The position numbers and the translations under genes were made by a program. A stretch of 64,000 nt of DNA from assembly GCA_951406725.2 (NCBI GenBank), contig OX597820.1:125984001-126048000 (forward strand), given 5' to 3'. Of this stretch, positions 1 to 64,000 are shown piece after piece (the stretch's first letter is position 1; each line of letters begins with the position of its first letter). The DNA is from Octopus vulgaris. Taxonomy: Eukaryota. The notes under the pieces were generated by a model. It did not search any database and was not told where the DNA came from. It saw only the letters and a program-made list of their open reading frames with translations.

Positions 1-415
1 GCATCAACAAATTGAATTTTTCCCTCTTACTTCACTTGTTTGTCCTTAACATTTGTTTTCTCGTTGACTCATTTCTGGCATGTTACTTTCACCACCACAT
101 ACGTCAAAGACAACACAGCGATAAAATGATGTGTGAAGAATGCAGGAAGAATATTAACAAAGCAAACAGTATTTCAATAGTCTGGAGTTTAGTTAAGTAA
201 AGTATTAATATTTATAAATTGATTAAACCCCGAAGATAAGTAATTTTCGTTTTGCTATACAGAATATAAACCTACTTCTGATTGTAATAAGAAAATACAG
301 AGCACAGGCGGAATAAATGACCGTTAAAACAAAGCTATGCATACATACGTGCCTGCGCATACATATTAAAACTGGCTTGTATTAGTCAGTCCCTGCTATT
401 CTCTACGTGTATGTA

Positions 416-711
416 GGTATGTATGTATGTATGTATGTATGTATGTATGTATGTATGTATGTATGTATGTGAGTGTATGTGTATTATGTATGTATGTATG
501 TATGTATTATGTATGTATGTATGTATGTATGCATACACACATACATATGTAAACGCAGATGTATGTCAGAGTTCATGAATACATGTATGGGTGTATAAGT
601 ACCAGTTGTAGAACTGGAAATATGCATAGCAATGAATGTATGCATGTGTCTGTTGTGCGTGCGTATGTGTGCTTTGCACGTGTGTTCTTTGTTTATGAGT
701 ATGTATATATG

Positions 712-759
<48 letters not shown>

Positions 760-970
760 TATGCATATATATATATGTGTGTGTTAGTGTGTATATATAC
801 ACATATATGTATATATGTATATATATATAGGTATATATATATGTATATACGTATATAGATATGTATATATATATGTATAAGTATATATATGTATATACAT
901 ATATATATATATTTGTTTATGCATATGTATATATCTATCATATATACATACAGATATACACACACAACAC

Positions 971-1029
<59 letters not shown>

Positions 1030-2055
1030 GTCTGATTAGATTTGTGGATAGATAGATAAGAACAAAGATGTACTGATATATGCATATATATATAGGCATT
1101 GTTTAAGTAGCATATATGTGTGTGTTTGTCTAGTATATTTGTGTATGTGTGTGTGCGTGAGTGTGTGAATACTTATAGTGGTATGTAGCTATTGTGTCAA
1201 TGTGCATTTTATGTATATACGAATGTAAACGTATATATAATTGTGGAATTAGTTGTGTGTGAGAGTGCATGTTATCTCGGCAAATTACATTAACATTAAT
1301 CGCCCTCTAGTGCTTTTAACTTTCGCAACACACATTAATCACAAATAACGTATGTATGTATGTATGTATGTATGTATGTATGTATGTATGTATGTATTAT
1401 GTATGTATGTATGTATGTATGTATGTATTATGTATGTATGTATGTATGTAAAAACACAATGCTGCTCTAGGAGATTTCGTACTAGAATTACAATCTTCAA
1501 ACTGACAAAAGAAAATGCCTTCTAGAAGCTAACATATTCATGTTGCAATTAGCGTGTTAAACGTTCTCATCCGAGAGTGCTCTCAGAAATTGTCTACGTT
1601 TGACATATCTATATATGTGTGTGTGCAAGTGTATGTGTGTGCGTGTGTATATATGTATATATATATTTTTTTATATACATATATGTATATATATATGTAT
1701 ATATATATATATATATACACATATATATATATATATATACATAAACATATATATATATGTATATATACATTTATATATATATAAACACACACACACACAT
1801 ATATTTATATATAAGCATAAATAGATAGATAGATAGTAAGATAGATAGATATATTTTTATCATGTTTATAATGATGGTTGGAGGACATTGTTAGAAGATA
1901 TTATGTATGTATGTATGTATGTATGTATGTATGTATGTATGTATGTATGTATGTATGTATGTATGTATGTATTATGTATGTATGTATGTATGTATGTATG
2001 TATGTATGTATGTATGTATGTATGTATGTATGTATTAACCAAAACGTATGTTAAA

Positions 2056-2091
<36 letters not shown>

Positions 2092-2330
2092 TGTATGTAT
2101 GTATTATGTATGTATGTATGTATGTATTATGTATGTATGTATGTATGTATGTATGTATGTATTATGTATGTATGTATGTATGTATTATGTATGTATGTAT
2201 GTATGTATTATGTATGTATGTATGTATGTATGTATGTATGTATGTATGTATGTATGTGAGTGTACGTGATATACTATATATATGGATATGTATGTGTCTG
2301 TGTATACACATCTATGTATACACTATACAT
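416..2330. repeat. Compound microsatellite field: (TATG)n, (TA)n, (TG)n, (GATA)n
   Basis: Long runs are directly visible. The overlapping ORFs (YIYI/VCMY) are translations of these repeats. Confidence 0.95.
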
Positions 2331-2601
2331 ATGTATATACGCAGATAGATATGCATACTTATACAATCCATGATATATTCACCAATGCAATATATAGTCT
2401 TAATTAGCTATACTTGCCTAGATGCATTTGTATTCAGCTAACCGGTTAATCACATGCATTTTAAAGTGCTTTGATCGATGATTATTTGCGCATTTTCAAA
2501 TCTCAGTGTGTAGAATTGTGTTCAAATCTCAGTGTGTAGAATTTTTGAAAGTAAACACGCGTTGAAAGTAAACACGCGTATGGTCACAGAAAAGCATGAA
2601 C

Positions 2602-2646
<45 letters not shown>

Positions 2647-2737
2647 ATTATAATTTAGGGTATCTAAGAGATACCACCACGTTGAAAATAGCAGTCAAAT
2701 CTTGACTCTAAAACCACATTAAATATATTTATAAATT

Positions 2738-2775
<38 letters not shown>

Positions 2776-2814
2776 AGTATGTATATATGGATGTATCTAG
2801 GTATATATATATAC

Positions 2815-2895
<81 letters not shown>

Positions 2896-2940
2896 TGAGA
2901 AAGTTGGTGTGTGAAAGCACGTGGTTGAATATAACGATGT

Positions 2941-2979
2941 AAGAAATTTGAAAAGCTGAACGCGAAACCGGTCTTTCTT
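2941..2979 (+). ncRNA. Degenerate minimal type I hammerhead-like motif
   Basis: aagaaa-t-TTGAAAA-gc(tgaac)gc-GAA-ACCGGT-C-tttctt. Stem I is aagaaa/tttctt, stem III is palindromic, and the triplet is GUC. The CUGANGA box has two substitutions. Confidence 0.5.
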
Positions 2980-3097
2980 CAAAAACTATGTCATTGTATG
3001 AAAAAAATTTATAACATTCTTCAGACATAATGACTCAAATATATATTTTTTAACCTTTTAAAACAAGCCTTCTGTAGTTTTTTCACTTTTTACTATT

Positions 3098-3136
<39 letters not shown>

Positions 3137-3242
3137 ATTGAGGTAATCAGATCAGATGGTTCATATTTGTAGATATTTATTTATATATTACATTTTTTAC
3201 ATATATATCATATCATTCGGATTAGCGCTTGCTCCCATTCTA

Positions 3243-3282
<40 letters not shown>

Positions 3283-3370
3283 TATATTTTGGTATGGTCA
3301 TTTTCTTTGCTTTTTTTTCATTTTTGTCTTCTAAGTAAACATATGCACTATATATTAGTTCTTCCCTCGT

Positions 3371-3535
3371 TTATTACTGTTCTTTTTTTATCATATGTCT
3401 ATTGTCCGGAAATCTTTCGTCACTCATGTGTGACCTCTTCAGTGATACTTTCCGTCCACGTGTGTCCTCCTGCTTCGATTAATCCATTCCCGAAAGATTT
3501 CTGGACAGTGGACCTAAGATAAAATTAGAACAGTA

Positions 3536-3538
<3 letters not shown>
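3371..3538 (-). mobile_element. Small fold-back element carrying a hammerhead core on the minus strand
   Basis: Inverted repeat 3371-3419 / 3491-3538. The minus strand reads CTGAAGA-G-GTCAC(acatga)GTGAC-GAAA-GATTTC at 3442-3409. Stem I is weak. Confidence 0.6.
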
Positions 3539-3589
<51 letters not shown>

Positions 3590-3866
3590 TTGTGTATGTC
3601 TGTCTGTCTGTAATTAAGTGTTTGTATATATTAATCAGGACAGTAGCAAGCTCGTGATTGTTATGTCTAACAGACATGGTAAGAGTGACAGTTAACCCTT
3701 TCGCAACGAAATTGAATTTCATGGTTATTCCAGTATTGTTGTTAAGTATCTACCAGAAACAAAATAGAAGTTGTATTTTCTGCAAGTTGCAATCCCTCAA
3801 TGGACTAGAAATATTTTTAACAAAAATAGTTTAAAACATGACAACAATGAGCAAAAGATACATAGT

Positions 3867-4262
3867 TATATATAAAAGTAAGTTTGTGTGCTGTCTGTCT
3901 CTTACGAATTAGATTCCTAACTACTCCCACATTTTGCGGTGCAGTTTAACCAAAACCGGGTATCTTATAGTCGTGATTCATATCAAGCCCTTCTGGGTAT
4001 TAGCGCACGTCTACGATGAGTGTACGATTTTTAAAAAAATTTACCATCAATTTTTCACATTTTTAATGCATTTTTGGCATATATAAGGGAAGCAACTCTC
4101 TAAAAATTTATTATTAGATCTCAGAACGTAAAAAGCTACAGTAACACCACCCCACACTTTGTGGTTAACCATATTGAGATGGCTATTATACTTTACATCT
4201 CTAAAAATGCTTATATAGTTATTTCCCTTACAAGCCCGAGCAACGCCGGACGATACTGCTAT
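3867..4262 (+). mobile_element. Non-autonomous Helitron-like element
   Basis: 5' tatataaaag...tgtctgtct and 3' hairpin cccgagcaacgccgga followed by ...tactgcta. The same 3' end recurs at 16043-16112, ending in CTAG. Confidence 0.65.
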
Positions 4263-4821
4263 TAGTTGTATAAAGCTGCATCCCAAATCTAAACGTAGTG
4301 AAAGTGGGTATACGTGCTTTCCACAGCAAAAAGATTAATGCTTATTGTAAATCTCTATAATGTAAAAATCTGCAGGAGACACTTTCGACGCCGAAAACCA
4401 AGAAGATTGATATTTTAAACTGCGAAAATTTCTAACTCAGAGATGTGTGGGCTTAGGGAAATGAAACACAATAGCCGTAGCAAAGAAAGATGTTTCTGTT
4501 GATCTGACTACCAAGTGACTAGTTTTAAGAATACAGTTTTTGCTGTTAAAATACTTTGCGGCGTTTTTTTCTATCATGCATATATGTGTATATTCATGTT
4601 GCTGATATTTTTGTTGCTGTTCTTGTTTAGCTCAAGTCTATTCCCGACCAAGTTGACCAACGATGAAAGTAAGTTCAGTGTTTTCGAAATAGTTTATGAC
4701 TACAATATTTAACATGTCCAATCCTATCAATATGAAAGATTTTCAGAGGTGTTTTAGGAGAGACTAGTCTGTTATTTCTAGAATGTTGAGTGGCTACCAG
4801 CGCATATATCTTCTGCTATAG

Positions 4822-5070
4822 CCCCAGACTGGTCAATGCCTTGTCAGTGAATCTGGTAGACGGAAATTCAAAGAAGTCCGTCATATATATATATATATAT
4901 ATGTATATATGTGTTTGCCTCTTACCATCGCTTAACAGCCGATGTTAATTTATTTACGTTCTCGTTACATAGCGGCTCAGCAACAGTTACTGATAGAATC
5001 AGTACCGGGATTAGTACTGGCGTCGATTTGTTCCATTAAGACCCTTCAATGGGGTGCCACAGCATTGCCT
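4822..5070 (+). mobile_element. Degenerate SINE (3' domain family also at 32943-33140 and 49555-49650)
   Basis: Shared motifs ccatcgctt...cgatgtt...tttacg...agcgg.tc.gcaa...gatagaat.agtac with the reverse-strand copies. Confidence 0.6.
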
Positions 5071-5130
5071 TACTTTAATGAGTGAAACAAGTAAAAAATA
5101 AAATATAATACAGTATATACATCTAGGTCA

Positions 5131-5165
<35 letters not shown>

Positions 5166-5221
5166 TATATAAACATATACATACATAGATATGTAGAAGT
5201 ATATAAAAACATATATATAAA

Positions 5222-5562
5222 TGGTAAAGACCTCCTTTTCGGTCATGAATGACAATGGGATTGAACCTAGAAAGTTAACCTACGAGTCACAAGTCGCGCA
5301 AGGCCGTTTACGGAGGAGCAGCAGTCACCCATGCATACCAGGCTCCCCTCTCCGCACCAACGATGGTATCCAAGGGAAAGCAGAGACCGAAACAGCTTGG
5401 CACCAGTGACGTCGTGACTCCTTTCTACAGCTCAGTGAATCGGAACAACGTTAGACAAAATGTGTTGCTCAAAGACACAACACGCAGCCCGGTCCGGGAC
5501 TCGAACTCACTACCTCATGATCGTGAGCCGGACACACGAGTGACAAAGTCATGCGCCTTCAC
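5222..5562 (-). mobile_element. tRNA-derived SINE with CORE-like central domain
   Basis: B-box-like gagttcgagtccc on the minus strand and central tgtgtctttgagcaacaca. The head is homologous to 24918-25182. Confidence 0.75.
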
Positions 5563-7557
5563 TATTCGCTATTAGAAGAAATATTCTATAACGAATGCGG
5601 GTTTGATTTATTTCTTTTTATTATTTATTCATTATTTGATTAGTTATGTGTGTGTATGTGTTATGCTGTCATGTGTATATATATATAACAACATAAAGAA
5701 GACAATGTGAAAAGAGAAAAGTTTCATAACCTTAGGTAACCTTCTTTACTCTGCTCAGTTTTGCTGGTGGACCCTTTTGCTTGAAACTGTGCATTATTTT
5801 CTTATTTTTATTCATATTATCATGCCTCACGTAAGCTACATGCTTCTTCAAGTAACCTTCCTTCCTCTTCGTGTAAACTACATTCGCATACATATATGTA
5901 TATTTGTGTGTATGTACGTGCATGTCGCATATTTATGTATGTGTATATTTAGAGAGGTGTCCCAAACGGTATCAGCTTCAAGGCAATAATAAAAGTACTT
6001 CCATCCTACATATCATTATAATTCGTCTTTATCATACATTATAAAAGATTTAAAAATTTTAAAAGAGAAGTTTCAAATTATACCTGGCCATTGTAAAACA
6101 AAAAAAAAAAGATACTTATCATAATGTTGTCCTTTATACGCGACGCCTGTAAAAATAAGTTGAGATTTTCATAGTACGAAAGATTTTGGCCGTAAAGTTA
6201 TGCTCGATCGGAACTCACCTAGAGTTAAACAACAAGCGAGTCTGGATTTTTATATGTATTTTCACGAGGCTCTAGTTTCTGAACAGCATTTGTAGAGTTC
6301 AGTCAACAAGAATTTTATTTTGTTTCTTTAATAACCTTCTTCGAGAAATTCTATTGTCTGTAATTTTCGCATAATCAATATTTCCCAAAGTCTAGCAACA
6401 CTTCTTTGCAGAATCATTACAGCAAGTATAATTCGTGAGTCGGTTGCGTGTTGCAATGGATTTTTTTCACTTTGTAGCTTTTCTCGTGATTCGGTCAACT
6501 ATTTGAGTGGATTTTGCAGAGGCGTTTTCTTTCTACAAAATGCATTATGACACTTAAATTGAAAGGATTATTAAGAAGCCTATGTTTCATCTTACAAGCA
6601 ACCAACTCTTAATCAGGCAGTGTCCCTGTTATAAGACAATCAAATAATCTCCAGCATTGTATTAAAGTGCCATTTAATCTATAAAATAAAACAATGGTTC
6701 TATTTATATTGCTTTTCAAAATATATGAGTAATATACGAGCAATATTGATTACGTGTTAAAATTGGTAATTAAAATTTGCATTAATTTTTGGCTAATCTT
6801 TTAGTTAGCTATTAGCAGAAATATTACTGTAGCGAATGTTGTTTTATATAATTATTTATTATTTATTCATTATTTAATTAGTTATTGCTAATTCACAGAA
6901 TATATGCAATCCAATAGAATTTTGTTGTTTTCATACGTTTTATTCGCTTAATATTAGTTTACAAAAAGCTGTGCCTTATTTCATATCATGCTATTGCATT
7001 TTCAAACATGCATTGTTATATTGAAATCGATAAATTTTACAATAGCCAGTAAAGAAAATTTTATAATGGTTTTTATTTTATTTTATTCTGTTAATCAACG
7101 ATTATTTGGGAAAATATTTAGTAGTTTGTTTGCTCTACGTTTTATATACTTCTCTTCTGTATTCAGAAAATAGCAAACTCTATAAAACTTAAGTGAATTC
7201 GAGAATAAAAAAATATATGACTGGTGATTGGAACTAGTAGATGAGCTGACTTTCAAACTGCACCGTAAATGACGTTATACAAATTCGAATCAATCTACGA
7301 TTGGGCGTAAGTATGGTCTAGCTCAAATAATAAATACAGTAACCGATGTAGTTGTTTTGAGCGGTTCCTTTCGAATCTAAGATCTGCTTGATCTGAGCTG
7401 ACATACAGCGCACAAAAACATATAGACATGTAAAGAATTTCCTATTTGAGAAATACCCAGACCTAGAAAGATAAAATCATAGCTGTTGCCTCTTGAAGTA
7501 TATCTGCATATTCCAGTATTACAATCCGGTATGTAGATATTGTCGTTGTTGTATTAA

Positions 7558-7868
7558 GAAAACAGGGAGCTGGTAAATTTTCAGTATCATTTATTCACCA
7601 TTACACGTGTTTCATTTGCTAATAGTAATTACAAAATATTTCATGTTAGATAAACATGTAAGGAATTTCCTGTTAGAAATTCTAACTGAATATAAGGCCT
7701 TCATCGAGACGTAAATTTTGTATTATTTATTCACCTGTCTATAGAATTAATAATAGGGAATTTCTTACATGTTTATGTAGCATGTAAGACTTAATAATTT
7801 TTATTAGTAAATGAAACCTATATATCAGTGAATAAATAACACCAAAACTTTTCCAACTTCCTGCTTTG
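7558..7868. mobile_element. Imperfect fold-back element (~125-bp arms) with decayed hammerhead-like motifs
   Basis: Arms 7558-7684 and ~7742-7868 are reverse complements (e.g. ataaacatgtaaggaatttcct / agggaatttcttacatgtttat). The minus strand has GAAACACGTGTA at 7613-7602. Confidence 0.7.
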
Positions 7869-7899
7869 TTATATATACGAGGAGAAGGAAAAAATTATC

Positions 7900-8287
7900 C
7901 GTACTTTCGCCATACCATATCTTTCTTATTTCTATGGTCAGGTGTTGAAATTCATCGGAGGCTTCTAGCACAGTACGGGGAGAGTGCACTACTGCGTAGA
8001 AGCGTGTATGAGTCAATCGAGTTGTGTAAAAGTGGACTTATAAGCGTGACACACGAAGTGGGTTCAGCAAACTCGAGAGATGATAATGGTGGACCGGTTC
8101 ACCATTGCCATTTTCGGTTCACTGCTCTTTGTTCTTCTTTGGTGCCGACTGCTAGACTGTAATGCCAGAAAGAAAATGGCGTGATCAGACTCAAACTTCG
8201 ATCACGTTACCACAATAGTACCAATAATAAGAAAAGAAGGCTGTGTCGCAATAAATATATGTACGGATAATTGTTGACTTCCTCTTG

Positions 8288-8290
<3 letters not shown>
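7900..8290 (+). mobile_element. Mariner-type transposon relic (N-terminal HTH fragment)
   Basis: EIHRRLLAQYGESALLRRSVYESIELCKSGLISVTHE resembles the mariner HTH. The element ends ...cctcttg-TA at a TA run. Confidence 0.65.
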
Positions 8291-8352
<62 letters not shown>

Positions 8353-8494
8353 ATGTGTGGGGGTGTATGTATGTGTGTGCTGGTGTGTGTATGTGTGTGT
8401 TTAAAATCTGTGGATAACCTTAAGACTGAAAACAACGCATTGCTAATAGAAAATAAGACACAGTATTCACTGATAAACCTTAAATATATTTAGT

Positions 8495-9190
8495 AGGTAA
8501 TTCCTAGAGATATGTGCCCGCCACCACCGACTTCTTTTCCTCATAACTTACAGAAAAATGGATATTTTTTTATGAAAATTCTACAAATATGCTTCAGATC
8601 GTGCAGATTCCGATTATATTGGAATTTGTCGTGAAAATGTTGGGAAGAGGAGTTTTGGAGAATTTCATACAAGTTGGCTTTGTTTCCTCATAACTTTCAG
8701 AAAAGTGTGCATTCTTTTTTAACGAAATTTTCTGCAAGTACTTTCGATTATATCGGAATTTGATGTGAACAGAAAAATAGTGAAAATGGACACAAACATC
8801 CTAACATAGATCACATTTTTTTTCGAAACTTCAAATTCTATTTTGCAGATATGTGACACGTGTCAGTATGTATGTGTACGAGCCCACTAATTTCTTTTCT
8901 TTTCTGGGGTTTTTTTCTAATATTAAATTCCGATATAATTGCAATCTACTCTGCAAGGTATTTATAGAAAATTTCATTCAAAATTACCTATTTATCTTAA
9001 ACTTTTGAGTAAAGAAAGCCGTCTCTTGTGAATTTTCCGAAACTCTTCACCCCACCCTATATATAATGCTATAATCCGAATTTTTTCTATCTGAAGCGTC
9101 TTTGTAGAAACTCTCATTTAGAAATAGCCTTTTTTCAAAAAGTTATGAGGAAACGAAATCAGAATGGGGTACACATCTGTAGGCATGCCC
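8495..9190. mobile_element. MITE/fold-back element with ~270-bp imperfect TIRs containing internal tandem subrepeats
   Basis: ttcctcataactt occurs twice in the left arm versus aagttatgaggaa in the right arm. Also gcttcagat/atctgaagc and ttatatcggaattt/aaattccgatataa. Confidence 0.75.
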
Positions 9191-9668
9191 GGTGTCCCTA
9201 CCAGCAATTAATATGTACGTACCTGTTACCAGGAATGCGTTTAACATGTAAATAGGTCTACCCAATAGTGTTACACGGCTAAATTTAATGAATATTTAAG
9301 CAATGTATTCGTAGGTAGCTAATGGGATTGATGTGGTGTTGTACAAGGTGAAATGACTTGTCAAATAAGCATATACACATATACAATGAATAGCTATGTA
9401 TCTATCTTCAGTCGCATTGTTTACGTAGACGTATTAATATACGAGATCTCGTAACTTTCAGTGTTAGCTTTAAGTTCTATAAAACATTTTTAGATACACT
9501 TCATATTATATATTTATATATGCTCATACCCACGAAGCACCTTTTCTTGCTAACGCATTGTATTCAAATTTATTTTAACAATTATATTTTTATGACTCTT
9601 TTGTGTAATTCTTCTCTTACTCACTGCTCTTGTGATAACACCACTGTTCATCTGTTTCCCATTTTCAG

Positions 9669-9694
9669 ATGAAGCACAAGGACCTGAAGATTAG
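9669..9694 (+). other. Candidate 3' splice acceptor / possible terminal exon (DEAQGPED* in phase 1)
   Basis: Branch-like tactcac, pyrimidine tract and ttttcag|, followed by repeat-poor sequence. No homology support. Confidence 0.25.
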
Positions 9695-11032
9695 ATTTTC
9701 CATACTTCACACTAACTCAACTTATCATGCTGTTCTATGTTATACGAAGAGTACGATAAGCTCACTTGCTGTTGTAAATGTGAAGGTAGCTAATCACGTG
9801 ACATATCCAACCAGCAAAATTGATGGCGTCATTGATTTTGCTTCCTTCGTATATACAATTTGTCGAATATCCTTTTGATTATTTACTCAAAAATTCACCA
9901 ATATAGATACTAAGAACGCGACACAACTCATTTGATGTCAAATATTCAGTGAGCAAGAAGTCCTGTGTTTTCGTTGTTTTTTCAAAATATCATTCTGTCA
10001 CGCGAAAATGGAAATACAATATAATTACATACACGCGCACTTAGATACTTAGTATCAATTGATTTCAGATGTTAGTGATTCTTAACATTAAAGCTACTAA
10101 AATAGTTACTAAGCATGCAACTTAATACTGATTGCATACCAGGAGAATTTAAAAGATTCTTGTGTATTAATTAATTTAATTTTGCTGGGGTTCGTATTAT
10201 GTATATTATATAGTAATTACATAACAGAACGGTGGATTAAAGTAAACAACAAATAGAGCATAATCGTGAGATTGGGTGGCCCCCAGATGAAATTTCATTT
10301 ACGAAACATTATTGATGTTTTCTCCCCACGGTATACAGACTTATCTAATCTCACAAACATTCGGAGTATAATGTCTGCCGATATTCACCAACGACGTCGA
10401 CTTTTCCTTGGACTCTGTTCTTTTATTCATTTCTAATTATCTTGTTATGCAATCTGCCATCTTAGTATAAGTGTTTAATGAGAAACTGAATAATAAATAT
10501 AATTAAATGTCCTAATGCTGTTCCTTTTTTTTGTTGTTCTTATTGTTGCTGCTACTGAAACTCCCGCTGTTGGTGCACATCTTGCTGCTCTTCATACTGT
10601 TCTTTTGATATTGTTGATGTTGTTGCTATTGTCAATTTTTTTCTTGTTTATCCTGTTATGCTTACTAACGCTGCTGTAGAGGGCGTTATTGATGCAGATG
10701 ATGATGATGATGATGATGATGATGGTACGGAGGAGAGCGTTCTTCTGATCCCACATCTGCTGTTTTTCTTACTCTTACACTTACTCTTACTTCTGTCGTT
10801 GCTTTTGGTATTGTGGTTGATCTTGTTACTGCTATTGTGGTTGTTATCGTTGCAGGTGTTTCAACTTTTGTTGCTGCTGCTAGTTTTGTGATTTTTGTTG
10901 CTGCACCTACTGCATTTAAGGCTGCTAAAGTAATTGGTGTTGTTATTATTTGTGTTTCAGACCAGCCGTAATTTGACACCTTTAATATCGATCTTATAAA
11001 TGAGGCCAAATCTGAACATCGGTCTTATTCAC

Positions 11033-11117
11033 TCAGTTGATCGCCTAAAAAATATAAGGAACCGCCACTCTAAGCAATATTCTGGCGGTTCCCCTTATTT
11101 TTAGTGGAACAACAGAT
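11033..11117. repeat. Imperfect hairpin (~35-bp stem)
   Basis: tcagttgatcgcctaaaaaatataaggaaccgcca / tggcggttccccttatttttagtggaacaacaga. Confidence 0.7.
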
Positions 11118-11484
11118 TGATTGATACAATTGAACCGTGAAATAATATCTTAACCCGTGTCTGAAACAACTGTAAGCTTATAATGAATCAATAAATGCAT
11201 TGGATCGAATTGGTTTGGATTACCCGTTTTCAGGCAACTGCAGGACGATGGCCTCAGCTTGTTCTCTCCACCCAACCACGTCCTGAAGTGGAGGCTGTGA
11301 ATTTGAGTTTCAAATCATTCTAGTTTAATGAGCCTAATATTCCACATTCGCTCGATATGGCTGAGCAGAGGGAGGCAGTGTTTAAACTCATACCAGACGA
11401 AAATGAATAAATGTATATAACCATTACGTCTATCTATTCTATGTAGATAAATAGTTTTACAGATATACATACATACATATAATA

Positions 11485-11589
<105 letters not shown>

Positions 11590-11696
11590 TATATTGAGGG
11601 TACTATTATTCATAGATACCACACGCTACTAAAATACTACTAACATAAACAAAATTTTACCGAATACAAAACTTCAAAGCAAATCATTTAAAAAAA

Positions 11697-11773
11697 GAAT
11701 TTAGTTACATATCACCTGTGATTTCGCAATTAATGCAGAATATGCATTTTATGTTCATCAGTGCAACAAACTC
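11697..11773 (-). ncRNA. Type I hammerhead ribozyme candidate with intact core
   Basis: Minus strand: gagtttgttgca-CTGATGA-acataaaatgca(tattc)tgcattaattgc-GAA-ATCAC(ag)GTGAT-A-tgtaactaaattc. All three stems are present, the triplet is AUA, and the first pair of stem II is an A-C mismatch. Confidence 0.75.
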
Positions 11774-11774
11774 A

Positions 11775-11821
<47 letters not shown>

Positions 11822-11893
11822 TTTTTAACGCTAACTACTGATAATTTCTTTTAAAGATTTTATCCTCAATTGTCAATATATATATATATATAT

Positions 11894-11924
<31 letters not shown>

Positions 11925-11925
11925 T

Positions 11926-11969
<44 letters not shown>

Positions 11970-12309
11970 TGTATATATGTATGCATGCATGTATATATTA
12001 TGTGTGTATAACTATATGTATATATGTGTGTATGAGTGTGTGCGTGTGTGTGTATATGTGTATGTATGTATGTATGTGTATGTGTGTGTGTATTTAAGCA
12101 TTGTCGAGAGTGCATACTCGATATCCAGCACCCCTGAGAAGTTGGTCGTCTGTCTGTGACTTTCATATGTTTTAACACCTAGCGTAATGAGTGAGTTATC
12201 ACCCAGGCGCTACTCCGCAGCAAATCGACAAACAAGGAGAGCATGTGCATTGTGTCTGTGCGGTCGATAATGTTCACAACTGTAGCGCTGCTTTTAATTC
12301 GTTATTCAG

Positions 12310-12397
<88 letters not shown>

Positions 12398-12399
<2 letters not shown>

Positions 12400-12630
12400 T
12401 TCTTTACAATCCACCAGGAGCTAAACATATAGGGAACAAACAAGGACAGACAAAGGGATTAAGTCGATTACATCGACCCCAGTGCGAAATTGGTACTTTA
12501 TTTATCGACCCCGAAAGGATGAAAGGCAAAGTCTACCTCGATGGAATTTGAACTCAGAACGTAACGGCAGACGAAATACTGCTAAGCATTTCGCCCGGCG
12601 CGCTAACGTTTCTGCCAGCACGCCGCCTTG
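12398..12630 (-). mobile_element. Abundant tRNA-derived SINE (cephalopod-type), near full length
   Basis: Reverse complement of ggcggcgtgctggcagaaacgttagc...gttctgagttcaaattcc...cctttcatcctttcggggtcgataaa. Homologous copies at 18914, 19171 and 37265. Confidence 0.9.
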
Positions 12631-12786
12631 ATTATATATATATATATAATTAATGTAAACAACCGGTTGCAATGTTTCGCGAAGAACGAAAATTACAATT
12701 GTCACTAAATGTGACTAAGGTGTTAAGAAACACTTACATTGCTAGAAATAAAAAAAAATAAAATGCTCTAATGCTGTAGTTAACGC

Positions 12787-12866
12787 AAGGCGTAGTGGTT
12801 AAGTGCACGGGTTACCAACCCAAGATTCCGAGTTCGATTCCAGGCAGTAACCTGAACAATAATATT
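12787..12866 (+). mobile_element. tRNA-like SINE head (Pol III A and B boxes)
   Basis: ggcgtagtggttaag (A box) ... gagttcgattcc (B box), followed by aat repeats. Confidence 0.75.
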
Positions 12867-12867
12867 G

Positions 12868-12925
<58 letters not shown>

Positions 12926-12939
12926 CAGCAGCAGCAGCG

Positions 12940-13008
<69 letters not shown>

Positions 13009-13023
13009 ATGAGAAGAAGAAGA

Positions 13024-13360
13024 ATAGCATGCCCAGCTGACAACAAGGTATGCGGTAAGGAAGAAAGAAAAGTCGAGAGAGATGACAGGTTTGCTTGGGA
13101 AGTTAAGCATTTGTGGTCGATGAAAAACGTAGCAGTAGTACCAATAATTGTCGTAGCCCTGGGAACAGTGAGCTAAAATCTCGAGAGGTACATAGAAACA
13201 AATACGGGCTGCACTAAGGGTGCAGAATACATCACTGCTTGGAAGCGCTCGAATACTCCGGAAGGTGCTCGAAAATTATGAAGTGTTACCTTAGTTCACT
13301 GGTAGTGAACAGCTGACACTGTAGTACATCTCCAGCGTAAGAAGCTGTGCAAAGGCAATA
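13024..13360 (+). mobile_element. 3' fragment of R4/Dong-like non-LTR retrotransposon (REL endonuclease C-terminus) ending in (TAA)n
   Basis: IACPADNKVCGKEERKVE...LWSMKNVAVVPIIVVALGTV matches the D-x-A-x-P...KE-x-EK...VP-x-V-x-GALG pattern. The tail runs into AAT/GAA repeats. Confidence 0.8.
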
Positions 13361-13364
13361 ATAA

Positions 13365-13395
<31 letters not shown>

Positions 13396-13413
13396 AAGAA
13401 GAATAACAATAAC

Positions 13414-13466
<53 letters not shown>

Positions 13467-13524
13467 TAATAATCAAATTGAAAAATACCTTAGGAATGAG
13501 AAAACAGATTCGAAATTTCTCCAA

Positions 13525-13570
13525 GGCACCTGATGAAGGCTGGAGAGTATATCAGCCGCAACGTTGTGTT
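13525..13570 (+). ncRNA. Minimal type I hammerhead motif in SINE-like body (13478-13650)
   Basis: ggcac-CTGATGA-a-ggctg(gagagtatat)cagcc-GCA-ACGT-T-gtgtt. GAA is changed to GCA in this copy, and stem III is the palindrome ACGT. Confidence 0.65.
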
Positions 13571-14359
13571 AACAACAAAGAAGAGGAGGATGAATATCTG
13601 TCAAATGTAAATAATTTACACAATGCCCCATCTCATAAATATAGAACTGTAAAGGTGTTGACATTTTATATAGGATCTTTTGTTCTTCGAACGGTTTCTG
13701 CTACATTCCACACTTATTGCCAAGTATCATGAACTGTCCATTGTAAACACAATTTGCCCGCCAACGCAAAGTTACTTAATTTAAGTTATATGAAAAACAT
13801 ATATCAACTGCGACACGTACATTGTTACAGATCGAAGGAAATATTCGCTTTGATCGAACGTCCAAATTTCAAACCTTGACACAAGTCTGGGTCTCCCAAA
13901 CAACACATTACCTCCGTCTAGACTTTCAAAAATAACATTTTCTATTGTCTATTGTACACTGTATTATATTCTATTCAATTCAAATGCTACATATGTTATT
14001 TGATTATTAAACCTTCTTGTATACTTTGAATGTGTTTATTCAACTATTATATACTGAGGTGCAGAATATTTCATTGTTCTATCTAACTTCTTTGTGAATA
14101 TAACAAAGGTATTATAATCTTCATGACTCTGTCCGTATGTTCGCTATTTATTAAATCTCTATTTTTATAGGAAAACTTTTACTTGTCTTTTTTCATTAAG
14201 CAGACTCGACTGAGTTACAGAGTCAAACGTAAAACCTAAATGATTACCGTGTAGACCTACGCCTGTATGTTTATGCAGTTAACGTATTTATTTATTTACC
14301 GATATATATACATATATGTGTATATATATATATTTAGATATACAAAACCACACGCTTAC

Positions 14360-14436
<77 letters not shown>

Positions 14437-14544
14437 CATATATATATACATATATATGTATATATATGTATGTATACATATATGTATATATTTTTTCTTT
14501 CTTTTTTCTCTCCTTTTTTTCTCTCCTTGTTTCTCTCCTTGTTT

Positions 14545-14685
14545 TTTTCTGTGTCCCTTTCTGTAGAAGAGCGTAAGCTCGAAACGTAAAATACTTTTTC
14601 TATTCCTGAGCGTTATACTAATACATGTTTGTATTGTAAACCACCTGTCCTCGTCTTATGATTTTTTTCCTAAACTCTCCCTATA
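14545..14685 (+). mobile_element. Short interspersed repeat with variant hammerhead-like core, copy 1
   Basis: cttt-CTGTAGA-a-gagc(gtaa)gctc-GAA-ACGT-A-aaa. ~140-bp direct repeat of 15165-15306. Confidence 0.7.
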
Positions 14686-15129
14686 AATATATATATATGT
14701 GTGCGTGTGTGTGTGTGTGTCAAAAGTTTTAATACTATTCCACATATACAAAAACAGCCATACTAACAATCCAACATACCTCGCTCATCAGCTGCCCCAC
14801 GGATATCATTATGATTTCTATACCTAGGCAGTATCATTCAATCCGGTTGTGTGAACAGCACTAAAATTTTTGAGGACAAATATACCAAAGAATCCACAGC
14901 TTTCAAACGCATTTGCCCTAAGTACAACCGAATCGGTAAATAAATTCAATAAATAAACAACCAACTCCTAAATACGCAACTAAAGATCGCCTAATCCTTT
15001 AACTCATGCAAAAATTATAATCCCTACCGTCTCCATGGTATAACTTAAAAGTAAAAGATTAATAAATACATTCATTCAATTAATCGGATTATATTGCAGG
15101 ATTAAAACTAATTTTAATAAAACTATATA

Positions 15130-15304
15130 TATCGCCATGATAGATCGTTAGCCACTACACACATTTTTTTCTGTGTCCCTTTCTGTAGAAGAGCCTAGGC
15201 TCGAAACGTAAAATACTTTTTCTATTCCTGAGCATTATACTAATATCTCTGTTTGTTTAGTACACCACCTGTTTTCGTCTTTTGTTTTTATCGTAAACTC
15301 TCCC

Positions 15305-15306
<2 letters not shown>
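15130..15306 (+). mobile_element. Short interspersed repeat with variant hammerhead-like core, copy 2
   Basis: cttt-CTGTAGA-a-gagc(ctag)gctc-GAA-ACGT-A-aaa. Ends ctctcccta before (TA)n, as copy 1 does. Confidence 0.7.
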
Positions 15307-15350
<44 letters not shown>

Positions 15351-15389
15351 CGTGTGCGTGTGTGTGTATGTATGTATGTATATTATGAA

Positions 15390-16030
15390 CAGGGAAACGG
15401 GAAATGGATTTAGAAATCATTTTCATTCAACACAACGATCGCTTCGACCTGGGTGGGATATTACACATTTAGTTGTGTTGCATCCTTGCAACCACCAATG
15501 CAGGTTCTGCTTCGTCGGGTGTCTGGTGTAAATAAGATACATTACAACATGTACTGAGTTTCGCTAGGCATGTTGTGGGATGTGTATATGTTTGTGTGTG
15601 TGTGTGCATGTAGTTCTGTATATATGTTCATGTCAACAAATGTATACCTTTCCTACATGTTATTTTTCAATTCGTATCCTTTGTAAAGATTTATTCTATA
15701 TATTTCATTCTTTCCATCCTTCATTTCGTATCCCTTGTCAGGTTATATCCTTTATCTTTTATTACTGTAATTTATGTTATGTATTCACTGTGAACTATAG
15801 CCAGACCCAGCTACTGGTTGTAGCCCCGGAATTAACCCATCCTATGTCAGTGTAGCCAACATACTACGCGTGAACACAACATGCTAAGCGAAACTCAGCA
15901 TACGTAGAAATGTATCTTATTCAAACTACACACTTGATGTAATAGAACTAAATGTACAATATCACACCCGTAAACGATAGATTTAGTATGGGTTGAAAAG
16001 ATCAATCAATTTCCCATTTCCGTCATCTCT
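15390..16030. mobile_element. Fold-back element with ~160-190-bp diverged arms
   Basis: aataagatacatt...ctgagtttcgctaggcatgttgtg versus cacaacatgctaagcgaaactcag...aatgtatcttatt. Also gggtgggatatt / aatatcacaccc. Confidence 0.75.
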
Positions 16031-16042
16031 CTATTTTTTGGC

Positions 16043-16112
16043 TATAACTCTCTAAAAATGCTTTATAGTTATTTCCCTTACAAACCCGAGCAACGCCGGG
16101 TGATACTGCTAG
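16043..16112 (+). mobile_element. Helitron 3'-end fragment
   Basis: cccg-agcaacgc-cggg hairpin then CTAG|T. Near-identical to 4195-4262. Confidence 0.75.
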
Positions 16113-16263
16113 TTCATTATAAACTCAACGAACATTGCGGAATTCCTGAGGTAGAGCCAGTGACAATTATATCATAATTGTGGACGACATCAGGCAGCAT
16201 AAGCTGAGAAAATGTTTTAATCGGCATACTACAAGACATATACCCTAAGTCCAAATAATTGTT

Positions 16264-16302
<39 letters not shown>

Positions 16303-16310
<8 letters not shown>

Positions 16311-16596
16311 AATATAAGAGAGTAACCACTATGTGGCCGAATCTAGCACTAAAAATAGATCCGCTAGGTTTCAGCCACAAAGAATTGTTTCCGATGAAAT
16401 TTAGCACAACTACTAGCGCAAACGGACAGAGCAAATAAAAATAACAAAAATGTAGATTTTTATTTGCCCTGTTCGTTTACGCTAGTAGTAGTGCTAATTT
16501 TGAACGGAAACAATTCTTCGTGGCTGAAACCGTAGCGGATCTATTTTTAGTGCTAGAGTAGACCACATAGTTGTTACTCTCTTATATTTATGTATA
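16303..16596. mobile_element. Near-continuous 294-bp imperfect palindrome at the edge of (TA)n
   Basis: Arms 16303-16442 and 16456-16596 are reverse complements (e.g. tctagcactaaaaatagatccgcta / tagcggatctatttttagtgctaga). Confidence 0.9.
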
Positions 16597-16701
16597 AAAT
16601 TTATCGTATTCCGGGTTTTTATGCACTAAGCCACTTGGTGTTGAATGAATGTACTATTAAATTAGTATCCAAGTTTCTCACCCTTATTTGTTGATGATAC
16701 A

Positions 16702-16758
<57 letters not shown>

Positions 16759-17016
16759 GTATGCATACATGTGTGTGTGTGTGTGTGTGTGTGCATATAT
16801 GTATAATATATGTATGTATTCATTTAAGTATGTATTTATACACTCGTCACCTTTTCGTGACGTGGAATTATTGTCTTTTGACTTTGAATTGCGTTTACCC
16901 ACCTTAATTATTTTACAATTTTCACCTTACCACTTTGCAGAATCAGCCACTGATTTCTATCATGAATTACATAAATACTGAGAAGGACATTTCAGCTTCA
17001 CCACCCGCAAAAGTGT

Positions 17017-17071
<55 letters not shown>

Positions 17072-17204
17072 GCCTTCTGAAAGGAAGCTTCGTCCCTTGT
17101 TCAGTAAATAGAACATGTGCCCTTGTGGCCAAATTGTCTTTGACTCTTATTTCTAGCTATTTCCTTCTTGATCTTGAATTGCACCTAGCCAGCTTAATTA
17201 TTAC

Positions 17205-17271
<67 letters not shown>

Positions 17272-17404
17272 GCCTTCTGAAAGGAAGCTTCGCTGTTTGA
17301 AGTTAGCCCTAGAACGTGTGTTACATATATGCATAATCTTGGGTATTGCGGACGAACAGCTAGAAGAAAACCTCTCCTTCATGAATATCATGAAAAGAAA
17401 GAAA

Positions 17405-18251
<847 letters not shown>

Positions 18252-18334
18252 ATAATAAATATTCGGGAATAAATCCAAACTTACAGGGAAAAATCAGATT
18301 TAGGATTGAATCCAATTTTATAGTAAAATATTTA

Positions 18335-18403
18335 AACCACCTGATGAATGACTGTAACTCGAAAATTTAAAGAAATTAACAGCCATGAAGCGATCGTAGT
18401 GTT
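18335..18403 (+). ncRNA. Type I hammerhead motif in a ~290-bp island between (TA)n arrays
   Basis: aaccac-CTGATGA-atgactgt...acagccat-GAA-GCGATCGT-A-gtgtt. Stem III contains the palindrome CGATCG, and A15.1 is changed to G. Confidence 0.7.
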
Positions 18404-18528
18404 ATATTAATTATATTTTTTTTAATAATTTTGTTATATATTTAAATAATATAAATTAAATAATCTTATGTATTGGCTTAAGTTTTTCATTGTATGATTT
18501 GCCTAATAGTGGTTTTATCTCTAATTTA

Positions 18529-18623
<95 letters not shown>

Positions 18624-18913
18624 ATATATATATATTCCCACAGCACAATTTAAACTGCGTGACAAATAACGAGTATTAAGAATTCCATGCGTTTTCCCAT
18701 TCATATATTTCATTTGTTAGTGTGGGAGTTTCCAAAAGTATTTTAGTTGTATGATGGCACTGTGTGGGGGTAGCTAATAGGAGAATCGGGCTTATAAAAT
18801 CTCGCAAACCAACTCATACGTTTCCAATTGCCTGATAAGGTCCGAATGGATTTACTGAATCGAATGGACAACTAAATCGAGATTATCATATGTTATATAC
18901 TATAACGTTATGT

Positions 18914-19130
18914 AAGGTGGCGCGCTGGCAGAATCGTTAACACACCGGGCAAAATACTTAGCGGAATTTCGTCCGTCTTAACGTCCTGAGTTCGAATTTT
19001 ATCGAGGTCGACTTCGCCTTTCATCTTTTCGGGGTTGATGAAATATGTACCAGTTACGTACTGAGGTCTATATAATCGGCTAGACCCTCCCCCACAATTC
19101 TCAGGTCTTGTGCCTATACTAGAAAGGATT
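18914..19130 (+). mobile_element. tRNA-derived SINE, same family as 12398-12630
   Basis: aaggtggcgcgctggcagaatcgtta...gaggtcgacttcgcctttcatcttttcgggg...agaaaggatt. Confidence 0.9.
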
Positions 19131-19170
19131 ACTATAATTTGTATTAATGTTGTTGTTGTTGTTGTCGTTT

Positions 19171-19362
19171 AGGCGGTGAGCTGGCAGAACCGTCAGCACG
19201 CCGGACAAAATGCGTAGCGTCATTTCGTTCACCTTTATGTCATGAGTTTAAATGCCGCGTATTAAACTTTGCATTAATAACAGGTGTGCACTAGAGTCGA
19301 TCTAATCGACTTGTCCCTCGCCCAAACTTTCAGGTTTTGCGCCTATAGTATAAAGGATTATT
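19171..19362 (+). mobile_element. Second tandem SINE copy with internal deletion
   Basis: aggcggtgagctggcagaaccgtcagcacgccggacaaaatgc...gcctatagtataaaggatt. Confidence 0.8.
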
Positions 19363-22300
19363 AATATTGTTGCTTTTATTGTTGTTGTTACTACTGCTGT
19401 CTGTGTCTCTCTCCGATCATGTTCTGTAAATCAGTAAAATAGATATAAGCAAGACGAATAAGTTCTGGAAAGGTTTGAAAGTTGAGCAATATGAATACTA
19501 GATCAGGCTTCTTCATCTACTAATTAGCTTTGCTATTTCTCAGACTAGAGTGTTTTATTCTATAGGTTAACGATCAAAACATAAACATTAACCTCTGAAA
19601 GAATGCCTGGAGTTGAATTATGTAGTAGGTTTAATTAACAAAACATGTTATGGAGACGTTTCTAATACAAAGGCTTATATAAACAAGTAATTAGCTTAAT
19701 TAGCTTTAAATCACTAGTGTTAATCATATTAAAAATTACTTTTTATATTTAAAGTTAGCCATAATATTAATTAGATAACATTAATTTCATGATTTAACGC
19801 TTATGTATGCCTTTCATGTTAAATTAGCTATGTACATTTGAAAGAAGGTTGCTATGAATTATAAGCTAATGCGTTATTAGACAAATGAAACTTTCGCCTG
19901 ACTCTCTTCTACCAGAATTAAATTCCCCTCGAGTGAGTTTGGTCTGTTTTTTTTTTTTTTTATTAGAAATGGAAATGTAAGACGTTATGATGATTTCTCA
20001 TAGGCATTCGTAATATAATTGAAACTAAATACTTTCACTTTGGAGGCAAAATAGCATTGCTTGGAAAGAACAGAGATAAAATTATAACTTTTACGCTGAT
20101 CACTTCTGTTTTCAATTACACAGAAAAGGAATACAAAGTTTTAATATTCATGCATTAGCAGCTCAAATGATGTGACTGCAACTTAAAATCAAAAATCACG
20201 CACTCTATTGCTAAATTTATGGTACTAACAGAAAAAACATTGTTACTCGAGTATTAATTCTGACAAGTCCCCATTTCTATTTCAATATATATTTAGAAAA
20301 AAGTATTTGACAGTAGAGTAGCAAAAAAATTAAGGACTGAAGACAAGAGGTAAATATTCTCTGCAAATATGAGCCGTTTTTTAATATAATCTGCTGAAAT
20401 ATCTTGAGTTACCAATATCTAAAACAAATTGCGTTGCAATATATACTTGTGATCGTATGTCTATGGCATTTCAAGTTTTCTTATAACTAGTAATTCACTC
20501 AACATATGGTATTGGCCGTGTTCTGAATACGAAAATAACTTGGCACAAAAAATAAAACAATTTTTGAAAAACTACTTTTTTCATTTTATATTTAGTCTGG
20601 TAATCATTGGCTAAGAAAATTGAACTTTCTATTTTTATCCCTTCCTAAGTTAACGAAGTGGACATTTAAGATCAGGCAATAAATCAATCAAACTAATAAA
20701 TGTGTCAAAAACTGTAGCATCCCAAATCCTCAAAATAGTATCCAAATTCCCTAAATTCACACCAAACTGTGATTGGATACATTTCATGAGAAAACTATGA
20801 CAAAGGAAGTTGCTGGAAAATTGATACATACCAAACGTAGTATTAATATTAGCAGTCTCAATAAGAATATCTTTTTCACATTAGAATCTACACAAAGCAA
20901 CTAATATGAAAGCGGCACTTTGCGTTTATGTTCAGCCTTCTAAAAATAGCATCCAAATGTAACTGAAATCACATTCTATCGTGAAACAAAGCTGAATCAG
21001 ATAAAATATATGTACATAACCCTTGACGATGACACATGCCTTAGTGTATTGGGCTCACAATCATAAGGTCATGAGTTCGATTCTTGGGCAGGGTGGCCTT
21101 TGGTGCTCCTTTGCTAGGCACATAATTTAACATTGCTCCAGCTTATTCAAATTTTTCACAATCTCTCACATATGCGATGTTCTGTTAGCTCAAGAGATGG
21201 AGAGCCGCAGGTAAGATTATATCTGTTCGTCATTATAAAGGCACCCAAAACAAATAGAATAAGAACGGTTCCAGCTGCCATGTCATACTTGTCTGCGAGG
21301 GAGGCTATGTTTATTTTACACACTTATAAATGAGGCGAAATTATTGACTTTTTAAAGCGTCTGATAGAATGCCTTTCGGTATTGTTTTAAAATAAAGACA
21401 CTGTGTGGATCTAGCCTTCAAAGCCAAGTAGTTAAATTAACGAAAAGGTACCAATATTACTAGATATCATCAGTAAAACAGTAAAGAAATATGTGTGTCT
21501 ATCGCAGGTAGACTTTAGAGAAATTAAACAATCCTATACACATTCTCTTTATTTTCTCGTTTGGCTAATATTATTGGAATTCCTGCTACTGCTTATTCCT
21601 TATAGTTATGAGATACCCACATTGGAAGGTTTTATTTACTAAATTAAAGCTATTCTTAGATAACCGTAATATTTTAATTAACTGTATAACACGTTTGATA
21701 CAAAACATTTTATGTGTATTATCTAAGCGCCAAAAATGCAATATCAATATATTTCAAAACATCATTTACAGTGTTCTCTTGCATTGGAACCAGTCCAAAC
21801 ATATGACAATAATCATATATAATAGTAATACGCAGGCAATAAATTACATAACAAAAGTTGTATTAATATAATAACTGCATATATTTCAACTCAATCTGCA
21901 TTGCAGAAAAAAGTCAGAATATGTTTCCTTCTTTGCTACGGGTCAAGGAGTTAGCTGTTACGTGGTTTGCTAAACGAAAGAGAATAGCAACTGTCTTTTC
22001 TTAAAAAGTAGACCGTTGCGACTTGTAAATGACACATCGAGACAAATATGCTTATCGTTCGATTTCCAATTTGAAGATTCATAACACTTGCCTTCAGGTT
22101 TTCTATGCATAAGCTAGAATTTTAGCATAATATTTTAAGTCGCTTTATGAGAAATTTAAAGAAAGTATTTTGATATCTACTCTTTGTTCAAGACTTTGCG
22201 TTAAATAACAATGCTGGCTATGATAACTAGTGGTCCAAAACTTCCTTTATAACAACTTTTCTTACTAACTGGAGTTACTGAGGACTAATAAATTCTCTTT

Positions 22301-23423
22301 CGGATTTATTTTTATTATAGTTTCGGATTTATTTTTATCAGACCACATTTTTGTCCTTGCAATTCTACTCTTATCCTAAGTTTCGTTTAATATGGCGCTT
22401 TCTATTACATGTTTAAGTGCTAAATTACTTGGTCTCTTGTCGTAGCATAATTCGTCATTTTTCTGATTACATATAAAATAGAATTTAATATAATAAAAAT
22501 TTTCTGAAAACTGTTCACCAGAAATGCGTATAGATTTTGAAAGCTTCATACCATTAAAGTTTCATGGATAAATATGTATATATTCTGATGTCCTGTGAAA
22601 CAAAATTCTAGCGCAGAACGTTTTGAATATTGGAAGTATTTCCTTGTGTTTGTAACTACATAAATGATAACTATAAGCGGCGATTCTTTTATCCTCTTAA
22701 AGTAGGAAAATATGTAATCTATTCCCAACGGTTAAAAATGAAAATTATTTTTATCAATATTGTTATGACATTTATTTCACCTGTGCAAGATGAACTTTAC
22801 AAAGACTAACTCATAATATTTGTAACTATATAAATACTAAATGATAAATGGGGATTTTTTTATTCTCCTAAACTGGTCGAATATATCGTCCGCTACAGTC
22901 AGCTGAAAATCAGAATTATTTTTATCACTATCACAATAATATTCATTTCATTGGTCCAAGACGAACTTTAGAGAAACAAACATTTTACTTGTATATTGTA
23001 TAATGATTTATGGCTATGCCAAGATAATTGCATTCAGAAACAATACTATATATTTGTTTACTATTTAGTAGTTGACGTCAACTCAAGACTTCAATGGTTT
23101 TCCTCTTGTACATCTCAGCACGTCTTTGTTGATTATTTAATCAATATTTTCCAAAAGTTCTATTAATAAGCCTCAATTTGGAGACGTGTTTCTCTGTACC
23201 TAATTCATCATGGTTCTAACTTAAGGTTATATTTCGCTTCACATTTGAAATATCTGGAGATATCAGTGCATCCATAAATAGAACAAACAATATAATTTCC
23301 AGTTTGCATAGATATTTTTCCGGCAAGAAAATATGTAATTATATCTCATGGGTCTGTGTTTTGTACCGCACTTTCATATTTAGATACAGATGACCATCTG
23401 ATACCTTTTTATATTATTATTAA

Positions 23424-23531
<108 letters not shown>

Positions 23532-24195
23532 CATCATCATCATCATCATCATCATCATTAATATTATTATTATTATTATTATTTCATATATACGCACAAC
23601 AGATTAGACTCTTGGAAAAGTAGAAATCCTAGTGGTGATAGTAGTGGTGGTGGTGGTGGTGGCGGCGGCGGTGGCTGGGTGGTATTGATATGCTGTTTAT
23701 AGCAATATTTCAACCCAGATATGATATTTGAAGTAATATTCTAACCTATATCTAATCAATGTAAGGATTTTACACATCTATCGATCTACATGCTCTATTT
23801 ATCATTCCAATAAATTTATAGATGAATGTAGATGAATTTAATCAATAATTTTGTATGACGTGAATTTGAGAAACTTTTTTAATTAAAATACTTTAGCCAA
23901 CCAAGATTGTAAACTCTAGTATTAAATATAACATTAATATTTAAAATAAATAAAAATTCAAAAGCTTATATATTAGGGCTACTGTAGCGATGATTATGAG
24001 GCAAAAATATATCGGACTGTAGGGGACAGTTTGCATAAGAATAAAAAAGTGCATGTTTCTTATAAAAAATATATATTTTCAAATTACACATTAAATTCAA
24101 ACAGTAGGTTTTCAGCACCAGTAGTAATCTCTGGTCGATGATGTGTAACCTCATATCTTCGATTGAAAATATCCATAGCATCACGGCCTCTCTCC

Positions 24196-24431
24196 TACAG
24201 GTTGTTCAAAAAGTCTCTCCGCAAACCGCGTCAGACTCTCCAAGATATATTTCAAAACATGTTTAGAAGAATCAACGTATGTATTGAAAATGAAGGACGA
24301 CTCTTTCAATACCTCTTCTAAAGTTTTTTAAAGTGTTGTAACGACTAGTATATTATTTTGTAGTCTTATACCATCTTATAAATATTTATTTGGCAAGTAC
24401 TTACTGAGAGAATCTTTTTGAACACCCTGTA
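24196..24431 (+). mobile_element. Internally deleted Tc1/mariner element with both TIRs and TA target duplication
   Basis: TA-caggttgttcaaaaag ... ctttttgaacaccctg-TA (15/16 match). The interior encodes a transposase C-terminus, RRINVCIENEGRLFQYL*. Confidence 0.85.
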
Positions 24432-24917
24432 TAATTGTAACACCGACAGATTAATCATGGAAGTGTACTGAGGACAAACATAATAACGTTTACGTATCTC
24501 ACCAATATTTCAGTCCACTGAAAAAATTCCATGGGATTATTCAAAAAATACTTTACAAATAATTAAATTATTAAACATTAAACATTGAAACTTTGTTTTT
24601 TACATGTATACAACGCATTGTACTATTTTACAGTTTAATACATTTGGAATTTGAAAGGGATATGATTCTAATACAGATTGGAGGTCGATGGCAAAATTTG
24701 AACGCCGATTTTTCAGTTAATCGTTTTATTGATACTATGCTTATATACTACTGTATAGTACTATACTTAGAGAGGGGCATTTCTGCAAATTTTTTTGGAT
24801 AATTTCGAACGGTCTAAGTTTTATAGTTCAACATATTTTTATAAAGTAAAACACCTAGCGCATTCATTTTTAGCATGAGGAACAATGGTCATAGCTGATA
24901 CGATCAACGGAAAAGGT

Positions 24918-25182
24918 GGCTCGTGAAACTAGCGTGCAATGGCTGAGCAACCCGCAGACACGTGTACCCTTAACGTAGTCGTAAGGGAGATTCAGCGTGA
25001 CACAGAGTGTGACATGCCTGGCCTTTTGAAATACAGGTACTACTCACTTTTGTCAGCTGGTTGGACTGCAGCAACGTGAAATAAAGTGTCTTGCTGAAGG
25101 ACACAACGCGTCGCCGGTAATTGAACTCATGACCTTACGATGGTGAGCAGAATGCCCTAACTACTGAGCCATGCGCCTTCAC
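24918..25182 (-). mobile_element. tRNA-derived SINE with CORE-like domain
   Basis: Minus strand gtgaaggcgcatggctcagtagttaggg...gagttcaattacc...tgtgtccttcagcaagacacttt. Partial relatives at ~21020-21150 and ~27490-27620. Confidence 0.85.
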
Positions 25183-25192
25183 ACCCACCCAC

Positions 25193-25249
<57 letters not shown>

Positions 25250-25344
25250 AAATAAAAAGTTTTGAATGGTACAACAATGCACTATAATACAGCCAATAGG
25301 CTATATACCCGCTGAATTTAGTAATTTATCTATATGTCTATCTA

Positions 25345-25399
<55 letters not shown>

Positions 25400-25431
25400 C
25401 ATAGAAATTAATTAAAATTAAGCCTACAAAT

Positions 25432-25473
<42 letters not shown>

Positions 25474-25481
25474 TTAAAATT

Positions 25482-25656
25482 ACTAAGTCTCTCTAAAGGA
25501 GATTACGGCAGCGCTACTGGAAATTAATAGTTATCGCCATACTAATATGGCAGTCTTATAAATATAAGACTAAAGCTGTCGCTGATTAGTTCCAAGAGGC
25601 CACCGCCTCAAGCTAGCTATTTGACACACGAACCTGCGTCCATTACAAACCTTCGA
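25482..25656 (+). repeat. Dispersed repeat family member (also 30460-30600 +, 30620-30775 -, ~49140-49220)
   Basis: Shared ctaagtctctctaaaggaga.tacggcagcg.tactg...gattag..ccaagaggcca.cgcctc.agctag.tat.tgac. Confidence 0.8.
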
Positions 25657-25673
25657 TATAGATATATAGATAT

Positions 25674-25770
<97 letters not shown>

Positions 25771-25784
25771 AGGTAAAGTAATAA

Positions 25785-26592
25785 GAGGGAAGCTGCTTGG
25801 CAAATGTTGAGTGTGAACTCTGCTGTGCATGTAAACTAAGATTTAACGTTCAAGCTCACTTCTGCTATTTGCAGCAGTACTTGGAGCGAAGGTGTGTAGC
25901 GTGTGATCGTGGAACGACAGGGCAAGTTGTCGTGGTGATAACTGTTCAGAGGGTTACGCAAAGTCGCAGAAAGTGAATAGAGTGGAGTGTTTGAGCCGCG
26001 CACAAGTTCACGAGATGCTCAACGTTTCCAAGATGGCCGAACAATGTCGATTTTCACATGTGTCCTGGGAGACCGGCAAGCAGCAGAAGTGAGAAAACAT
26101 TGCATATGTGTGTGCAGCTATGAGAGAAAATCGTTGAATCACCATCCATGAATGATAAGATGTGCAGATTCGTTAGGGTTCAGTTCAGTCCATTATCACT
26201 GAAGATTTGGGAATGAGACTCGTGTCTGCCAATTTTGTGCCAGAACTGCTTTCAGCAGACCAAACTAGCGCTCGGGCTTCAGTTGCACAATATCTCTTTG
26301 TTTGTGGCCAGAAAGATGAAAACATTTTGAAAACATTGCGTATGTCTCTGAGCAGATATGAACAAGCTTTTGGCAATATTTAATGTAAGTTCTCTGCTCA
26401 ACTTTCACTGTCATGGTCAATGCGGTGATCACACGCTACACACCTCCCTTCTAAGCACTGCTGTAAACAGCGGCAGTGAGCTAGAACGTTAGAACTTAAT
26501 TCGCATGCACAGCAGAATGCAAGTTCAATCTGTGCCAAGCAGCTTCACACTAGGTGCTCTAATTTGTTACTATGGCAATAATCTGGATACTC
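25785..26592 (+). mobile_element. Mariner-family relic with long (~130-bp) inverted repeats
   Basis: gaagctgcttggca...ggtgtgtagcgtgtgatc / gatcacacgctacacacc...tgccaagcagcttc. Internal GSVQSIITEDLGMRLVSANFVPELLS matches the mariner WVP linker region. Confidence 0.85.
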
Positions 26593-26626
26593 ATTGATCA
26601 GATCAGGTATATATGCATGTATATGC

Positions 26627-26694
<68 letters not shown>

Positions 26695-26997
26695 TTATCT
26701 ATGTATATATGTATGTGTGCGTTTCTGTCTGTCTCTCTGTGTCTGCAATTTATGCACTTTATGTGTTAGCGCACACCTGAAATGATATAAATTTATTTCG
26801 TGTCGTGCATTCATTTCATATGTTGCAAATCAGGATGTCCGAGGAAGTTAACGAACAGTAATGTTATTACATATGTCACATTTATGGCATGCATCGCCTA
26901 ACTTTGTAAGAGTTATGAATTAAAGAACTATAGTTTATGGAAACGTTTGTAACATCAATTTGACATCTCTTTTTCCCAATTTAAGTAATTGCATATA

Positions 26998-28262
26998 CTA
27001 GCTGGACCCGTGCAAAATTCACGAAAACATAAAAAGTGTATGCATCTGTAAACAGTGTACTGGAACCATTTTGTAGATTATGACCTTCTGTCCTTATGTT
27101 CTGAGTTCACATTTTTGCGAGATTGACTTTCGTCCTTTCGGAGTATCAGATGTGTACTGGGGTTGATCTAGCCAACTGGCCCCTTCTCCACAAAAGAAGC
27201 AGGCCTAGAAAAGTATATTGTGACAGTTACAGAATATAGAAAGTAACACCAATGAATATATAATCCATCCAAAGTATCTCAGTTACACAAACGTAAACAG
27301 AATTACTGCTTTACCTTAAAATACATCGTACTTATTCAAAGAAGGAAATAATAAACAGAGTTATGAATGAAAGTTTGGTAATTGCGTTTATCTCCACCAC
27401 GAGACACATTATTGCAAACATGTTTTAAGTAGCCTAAACTATATACACACACAAATACATTCATATGTATATAATATATATATATGTCTCGATTTGTAGC
27501 TGTAATTCAAAGGGGCCAGCCTTGTCATATTCTACGTAAAGGCTGAATCTCCCTTAGAACTACGTTAATGTTATGCATGTCTGTGGAGTACTCAGTAATT
27601 TGTGAGTTAATTTTATCCTCGTGTGGTAATGAAAAGTGAAACCGACATCCAATATTTGCTGTGTGTATGCATCTATGTATGAACCTTTCTTTGGATTTAT
27701 GTATCTACTGTCACACTCACTTTCTCTTTTTCTCTTTGACTTCCTTTGTGTCCCTCTTCCCTCACGCTTTTGATTTAACAATGTGTATATGTATCTATGT
27801 ATCTACTTCTCTTGCGATGTGATAAACATTTAAAAACACAAAACGAACACCGTCACCACTCAATGTCTCTTTCTCTCTCTCCACTCTCTCTCTCTCTCTC
27901 TCTCTCTTTCTCACTCTTTCTCTCTTGCGTCACCTGTGAAACATTTAAAAGCCAAACTCGCTGTCTCTTTCAATCTTTCTCTCTCTTTCTCTCTTACTTC
28001 CTCTTTGAGACATTTCAAAGCACAAAACGAACGCTGACACCACTCACTGTCTCTTTCACTCTCTCTCTCTTTCACTCTCACTCCCACACTTTTTCTCTCA
28101 CTCTCACTTTCTCTCTCTCCTACTTCCTCTCTGTCCTCCTGTCTCTCTCTTACTTCCTCTCTGTCCTGCTCTCTCTCCCACTTTGCCATTTCTTTGAAGT
28201 AAGTGTGACGCACACAACATGTACGTACAAAAACAAAAAGTTAGCTTATTAATATTATTGAT
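26998..28262 (-). mobile_element. Possible Helitron-like non-autonomous element with nested SINE fragments and CT-rich interior
   Basis: Minus-strand 3' end cgtgaattttgcacg hairpin + ccagCTAG|T at 26998-27023. The 5' boundary is only inferred. Confidence 0.4.
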
Positions 28263-28399
28263 ATAAAATATGAACACAATTTAGCTCACATTTTATTTAC
28301 ATAAAAATGATGGCGAATACAGAAAATTAAAGTTATGGAAAAATGTTTAATATATTTGAAGAAAATTCTTTTATGACAAATTTATGAAAAATTACAGAG

Positions 28400-29980
28400 C
28401 GTTTTCAGATTGATAATTCACTACTAGATTTATTAGCCGGGCATCAATCATTTGATTGGATTTTTTTTTTGGGGGGTCGATTCCCCACGATTAAGTGCAT
28501 TGCAAAGTTTCCACAAATATGGATGTGCGGATGCTATGGATGACCGCAAAGCATTGTGGGACCCTTTTTTCCGAATTATTTGCTCTTCGCAAGTCATTTA
28601 AAACGCGGTCGAGTATATTCCAGAGTTGGATAGGAAACTATGGGGTTTCTCTTTGTCGTCGAAGACCGCATCCCCTTTCAGTCCCACTGTCTGAATTCTC
28701 AAAATAAGGGATAAACTCAGAAGGGGTTCTTTCATCGTCAGATTAATCTTCAATTGCATTAAGAACATATTCAATTGGTAAAAATGCTATAGCAAAAGCA
28801 CTTAATTTTAAGCTGAAAACTTCCATCCGTGTTGTGTCTCCTACTCTCACCAAGTGCACTTGTCATTCTCCAAATAGACTGTCCGAGTTGAAAACAACGC
28901 ACCCAACTACTTCTAAATGCAGAAATACAGAAACAAATGATTTATGGAGAGCTTTTTCAAAGTCCATGAGACGGATCGCAGGCCGACAATTTGCCCTTAA
29001 ATCCCGCACAACGAACAGAACATGATGATATGAAGCTTCTTTTTCGTGAGGAAGTAATGCAAATAACCTGGGCACACATGACTCTCCAATGATGATATGA
29101 AACGTGAACATCTGATACCACAAACTAGGAGACGCCTTAAAAGTCCCATCGCAGGCCCAATTTTCAGAGTTTTCTAGATCATCCAAGCCTTTTTCTGAGC
29201 AAAAAACTAAAATGCTGTCTGCTTCATGAATGCCAAAGAAAAGGACTCGTTTTCTAATTACTTAACTGCATCAGGAATTTCAAACCTTAAATGACAAGAT
29301 GGAAGTACTAGTATTCCTAAAGCATGCTGCCGCCAGTTATGTATGCTACGTGAAATCCAGGAATAGTTTGCAGCAATGATCGTGCTTCCTCATCGAGACT
29401 TTGTACAGCAGAAGCTATTACTTACCATGAAAGTACTGTGCCCGTTCTCATTTCTTCACTTGTCATTTAATTAACTGCCTTTCGGACATTAACGTGTGCA
29501 CTACTTGCTGAGTGATTATGAGTGCCCGTTTAAAAAATAACTTCTGTTATACTGGAGTTGAAAGTCGTATATCGTTTAGCCCGGCAACCTTTGTAAAAAC
29601 GTTCATAACCCCAATATATTCTTGTTTTGTTTTGCTACTGTTGACTGCATTATTTTCGTATATATGATTCTCTTCGTCACAAAGCTCACGTTTGTTAATT
29701 GATGTTGTAAATGTTGCCATGGTTGAGCGTTTCAATGTTCAAAGTTAAACTGACTATTAAAAAAATTAGCAGTACAGTGAAATTCAGTTAAAAAAATGAG
29801 TAACAATGGCATAAAACTATACCTTAACTAACGCCTAAATAATTGAGAAGTGTGTAACAAGGGCATGTGTAATTAGTTTTCTATAGACCGTTTACTGTAA
29901 TTGAATTTATTTCAGTGGAATACACCGCAATGAATTTCACCTATAGCGAGACTTTCTGAGTGGAAATTACCGGTCACGAT
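28400..29980 (-). mobile_element. Mutator-like (MULE) transposase pseudogene
   Basis: WACDGTFKASPSLWYQMFTFH...PRLFALLP.EKEASY...IRLMDFEKAL...VVGC is the MULE domain. Upstream THNH is zinc-finger-like. Frameshifts and stops are present. Confidence 0.88.
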
Positions 29981-30007
29981 ATATATATATATTTCCAAGT
30001 AAGTCTA

Positions 30008-30063
<56 letters not shown>

Positions 30064-30293
30064 AATAGTTTCGCGTAAACCATGGTCCGTTTTGTTCTCT
30101 TACTTTATTATCATCTAATAATCATCTCATAATAATGACTTTTATGACTCGTATTACTACCTCAGTCAATCTAAATGTATATATTTGTCGTTACCTGACA
30201 TAAATAGCCTTTTTTTATCTGCAGTGTGCATTTTCGTTGATTTTTCATATTTTACCTTTACATTTCCACGTGTATTTTATATTTTATTTTCGT

Positions 30294-30341
<48 letters not shown>

Positions 30342-30351
30342 CATAATTAGG

Positions 30352-31312
30352 ATAAAAATCATCATTTCGCACGTATTCACAGATTAGAATTCAAGCGCCT
30401 ACTTTAACCATAAATTTATCAGTGGCCAGCATTCTAAGACTACCATAATGTTTAATTATTAATAGTTATTCCCAAGCTAATATGGTAGTCCATGAATATA
30501 GGACGAAATCTGCCGTTGATTAGCTCCAAACGGCCATCGCTCTAGCTATATGACACACGAGTCTGTGTCCATTATAACCTGAACAGAGGAGGTCAGACTA
30601 CGGCAGCGGTACTGTGTCATACGTCATATAACTAGCTAGAGGCGATGGCCTCTTGGGGCTAATCAAGGGCAGCTTTCTTCCTATATGTATAGTCTACCAT
30701 ATTAGCTTGGCAATGACTATTAATATACAGTACCGCTGCCGTAGTCTCCTTTAGAGAGACTTAGAAATAATAATGTTTCCATAATGTTTCATTTATATTA
30801 AAATTATAATAAGAGTGTTGAATGATTACAAAACTAGTCTGCTAGAAATAGACCTCGAATGGTCTATGAACCACTTAGATTTTTACTCCACTACATAAGA
30901 GAGGAAAATAGACAGCGAGGATTTATAAAATAATTTGGATAATCCCAAAACCCTTTCCAATAATCAGTTAGCACATCGGTGTAAATAAGCACATAGTTGA
31001 AATAAGCGCTTGGATTTTAATTCGAAATACGTGCGAAATGCACGTTATTTGTGCTTATGGCGGTATGTATAAAGTATTTTTCATTTGTTTACGTTCGATA
31101 TGTCGCCACTAATGATCGGAAAGGGTTTTTAATAACTCATACCATGAAATCTACAGATTTGGGACTATTCAAATTATTTTATAGATCATCGCTGTATATT
31201 TTCGTCGCTTACAACCTTGTGTAGTGGAGTAAAAATTTAAGTGATTTATAGACAATTTGGGGTCTATTTCTAGACCAGACTGGTGTTGTAGTCATTCAAC
31301 AACCTTATTATA
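30352..31312. mobile_element. Cluster of overlapping fold-back/inverted repeats
   Basis: IR pairs 30461-30554/30623-30721, 30595-30615/30727-30747, 30805-30988/31085-31312 and 30363-30410/30995-31040. Confidence 0.85.
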
Positions 31313-31533
31313 CTTATATATATATATATAAATAATTACTTACATTGTGAAAGAGACGGCAAATAGATGTTACAAACACCATATATCATTATTATATATA
31401 CATAATTGTGAAGGGTGAGCAAAAGATAGCCATATTTCATTGTGCAAATGAGGGTTTGATAATTACTGAAATATAGTAAGAGGAAACGCACGATGTGTGT
31501 GTTTATGTGTAAGTACCTATATACATCTCTCTC

Positions 31534-31613
<80 letters not shown>

Positions 31614-32942
31614 TGTGTTTGTGTGTGTATGTGTGTGTGTTTGTGTGTGTATGTGTGTGTATGTGTGTGTGTGTGTGTTTCAATTATAATAAGAAATAAT
31701 TTTTTTTCTATCAGTGGCCAGCATATAAAAATAGACCGACTACGGTTAAAACGTATTTATAATTAGAATTAAGGCCATACAATAAATATTTAAAGCTTCT
31801 ATGCTGAAGACAGAAGCTAAATAGTCTTACCACTTTAGAAATCACAAAAGCACACGCGCTGAAAGCGAGGGAGCAAACCAACGGAAGTTAATAGCAAAAC
31901 AAATATCCCTGGATTAGCTAATTTCTGGTCCTGTCCCATGGTTTTACCTCATCCGTAGAACATACATACAAGAAATAAATGAGACATTTATTCATACCTA
32001 CAAGAAAGCAAACTCGAAGCCACAACTACACATAAATACCTCAGATACCTCCAAGAACAAATTTCGCAGCTTACCTCAGCATCTGCATTCGCTCGTAGTA
32101 GCAGTATATTTTGTAAACGTTTACTGCATCGGTTTCTCCTTTTACGTGTGAGAGTTTGCAGTGTCGCATTGCCTATGTATCCGTTATTAAATAAGGAAAG
32201 GAAGGGCTACAACTGAGTTTAGAGGAAACTGATGAGAGTCTGCGTTAACAAACAATCGATTATGGGAGAGTCGATGCAAGAGTCCTATTAATTAAGGAGC
32301 TGTGAGAAAATTCTGAATGTTTGGGTTCTTGCCTTTTGTCTGAGAACGGTCCAGTAACTTGACCAACACAGTGTAGTTCCTTCCGAAAATTCCAAATCGG
32401 ATCTCGAACTACACCTCAAAACATGATACTCAATAAACTAAGCAACTTTGAGCTGTAGATTATTTTTCACTTGTTTTTTTTCCCTCAGTTCGAATCCAAG
32501 AAAAAACATTAAAATGGATGAAATAAAATTTTAAGAATCCTCTTCAACTTTTCTGCTGATATTTCTTATTTTTTATTTTCTTATAAAACAGTTAAATTCA
32601 ATTAATTTATTGACAAAGATATGTCCTCTGCTTCAAGAATTATTTGTATTGTTCTCTCCAATCATTATAATATTTATCATAGTCGAATAAACCTTCGTTC
32701 CACACACATCACTGGTAATATCAGCCAAATGGCTGCTGTTATGTTGAGTCATTTGTATTCAGAAATCAATTCGATAGAATCTATTGTTTATAGTATTTAC
32801 TAAGATTTCCAACCTTTCAAAACAACATTGCTCTTACGTAAAAAGAGACTTTAACTTAATGAAAGAACACCCCATTTGAAATATACGAAGACAGGTTGTA
32901 CATGCACAAAATTAAATATACATATACATACATATACATTCC

Positions 32943-33140
32943 TTTACGCTTTTACTCGTTTCAGTCATTTGACTGTAGCCATGCTGGAGCACCGCTTTAA
33001 AGGTTTTTTAGTCGAGGAAATAGAGCCCAAAACGGATCCTTTGTAAGCCTAGTTCATATTCTATCGGTCTCTTTTGCCGAACCGCTACGTTACGGGGCCG
33101 TAAACATATCAACATCGGTCCTCAAGCGATGGTGGGGAGG
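32943..33140 (-). mobile_element. SINE 3' domain copy
   Basis: cagtcatttgactgtagccatgctggagcaccgc...ctcttttgccgaaccgcta.gttacgggg...aagcgatggtgggg. Confidence 0.8.
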
Positions 33141-33335
33141 GAACAAAAATAATTACGAAGAAACATACACATAAATACATACACACACACATATATTTGA
33201 AAAAAAAGATCTATACAAAACAAATTTTCATATATATATAAAAGATGGAGTTGCAACGATCACAGAAGTAAATCTAAGACTTTTCTACTGTCAGAAGGAA
33301 TTTAATGAAAATGATTATTTTAAATTATATAAAGG

Positions 33336-33380
33336 AAATATAACCGGTTTCGATGATGAATCTCATCTTATCAAATATCC
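33336..33380 (-). ncRNA. Degenerate minimal type I hammerhead motif
   Basis: Minus strand: ggatat-TTGATAA-gatga(gattca)tcatc-GAA-ACCGGT-T-atattt. All stems are intact, with two transitions in CUGAUGA. Confidence 0.6.
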
Positions 33381-34347
33381 GTAATAATTTATTAGAATTT
33401 GAAGTAAAAACTGTTTATCTTCTTTCTGGGGGTCAAGACAATACCTGGAGACTTTTCGTTGAAGTCTTCTTTATATATAGTATTTTGTATAGAGTTCAAA
33501 GTGTTAGAGTAAGAGAAGGGATGTAGTTGTCTATTGTCTCAAAGAAATCTTAGTGTGTTCCTGCCAAAGAAGTGGCTAAAAAGCATTTATCGAATGGATT
33601 TTATGTCCACCAGGATGTAAGTGGTTGTGTGTGAATATGTGGATGTTGTGTTGAATGGCCTTTCAATATGTTTGGAATGTGACCAGCTGTGTGTTGATAG
33701 GTGTGAATGTTGTCATGAATGTATTGTTCAAGACAGAGTTAGGATTTTCCTTTCAGTTAGATTATATTTTGAGTGACCCCCACCTGTGCGTATATGTGTG
33801 GTTACCAACTGTGTGCATGTGTATGCGTTTGTGTTCGTGTGAGTGTATGTATGGGTGTGTTTGAGCGTGTGTGTTTTTGCGATATTTACTTTTGTGCGTT
33901 TGTGTACGGGTGTGTTTGTGTGTGTGCGTGTGTGCTTTGTGATGTTTTCGTTTTTACGTATGTGTGTATATGTGTGTTTGTGCGTGTGTGTGCAGGTATG
34001 TATATATTCAGATTTTTGGAAATGATGGGAAATATGTTTCAAAACGACAATATGTATAAAATTGTTTTTAAATCTCTGTTTTTATTTATTGGTTGGCTGT
34101 GGTTCGGTCTATATTTAATTGTGGTTCATACTTGTTAATAAATTGCCTTAATGTAGCCTTTGTTGTTGCTTGAATGAATCTGAGCACTTTTAATGAGAAA
34201 TATTTTGAAATTTTGTATGACCATTCCTTCACAGACTTAAAGAAATTTTCGTTGTGTTATTTTCTCGGATTTGTTGGCGATACGTCGTCATTCTGTTGCG
34301 TAACGATCCGCCCGTCTGACATATATCTATATCTATCTATCTATCTA

Positions 34348-34383
<36 letters not shown>

Positions 34384-35009
34384 TAGGTGTTCACGATGTT
34401 GTTAATGCGGCTGATGAAAGCAACATCAAACTTGTTAGTGACGAAGTTGCGCTCATAGAAAATATTATTTGACAAAATATAATCGAGTTCTTGTTTCAAC
34501 TCTTTCAAAGCGCTCCTGTATCGCATATTGCAATATATGAGCTCTATTCATGTCTATGACGCAATATAGAATCCATTTCCAACAAAGTATCTTCCTTCAT
34601 TTTATCTCCCATTTTATAATAATGAATATGACAGTGGATTATATTAAAATAATCTTATTTTGAAGCTGATTTTTGTTTCTATTCCGAGTGATGTTTACAT
34701 AGAGATTCCATTAAGATATGACACGACAATCGTATTTTATATTATAAATAGTAATTCACAACCCTGGTTATAAATAGTGGGTTTTTATATGAAAACACAT
34801 AAAAGTGTGTACATGCTTTATACGCATATGTATGTGTGCGTATGTGTGTGTGTGTGTGTGTGCATGTATGCGTGTGCGTGCGATTGTTATTCTTGGTAAT
34901 CTATTACTGTCGATTGTTCATCAGTTTTCACTTACGTGTATCCCTATGTGGCATAATGTCAATGCAGACCCAGCGCCATAAAAACCAAGATAAACAAGAA
35001 AACAGTACC

Positions 35010-35114
<105 letters not shown>

Positions 35115-35504
35115 GAGAGTGTTCTTGAAGTAGATGTCAACGATGTTGATAATGCGGCTGATGTCGCCCATTTTAAGTATATAATCAATAGGAAAATAGT
35201 AATATAATAAGGATATTCAATACTTATATTATTATTATATATTTTCATATATTTTATATTTCATTTCTCGGAATGTTGAAGTAAATTAAATAAAAATATA
35301 TTCTTTGTTCCGCTTCTGTTCTTATCAGCGTCAAACTAAAATACACACACACGCACGCACATACATGCACACAGTACGCATTTATATGTTTAAATATATA
35401 TGCATAAAGACACACATACATGTATATCTATATATATGTATATAGATATATGCGTGTATGTGTATCTGTGATTGTATGTATACATTTGTATATATGCAAA
35501 TATA

Positions 35505-35582
<78 letters not shown>

Positions 35583-36300
35583 GTTGTACATATATATATA
35601 TATATATGGAATGTACGTGTGTGTAATATACACACGTTCAAACGCACATATTTGCATCTGTTTTATGCCTAAAAACATTACATAGATACATATCTAAATA
35701 CATACTTTATGTATGCATAAATATATATGTATGTACGTACATTCATTCACACATACATACAAACACACACTCACACACACACAACTCACACAAATACATA
35801 CATGCATATTTTTTATACGTACTTACCTGATGTGTGTTTATTGTAAGTAGGTTACAGAATCTTAATATATTTCATATCGAATTAACCAAAACTTAGATAA
35901 ATTTTTCACGTTCGTAGATCGAAGTAAAAATGCTAGAAATAACTTGGTGTTTCCAGTATTTCGTCTTAGATTCCTTTTCCAGAACATTTTGAGAATCGGT
36001 GTATATATTTGCCAGCAGAGTCATCTGATTAAGAAATATGCCATGTGAAAGTTATCATACGAGTCCTGATTTTACATGCTTACGCAACAACTTGGTCGTC
36101 TTCCTTTCGCTGCGAATTGTCGAAATGTGAATAAATTATTGTACTTCTCTGTGAATGAGTCGTAAACTACTCTGAAGTCCAGTGTATGTATGTATGTATG
36201 TGCGAATGTATGCAGATATGTATGTATGCATGCATTTATGCATGTATGTATTTATGTATACATGTACGCATGAATGTGTGTAGCTATCTACATATTTATT

Positions 36301-36344
<44 letters not shown>

Positions 36345-36419
36345 CAGATAGATAGATAGATAGACCTACAGATATATATACATATATACACATAAACACA
36401 CACACATACACACACACAT

Positions 36420-36495
<76 letters not shown>

Positions 36496-37264
36496 ATGTA
36501 CAATTATAGATATATGAATGTGTATGTGGGTATGTATTTATATGTATTGACAGACATTTGTGTGCGTTAGCGCATGTGTGGTATGTCACTTCCGTAACAT
36601 TGTCTACTTTTATTGACATAAATCTTGTAGTTTACAAGCATGCAGTGTATGATGTTAAGAAACATCAAAGCCATTAAGTGAACAAAAAATATACTCGAAT
36701 ATACGCACATATTTTTATGTTTGTGCTTGTGTGTGTGTGTATATTTTTGGAGTGCGCCATTGTCTCTCTGCCCATATGTACGTAAGATGTTTCTATGTAT
36801 ACATGTATGTAAGCAAATGCATACGTTGTTTCTCAATGAGATTGGCCGAATGCAAGGCCCTCCTCAAAATTTCAAGCATAGATATCGCTTGACATTTTAA
36901 CGTCACTATTAACATCTCTGTTATCTGATGCATACTATTTTAAACTGTAGACGAAAAAAGCAATCACATTGAAAAATGTCATGATGGAATGAAGGCTTAT
37001 GCCAGCGCGGGTTGTAAGCTCTCAAAAGAAATAGCGCAGGAATTGTTAGCACGTTCCTCGAATGCTTAGTGGCATTACGTACGTTTTTACATTCTGAGTC
37101 CATTCGGTCACCGATGAAATAAGTACCAGTTACGCACAGGCAGTTAACGTAATGTTACGCGTCATATAAAACTGATTATTTTCAGAAATATAAAACATTT
37201 ATTCTAATTCATGGATTTATTCTAATTGAGTACTTTCAGAATATTTAATGTTCATAACTACAGC

Positions 37265-37475
37265 AAAGTAGCGAGCTAGCAGAAGCGTTAGCAAGTCTGG
37301 CTTATCGGTATTTCGTTTGTCTTTACGTTCTGAGTTCAAATTCCGCTGACGTCGACTTTGCCTTTAATCCTTTCGGGGTTGATAAATTAAGTACCAGTTG
37401 CGTACTGGGGTCGATCTAAACGACTAGCCCACTCCTCCAAAATTTAGGGCCTTGTGTGTAGAGTAGAAAATAATA
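37265..37475 (+). mobile_element. tRNA-derived SINE, same family as 12398-12630
   Basis: gcgagctagcagaagcgttagc...gttctgagttcaaattccgctgacgtcgactttgcctttaatcctttcgggg. Confidence 0.88.
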
Positions 37476-38199
37476 TTCATAACTACAGTGAAACATACGT
37501 ATATGATGTAACCACCCTTTTCGATTTGCACACTTCAGATACCCGACGATACGCCATCGTAGGTTCTTTTGAATGAGACAGAAACATCTCTGACACAGCC
37601 AATCATTCTTACTGTTTTCATACATAACATAAAGGGAGACACACACACACACACAGACACACACACACATACACACACACACATACACACACACACTCAA
37701 CACTTCCCTGCTTCAGTTAGGCTCTCTCACACACGGCACCACACACCTTTTTGTTTTATTATACATAAGTACTATCAGAAATATTTCCATATTCCCTGTG
37801 ATCAACTCGTAAAGTTACTGACAGATTCAAGAAATGGAAAGACTACGTTCTTGCAGAGTAAAGAGTAAGAACAGAACATTTAAAGTCGAGCATTTAGAGG
37901 GGCCACGACATTAACATCACATTGATATAACTAGCATGGAAGGCAGAGAACGAAGGAGTAGAAATTGGCTCTAAATCATTTTTGTCATTAGTTTTTTTTC
38001 TTTATTTTGATAAACTGGATCTTCATATTATCATTCCTTCATCTTCGCCATTATCAATATCATCGTCGTCGTCGTCATTATCGTCATTGACATCATCATC
38101 ATCATCCTCATCATCATCATCATCATCATCTTCATCATCATTGCATTTTCAACAGTTTTATGTAAGTTATTCATGGGTCAAACCGTGCAGTCCTATGTT

Positions 38200-38495
38200 T
38201 CGTAAGTATAGAGATGTGTCTACCGTACATTTTCTTCTTTTGTGGTGTTTTTTCTTTGTTGTCGTTTACCCTGCTAATATTTACAGTCTTAATTTAGTGT
38301 TTCCTTTTGGTTCTTTTAGCGTAGCAGTGTATGTCCAATGCGGAATATGAGATATGTTCCTATTTTGTGGAGGTGGTGATAGTGTAGAATAACTTGACTC
38401 TTTGCTTTCGATCTCATTAAAAATTCAACGAACATTTTGTTCTCTACCTTTGTACACAAACACACAGATGTGTGTGTATGTGTGTGTGTATGTGT

Positions 38496-38527
<32 letters not shown>

Positions 38528-39400
38528 TTGTGTGTGTGTGTCTTTTGGCTTTCCACGCTTTTTTTCTTACTTTTAGATGTTCTTATATGCGAGGTTCCTT
38601 TATGGCTACTTTTGTTACTGCATAGATTACTTGATTCATTCTGGTGATATTGATGTTCACATCTGTTTCCAGTATGTCTATGACGGCTCAATTTAGTATT
38701 TGTATTGTAGTTGTTGTTATTTTATCATAAAGATTTATCTTTGGTCCAAAGGAAGTTCTATCGATTTTAATTCTTTGACTATTTCCAGCTTCAGATTACT
38801 GTCATATTCGAAATTTTCAATTTTAGATATTCCTACCCCCTTAGATCTTTTCCTTGTTCAACAGAATTCATTTTTTTTCTTTGGCTTGTTTGGAGGTTTT
38901 TTTCTGTATTTTGGGATGGCTTTTCTTAATCGATAACCTGCAGGTATGCTGGGGTTTGATGTTTCTCTGTTTTGTTATTTCCCGTCTGTTGCGAAATTAT
39001 TCTTTTTTTTATACTCGCGGATTTTATATTCTCAATATTTATTATTATAAAGACTATTTGGTTTTTGTGAATAATATTTTTGGCATATTTGTTTATTGAC
39101 TGTATTTTATTACGTAATTTCCTATCGGGTTGAATTTTTGTTGTTTGCACGAAATATTTTTGTCTTGAACTATGTAATAATGCCTTAAGTTAACGAGTCT
39201 GTTGAAATCCGATGTTACTTCTACATAAAAGTTGTTCCTTTACAAATATTACACGCCTCTTTTGTTTTGGTTGCGTTGTGTGTCCCGGTTGTGAGTTCAA
39301 ACTGCATCCGGTAACGAAACTCTAGGTCGGGAATTCCAAGGTTTGGGGAGAGTGAAACAAATTCTTAGCCATTATTATTCCCAGGTCGTCTCTAACTCGG
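38200..39400 (-). mobile_element. Decayed R4/Dong-like LINE, N-terminal ORF region
   Basis: Minus strand NITRMNQVIYAVTKV...KKAWK resembles the pre-RT motif ITE-x-N-x-LIYAAA...PWK of this clade. Heavily disrupted. Confidence 0.5.
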
Positions 39401-39849
39401 AGTATCAGCACATATCAAGGTCCTAGCTATGGATCAAGTGCAATATTAAAGCGTACCTTCTTATGAATGCAAAAACTGGATCAGATGGACTGTGCGGGAA
39501 AAGCCTCCATGGTTCAATGGAGAGGAAGGTGGCTGCAATAACGCATTGTAGAGTGTAGAGACCAAGATGTGGCAAGTCATGTTGTCCAGGTACAGCACAG
39601 GTCACCATCCCCAGTCTCTTGACCAGGTGTTGGCATTGGATTCAATATGATTACGAGCGAAGGAGTGAGGTTTTCGGCGAACAACACTTGCCTTTAAATA
39701 AAGTCGCCGCCGCGTAAATCATCGGGCATGCTTAAGGATGACGAAATGCTCCTCATTGCTCCGATAAACGAACTTGATAGGATAGTCGCGTTTTAGTTTT
39801 TGCTTTTTTTTAGTCTAAATCAGTAAATCACGACAATGACTATGAATTT

Positions 39850-40372
39850 TGAAGGGCTTTTGAGACTTGATCGATTAAATGCATTGATTAAATTCACAAC
39901 GAAATTTTGCTTCGAATGCTTGCAACAATTACTCTTGCTATTTCTTACTTCCCGCATCCCTCTATTGCTTCAGATGTTGTAGTATACAGTTCAACTGCCC
40001 AAGTGACATGTAAGGTACATTTAGTTTTCTTCATGTTTTGTACATATTAGTTTTCTGTTGTTTTCTGGTAGGTATTTTTGTAGCCATACGGCAGATGTTT
40101 GGAAACAGGTCTCTAATTGCAGAAAATCTTTACTTGCTTGTGATCTGATCGTAACAAATATGTTTCTGTGTAAAATTTAGAGTATTGTGTTTCAAATGCC
40201 ATCATTATTTTCTAGTTTTCTATCAAATCTTGCTCATTCGCGTAGATTGAAGTTGATAGCATAATGACTATAGGTTATTAGTGGATCAGCTGCAATGTTA
40301 ATACATCTCAGTTGACGTTTAGCATTTATGTTTGTTTTATATAGTTATCTTATACGTTTGAAATGCTCCTGC
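39850..40372 (-). mobile_element. Decayed R4/Dong-like LINE, RT thumb region
   Basis: Minus strand QEHFKRIR*LYKTNINAKRQLRCINIAADPLITYS...FDRK matches KEY-x-RR-x-R-x-ILK...AIN-x-x-A-x-P-x-ITYS...LDRK. Confidence 0.7.
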
Positions 40373-40404
40373 CTAAACCTTATGTCTTGAAGTATATCTA
40401 CTTA

Positions 40405-40437
<33 letters not shown>

Positions 40438-40452
40438 GATATAGATAGATAT

Positions 40453-40484
<32 letters not shown>

Positions 40485-40546
40485 GTAAGTAGGTAGGTAG
40501 ACAGACAGACAGACAGACAGACAGATAGATAGACAGACAGACAGAC

Positions 40547-40659
<113 letters not shown>

Positions 40660-41035
40660 TGTATGTATGTATTTCCAATGGTCAAATTTCCGTCTACCGA
40701 ATTATTTCATTAAAAGGCTTTGGATGACTTCCAGCTATGTTAGAAGAATGTTCCCCAAAGTTCAGCGCAGTGGGATTGAAAGCAGAGCTATGGAATTCGA
40801 AAGCGAACTTCATGACGAGATGGCCATATGCCCAGACAAATAGCCTTCAAACTCATATGGCCGTACAACACATGAAACGCATATATACAGAAATACACAA
40901 AGATATTGCGCACTTCAAATAGATGTCTCTAAACTAAAAACGGACACATATTCTAATACATACGAAGACACACCGTCGCACACACACACACATATATACA
41001 TATACATATATATATATATATACATATATACATAT

Positions 41036-41101
<66 letters not shown>

Positions 41102-41867
41102 ATACACATACATATACACTCACATACATAAGGAATCATAGTGCCAAAGAAGAATAAGTACAATGTTTTCAGTCTGATATTTTTTTCTGTTCTTGTTTTT
41201 TTTTTCCGGATGGCAAGAGAAATCAATAAGATTTGCAGAAGAAATTAAAGTCTTAAGTATTGATTTCTTCTTCTTTTACATGAGATCACTTTCGATTGTT
41301 GTTGACTTCTGTCCGACGAAAGTTGACAAAACAAGTGAGTTTAGTCAACCAGATGACACAATGGGAATACATACGCTGATGTATATAATTTACATAACTA
41401 GAATTCTAGAGGCGGCGAAGAATACAGATCGACAAACACAACAGACGGCGTAATACAGGGATATATGCTTAATGGTAATTATTTTGCGAGCGAGAGAGCG
41501 AGCGAGACAGACAGATGAAGGGAAGTTGTGAGAGAGAATATAAAAGCAGAGAAATCATGGAAGAAAGACTGAGAGTGATATATGAGTGACCTGCTTCATT
41601 TTAATTATTGATAGATGCATCAACATAGTATGAAACATCTTGTAGAATGATAACAACGTTGACTTGTTTGCAAAACACAAGTACACCCATCCCTCCTCAC
41701 ATGTTCATACAGATTATACCTGCTACACACATGCATACATGTATATTCATATACTTGTGTACATATGTGTATATATATATTTCTGTGTGTATATGTACAT
41801 ACACATAAATATATACATATATATATACATACATACATATATATATACATACATGCATATACATATA

Positions 41868-41903
<36 letters not shown>

Positions 41904-42243
41904 TATATTTGACGGGAGGAATACAGATAGGAGAATAAGTTCTCAATACTTCTTGTAGAGTATGTTTATTGCTTGCGGTTCACCATTCCCTGCATAGCAA
42001 CTCTGGATTTTTTTATACTTACTTATGCTTCAGATCAGAACAGGTTACAGGATATGTTTTCTTTTTTTTTACGGTGTTATCCGAAAATCTGTGATATCGT
42101 ACCAAAATTAAAAATTTCCATGCATTTTATTCTATATAATGTGCTAAACTTTTCACTCATTTTCCTACACGAGAACCTAAATTTTCTTGGCGCTCCGCTA
42201 ACGACTTTGTATGACAATTAACAGTCCTGCTCGTACGTTTAAC

Positions 42244-42319
42244 ATGAACCGATACCTGAAAAACTGTGTTTTTATCAAATGTTGGGCATTCATAACCAGA
42301 GACTGTTGTTTCTTTGCTG
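42244..42319 (+). other. Candidate first coding exon (MNRYLKNCVFIKCWAFITRDCCFFA, phase-1 donor)
   Basis: aacATGa start context and a strong CTG|GTGAGT donor in repeat-poor sequence. No homology support. Confidence 0.25.
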
Positions 42320-43981
42320 GTGAGTGTTTAGTAGTGTTTAGTAGTGTTTAAAGACATAGAACCAGACATAGTTTGTCATAACTTCTGTAATAGCTATACA
42401 ATGTTTATACAATGTGACATCTCGCTTTTATTCAAACCAGTGTTTTAATATTCTTTAAAAGATGGAAAGAAATATAAACATATGGAATAGTTTCTCAAAC
42501 ATTAATATACGTGAGGATGCTTCTTTCCTGACTTTGATTTACACAGAAGTGTTTAGAGTTAAGGGCCTTAGTTAGGGATACAACCGCATACCTGAAATGG
42601 AGTCTTTATGCGGCTGCTTGATAAGCTGTAAACATTGGTAACATATGACACAAACAGCACCAAAGCAGCTAAAAGTTAAACGCATAGAATAACACAGTTC
42701 TCTGTGTATCGTTCTTGGGAAAAGATGAGACGGTCATGTATAGTATATCTTTCATAATATACGTAGCTATTCTTCATTAATTCAGCCCATGACTCGACAG
42801 AAACAGTGACACAATAACTAAAATTGAAACCGCAGTTCATACACTTGCATACAAATAAGCTTTTTAGTTCACAAATTACCTTACTTAGTTCGTGTGAACA
42901 CTAAATATCAGGACTTTGTCGACAAGACACTTGTCAAGGAACGGCACGCAGACTTTTGAAGTCAACTGATTTCTAGTTAGAGTTGTGCGGTATTTCCACC
43001 AGATTAGTTAGGATACGGCCAGATGTAAGAAGCAACCAAGACGATAGATATGGAAGCTAAAACCAGCTGACAAGAAACAGCAGATGGGACTCATTCTCTG
43101 ATGAAGAGTAAATCATTCCTTGCAGCTCCATTCAAGCGAAGCTTACAGGTTAAAGGACTAAACTTTTGTGACGCTGAACTACATGTTAATGAAACGCAAG
43201 AATTTTTTAACAATGCGATGGTGCAGAAGAAAAGTTGAGTAGCGCCTACTATTTTTTTTTTTTTTTTACGGGGGAAGGTATCTCTGATGTTTATTTCACC
43301 TGCTGTTGCGATTCTTAAAATATCATGTGAGTCTTTTATGTAAAGAGACAAAATTAAACACTGAAAATACGTTATCGTTATCAAATGTGAAAATTTCACC
43401 CATTTTCAATTCTTAGGAAAATGATAAAAAGAAAATGTTAAAAAAAGAAGTTACAGTATTTCTTGGTGCAAATCTGAATAATAGTGAAAATTTACTTCGA
43501 AAATAGAATTCTATTGGAAATAAAGGTTACAACTGACTCTTATACTTGGGCAAATTCCAATCTCATTTTCTCCTGTTATTTTGTTTTTCTTCTTTATTTG
43601 GCAAATAGTGAACTTATACTTTGCTTTCATTCGCTGGTTAGTTTAACAATGCTATTATTGTTGTTGTTGTTGGTGGTTAAATTAACTTGGAACTTCGTGT
43701 TCTGGCAAACGAACATATAAATATGTTTGAGGCGCAAATAGCCTGGAGTTTTTACTGCCACAGTTTTTCGGATAATGGATTCTAATAACTTAACCCAAGT
43801 CGCAAATGTTGACACCATGTTATTAGAAAATAGAAATTTATCTCGCTATATTTTTGGGTTTATATCGTTACTGAATTTATTTTTGTTATTTTTATTTTTG
43901 TGAAGCCCCTGGGGATATTTGACTGAGAACACCTGCGATGAAACGCATTCCTGTCATAATTTCTTCCATCTATATCGCAAC

Positions 43982-44020
<39 letters not shown>

Positions 44021-44843
44021 TATAAATATATATATATACATATATATATACATATCCAAAATTAAGCTATGTATATTCTTCCACTTTAAAATAACAAATA
44101 ATATTTAAAAGAGATGCGGTTGCTATTTTTCGTATGTCTAGCAACACCCTAGAGCAGAAGTCGTTAAACTTATTTTTTCTATGACCTCTTCATGGAATCG
44201 TTGATAATTTATGGAATCCACCACCAAACCTATCATGGCAATTTAATTTCTAAATTAAAATTGGAAAGTATAATTAAATAAAAAATACAATCTTCATTTA
44301 AAAACAATAAATCGTTTGCTGTTTTGTGCCATTACCACTTTTTAAGAAGAAATATTTGAATAAATTTGATTAAAAATATTTAATGAAATTGATAAAAAAC
44401 AAAAAAATTCAGTCATATTATTTTGATATCGTGGGAATATTTAATATGAAATATATGTTTAATGAATAGCAGATACTGCATCGATATTTGGGTCGAAATT
44501 AGTAAATTTTAGTCTTAAACAACTGTGCTTTTCCAGATTCGGTTCGCTAATAATTCAGGACCTTTAATGATCAAAATTATTTCAGATGTTTATGTACCCT
44601 TTGGATAGCTGCGTAAATTCCAAGGAGTCAACAGTGACCACTGAACCAACCTCCGGCCTCGAAATGTACTGGTCAATTATAATATTTCTTGACAGGCTAC
44701 ATCTTCGAATTTACCGAAGTGAGTCAGCATAAGCGGTTTAACATATAGAATATATAAATATGGTGGTTATTTCAGGAAAGTGGATATGTCTATGAATATA
44801 TACCTAGACATATGCACATATAAGTATATACATGTATGCGTGC

Positions 44844-44896
<53 letters not shown>

Positions 44897-44897
<1 letters not shown>

Positions 44898-46090
44898 TAA
44901 CTGAATAGCTCGTCGTTGCCAGGCAATTGTAACAATAGAATGTCTTATATAAATTTTTCTTTATTCGATTCCTGAGCAGTCATTTCCCGACAAATAGTCC
45001 TCTTAATCTGGACAGATTTGTGCAATTTTTCGCCAAACATTTTCGTTGAGGATTTTTTTTTCCTTTTTAAATTATTTACATGTATGTTCCACCATTTTAC
45101 ATGACCATTTTCGTTAAACCTTCATAAATTCTTAAAACTTTGGTCGTCCAAATGGTTTCCTTTTGCTTGTTTAATACAAAATCTTCCTCCTAGTGATTTT
45201 GCATTTATTTCGTGATACATAGCTATCATGCCAAAAATGCTCTCAATCAAGCAGAAAATGCCAGCTTCCAAATCCTACTTTCTGATTAGTTACAATTGAT
45301 TAAACTTTAAACCTCAGTAACACATTTCTGCAACTTTTCTGGAACAAATAAATGGCAAAATAGAATTTAACGTGGAAAATTATTTCAATATACCAATTCT
45401 GATGTAATTTTAAAATCTCACAATATGTGACAGCATCAGAGAAGACCCTACAAATGTAGAGAGACAGACAGTGACACAAACACATACATACACACACATT
45501 TACAAACGTACAAACAGGTAATCACGAGTTTAAAATGGTGTATAGTAGACATATGTGTGTGTATATATGTATGTATGTGCGTACGTATGTATATGTATGA
45601 ATTTATGTGTGTGTGTGTCTGTGTGCGAGTGTTTCTTTGAGATGGGCAGCAGAAAATATACCTACCGCCTCTCTCCTTAAACTACCTATTCCTCACACCC
45701 CCTTTTTTCTGTGTGTGTGCGTATGTGTGTGTGTGTGTTGTATCTATGTATTTACGAAAGTATATATGCAGTGTCACGTTATATGACAGCTGTAGTACCG
45801 TTACCATCCTCTAGCCACCGCTGTTCTCGCTTTCATCGATATAAGACATCCTCTCTCTGTTGCTACGTTTCCTTCAGACTAATAATTTTTGCAAACTTCA
45901 CGTTTTTATCATATAATTCCCCAACGCCCCTGGGGTGCACATCATAGATTTTTGTTGAAATCCAATTAGCCTATTATTGATATTATTGAACTAGATATTA
46001 GTGTAACATGTATGCAAAGTGTCGTGAAAATTGATCCACTGGTTTAGGCACTAATATTGTAACAGACAAACAGACAGAAATTGCTATTTA
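44897..46090 (-). mobile_element. Possible decayed Helitron/DINE-like element
   Basis: Minus-strand 5' tctgtctgtttgtctgt motif at ~46060-46085. The 3' ggcaacgacgagc at ~44905-44920 resembles the Helitron ends elsewhere in the window. Confidence 0.4.
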
Positions 46091-46121
46091 CGCACACATG
46101 TGTGCGTGTGTGTGTGTGTAT

Positions 46122-46168
<47 letters not shown>

Positions 46169-46172
<4 letters not shown>

Positions 46173-47715
46173 GGAAAATGGAGACAAACTCACAAGCTGT
46201 TATTTCAACCATTCATATCATCTATATCAACTTATCACCGATATAGTTTCGATTGATGCAGTAGTATAAATCCGAGAGGAAGAATAATGTCCAAAAGTGC
46301 ATCAGTCACAGCGGGGAAGAGATTATAAAAAAAGAATGCTCATCAATAAATCTTTTTTACGGATGTAAGAAACTACAATATATAATTGCTGTCAAAGCGA
46401 CGAAAATATTTTGACAAATTAAATTCAAATGTTGAAGTGAATCTAACGGATTTTGTGTGTTTCTTAAGTGGCTTATAATCACCTTCCACGATGCAATTGT
46501 TTTCGTTCCAGCACACGATCTCAGATCAGGTAACTTGCTATGCAAGTACATCTTTCTCTATCTGGTCAGAAAACTAGACCTGATAGAGAAAAACTAAAGT
46601 TATTTTTGAATTTAGCCGGTAAAATCACTTAAGAATTCGTTGAAATATTTCAAGGCAGTAGACAAAAAAAAAAATTGGAGGTTGGTCAGTGTTATCATTA
46701 TAAATAGCATTGTTATTACAGTTATTAAGCGAAACCCATTTACCATTAAAATATTGTTGTTATGCGAGGATATACTTTGTAGAATGTTATTAGAGTTGCA
46801 GAAACCAGTTTGGTTATGATGTGCGTTGAGAATGGAATGGTTCCTTGAATTTTGGGGAAAGTTCATTTCCATGGATTGACGAAACAGGTAAGGAAGGTTA
46901 TTTTTAATTTGTTTTCCATATGAAATAACCAAATAGTTTTACTAAGGTCTTGTAATTTATAGGGAGATTTTTCATTAAAAAATTCCTGTAGATTTTTTTA
47001 TTTTATTTTTCAGAAAAAGAGTGGGGAAGTATAGTTACCTCTTTTAGAGTGATTATTTTAAAATTTACCAAATTAGGTTGTTGGCTATTTCCATATAAGC
47101 AATTATTATCTGGATTATTACTTACGGAAGAAACATTGTAAGTATTATTATTATCATTATTATTATTATTATTATTACTATTATTATTATTACTATAACT
47201 ACTGTCAACCAGATTATTAGAGGTTAAACCAAGATTAAGAGGGTTATAATACTTAAGTTGCTTCTTATATCCTGCTGTATATAAGGCCGAATTCGAGAAA
47301 TCAATGTTATTATTGGCTGATAATTTTGAAATTCTAAGCTATATGTTTTTAACCACTTCTTTTGTTGATATATTTTAGATCGGTTGAATGCTTATGGTAT
47401 GGGAAATATAAAGCTTTATTTAATTTGAGTGTAATGTGAAAGAAATTAACCTTCGTTCTATCATCATTTTGTAATTTTTGATTAGATATATTCCGGAGGT
47501 AAGAAGATAATCGTCGTTATATAAACCACCGAGAATATATGGAAATTGGTCAGCCATTTCTGATAGAATATAAATACCGTCCCAATCAGAAATTTGAGCT
47601 GAGTCACTAGACCCCATACGTATATCAAAGCGGTCAGGTCGATCTTTACGAACCCAAAATTTATTATCAAATTTGATAATAGATTTTCTGGCCGCTAAAA
47701 ACATTAATTTCATCC
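46169..47715 (-). mobile_element. Penelope-like retroelement relic (RT core, linker, decayed GIY-YIG region, 3' HHR remnant)
   Basis: FDIRMGSSDSAQISD..GIYIL...GGLYNDD matches the PLE RT FDVTMGSxDGAExC...GLYRDD. Also NFP..SRNHSILN...ISSHNNNIL, and an HHR-like stem gactgatgca/tgcatcaatc-GAAACTATATC at 46307-46240. Confidence 0.8.
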
Positions 47716-48241
47716 TGGGTATGGTCGGATTTATTATGCACGAACCCTAGGGCCTTCTTAAGGATGATAGGATTATGGGGTCATGGCATGATGGGTGAGT
47801 ACGCCTGATGAAATATTTTTCACCTGGATCGAGAGCAACATTAAATCACAATGGCATTGATGTATAATTTATTTGGTTATTGGTAGTGACTTTCAATATA
47901 AACATACTGGAACAAAACTCAACTCCCTTTTCATTTCAATGTTGGATGTCTTTTTGTTGAGATTCCTTGAGAATAACCAAATAGATATTCTACAAAAATT
48001 ACGCTGTGGGGTAAGACAACGAGGTGTGAAGTAAATAAGACTGGTGGTAGTTGGTACATGAATTTTAGTTTTCCCAGTAGACATTCTTCAATAACTAAGC
48101 AGTGGAGTATTTAAGATAACGAAGTTTGGTGTAAATATGATAGATGGATAGGTGCTACATGAATTTTGGCTTTATGAACAAGCGCAAGTAGACAATCTAC
48201 AATAAGTTTATATATATACACATACACGTACACACTCACTG

Positions 48242-48274
<33 letters not shown>

Positions 48275-48279
<5 letters not shown>

Positions 48280-48997
48280 GCAAATATATGTCACAATTAT
48301 TCGGTAGCCATGATAAAAGTTCAGTTCTTGAATTTCGAATCATGTCCATATGTGGCTAAATATTTGTTACGTTTTTGGTCCCCTCGAGATTACAGATAGG
48401 ACTTACTTTCTATATTGTGTCCACATGCAAGCTTTTATCTCTCTATACTATTTACTTATATTTCTTATATAATTTTATATATGTTTTTACATATTTATAT
48501 AGATATTGGCTTTTCTGTATTTTGCCTTTAGCCCTGTTTTTTCTTGTGCATGTGCGTATATTGACGTGTGTACGAACCATTTTTTGTGCGTGCGTGTATG
48601 TGTGTGCGAGCGTGTATGCGAGTATGTATATATTTTTTTGGCGAATGTGTGGGTGTGTATGTGTGTATTTCAAGTGAGGGTGGATGAGTATATACATATA
48701 GGCGCATGTACGTGGGTGTGCGGGCGTGCATGTGTATGTGTGGACATGCGCGCTTACGCGATAACAATGGAATTTTTACTCCCTCCCCTTACTTAGTGGT
48801 TATTTGAATAGCTCTTTTGTCTTAATAACAGTCAATCACACAGTAATTCCTCCTTGTTTTAACGGTCATTTTCATAGCATTATTTTCGATGGCGCGATAA
48901 CTGAGGAGATGCTGGCGTGGGTATCCGCCCCGACATCCGAAACTCGGAGTTTTATCATGGCTACCGAATAATTGTCACATATTATATTTACAGATAA
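48275..48997 (+). mobile_element. Non-coding ~700-bp element with terminal inverted repeats and 3' hammerhead
   Basis: IR 48289-48318 / 48950-48979 (29/30), HHR at 48896-48956, flanked by TA-rich sequence. Confidence 0.85.
48896..48956 (+). ncRNA. Type I hammerhead ribozyme candidate with intact core boxes
   Basis: gataa-CTGAGGA-gatg(ctggcgtgggtatccgccccga)catc-c-GAA-ACT(cgg)AGT-T-ttatc. The triplet is GUU, with one extra C before GAA. Confidence 0.75.
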
Positions 48998-50814
48998 ATT
49001 CCTCTATTTGCATAAGATCGAGTTCTCTTTCCTGCTTTTGTTGTCTTACCATTTTGTACCAATATATATATATATCGTAAAAAATATATTTGTCAACTAA
49101 ATGCAATGATCCCATAGAGGACGATATTACTCATGTTTTAGCCACGGAAGGCATCTCCTCCAGCTGGCTAATGGCACACTGTCTGTGTCCGATTAGTATT
49201 TGCGAGGGGAGGTCATCGTACTGTTGTGGGTTCAATTCTTGGACAGGACGCTTCATTTCACTTTGTTGCAGCATATTCAGCTGAAGGTTAATATCTTAAA
49301 ACAGGTGCAGATCATTCTCTCCCTTCAGATGTATCATTCTGCTTGAGTCATCGGATCAAGGAGTACTGGAGTGGTGAGCGATTCTCTGTCGACTCGTGAC
49401 TCCACAGATATTGCAAAAGCAAAGTGCAGCTTCCCAAGCCAAACTCACTCACGGGTAATGGTTGGTTCTCTGTTTTTGTGTTTGGGTTCGGGTTATATGC
49501 ACATGGACACACACAAACACAAGTACATACAAACATATATCTTTATCTTTCTTCGCTTTTTACCTTTTACATGTTTCAGTCAGTAGACTACGGACATACT
49601 GGAGCACCGCCTTGACGAAGTTGCAGTCGATTCAATTGACCCCGGTACTTACATTATTGCATAAAATGACAAAATGAAATTACTTTTGATTATTCACTTG
49701 ACCTACTAGAAATTACAGTCAACTCACCCTGAAATCTTTGAATAGTGCAGTCCTGTGTGTATTAGGTAAATATTTGGAGATTATAGTGAGAACACTTTTC
49801 ATCATAGACTTGTTCAATAAAAATTGAGCAAGTCTAGTGTTCTTAAAAGATAGTAATACGCAGAAAACCATAACTATTTGGACTACACACAATAGAGTAA
49901 ATCGACGGCAGTCGATGAAATAAACCACTTGAACGGCTTGCTTTAATTATTGACCCTTAAAAACGAAAGGCAAAGTTGGCTTCTACATGATTTGAACTCA
50001 GAAGATAAAAATCGGGACAAATGACACTCTAACGATTCTGCTAATTGACTGTCTTCGTTTGAACTTTAATAAGAAAGCTTCAGAACGCAATGGAAACCGG
50101 CACAGTTTTTCATGTTCAACCTGGGGAACAATGGTATCCATAATGAACATTTAGGGTCCTACATCTCTGATCTTATGAAAGCAGAATAATATTTAACCAA
50201 AAGGGTAGCCTCTAAGCTTGAAAGGTAATGCATTGCACTACTTGTGCAGCCTAAGATGCAGGCGGTGGTGTTGATCTGGTCGACAAATTAAGTCTACGGC
50301 ACAACAGAGAGTGACCGGCTCTTGGAGAAGCAAATTATATGGTGTTAACTCACAAGGATTTGAACGACAGAATTCTAAATTACGAACAATGTTTCACAAG
50401 GTGATAAGCTGAGAAATCGAAATGGGAACCGGATGGTATCAACAAAGCAAGCATCTTTAACGCACAACTACGAATTTATCCATAAACGGATGATGCAATT
50501 TACGTATGTCGCAATATGTTTTAAGTTCAAATGCTATGAAGGTCGATTTTATTTTCGTCCTTTAATACTCTATAAAATAACTAGCTGTCAATTACTGAGA
50601 GTGAACAAATCAATTACTTTGCTGCCCACTTGTACTGTGCCAACGATATATCATAGACAATAACAATGCTACATTTTCATGAAAGTAATTTATCTTCATA
50701 ACAAACCAGATACACATATGTATATAATATATACGTGTGTGTATACACATATATTCACAGATATAAACCTACCTTTGTATTTAAACTTTACATACATACA
50801 TACATACATATATG

Positions 50815-50862
<48 letters not shown>

Positions 50863-51099
50863 GACACATACACACATTATATATATATATATAGAGAGAG
50901 AGAGACATATACATATGCGATGCGTAAATTGTCGCCATATCATATTTTGTATTTCGTGCATGTGCATTGTTTCTTTTTGATTTTGTCTACTACACAGGAT
51001 AGTAGGGTCATTTGGGCACCGTCTGTGAGAACAGAAGCACAATGACGCAATTCACTCTGCCAAAAGTCATGTAGTACTGTTTGGCATTCGCACCGGAAG

Positions 51100-51680
51100 C
51101 TCCAAATCGGATATTTCCGAGTGGTTAGGTGTTAATCTGAGGACATGTATCGAGAGTGATAAAATTCAAATATCCAGTCAACATCATTGTGTTTGGAGTG
51201 ATCATTAGTGATCAAAATCTACACGGAGGTCTACATCAAGTGGCTGGAGGAGGTACTGCTGCTCTGGATCAAGAAGGTGGCTGCTGTAAGGTCCACCAAA
51301 GCACCATACCACAAAAGCAGTAGAACCCAGTCATGGCTGTCATATAATTTCTGCGACAACATCACCCCTAATATCTGGTCACCTAACTCTCAAAACTGCA
51401 ACTCCCTTGGTTATTATGTGTGGGCCGCTGTTGAGCGAGATACCAACAAAACTCCTTGTAACACCAAAGATGAACTGAAGGCAAGGATTATGGCAACATT
51501 CACCAACTTAAGAAACCACCCAGAAGAGTAGCAGGCAATTTTATAGATTGAATTTACTTTTAAGTATTTCAGGATATTTTTATGTAATTTTGGTAACTAT
51601 ATCTGTTAAGGTGTGTTGTCAGTGTTATTTTCATTTTCGCGTAATATTTTGAAGACAGTTTATTCACCGCACCTTGTGTA
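51100..51680 (+). mobile_element. Tc1/mariner (maT/DD37D-like) transposase relic
   Basis: APYHKSSRTQSWL...NIWSPNSQNCNSLGYYVWAAVER...DELKARI resembles WPPNSPDLNPLDYYVW. The element ends ...caccttgtgTA. Confidence 0.8.
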
Positions 51681-52018
51681 TATATTATATATATATATAT
51701 ATTAGGTGTTGAACCCGGCGTTGTTCGTGTTTTCCGTGTTGAAGTTATTCCCACCTCTGACCTTGGATTGAAATCTTCTACGTTCCCCGTGCCAACTATT
51801 GCCCTTTAAGATGTTATATCTGGTTCGGTAGGGATTTTACCTGATTAACGCTTTCGATATACTCCTACATACTGGACCTTCGGAAATCTCAGTGAAACTT
51901 TTGGGTGTACGTCGACCCATTGAGAGTAATTTTTGTTTATTTCTCTCCTCTTGATGCACCTCTGTATAAAATTGATCAACGTGTCCAGTCTCAGCAAAAT
52001 CCTAAGAAATGTGTAAAA

Positions 52019-53771
52019 GTTAGTTAGTTAGTTAGTTAGTTAATTTGGCTCAAAAGCAAATAGCAAGGCCATGTAGGGGGACATGGAGTTAAGTACAGGG
52101 TGGTGTTCCTGTAAAGAGTTCAGGCCACTTGAGGTCAAGGGAGGCTTTGAACAAAGCGGTCCTCGGCATCTTCACCATCTCGTCTGGCAGCTTGTTCCAC
52201 GGATCCGCAACCCGGACGGAGAAAGCTCCTCTCCTTCGATTGAGATGAAATCGTCGCAGATAGAGCTTTTCGGAATGACCCTGCAGCCGACGCTCTGGAG
52301 CAGGAGTGAAGAACAGCTCTTTCGAGAGGTTACACTTTCCGCTTATGATGCTGTGGGCGAGAATGAGATCACCACGGCGGCAGCGTTTTTCTAGAGAATA
52401 AAGGTCGAGCGTCCTCAGCCTTTCTTCATAGGACAAATTTTTGAGACCATGAACCATGCGGGTAGCCAGCTTCTGGACTCTTTCGAGATGCTGTATGTCT
52501 TTGAGGAGATAAGGAGAAGAGGCTTGAATCCCGTATTCCAATATGGGTTTCACCAGCGTGACATAGAGTGGTAGGAATATGGCTGCTGTGAGCATTCCGA
52601 ATGACCGTCGAATCAAGAACAGAATTCCGCGTGCTTTGTTGGCAGCATGGACGCACTGGGCCGAAGGCGAAAAGGAGGAATCCACCAAGATACCCAGGTC
52701 CTTTACCTGATCGGTCCTCTCCAGCAGCAGACGACCCGGCTCGAAATCAAGTCGAGTTGCAGGAGGAGATCCAACAGGCAGATAACAGCACTTTGACACG
52801 TTCAGACACAGGTCCCATTCGTTAGACCACCTCCAAATTTGGTGGATGCATCGACGAAGATCCTCTATATCACCGCGAGGAGCGACCAGTTTGACATCGT
52901 CGGCAAATAGAAGGGTGTGTTGCGTGAGGTCGTCGGGCAAGTCATTTATGAAGACTAAGAACAATAAGGGCCCAAGCACTGAACCTTGAGGCACGCCACT
53001 GCTTGCACTGGAGACGTCGGACCGCGAACCATTAACTTGGACTTGGAAGGAGCAATCTGAGAGGAAGGCACCAACCCATCGTGCAATATCCGGATGGAAA
53101 CTATATGCATGAAGCTTGACAAGTAATAGGCGGTGGTTTACCGAGTCAAAAGCTTTGGCAAAGTCCAATAAAACGATGTCAACAGCATCACTATCATCGA
53201 GGATGCGCGTCACCAATTCTTCCATCACCAGTAAGTTGGTCAAGCATGATCTCTTCGGCACGAATCCGTGTTGGGAATCATAGATGGAGGCTGTGTTTTG
53301 GAGGTGGAGCATCATACTTTTCTTAAGGATGGTTTCGAACATCTTGCTGATTATTGATGTAAGGGAAACCGGTCGGAAGTTAAGCGGGTCTTCGCGGCTC
53401 CCTTTCTTGAAAATTGGGCAGATTATCGCTGTTCTCCAGTCCGCAGGTATAACGCCTGTCGCCAATGACATATTGAATAGACGTGTTAAGGGCCCGCAGA
53501 TGACCGGAGCCAACGCTTTGATAACCCGTGGGTGTAAGCCGTCAGGGCCGTGACCCTTGTTGACATCGAGGCCTTGAATAACACGTTTGACTTCGTCCCG
53601 CGTGATGACCAATCGAAGCATTGGAGGTACCGATCTATCAAATCGAGGGGGTTCACGACCGTCATCTTGTTTGAAAATAGTTGAAAAAGCCTCGGCAAAT
53701 AATTGACTCTGTTGATAAGGGTCCTCAATCGATACGCCTGTTGAGTCTACCAACGTTGCAATCTGGTTGTT
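52019..53771 (-). mobile_element. 5'-truncated CR1/L2-group LINE with (TAAC)n tail
   Basis: Abrupt GC-rich block containing the RT ORF below, a short 3' UTR and a (TAAC)n tail at 52019-52043. Confidence 0.93.
52089..53753 (-). CDS. Non-LTR retrotransposon reverse transcriptase (CR1-type ORF2, endonuclease truncated), uninterrupted 554 aa
   Basis: GPDGLHP, PIFKKG, NFRPVSLTS, QHGF, LDFAKAFDSV, GVPQGSVLGPLLF, LFADD, KDLG, LERVQ..ATR and RGDLI motifs. Confidence 0.93.
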   Translation of the reverse strand: MVDSTGVSIEDPYQQSQLFAEAFSTIFKQDDGREPPRFDRSVPPMLRLVITRDEVKRVIQGLDVNKGHGPDGLHPRVIKALAPVICGPLTRLFNMSLATGVIPADWRTAIICPIFKKGSREDPLNFRPVSLTSIISKMFETILKKSMMLHLQNTASIYDSQHGFVPKRSCLTNLLVMEELVTRILDDSDAVDIVLLDFAKAFDSVNHRLLLVKLHAYSFHPDIARWVGAFLSDCSFQVQVNGSRSDVSSASSGVPQGSVLGPLLFLVFINDLPDDLTQHTLLFADDVKLVAPRGDIEDLRRCIHQIWRWSNEWDLCLNVSKCCYLPVGSPPATRLDFEPGRLLLERTDQVKDLGILVDSSFSPSAQCVHAANKARGILFLIRRSFGMLTAAIFLPLYVTLVKPILEYGIQASSPYLLKDIQHLERVQKLATRMVHGLKNLSYEERLRTLDLYSLEKRCRRGDLILAHSIISGKCNLSKELFFTPAPERRLQGHSEKLYLRRFHLNRRRGAFSVRVADPWNKLPDEMVKMPRTALFKASLDLKWPELFTGTPPCT

Positions 53772-53811
53772 ATATCATAAAATAGAATCCATGTGAACAT
53801 TTATATGAAAA

Positions 53812-53847
<36 letters not shown>

Positions 53848-54044
53848 CATGTGTATATTTATATTATATATATACATATATAAATTGATGTGTATTTTTC
53901 CCTTGTTTGCAATTAACATGGAATAAATATCTAAATATTTACCAGGGTAGCAAAACGTCGAACAAGTAAAGTTGGCACAATACCTTGTTTTTAAAGGTAG
54001 AAACTCGCGGTTTATGTGAAATATTTTGTATTATATATATATAA

Positions 54045-55214
54045 ATAAATGGAGTTAAACGCAGATGTTATTCAAATTCTTTTACTTCCTCGGTTTGGTG
54101 TTGGCGTATAAATTAAAATTGGTATCGTTTATATCCTTACAACAAGATTTCGTGTCTACATTAGTAAAGGTAGAAAAAGATTGAATAGAATTATTATAGG
54201 TACCTTTCTCTGTATAACCTGCTTTAAGTAAGGCAGAGTTATACAATTCAGCCTTATGATTTATAATGTCAACAGTAGCAGATATCTTAGACAATCTAAA
54301 TGAAATATTCTTAACTAAGTTCCTAGCGATTGCCCTAGACTGATTACTGAATCGGCTAATATACTTAAGATTGGTCGATGGTTTGTGGTAGTGTCTCTGA
54401 AGTCAATTTCAACAGAATTAAGTTTATATCAAGTAACTCTAAAATTAAAAATTCTATATACCAGTGTAAAATTACTTCAGGTACCGATATCTTTTTTTAT
54501 ACAGGTAGCTCTTCTCAGTTATCTAAAAGAATTTATAATCATTACTATAATTTAGGGATATGAATAAACGTAACATTAGAGGACTTAGTAAATTAATTTG
54601 GTATCTAAAAGACTATAATAAACAATTTAATTTAGCCTATTTGATTCTCTCAATTTCGTTCCCTTATGATAAAGGCAAGGAATTTTGTCTTCTCTGTAAT
54701 TCTGAAATATGTCTTTATTCTTTTTTTCTAAAAGTACCCTTGTAAACACGGTTCAATGCTTACCGGCATTGGCAGAAACACACATTTGGTTCATATATGT
54801 GATATCTATCATTGTATATAATTTAAACATTGATTTTCTTCTTTCATTTCACTTTCACTAGATATATCTTTTTTCAAGACTTTAGGGTTTTATTTAATTT
54901 GCATATCGTTCTATACTTCTCATTTATTTGGTTTCTGATTTTTTTCTTTCCTTTACCTGTCCTCTTTCTATAGGCTACCTTTGATGTTATACCTATATAT
55001 TTTTTTTAAAAACACGTAATAGCGTTCAGTTCATCACTTTACTTATCCATCATATTCTGTTAAAATGTCTTATTGACGAGTTTTATTTCTTCATTTGCCT
55101 GAAGCGAAGATTACAGTGTTTTACACCATTTTATTCTTTTGGAATAATACCAATGATATCTTCGAAACATGTGTCGGAAGTAAAAGAATTTGAATTACAC
55201 CTGCGTTTAACTCC

Positions 55215-55220
<6 letters not shown>
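54045..55220. mobile_element. Inverted Penelope-like element: RT-thumb fragment (-), GIY-YIG endonuclease relic (+), 3' hammerhead, 45-bp terminal inverted repeat
   Basis: Minus YHKPSTNLKYISRFSNQSRAIARNLVKNISFRLSKIS...YNSALLKAGY. Plus IYQCKI...FYTGSS...KRIYNH...LSKLIWYLKD...FCLLCNSE. IR 54045-54089/55176-55220 (43/45). Confidence 0.9.
55088..55188 (+). ncRNA. Type I hammerhead motif of the PLE 3' end
   Basis: ttcttcatttgc-CTGAAGC-gaagat...atcttc-GAA-ACATGTGT-C-ggaagtaaaagaa. The triplet is GUC, and A9 is changed to C. Confidence 0.7.
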
Positions 55221-55298
<78 letters not shown>

Positions 55299-56353
55299 TA
55301 TATTTGCATATATATATAAAATTCATGAGTGTGTTTGTTTGTGTGTGTGTGTATGTATATATGTATAACTAAATGTGGTGGATCAATTCCTGCAATTAAG
55401 AAAACAAATTCATCCTAATATTTTATTCACTAAAATTATTTACTAAATTTTATATCTGTTTATATATCTATATGTATATGTGCGCGCGCATACTTTAGTG
55501 TTTGTGTAGTGTACCTGTGTGGCGGACTTGCTTCAATGAGTGCGCACATATGTGTGCTTAATGCGCAAACAAGTGATTTAGTTGCTCTGTTATGCAGTGA
55601 ACATATCTATAAATATAGACGATATTTTTATTTTTTTATTTCAATTTTAGGCCATTAATATATAAACATATACATATGCATTTTATCATAATAATAAAAA
55701 TGTATACGTGTCTGAGTTTCTTTTCTTAACAGAATATATCCATACACACATGCACACACTAACACGCTTAGACACAGACGTATATTGAGACTTACTAAGT
55801 ACAATGATAAAATATCCGTCTACACATATGTCTGTGTGTATATTTTTGTGTGTATGCATGTATGTTTGGGTATATGTGTGTTTATGCAAATGTGTGTGCG
55901 TGTGTCGTGTGTGTGTGTGTGTGTGTATGATTGTATGTGTGCGTACGCGTCTATATATGTCTGAGTGGATGTGTCTAATTTTTAATATCAGACTAGCGGA
56001 GCTGTTTATTCGTTTATTTACTATGTAACCTTTTCCTTTTCTTCCATTTTTCTTCGTGTCTTTCTTTCGTTTTGTTTCTTTTGTTTCTTTTTTTCTTTTT
56101 TCTTTTGTCTTTCTTGGTATCACGAGGAATTCAGCAAGCATCAAATTGATTCTTCCGATAGACTTGGCACCAAAAATGAATTTACGTGTAACCACTCCTC
56201 AGAAGTGTCAATACATAACATTCTCTGTGTCCATCCATGATTATAAAATATATCTCAAGAGTCTTCCCAATTATCTGTGTCTCTTACTTTTCCTCATTTT
56301 TAAAACTTTCCACCTTCACTCTTTCTCACTGTGTTTTATGTCTCTCTGTTATA

Positions 56354-56397
<44 letters not shown>

Positions 56398-56977
56398 CAT
56401 ACATGTGTGCGTGTGTGTTACTGTGTGCTTGGATATGTATATATATATATATATCATTCCCCTCGTGCTTCCCCTATCTTTCTCATCCAATTTCTCTCCC
56501 AGTCAGTCTTAACAAATAAAGCTTTTCATAAGATTTCATACAAGATTTTGTTTTGGTTTGTTTCTATTTTAATTATATCTGCATGTTCTTTTTTTGTCTT
56601 TTTTATTTATTTGGGGAGAATTTTCTTCATATTTTAAAGGTTAATAATGAAAGTTACAGCGGTTTTTTTTTTATATTATGTTATTATTTACAAGTCATCT
56701 CATATTTTCTAAGTTATGGCAGAATACACTGTAAATAATGTTACTGAATTATTCCTATTCTATAACAACTCTTACTGAGACAAGTTATATTAAGTTAGAT
56801 TATTTTATAATCGACCTTTGTCTAACTCGTACAAACAGATGAGAAGTTTAATTTCTATTTTTTTAATAATTAAGTTTACTAATAGATTCTGATAATAGAA
56901 TAAATGCCTCAAAACCCGGAGTCATGTGGTTGGTAAGTAAGCTACTTACCATACAGCCACTCTCGCACCTGTACATA

Positions 56978-57048
<71 letters not shown>

Positions 57049-57899
57049 GTACATACATGTGTATGTGTGTGAGTATGAACTGTGAATTTCCACGGAAAAA
57101 TCTCTCGGGGAATTCGTAAGGTGTGTCAAATTCAGATGTTAAAGTTCACCTTTCGTTTATGCTATTTGAATGCTTTCACGCGCTCATTCGTCTCATAATG
57201 ACAGAAACATCACAATTATCCCCATTTTCTCTTTTCCCTGAAAGTAATATCGTGAATGTGAAAACATTTTTCCATAAAGTCTCTTATTTAGTAATTAAAT
57301 ATTTATGTGTTATGTTGCTATATAAGATAATTTCATTAAATCCTTAATAATTTATGAGACAACCCGGTTCCAAACTAAAATTATAGATATTTGTTATTGG
57401 AAATATATCTGTGTTAAAATTTTGATTTGAGAAAATATGAATCCCACTCTCATAAAATTGTTTAAAAATTTAATTCTTTCACGAGTAAAACCTGCCAAAT
57501 TTCCATTTGTTTTGGCTGTGAAAGACTTAGAACTTCGGTTTCTAACTACTATTGAGATAGGGGAGGCGACGGGGCATGGGCGACATAAAAAGAAATCGAG
57601 AAAGTGAGCGGTGGAGACAGGATAGGATGTTGTGATGGGTTGAGTGGTAACGATGAAGATTAAGAGAAAAATTAAACGAAACAACGTGGCAATGATACAG
57701 ACAATAATCATACGCGTGCACATGCATACTTGCATACATACACACACACACATGCATGCATACATACATACATACATACATACATACATACATGCATACA
57801 TGCATGCATATAAAGATAGATAAAGAGCAACACTGATAGGATTATGAGAGGCCGAATGATGGTGACAGAGGCGTAAAGTCAGTCAAACTGCCTTTGAAT

Positions 57900-58720
57900 G
57901 TAATATTGTAACACTCAAACAACAACAGTAAGGGAAGAAATGTGTACACTCTGTGTGTACTCTAAACTCAGAGCAACAGTATCTTCAGAGTTGGAGAAGA
58001 ACTGCTGCGCAGGTACTACGAGCATACAGCTGTCTCGTGCGATCCGAAGGAGGCTGGTCTGGCCTACATAATCTGAAGATTGGAGGAGCAGCCATCATAA
58101 CAACAAAAAGGCAATGAATGGGTGCATATCCCGTAAGCTAGAGGATGACAACGTCGTTGACAGGAAGAGTAATTTCATCATGACCTGTGATAGATGCATC
58201 ATATTCTTTTGAGAAGGATATGCCTTCGCTATCCAAGAACAGGCGAAAGTAAATAAATACCTGATAAATACGAGAGACACAGATAGCCCCTAACCTCCAC
58301 ATTGTAATAGATTATGTCGGCTCTGCTTTACCATTGTGGACGATATCACCCACACTATCAGCAGCTGCTCCAAAATGTCTGCGAGATACTACCGTCTTCT
58401 GAGGCATGATATAGTTGCAAAGACTTTTTATAACATCATCTGCAGAAAGGATAGCTCTGACGTATACATCAAATGTATTTCCCAACCAGCATCTATTCAC
58501 ACGCTTAAAATCAACGAATACTGGTGGAACTCTCAAATAAAAACAATTCGGTGCAAACATAACTAACCTAATATTGGTCTGTGGGACAGGGATCAAAAGC
58601 CATGCACTGTTGAAGAGGCCGGCTGCTCGCCGAATGTGAATGTACCACCAAAAGTCTAGGAAAAAGATAACATGTTCAATTAAGGCGGAACTTAAAGCTC
58701 TTGTACCATGATTATAAATT
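57900..58720 (+). mobile_element. R4/Dong-like LINE fragment (CCHC knuckle + start of REL endonuclease)
   Basis: EGYAFAIQEQ...CRLCFTIVDDITHTISSC...LRHDIVAK...WWN..IKT..CKHN*PNI, with stops. Confidence 0.85.
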
Positions 58721-59026
58721 CTCTCGTAAATAAAACTCAAAGAAATACATACATACGTGTTTACAGACATACACTGAGAACTGTAATAGTCTTTAATGGT
58801 TTTATGTAAGCAGAATTTTAGTTAATGGCAAGAGAGGTGGTGGTGGTTTTTGTAAGTAGTAAGAAACTGAATGCGAACAGTTTGTTTTTTGTGAAATAAA
58901 TGTTTTAAAAAAGCAAATGATTTAACGCATCTATCTCAGTGCATATCATCGTCATCAAGGCTACAAACAACAAACATGCGACAACAGTCACAAGCAGCAA
59001 ATCACCATCATCATCAACATCATCAC

Positions 59027-59101
<75 letters not shown>

Positions 59102-61220
59102 TATCATCATTATCATCATCATCATCATCATAACTACTAGCACTGCCATATATCGTCATCATCACTTTTTAAAACGTTTTCTCTAGCTTTCTGTTTTTCT
59201 CTCCCCTTTCAGTTTCTTCCCTTACCTTTACACAAAAAAACTAGAGAGGAGTGAACGTACTATGGCATTAATATATAAATAATTCAGAAATATACGATAG
59301 ATGCACTAATCTGGTTTCTATAACATTAAGAGACAAAAAACTCTCCACTGCCTCTTCACCACATCTAATTAAACCTAGGAAATGAGCAATAAAGAACCCT
59401 TCCTTAAACATTCTAAGATCCCACATGCCCACGAATTACCAGTTCAATATCTTCCCTCGAATCGTTTATCTGGTATTTTTTTAAAGTTGTGTTTGAGCAA
59501 CACTAAACTTTGTGCTCGTGTTACTTTTCTTTCATTAATGATATGACTTACATCATTTTGAAAGTTATACCACTTGTTTACTACTTACGTTGTGTACATT
59601 TTTCAACTTTCCTTTTTTTTTTAAATTTAACTATTTCAGTAGCAACCGTCTGTGATACAACAACTTCAGCTTGGATGACTATTTGAAAAGATTAGATGTC
59701 TACTTCTAACCGATTATGAGAGAAAGCTGTTTTTCTGACAAGATTTCTATATAGTCACACTCGGTATGTGATTTTAATATCTTTCACATGAAAGAATCTA
59801 GAAAAGAAATTTTGAATTATATGAGTGATCGACCTTTCAAAGTACGATAATGTGCTGCTACTTGTGATATGAAGATAATAGCAATTGCTGTGAAGTGAAA
59901 TAAGGCCATTGCTGTATGCAAATCCATTGATGGAGAGCAACGAAGAGACAGACTGTTTAACTATTTTGTGAATACATTACGTATTTTCAAACTTGTTGGC
60001 AGCAGGGCTGAAGTAAACTTCATTTCCAGAGGAAATTCTGTCAACTTATCATGGCAAGTTGATTAGATATTTCTCAATTTTGCAAGCCAGCATGGAATCT
60101 AATTTTCCCTACAAAGTTCTTATTTTTATATTTCATTTTTTATTTTTTGTAAGTTTACTTCTTTAGAGATATTAAATATATATGTCGGGAATTGGATGTC
60201 ATCCTTGGTTGTAGTCTTCTTGGAGATCAACATGGTATTTGGAAATAACAGGACTTAAAATGGTTGGCATGTAAGATTCTAAATATCGTAGAGTAGAAAA
60301 AAATATATTTGTAGATTTACTGTCAATTAAATGGAATCTCAAAGCAGTAGAGAGAATGCAAAAAGAAAATACTTTTACAAAAGAATTTATTTCTGCCATC
60401 AGAAACTGCTTTTGTTACAGAAAATAAAATTTGTTTTTCCTTAAACACCACTAGAATATTCCATGAACATTTTTTTCAATAAAATCTTGATTTTCTTCTC
60501 TTTTTCACACTGAACAGTAAAGATGGATCGATATTAGAAGTTTTGTAAATTATTTCAGATTCCTTTAAGCGTATAATGACAAGTTTCACAAATACATAAT
60601 GCAGACTGATGTACCCAAACAATTCTTAGTTCTGAGGACTTGACTACAATACTGTGATGTACAAAGTAAGTACCTAACTAGTACCAGACGACTTTACTAG
60701 TCAGTCACTTTATCGAAATTATTTATCTTGGTAACAGTAATTGCTTTATTCATTTCGTTGACGTATCAATACTTCGGTTTTCATCGTCGATCTTGTTTTT
60801 CCATATCATTGTAGCATTTAACTTTCTAAGTAAGCACTCAGATCGATGGAATATTTAAGTAGCTATTGATAAATTTATTTTCTCCTCTCCTACCCAATTT
60901 GTATTCGATAGACGTCTCTAGATAAATCATTTGTGTATTGGTCACACGCCTGAAGATTATTGACTCAAACAATTTTGTTATTAGACTTAAAATGTTTAGT
61001 ACAGAATAAAGTAAATAACATTGCTGAGATACAATGTAGATAGAGTCACAAATAGAAAATATGTTCCGAAGAGGAGAAACCACTAATATTCCTTTCTTAT
61101 TGTCCCACTCAATTGACATTATGCCCTCATTATTTTTTTTTCAAAATTAAACATATTATTGCGTCTAAATTTAACAGGTTAGACCTTAATAAAATCTATA
61201 GAGATTTTCTCTTCTCTTCT

Positions 61221-61730
61221 CTATGACTGTGAAATGTGGCCTATGCGGGTGGTCGATCAACGAAGACTGGAAGTCTTCGACAATGACTGCCTCCGGTGCA
61301 TTCAGATGCCGTCGGGTGGATCGAGTTCCCACCGCTAATCTCCGACTTCGCCTATCTCTATGGCCCCTTCCAACTGTCCTTCTGCAACGGCGCTTCCGGT
61401 GGTTTGGCCATGCATGTAGGCGTCCGGTGGGTGAACTGAGCCGTGATTTCCTTCTCTCAACTCCACTTCCCAACTGACGGAAACGCGCGGGCGGGCAGCT
61501 GAAAACCTGGGCTAAGACGATCAAGGAGGACCTCTCCGTGCTCACGGGTCCGCGGGTGGTCGGTCTGCGCCGATGGAATCGTGACTGGCTCGCTATCTCC
61601 AGTGAACTGGCGCAGGACCGTCGTGCGTGGGCTGCCATGGCTCGAGATGCCTCGAGGGTGGTTGAAGAAGCCGACTCACCCCCACCCCCGCCCAGGGTGA
61701 ATGTCGCCACAAGTACAAGTAAAGTAAGTT
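61221..61730 (+). mobile_element. RTE-clade LINE 3' fragment
   Basis: YDCEMW..RRLEVFDNDCLR / LLQRRFRWFGHACRR / GGQLKTW..TIKEDL / LAQDRRAW. GC-rich, with tail acaagtacaagtaaagtaagt. Confidence 0.9.
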
Positions 61731-62461
61731 AATAAAGTCTTGATAAAATCTAGTTCCGTTTTAGATGTAAGCTTAGAATAAAGTCATTTTAGTTTACATG
61801 TTCAGTAAATTGTTAAAATATAAAGATATCTTGCAATTCACTTCGATATCTAACAAGTCAGGGTTTAACAAATCTGGAGTAGAAAGTTGTATTGACAAGT
61901 GTAACAGTCAAACAGTCAAAATAAAGTTTCAATTTCCTTTCAATTACATCTGTTTTTTCTTTCTACGTAAACTCATGCGTTTACAGATTTTTTTAATAAT
62001 GATATAATACTACTTATGTTTTGATTAATACGTGTATGCCAGTATACCACAATTGATGTATTTATATCTGAATGTATGTGTGTATGCATATATGTAGGTG
62101 TGCATGTGTGCTAACGTTTCAGCCAACTCACCAATGCTACATTTACTCTCGCATTGATTTTGCTTCTGATATCTAATGCATGGAAATATTACTGGACTCA
62201 GGTATGAGTTTTAACTAATAGACATTTGCAATTGAGTATGTTTTGTTGTAATTTCAGAACTAATGAACACTTAATATAAAATCATTACACTTGAGAGGGT
62301 TGAGCACCTAAATATTTTTGCTTCACTTCATCTAAATTGTTTATATTTTTTGAAAAAAAAAATAGGAAAACTTTTAATGATGCAATTCAGAACTCCTGCT
62401 TGAAGCCAAATATACTTTTCATCCAATGAAAAATATCTCTCAATCGAATTTAGAAGACAGT

Positions 62462-62760
<299 letters not shown>

Positions 62761-64000
62761 CATATACACTAACAGTTGCCTTAGATACGAAGAACCCTCC
62801 TAAGTATCCACTGTTTTCTGAAGCTGCACTAAACTGGGTTTATGTCTATTTCCCCCTTTTCCATCTGTTCAGATCATTAGGGATAGATCCCAATTCACCT
62901 ATAACTACCGGGATACATTTTACACGCACTTTCCATGGTCTCTGTAACTTTCCATGGTCCTGCTACTTTGCTGTTTTTCTATACTTCTCATATATTTTGT
63001 TTTTCATTATTTGCGACAGTAAAGTCACTTATCTGCCACATTCTATCCTCTTTATCAACTAATATAAAATCAGGCCTTCTAACATTTATTACTCTGTCAG
63101 TCTGAATGCTAAAGTCCCGCAACCTCTTGTACTTCTTATTTTCTAGTACTTTACTAGGTTCATGTTCATACCATTTATAAGTATGTTCAAATCCTAGATT
63201 TCTACAAAGCTTCCAGTGGATTGCCCTCCCTACATTGCCATGTCTTTCTGTATACTTTCTGTGCCAGCATGCTACATTCACTTACTATATGAGTAACGTG
63301 TCCTCTTTTGACTTGCATAACATACATTGGGAATCTACTTGGTTTTTGTCCATTTTGGCTTTTATCCAATTAGTCCTTAATGCTATTCTTGTGCAGCTAC
63401 TAACAAACTTTCTGTATCCCTCTTCAACTTACCCTTCTGCAGCCATAACTATGTTTCACTATTATTTGCTGACACTGTCTTCGGGAATCTACCATTCACC
63501 GCCTTGCTCCTGCTAGTCAGGATTTTCTGATTTTAAACTGCGTTTGAGTTCTTGGCTTCCCTATGTCTTGCTGTAACTATAGCAGCTTTTAATAAACTTT
63601 CTTTGCTATTACCTACATAGGAGTCTATATCTACTCTAGCCAATTCCACGCAATCTTTCACTTAAACCTCTTCCACATTCTGCTGTAGGTAGGTATAACA
63701 TTGCTACACTTACCCTTGGGTAGAGTCCTCCGTTCGTATTGAATTCCTTGCTTGTTCTTCTGTCTAGCTTTGCTAATTCAGCGTTTTTCCACTCTGAAAA
63801 AGCTGCTGAATATCTAAGTAATGATACTGCCCAAGTATTTGCAGCCCTTAATAGATTCGGATAAAGAAATAACCATTTAGCTTTGACTTCATTAGCTTCC
63901 TCACCGTTCTGATGTACTCCTTCTTAATTTTCGTTTTTATTTCTGTAGTTAATAGTCTGTCAGATTCTAATACTCTTAGATACTAATAACTCCCTCTTCC
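62761..64000 (-). mobile_element. R4/Dong-like LINE 3' part (RT thumb to REL endonuclease) ending in (TAA)n; continues beyond window
   Basis: ANTWAVSLLRYSA...LDRRT...LYLP...GRGL, YTERHGNVGRAIHWKLC...WYEHEP...DFSIQTDR...RRPD and CIPVVIGELG. Abuts the ATT array. Confidence 0.9.

What the first reader, a model, noticed from the sequence alone, without database searches (positions are those of the whole stretch)
48275..48997. Non-coding pseudo-MITE with near-canonical hammerhead; IR again starts at the cleavage site
Seen: a 30-bp IR (29/30) whose inner edge (48950) is within 2 nt of the predicted GUU^ cut (48951/48952), an intact CUGAGGA/GAAA core, and a TG-rich non-coding interior. The architecture matches 54045-55220 but the sequence is unrelated and there is no ORF. 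Inference: a non-autonomous PLE derivative that TE annotators would misclassify as a MITE.
Basis: partly seen in the sequence, partly recalled or inferred. Interest (0 to 1): 0.75.

Follow-up and report, generated by a model that had tools for sequence, protein, structure and literature searches.

The report
Truncated Hydra-type Penelope retrotransposon copy
This is the cut-down end of a protein-coding Penelope-like jumping gene, with a predicted self-cutting hammerhead RNA and a short mirror-image copy of its own tail; the layout is already known, and the mirror copy starting at the predicted cut site is likely coincidence, because few sister copies do so.

Summary
The inverted repeat (32/33 bp) and the hammerhead core are real, and the repeat's inner edge lies 2 nt from the predicted cut. 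The rest of the reading needs correcting. The element runs on to about 49059, so the right arm is not terminal. The interior holds the last 20 codons of a GIY-YIG endonuclease. Full-length, decayed copies with a reverse transcriptase–endonuclease ORF exist in the genome and carry the Hydra-clade motifs. So this is a 5'-truncated copy of an autonomous Penelope-like element, not a separate non-autonomous family and not a MITE.

Starting at the cut is not a family trait: 2 of 101 mapped arm edges lie there, 3.3 expected. Two regularities are real. 45 of 46 inverted pairs have one short (about +45) and one long (+108) end. Inner edges pile up just upstream of the ribozyme and stop at an initiator-like motif. 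I infer two priming events on uncleaved RNA that run off its 5' end.

The layout is published (PMC8557442), and this scan found it before on other DNA, including this genome. New family of a known kind; low interest.

The parts
48243..48276 (.). (TA)n target microsatellite, left flank
   Evidence: sequence; 99 of 113 outer ends in the family lie within 30 nt of a microsatellite
48275..48318 (-). Short inverted arm: element positions about -2 to +48 relative to the predicted cut (short outer end)
48315..48335 (-). Inverted 21-nt piece of the ORF (positions -1014 to -994), joined to the short arm through TTTT and to the main arm through TTT
48337..48399 (+). Last 20 codons and stop of the GIY-YIG endonuclease domain; 5' truncation point of the main arm at about 48333
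48400..48884 (+). TG-rich 3' UTR / pseudo-LTR, with a private deletion of about 350 nt at 48508/48511
48885..48968 (+). Predicted type I hammerhead: core 48901-48907 and 48939-48942, palindromic helix III 48942-48950, predicted cut 48951/48952
   Evidence: helix III matches published Hydra-clade motifs
48952..49059 (+).
49062..49076 (.). (AT)n right flank; no target-site duplication can be discerned
   Evidence: sequence

Best explanation
This is a decayed, 5'-truncated copy of an autonomous Hydra-type Penelope-like retrotransposon joined head-to-head to a 44-bp inverted copy of its own tail, likely made when both nicked strands of a (TA)n target each primed reverse transcription on the element's RNA. 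Shown: ORF remnant, pseudo-LTR, one-sided tail, full-length relatives, two fixed outer ends (about +45 and +108). Inferred: the GIY-YIG domain nicks both strands; one strand primes at +108 and copies about 1.1 kb back into the ORF; the other primes at about +45, stops after 44 nt, jumps through a TTTT microhomology to the ORF, copies 17 nt more, and the two cDNAs join at TTT. The 350-nt deletion is private to this copy among the loci examined. Family-wide, most templates were likely not cut by the ribozyme, and the short arms likely ran off the RNA's 5' end about 85 nt upstream of the cut. The stop at the cut in this copy is likely chance, or a rare cleaved template.
For: ORF: sister copies carry the GIY-YIG C-terminus directly upstream of the window's left end. 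Copies L163, L167 and L169 run hammerhead-tail-start codon-ORF. The mapping reference gives a monomer of about 3.28 kb with RWK and DKT motifs; a CxCx5C linker is in L029 and CxxC before the conserved E. These are the Hydra diagnostics in PMC8557442 section 11. Pair rule: 45 of 46 inverted pairs have one short and one long end. In a younger sister family, 20 of 20 fetched pairs and the short pairs are also unequal, mostly +42/+109. The two arms of a pair share minor variants at 0.024 per site against 0.0095 (maximum 0.0165) in 500 shuffles. Edges: 36 of 101 lie in -85..-72 (p 1.6e-10 against uniform), 6 in -99..-86, 2 at the cut. In the sister family, none of 67 arms has its edge between -50 and -190. 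In vitro, an anole element nicks and extends both strands, starts at two internal sites and uses mostly uncleaved RNA (PMC11167929).
Against: No tree was built against reference Hydra sequences, so the clade rests on motifs. Pfam gives only a weak GIY-YIG match for the family's domain (E 0.017, below cut-off). Both elements in this window have an arm at the cut followed by an inverted ORF piece, which is more than the family rates predict. In the sister family, 29 of 67 near-cut edges fall at -1..+1 against 15.5 expected (hand tally of the 86 rows, 19 set aside as indels or duplicates), though 17 of the 29 are two recurring microhomology junctions. Shared variants could also come from gene conversion between arms; in the sister family the sharing (0.0071) did not exceed the shuffle maximum (0.0074). 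The anole study found start sites not homologous to the cut DNA, whereas here both ends sit at short AT-rich matches to the target. No RNA-end data support the 5'-end reading.
Confidence: 0.85

Rival explanations
1. Ribozyme-cleaved RNA is a real minority template: the short arm stopped because it ran off the 5' end made by the hammerhead, then jumped to the ORF. This rival concerns only this copy's junction.
For: Edge at -2..0 here and at 0 in the neighbour, both followed by an inverted ORF piece; L055 and L060 also start at the cut; about twofold excess at -1..+1 in family B (hand tally).
Against: No excess in family A: 2 of 101, 7 of 30, 22 of 77 against 23.7 expected (hand tally of the 100 listed of 142 matches, 23 set aside as indels or duplicates). 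The same jump follows arms that end at -71 to -85 (L033, L077, L083, L103, L127). The TTTT microhomology explains this junction on its own.
Confidence: 0.2
2. A distinct non-autonomous family (retrozyme- or SINE-like) that is itself copied in trans.
For: Most copies in the chromosome sample are short stubs without ORF; non-autonomous Penelope derivatives are published (PMC8557442; bioRxiv 10.64898/2026.07.22.740005).
Against: Junctions differ from copy to copy; this copy keeps ORF sequence; its deletion junction had 0 matches in the other loci held; the stubs are mostly solo or inverted, not head-to-tail hammerhead arrays.
Confidence: 0.06
3. One cDNA folds back and self-primes (or an antisense RNA self-primes), so the second arm is copied from the first.
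For: Proposed for rotifer elements with palindromic junctions (PMC3846280); arms share variants; many junctions sit in palindromes.
Against: Arms are not nested: either arm may reach further, and L053 (+82..108 with -56..45) and L276 hardly overlap or do not overlap.
Confidence: 0.12
4. A true MITE with terminal inverted repeats moved by a DDE transposase.
For: Inverted repeat near both ends and TA flanks.
Against: The right arm is internal to the element, arm lengths vary between copies, 45 of 46 pairs have unequal ends, and the sequence is continuous with a reverse transcriptase ORF.
Confidence: 0.01

Closest known systems
Hydra clade of C-terminal endonuclease Penelope-like elements (Craig et al. 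2021, PMC8557442), including Hydra-1_Obim of Octopus bimaculoides and Penelope-13_HM
   Same: Single ORF with C-terminal GIY-YIG; RWK, DKT, CxCx5C, CxxC motifs; (TA)n targets; hammerhead with actc-n-gagt helix III as in Hydra-2_aMil and Penelope-16_HM; inverted 5'-truncated copy; tail on one end only.
   Different: The hammerhead sequence differs from Hydra-1_Obim, so a different family; monomer about 3.28 kb (published ones generally under 3 kb); tail about 60 nt (published 30-40 bp).
Poseidon element PAc of Anolis carolinensis (Frangieh et al. 2024, PMC11167929)
   Same: Two internal start points flanking the tail, both strands extended, uncleaved RNA as the main template.
   Different: Different clade; its start codon lies inside the hammerhead, here it is 218 nt after the cut; its start sites are not homologous to the target.
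Opposite-strand minimal hammerhead pairs of Schistosoma (Cervera and de la Pena 2014, PMC4209133)
   Same: Hammerheads 100-700 bp apart on opposite strands, read there as truncated elements; palindromic helix III predicted to need a dimer.
   Different: Here helices I and II are long, and this copy has only one hammerhead because its inverted arm stops at the cut.
MITEs
   Same: Short, high-copy, inverted repeat near both ends, TA flanks.
   Different: Arms are unequal, variable and not terminal; the partner is a reverse transcriptase.

Membership tests
Penelope-like element (EN+) | Single ORF with reverse transcriptase and GIY-YIG endonuclease | tested here: met
   Decayed full-length copies align along a 727-aa sister ORF at about 29-65% identity; GIY-YIG Pfam match weak, E 0.017
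Penelope-like element (EN+) | Pseudo-LTR from partial tandem, with hammerhead in sense orientation | tested here: met
   L163, L167, L169 have the hammerhead region upstream of the ORF; other copies have it downstream
Penelope-like element (EN+) | 5' truncation, inverted copy, one-sided tail | tested here: met
   45 of 46 pairs
Hydra clade | RWK present, DKG changed to DKT | tested here: met
Hydra clade | CxCx5C linker; CxxC and CxH around the conserved E and N | tested here: met
   CxCx5C in L029 and CxxC in most copies; the H of CxH is present in L014 but is Y in most copies, including the window's
Hydra clade | Insertion into (TA)n | tested here: met
   99 of 113 outer ends near a microsatellite, any dinucleotide or listed tetranucleotide type counted
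Hydra clade | Phylogenetic placement of the reverse transcriptase | not tested
   no reference sequences were loaded
Type I hammerhead ribozyme | CUGANGA, GAAA, UH core with three helices | tested here: met
   40 of 77 arms intact at all core positions, per-position identity like the neighbouring positions, so no sign of selection after insertion
Type I hammerhead ribozyme | Self-cleavage | not testable with these tools
   inactive fold favoured in the monomer
MITE | Fixed terminal inverted repeats | tested here: not met
MITE | Fixed-length target-site duplication | tested here: inconclusive
   ends are buried in microsatellites
MITE | DDE transposase partner | tested here: not met
   the coding sequence continuous with these ends is a reverse transcriptase-endonuclease; no separate transposase search was run
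Non-LTR retrozyme | Head-to-tail tandem units each with a hammerhead, no coding remnant | tested here: not met

The most novel reading that the evidence does not exclude
The thousands of hairpin stubs are a genomic read-out of the Penelope reaction: each insertion uses the two start sites exactly once (one per target strand) on uncleaved RNA from one donor, and the stubs end where the mRNA begins, at an initiator-like YCATT motif just upstream of the hammerhead (-84 in this family, -47 in the young sister family). Transcription starts and the share of ribozyme-cut templates (about 1-2% at most) could then be read from DNA alone.
Probability: 0.4. Interest if true: 0.5.

Novelty: new member of a known kind. 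Interest (0 to 1): 0.22.

Why it matters
For annotation: thousands of such stubs can be mistaken for MITEs, and this one was also given the wrong right boundary. For mechanism: the copy statistics support, from genomic data, the in vitro picture of two internal start sites and an uncleaved template, and they argue against hammerhead cleavage defining insertion ends, which is an open question for these elements. The genome also holds a young Hydra-type family with many open 727-aa frames, a ready system for testing this. The single copy itself is ordinary and likely inactive.

Tried and rejected
Rfam on the whole window (only microsatellite-driven miRNA matches among the 150 of 210 listed) and on 48860-49000: no hammerhead match. 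Protein homologue search with the endonuclease piece, longer proteins only: 3 unnamed hits. Pfam gave nothing for the 727-aa sister ORF. Sequencing runs for the sister family: no RNA holder listed, only contigs; laying four of them showed no splice joint and no molecule ends, and contigs cannot show starts, so neither the transcription-start nor the splice-site reading was tested. Covariation within the family's hammerhead: the alignment of 23 copies showed scattered decay and was not scored further. Two scripts were swamped by (TA)n matches and redone. Earlier findings near this place: none. Rejected: MITE, retrozyme, separate non-autonomous family, an antisense ORF in the tail (only a short chance frame). 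Literature searches turned up no paper stating the one-short-one-long rule as a count or the edge cliff; the library lacks most subscription papers, bioRxiv supplements were not seen, and only one of 59 parts of the Craig supplement was read.

Full report
Observation. The inverted repeat is real: 48286-48318 against 48950-48982, 32 of 33 without gaps. The hammerhead core is at 48901 and 48939 and the predicted cut at 48951/48952, so the repeat's inner edge is 2 nt from the cut. Rfam does not detect the motif. In the monomer an inactive fold (-27.6 kcal/mol) beats the active one (-19.8), and helix III is a palindrome that can pair between two molecules at -11.5. Positions below count from the predicted cut.

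Family and boundaries. The window lies in a 2.8-Gb genome, probably an octopus; that is my inference from size and repeat content and was not tested. A 22-nt tail word occurs 2311 times, control 0. Copies end either at about +45 or at +108, then (TA)n.

It is not non-coding. In 12 of the 15 loci that matched the left anchor, the sequence upstream reads as a GIY-YIG C-terminus. The window keeps its last 20 codons at 48337-48399, preceded by a 21-nt inverted piece of the same ORF and then the inverted tail. Walking upstream gave decayed full-length copies in which hammerhead and tail lead into a start codon at +218 and a reverse transcriptase ORF; the monomer is about 3.28 kb. RWK, DKT, CxCx5C and CxxC motifs and (TA)n targeting are the Hydra-clade diagnostics (PMC8557442 section 11, read whole). 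That paper's supplement (part 2 of 59) lists Hydra-1_Obim, with a different hammerhead, and several Hydra hammerheads with the same helix III palindrome. Clade membership rests on motifs; no tree was built.

Does the repeat start at the cut? I fetched the first 80 distinct sites among the 100 listed of 2311 matches, all on contig C1 (two duplicated pairs and the last four sites left out). Of 130 arms, 101 have inner edges in -120..+2. Two lie at -2..+1, 3.3 expected; 36 lie in -85..-72 (p 1.6e-10 against uniform) and 6 in -99..-86. A pattern that selects arms beginning near the cut gave 142 matches. For the 30 fetched, 7 fall in -2..+1 against 9.2 expected. By hand over the 100 listed, 22 of 77 usable rows against 23.7. 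Among 23 inverted arms on 82 long loci only this copy is within 2 nt. The neighbour at 54045-55220 is a copy of another family with the same layout; its arm does start at the cut, but 0 of 32 arms in 29 sister loci do. Against my reading: in a young sister family 29 of 67 near-cut edges fall at -1..+1 against 15.5 (hand tally), 17 of them two recurring microhomology junctions; the whole filter passed 86 matches against 4752 tail matches. A rare cleaved template is therefore not excluded.

Regularities. 45 of 46 inverted pairs have one short and one long end, in either order. The young family, with many open 727-aa frames, shows the same at +42/+109. Its inner edges stop at -49: none of 67 arms between -50 and -190 (the 20 fetched pairs were chosen for spacing under 800 nt). 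In the unselected list I count by hand 24 pairs spaced at most 129 nt, none at 130-535, and 12 wider. Both cliffs coincide with a YCATT motif whose A is at -84 or -47; calling it initiator-like is from recall, with a precedent in PMC3846280 (passages). Both also lie just upstream of an AG that looks like a 3' splice site, and in Drosophila virilis the intron ends at helix I (PMC4209133, parts 1-2 of 4); an RT stop or microhomology hot spot is a further option. Arms of one pair share minor variants 2.5 times more than shuffled pairs in this family; in the young family the excess is within the shuffle range, though 4 of 7 doubleton variants are within one pair. Arms are not nested, which argues against simple fold-back.

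Mechanism. Inferred: both strands of a (TA)n target are nicked; one primes at +108, the other at about +45; the cDNAs meet by microhomology, sometimes after a jump into the ORF. This agrees with the anole in vitro work: both strands extended, two start sites, uncleaved RNA dominant (PMC11167929, parts 1-2 of 4). In this copy the long cDNA reached -997, and the short one stopped at the TTTT spanning the cut, jumped to a TTTT in the ORF and joined at TTT. The same kind of jump follows arms ending at -71 to -85. The copy is 89-91% identical to the family reference and has a deletion of about 350 nt found in no other locus then held.

Known or new. Inverted truncated copies and a tail on one end are described (PMC8557442, passages; PMC8969392, passages), as are opposite-strand hammerhead pairs. 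Recently active Penelope families are reported in Octopus vulgaris (PMC13282606, passages). Retrozymes (bioRxiv 10.64898/2026.07.22.740005, part 1 of 5) are tandem and non-coding, which this is not. Earlier notes of this scan describe the same structure in this and other genomes; they are unchecked and not counted as support. Four searches showed no paper giving the pair count or the edge cliff.

Verdict. Observation partly confirmed; interpretation partly supported; a new family of a known clade in a known arrangement. Interest 0.22. The pair rule and edge cliff are the only parts worth follow-up.

Noticed in passing
window 53900-55220: The neighbour is a truncated copy of a second Hydra-type family: long inverted arm (it runs to about 53900, not 54045), a 300-nt inverted ORF piece (54084-54390), then a main arm from the endonuclease region to a hammerhead and short tail. 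Its tail word has 540 exact matches.
   Followed up: partly
L136-L160, e.g. L139:1144-3324: A young Hydra-type family with many near-identical open 727-aa frames, partial tandems and 4752 tail matches; likely active; no Pfam match.
   Followed up: partly
window 47495-47704 (-): Fragment of another Penelope-like reverse transcriptase core, 36% identical to the 727-aa protein, 570 nt left of the finding.
   Followed up: no
window 52089-53774 (-): 561-aa open frame with an RVT_1 match (E 6e-31): a LINE reverse transcriptase fragment without stops.
   Followed up: partly
window 51202-51531 (+): Frame resembling the C-terminal part of a Tc1/mariner-type transposase (resemblance recalled, not tested).
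   Followed up: no
G000:C20:54361576: A copy of the young family with four extra A residues exactly at the predicted cut; a single case.
   Followed up: no
G000:C3:8116800 and C3:8116870: Both arms of one pair carry the same deletion in the hammerhead, pointing to one donor RNA or conversion between arms.
   Followed up: no
L125, L129, L131, L132 (contig C17): Several copies share 1.5 kb of upstream flank, so they were spread by segmental duplication; likewise three pairs about 8 kb apart at C1:57.29-57.31 Mb.
   Followed up: no
families A and B, just upstream of helix I: Both have a pyrimidine-rich stretch ending in AG (-75 and -41) that looks like a 3' splice site, as reported for D. virilis Penelope.
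   Followed up: partly
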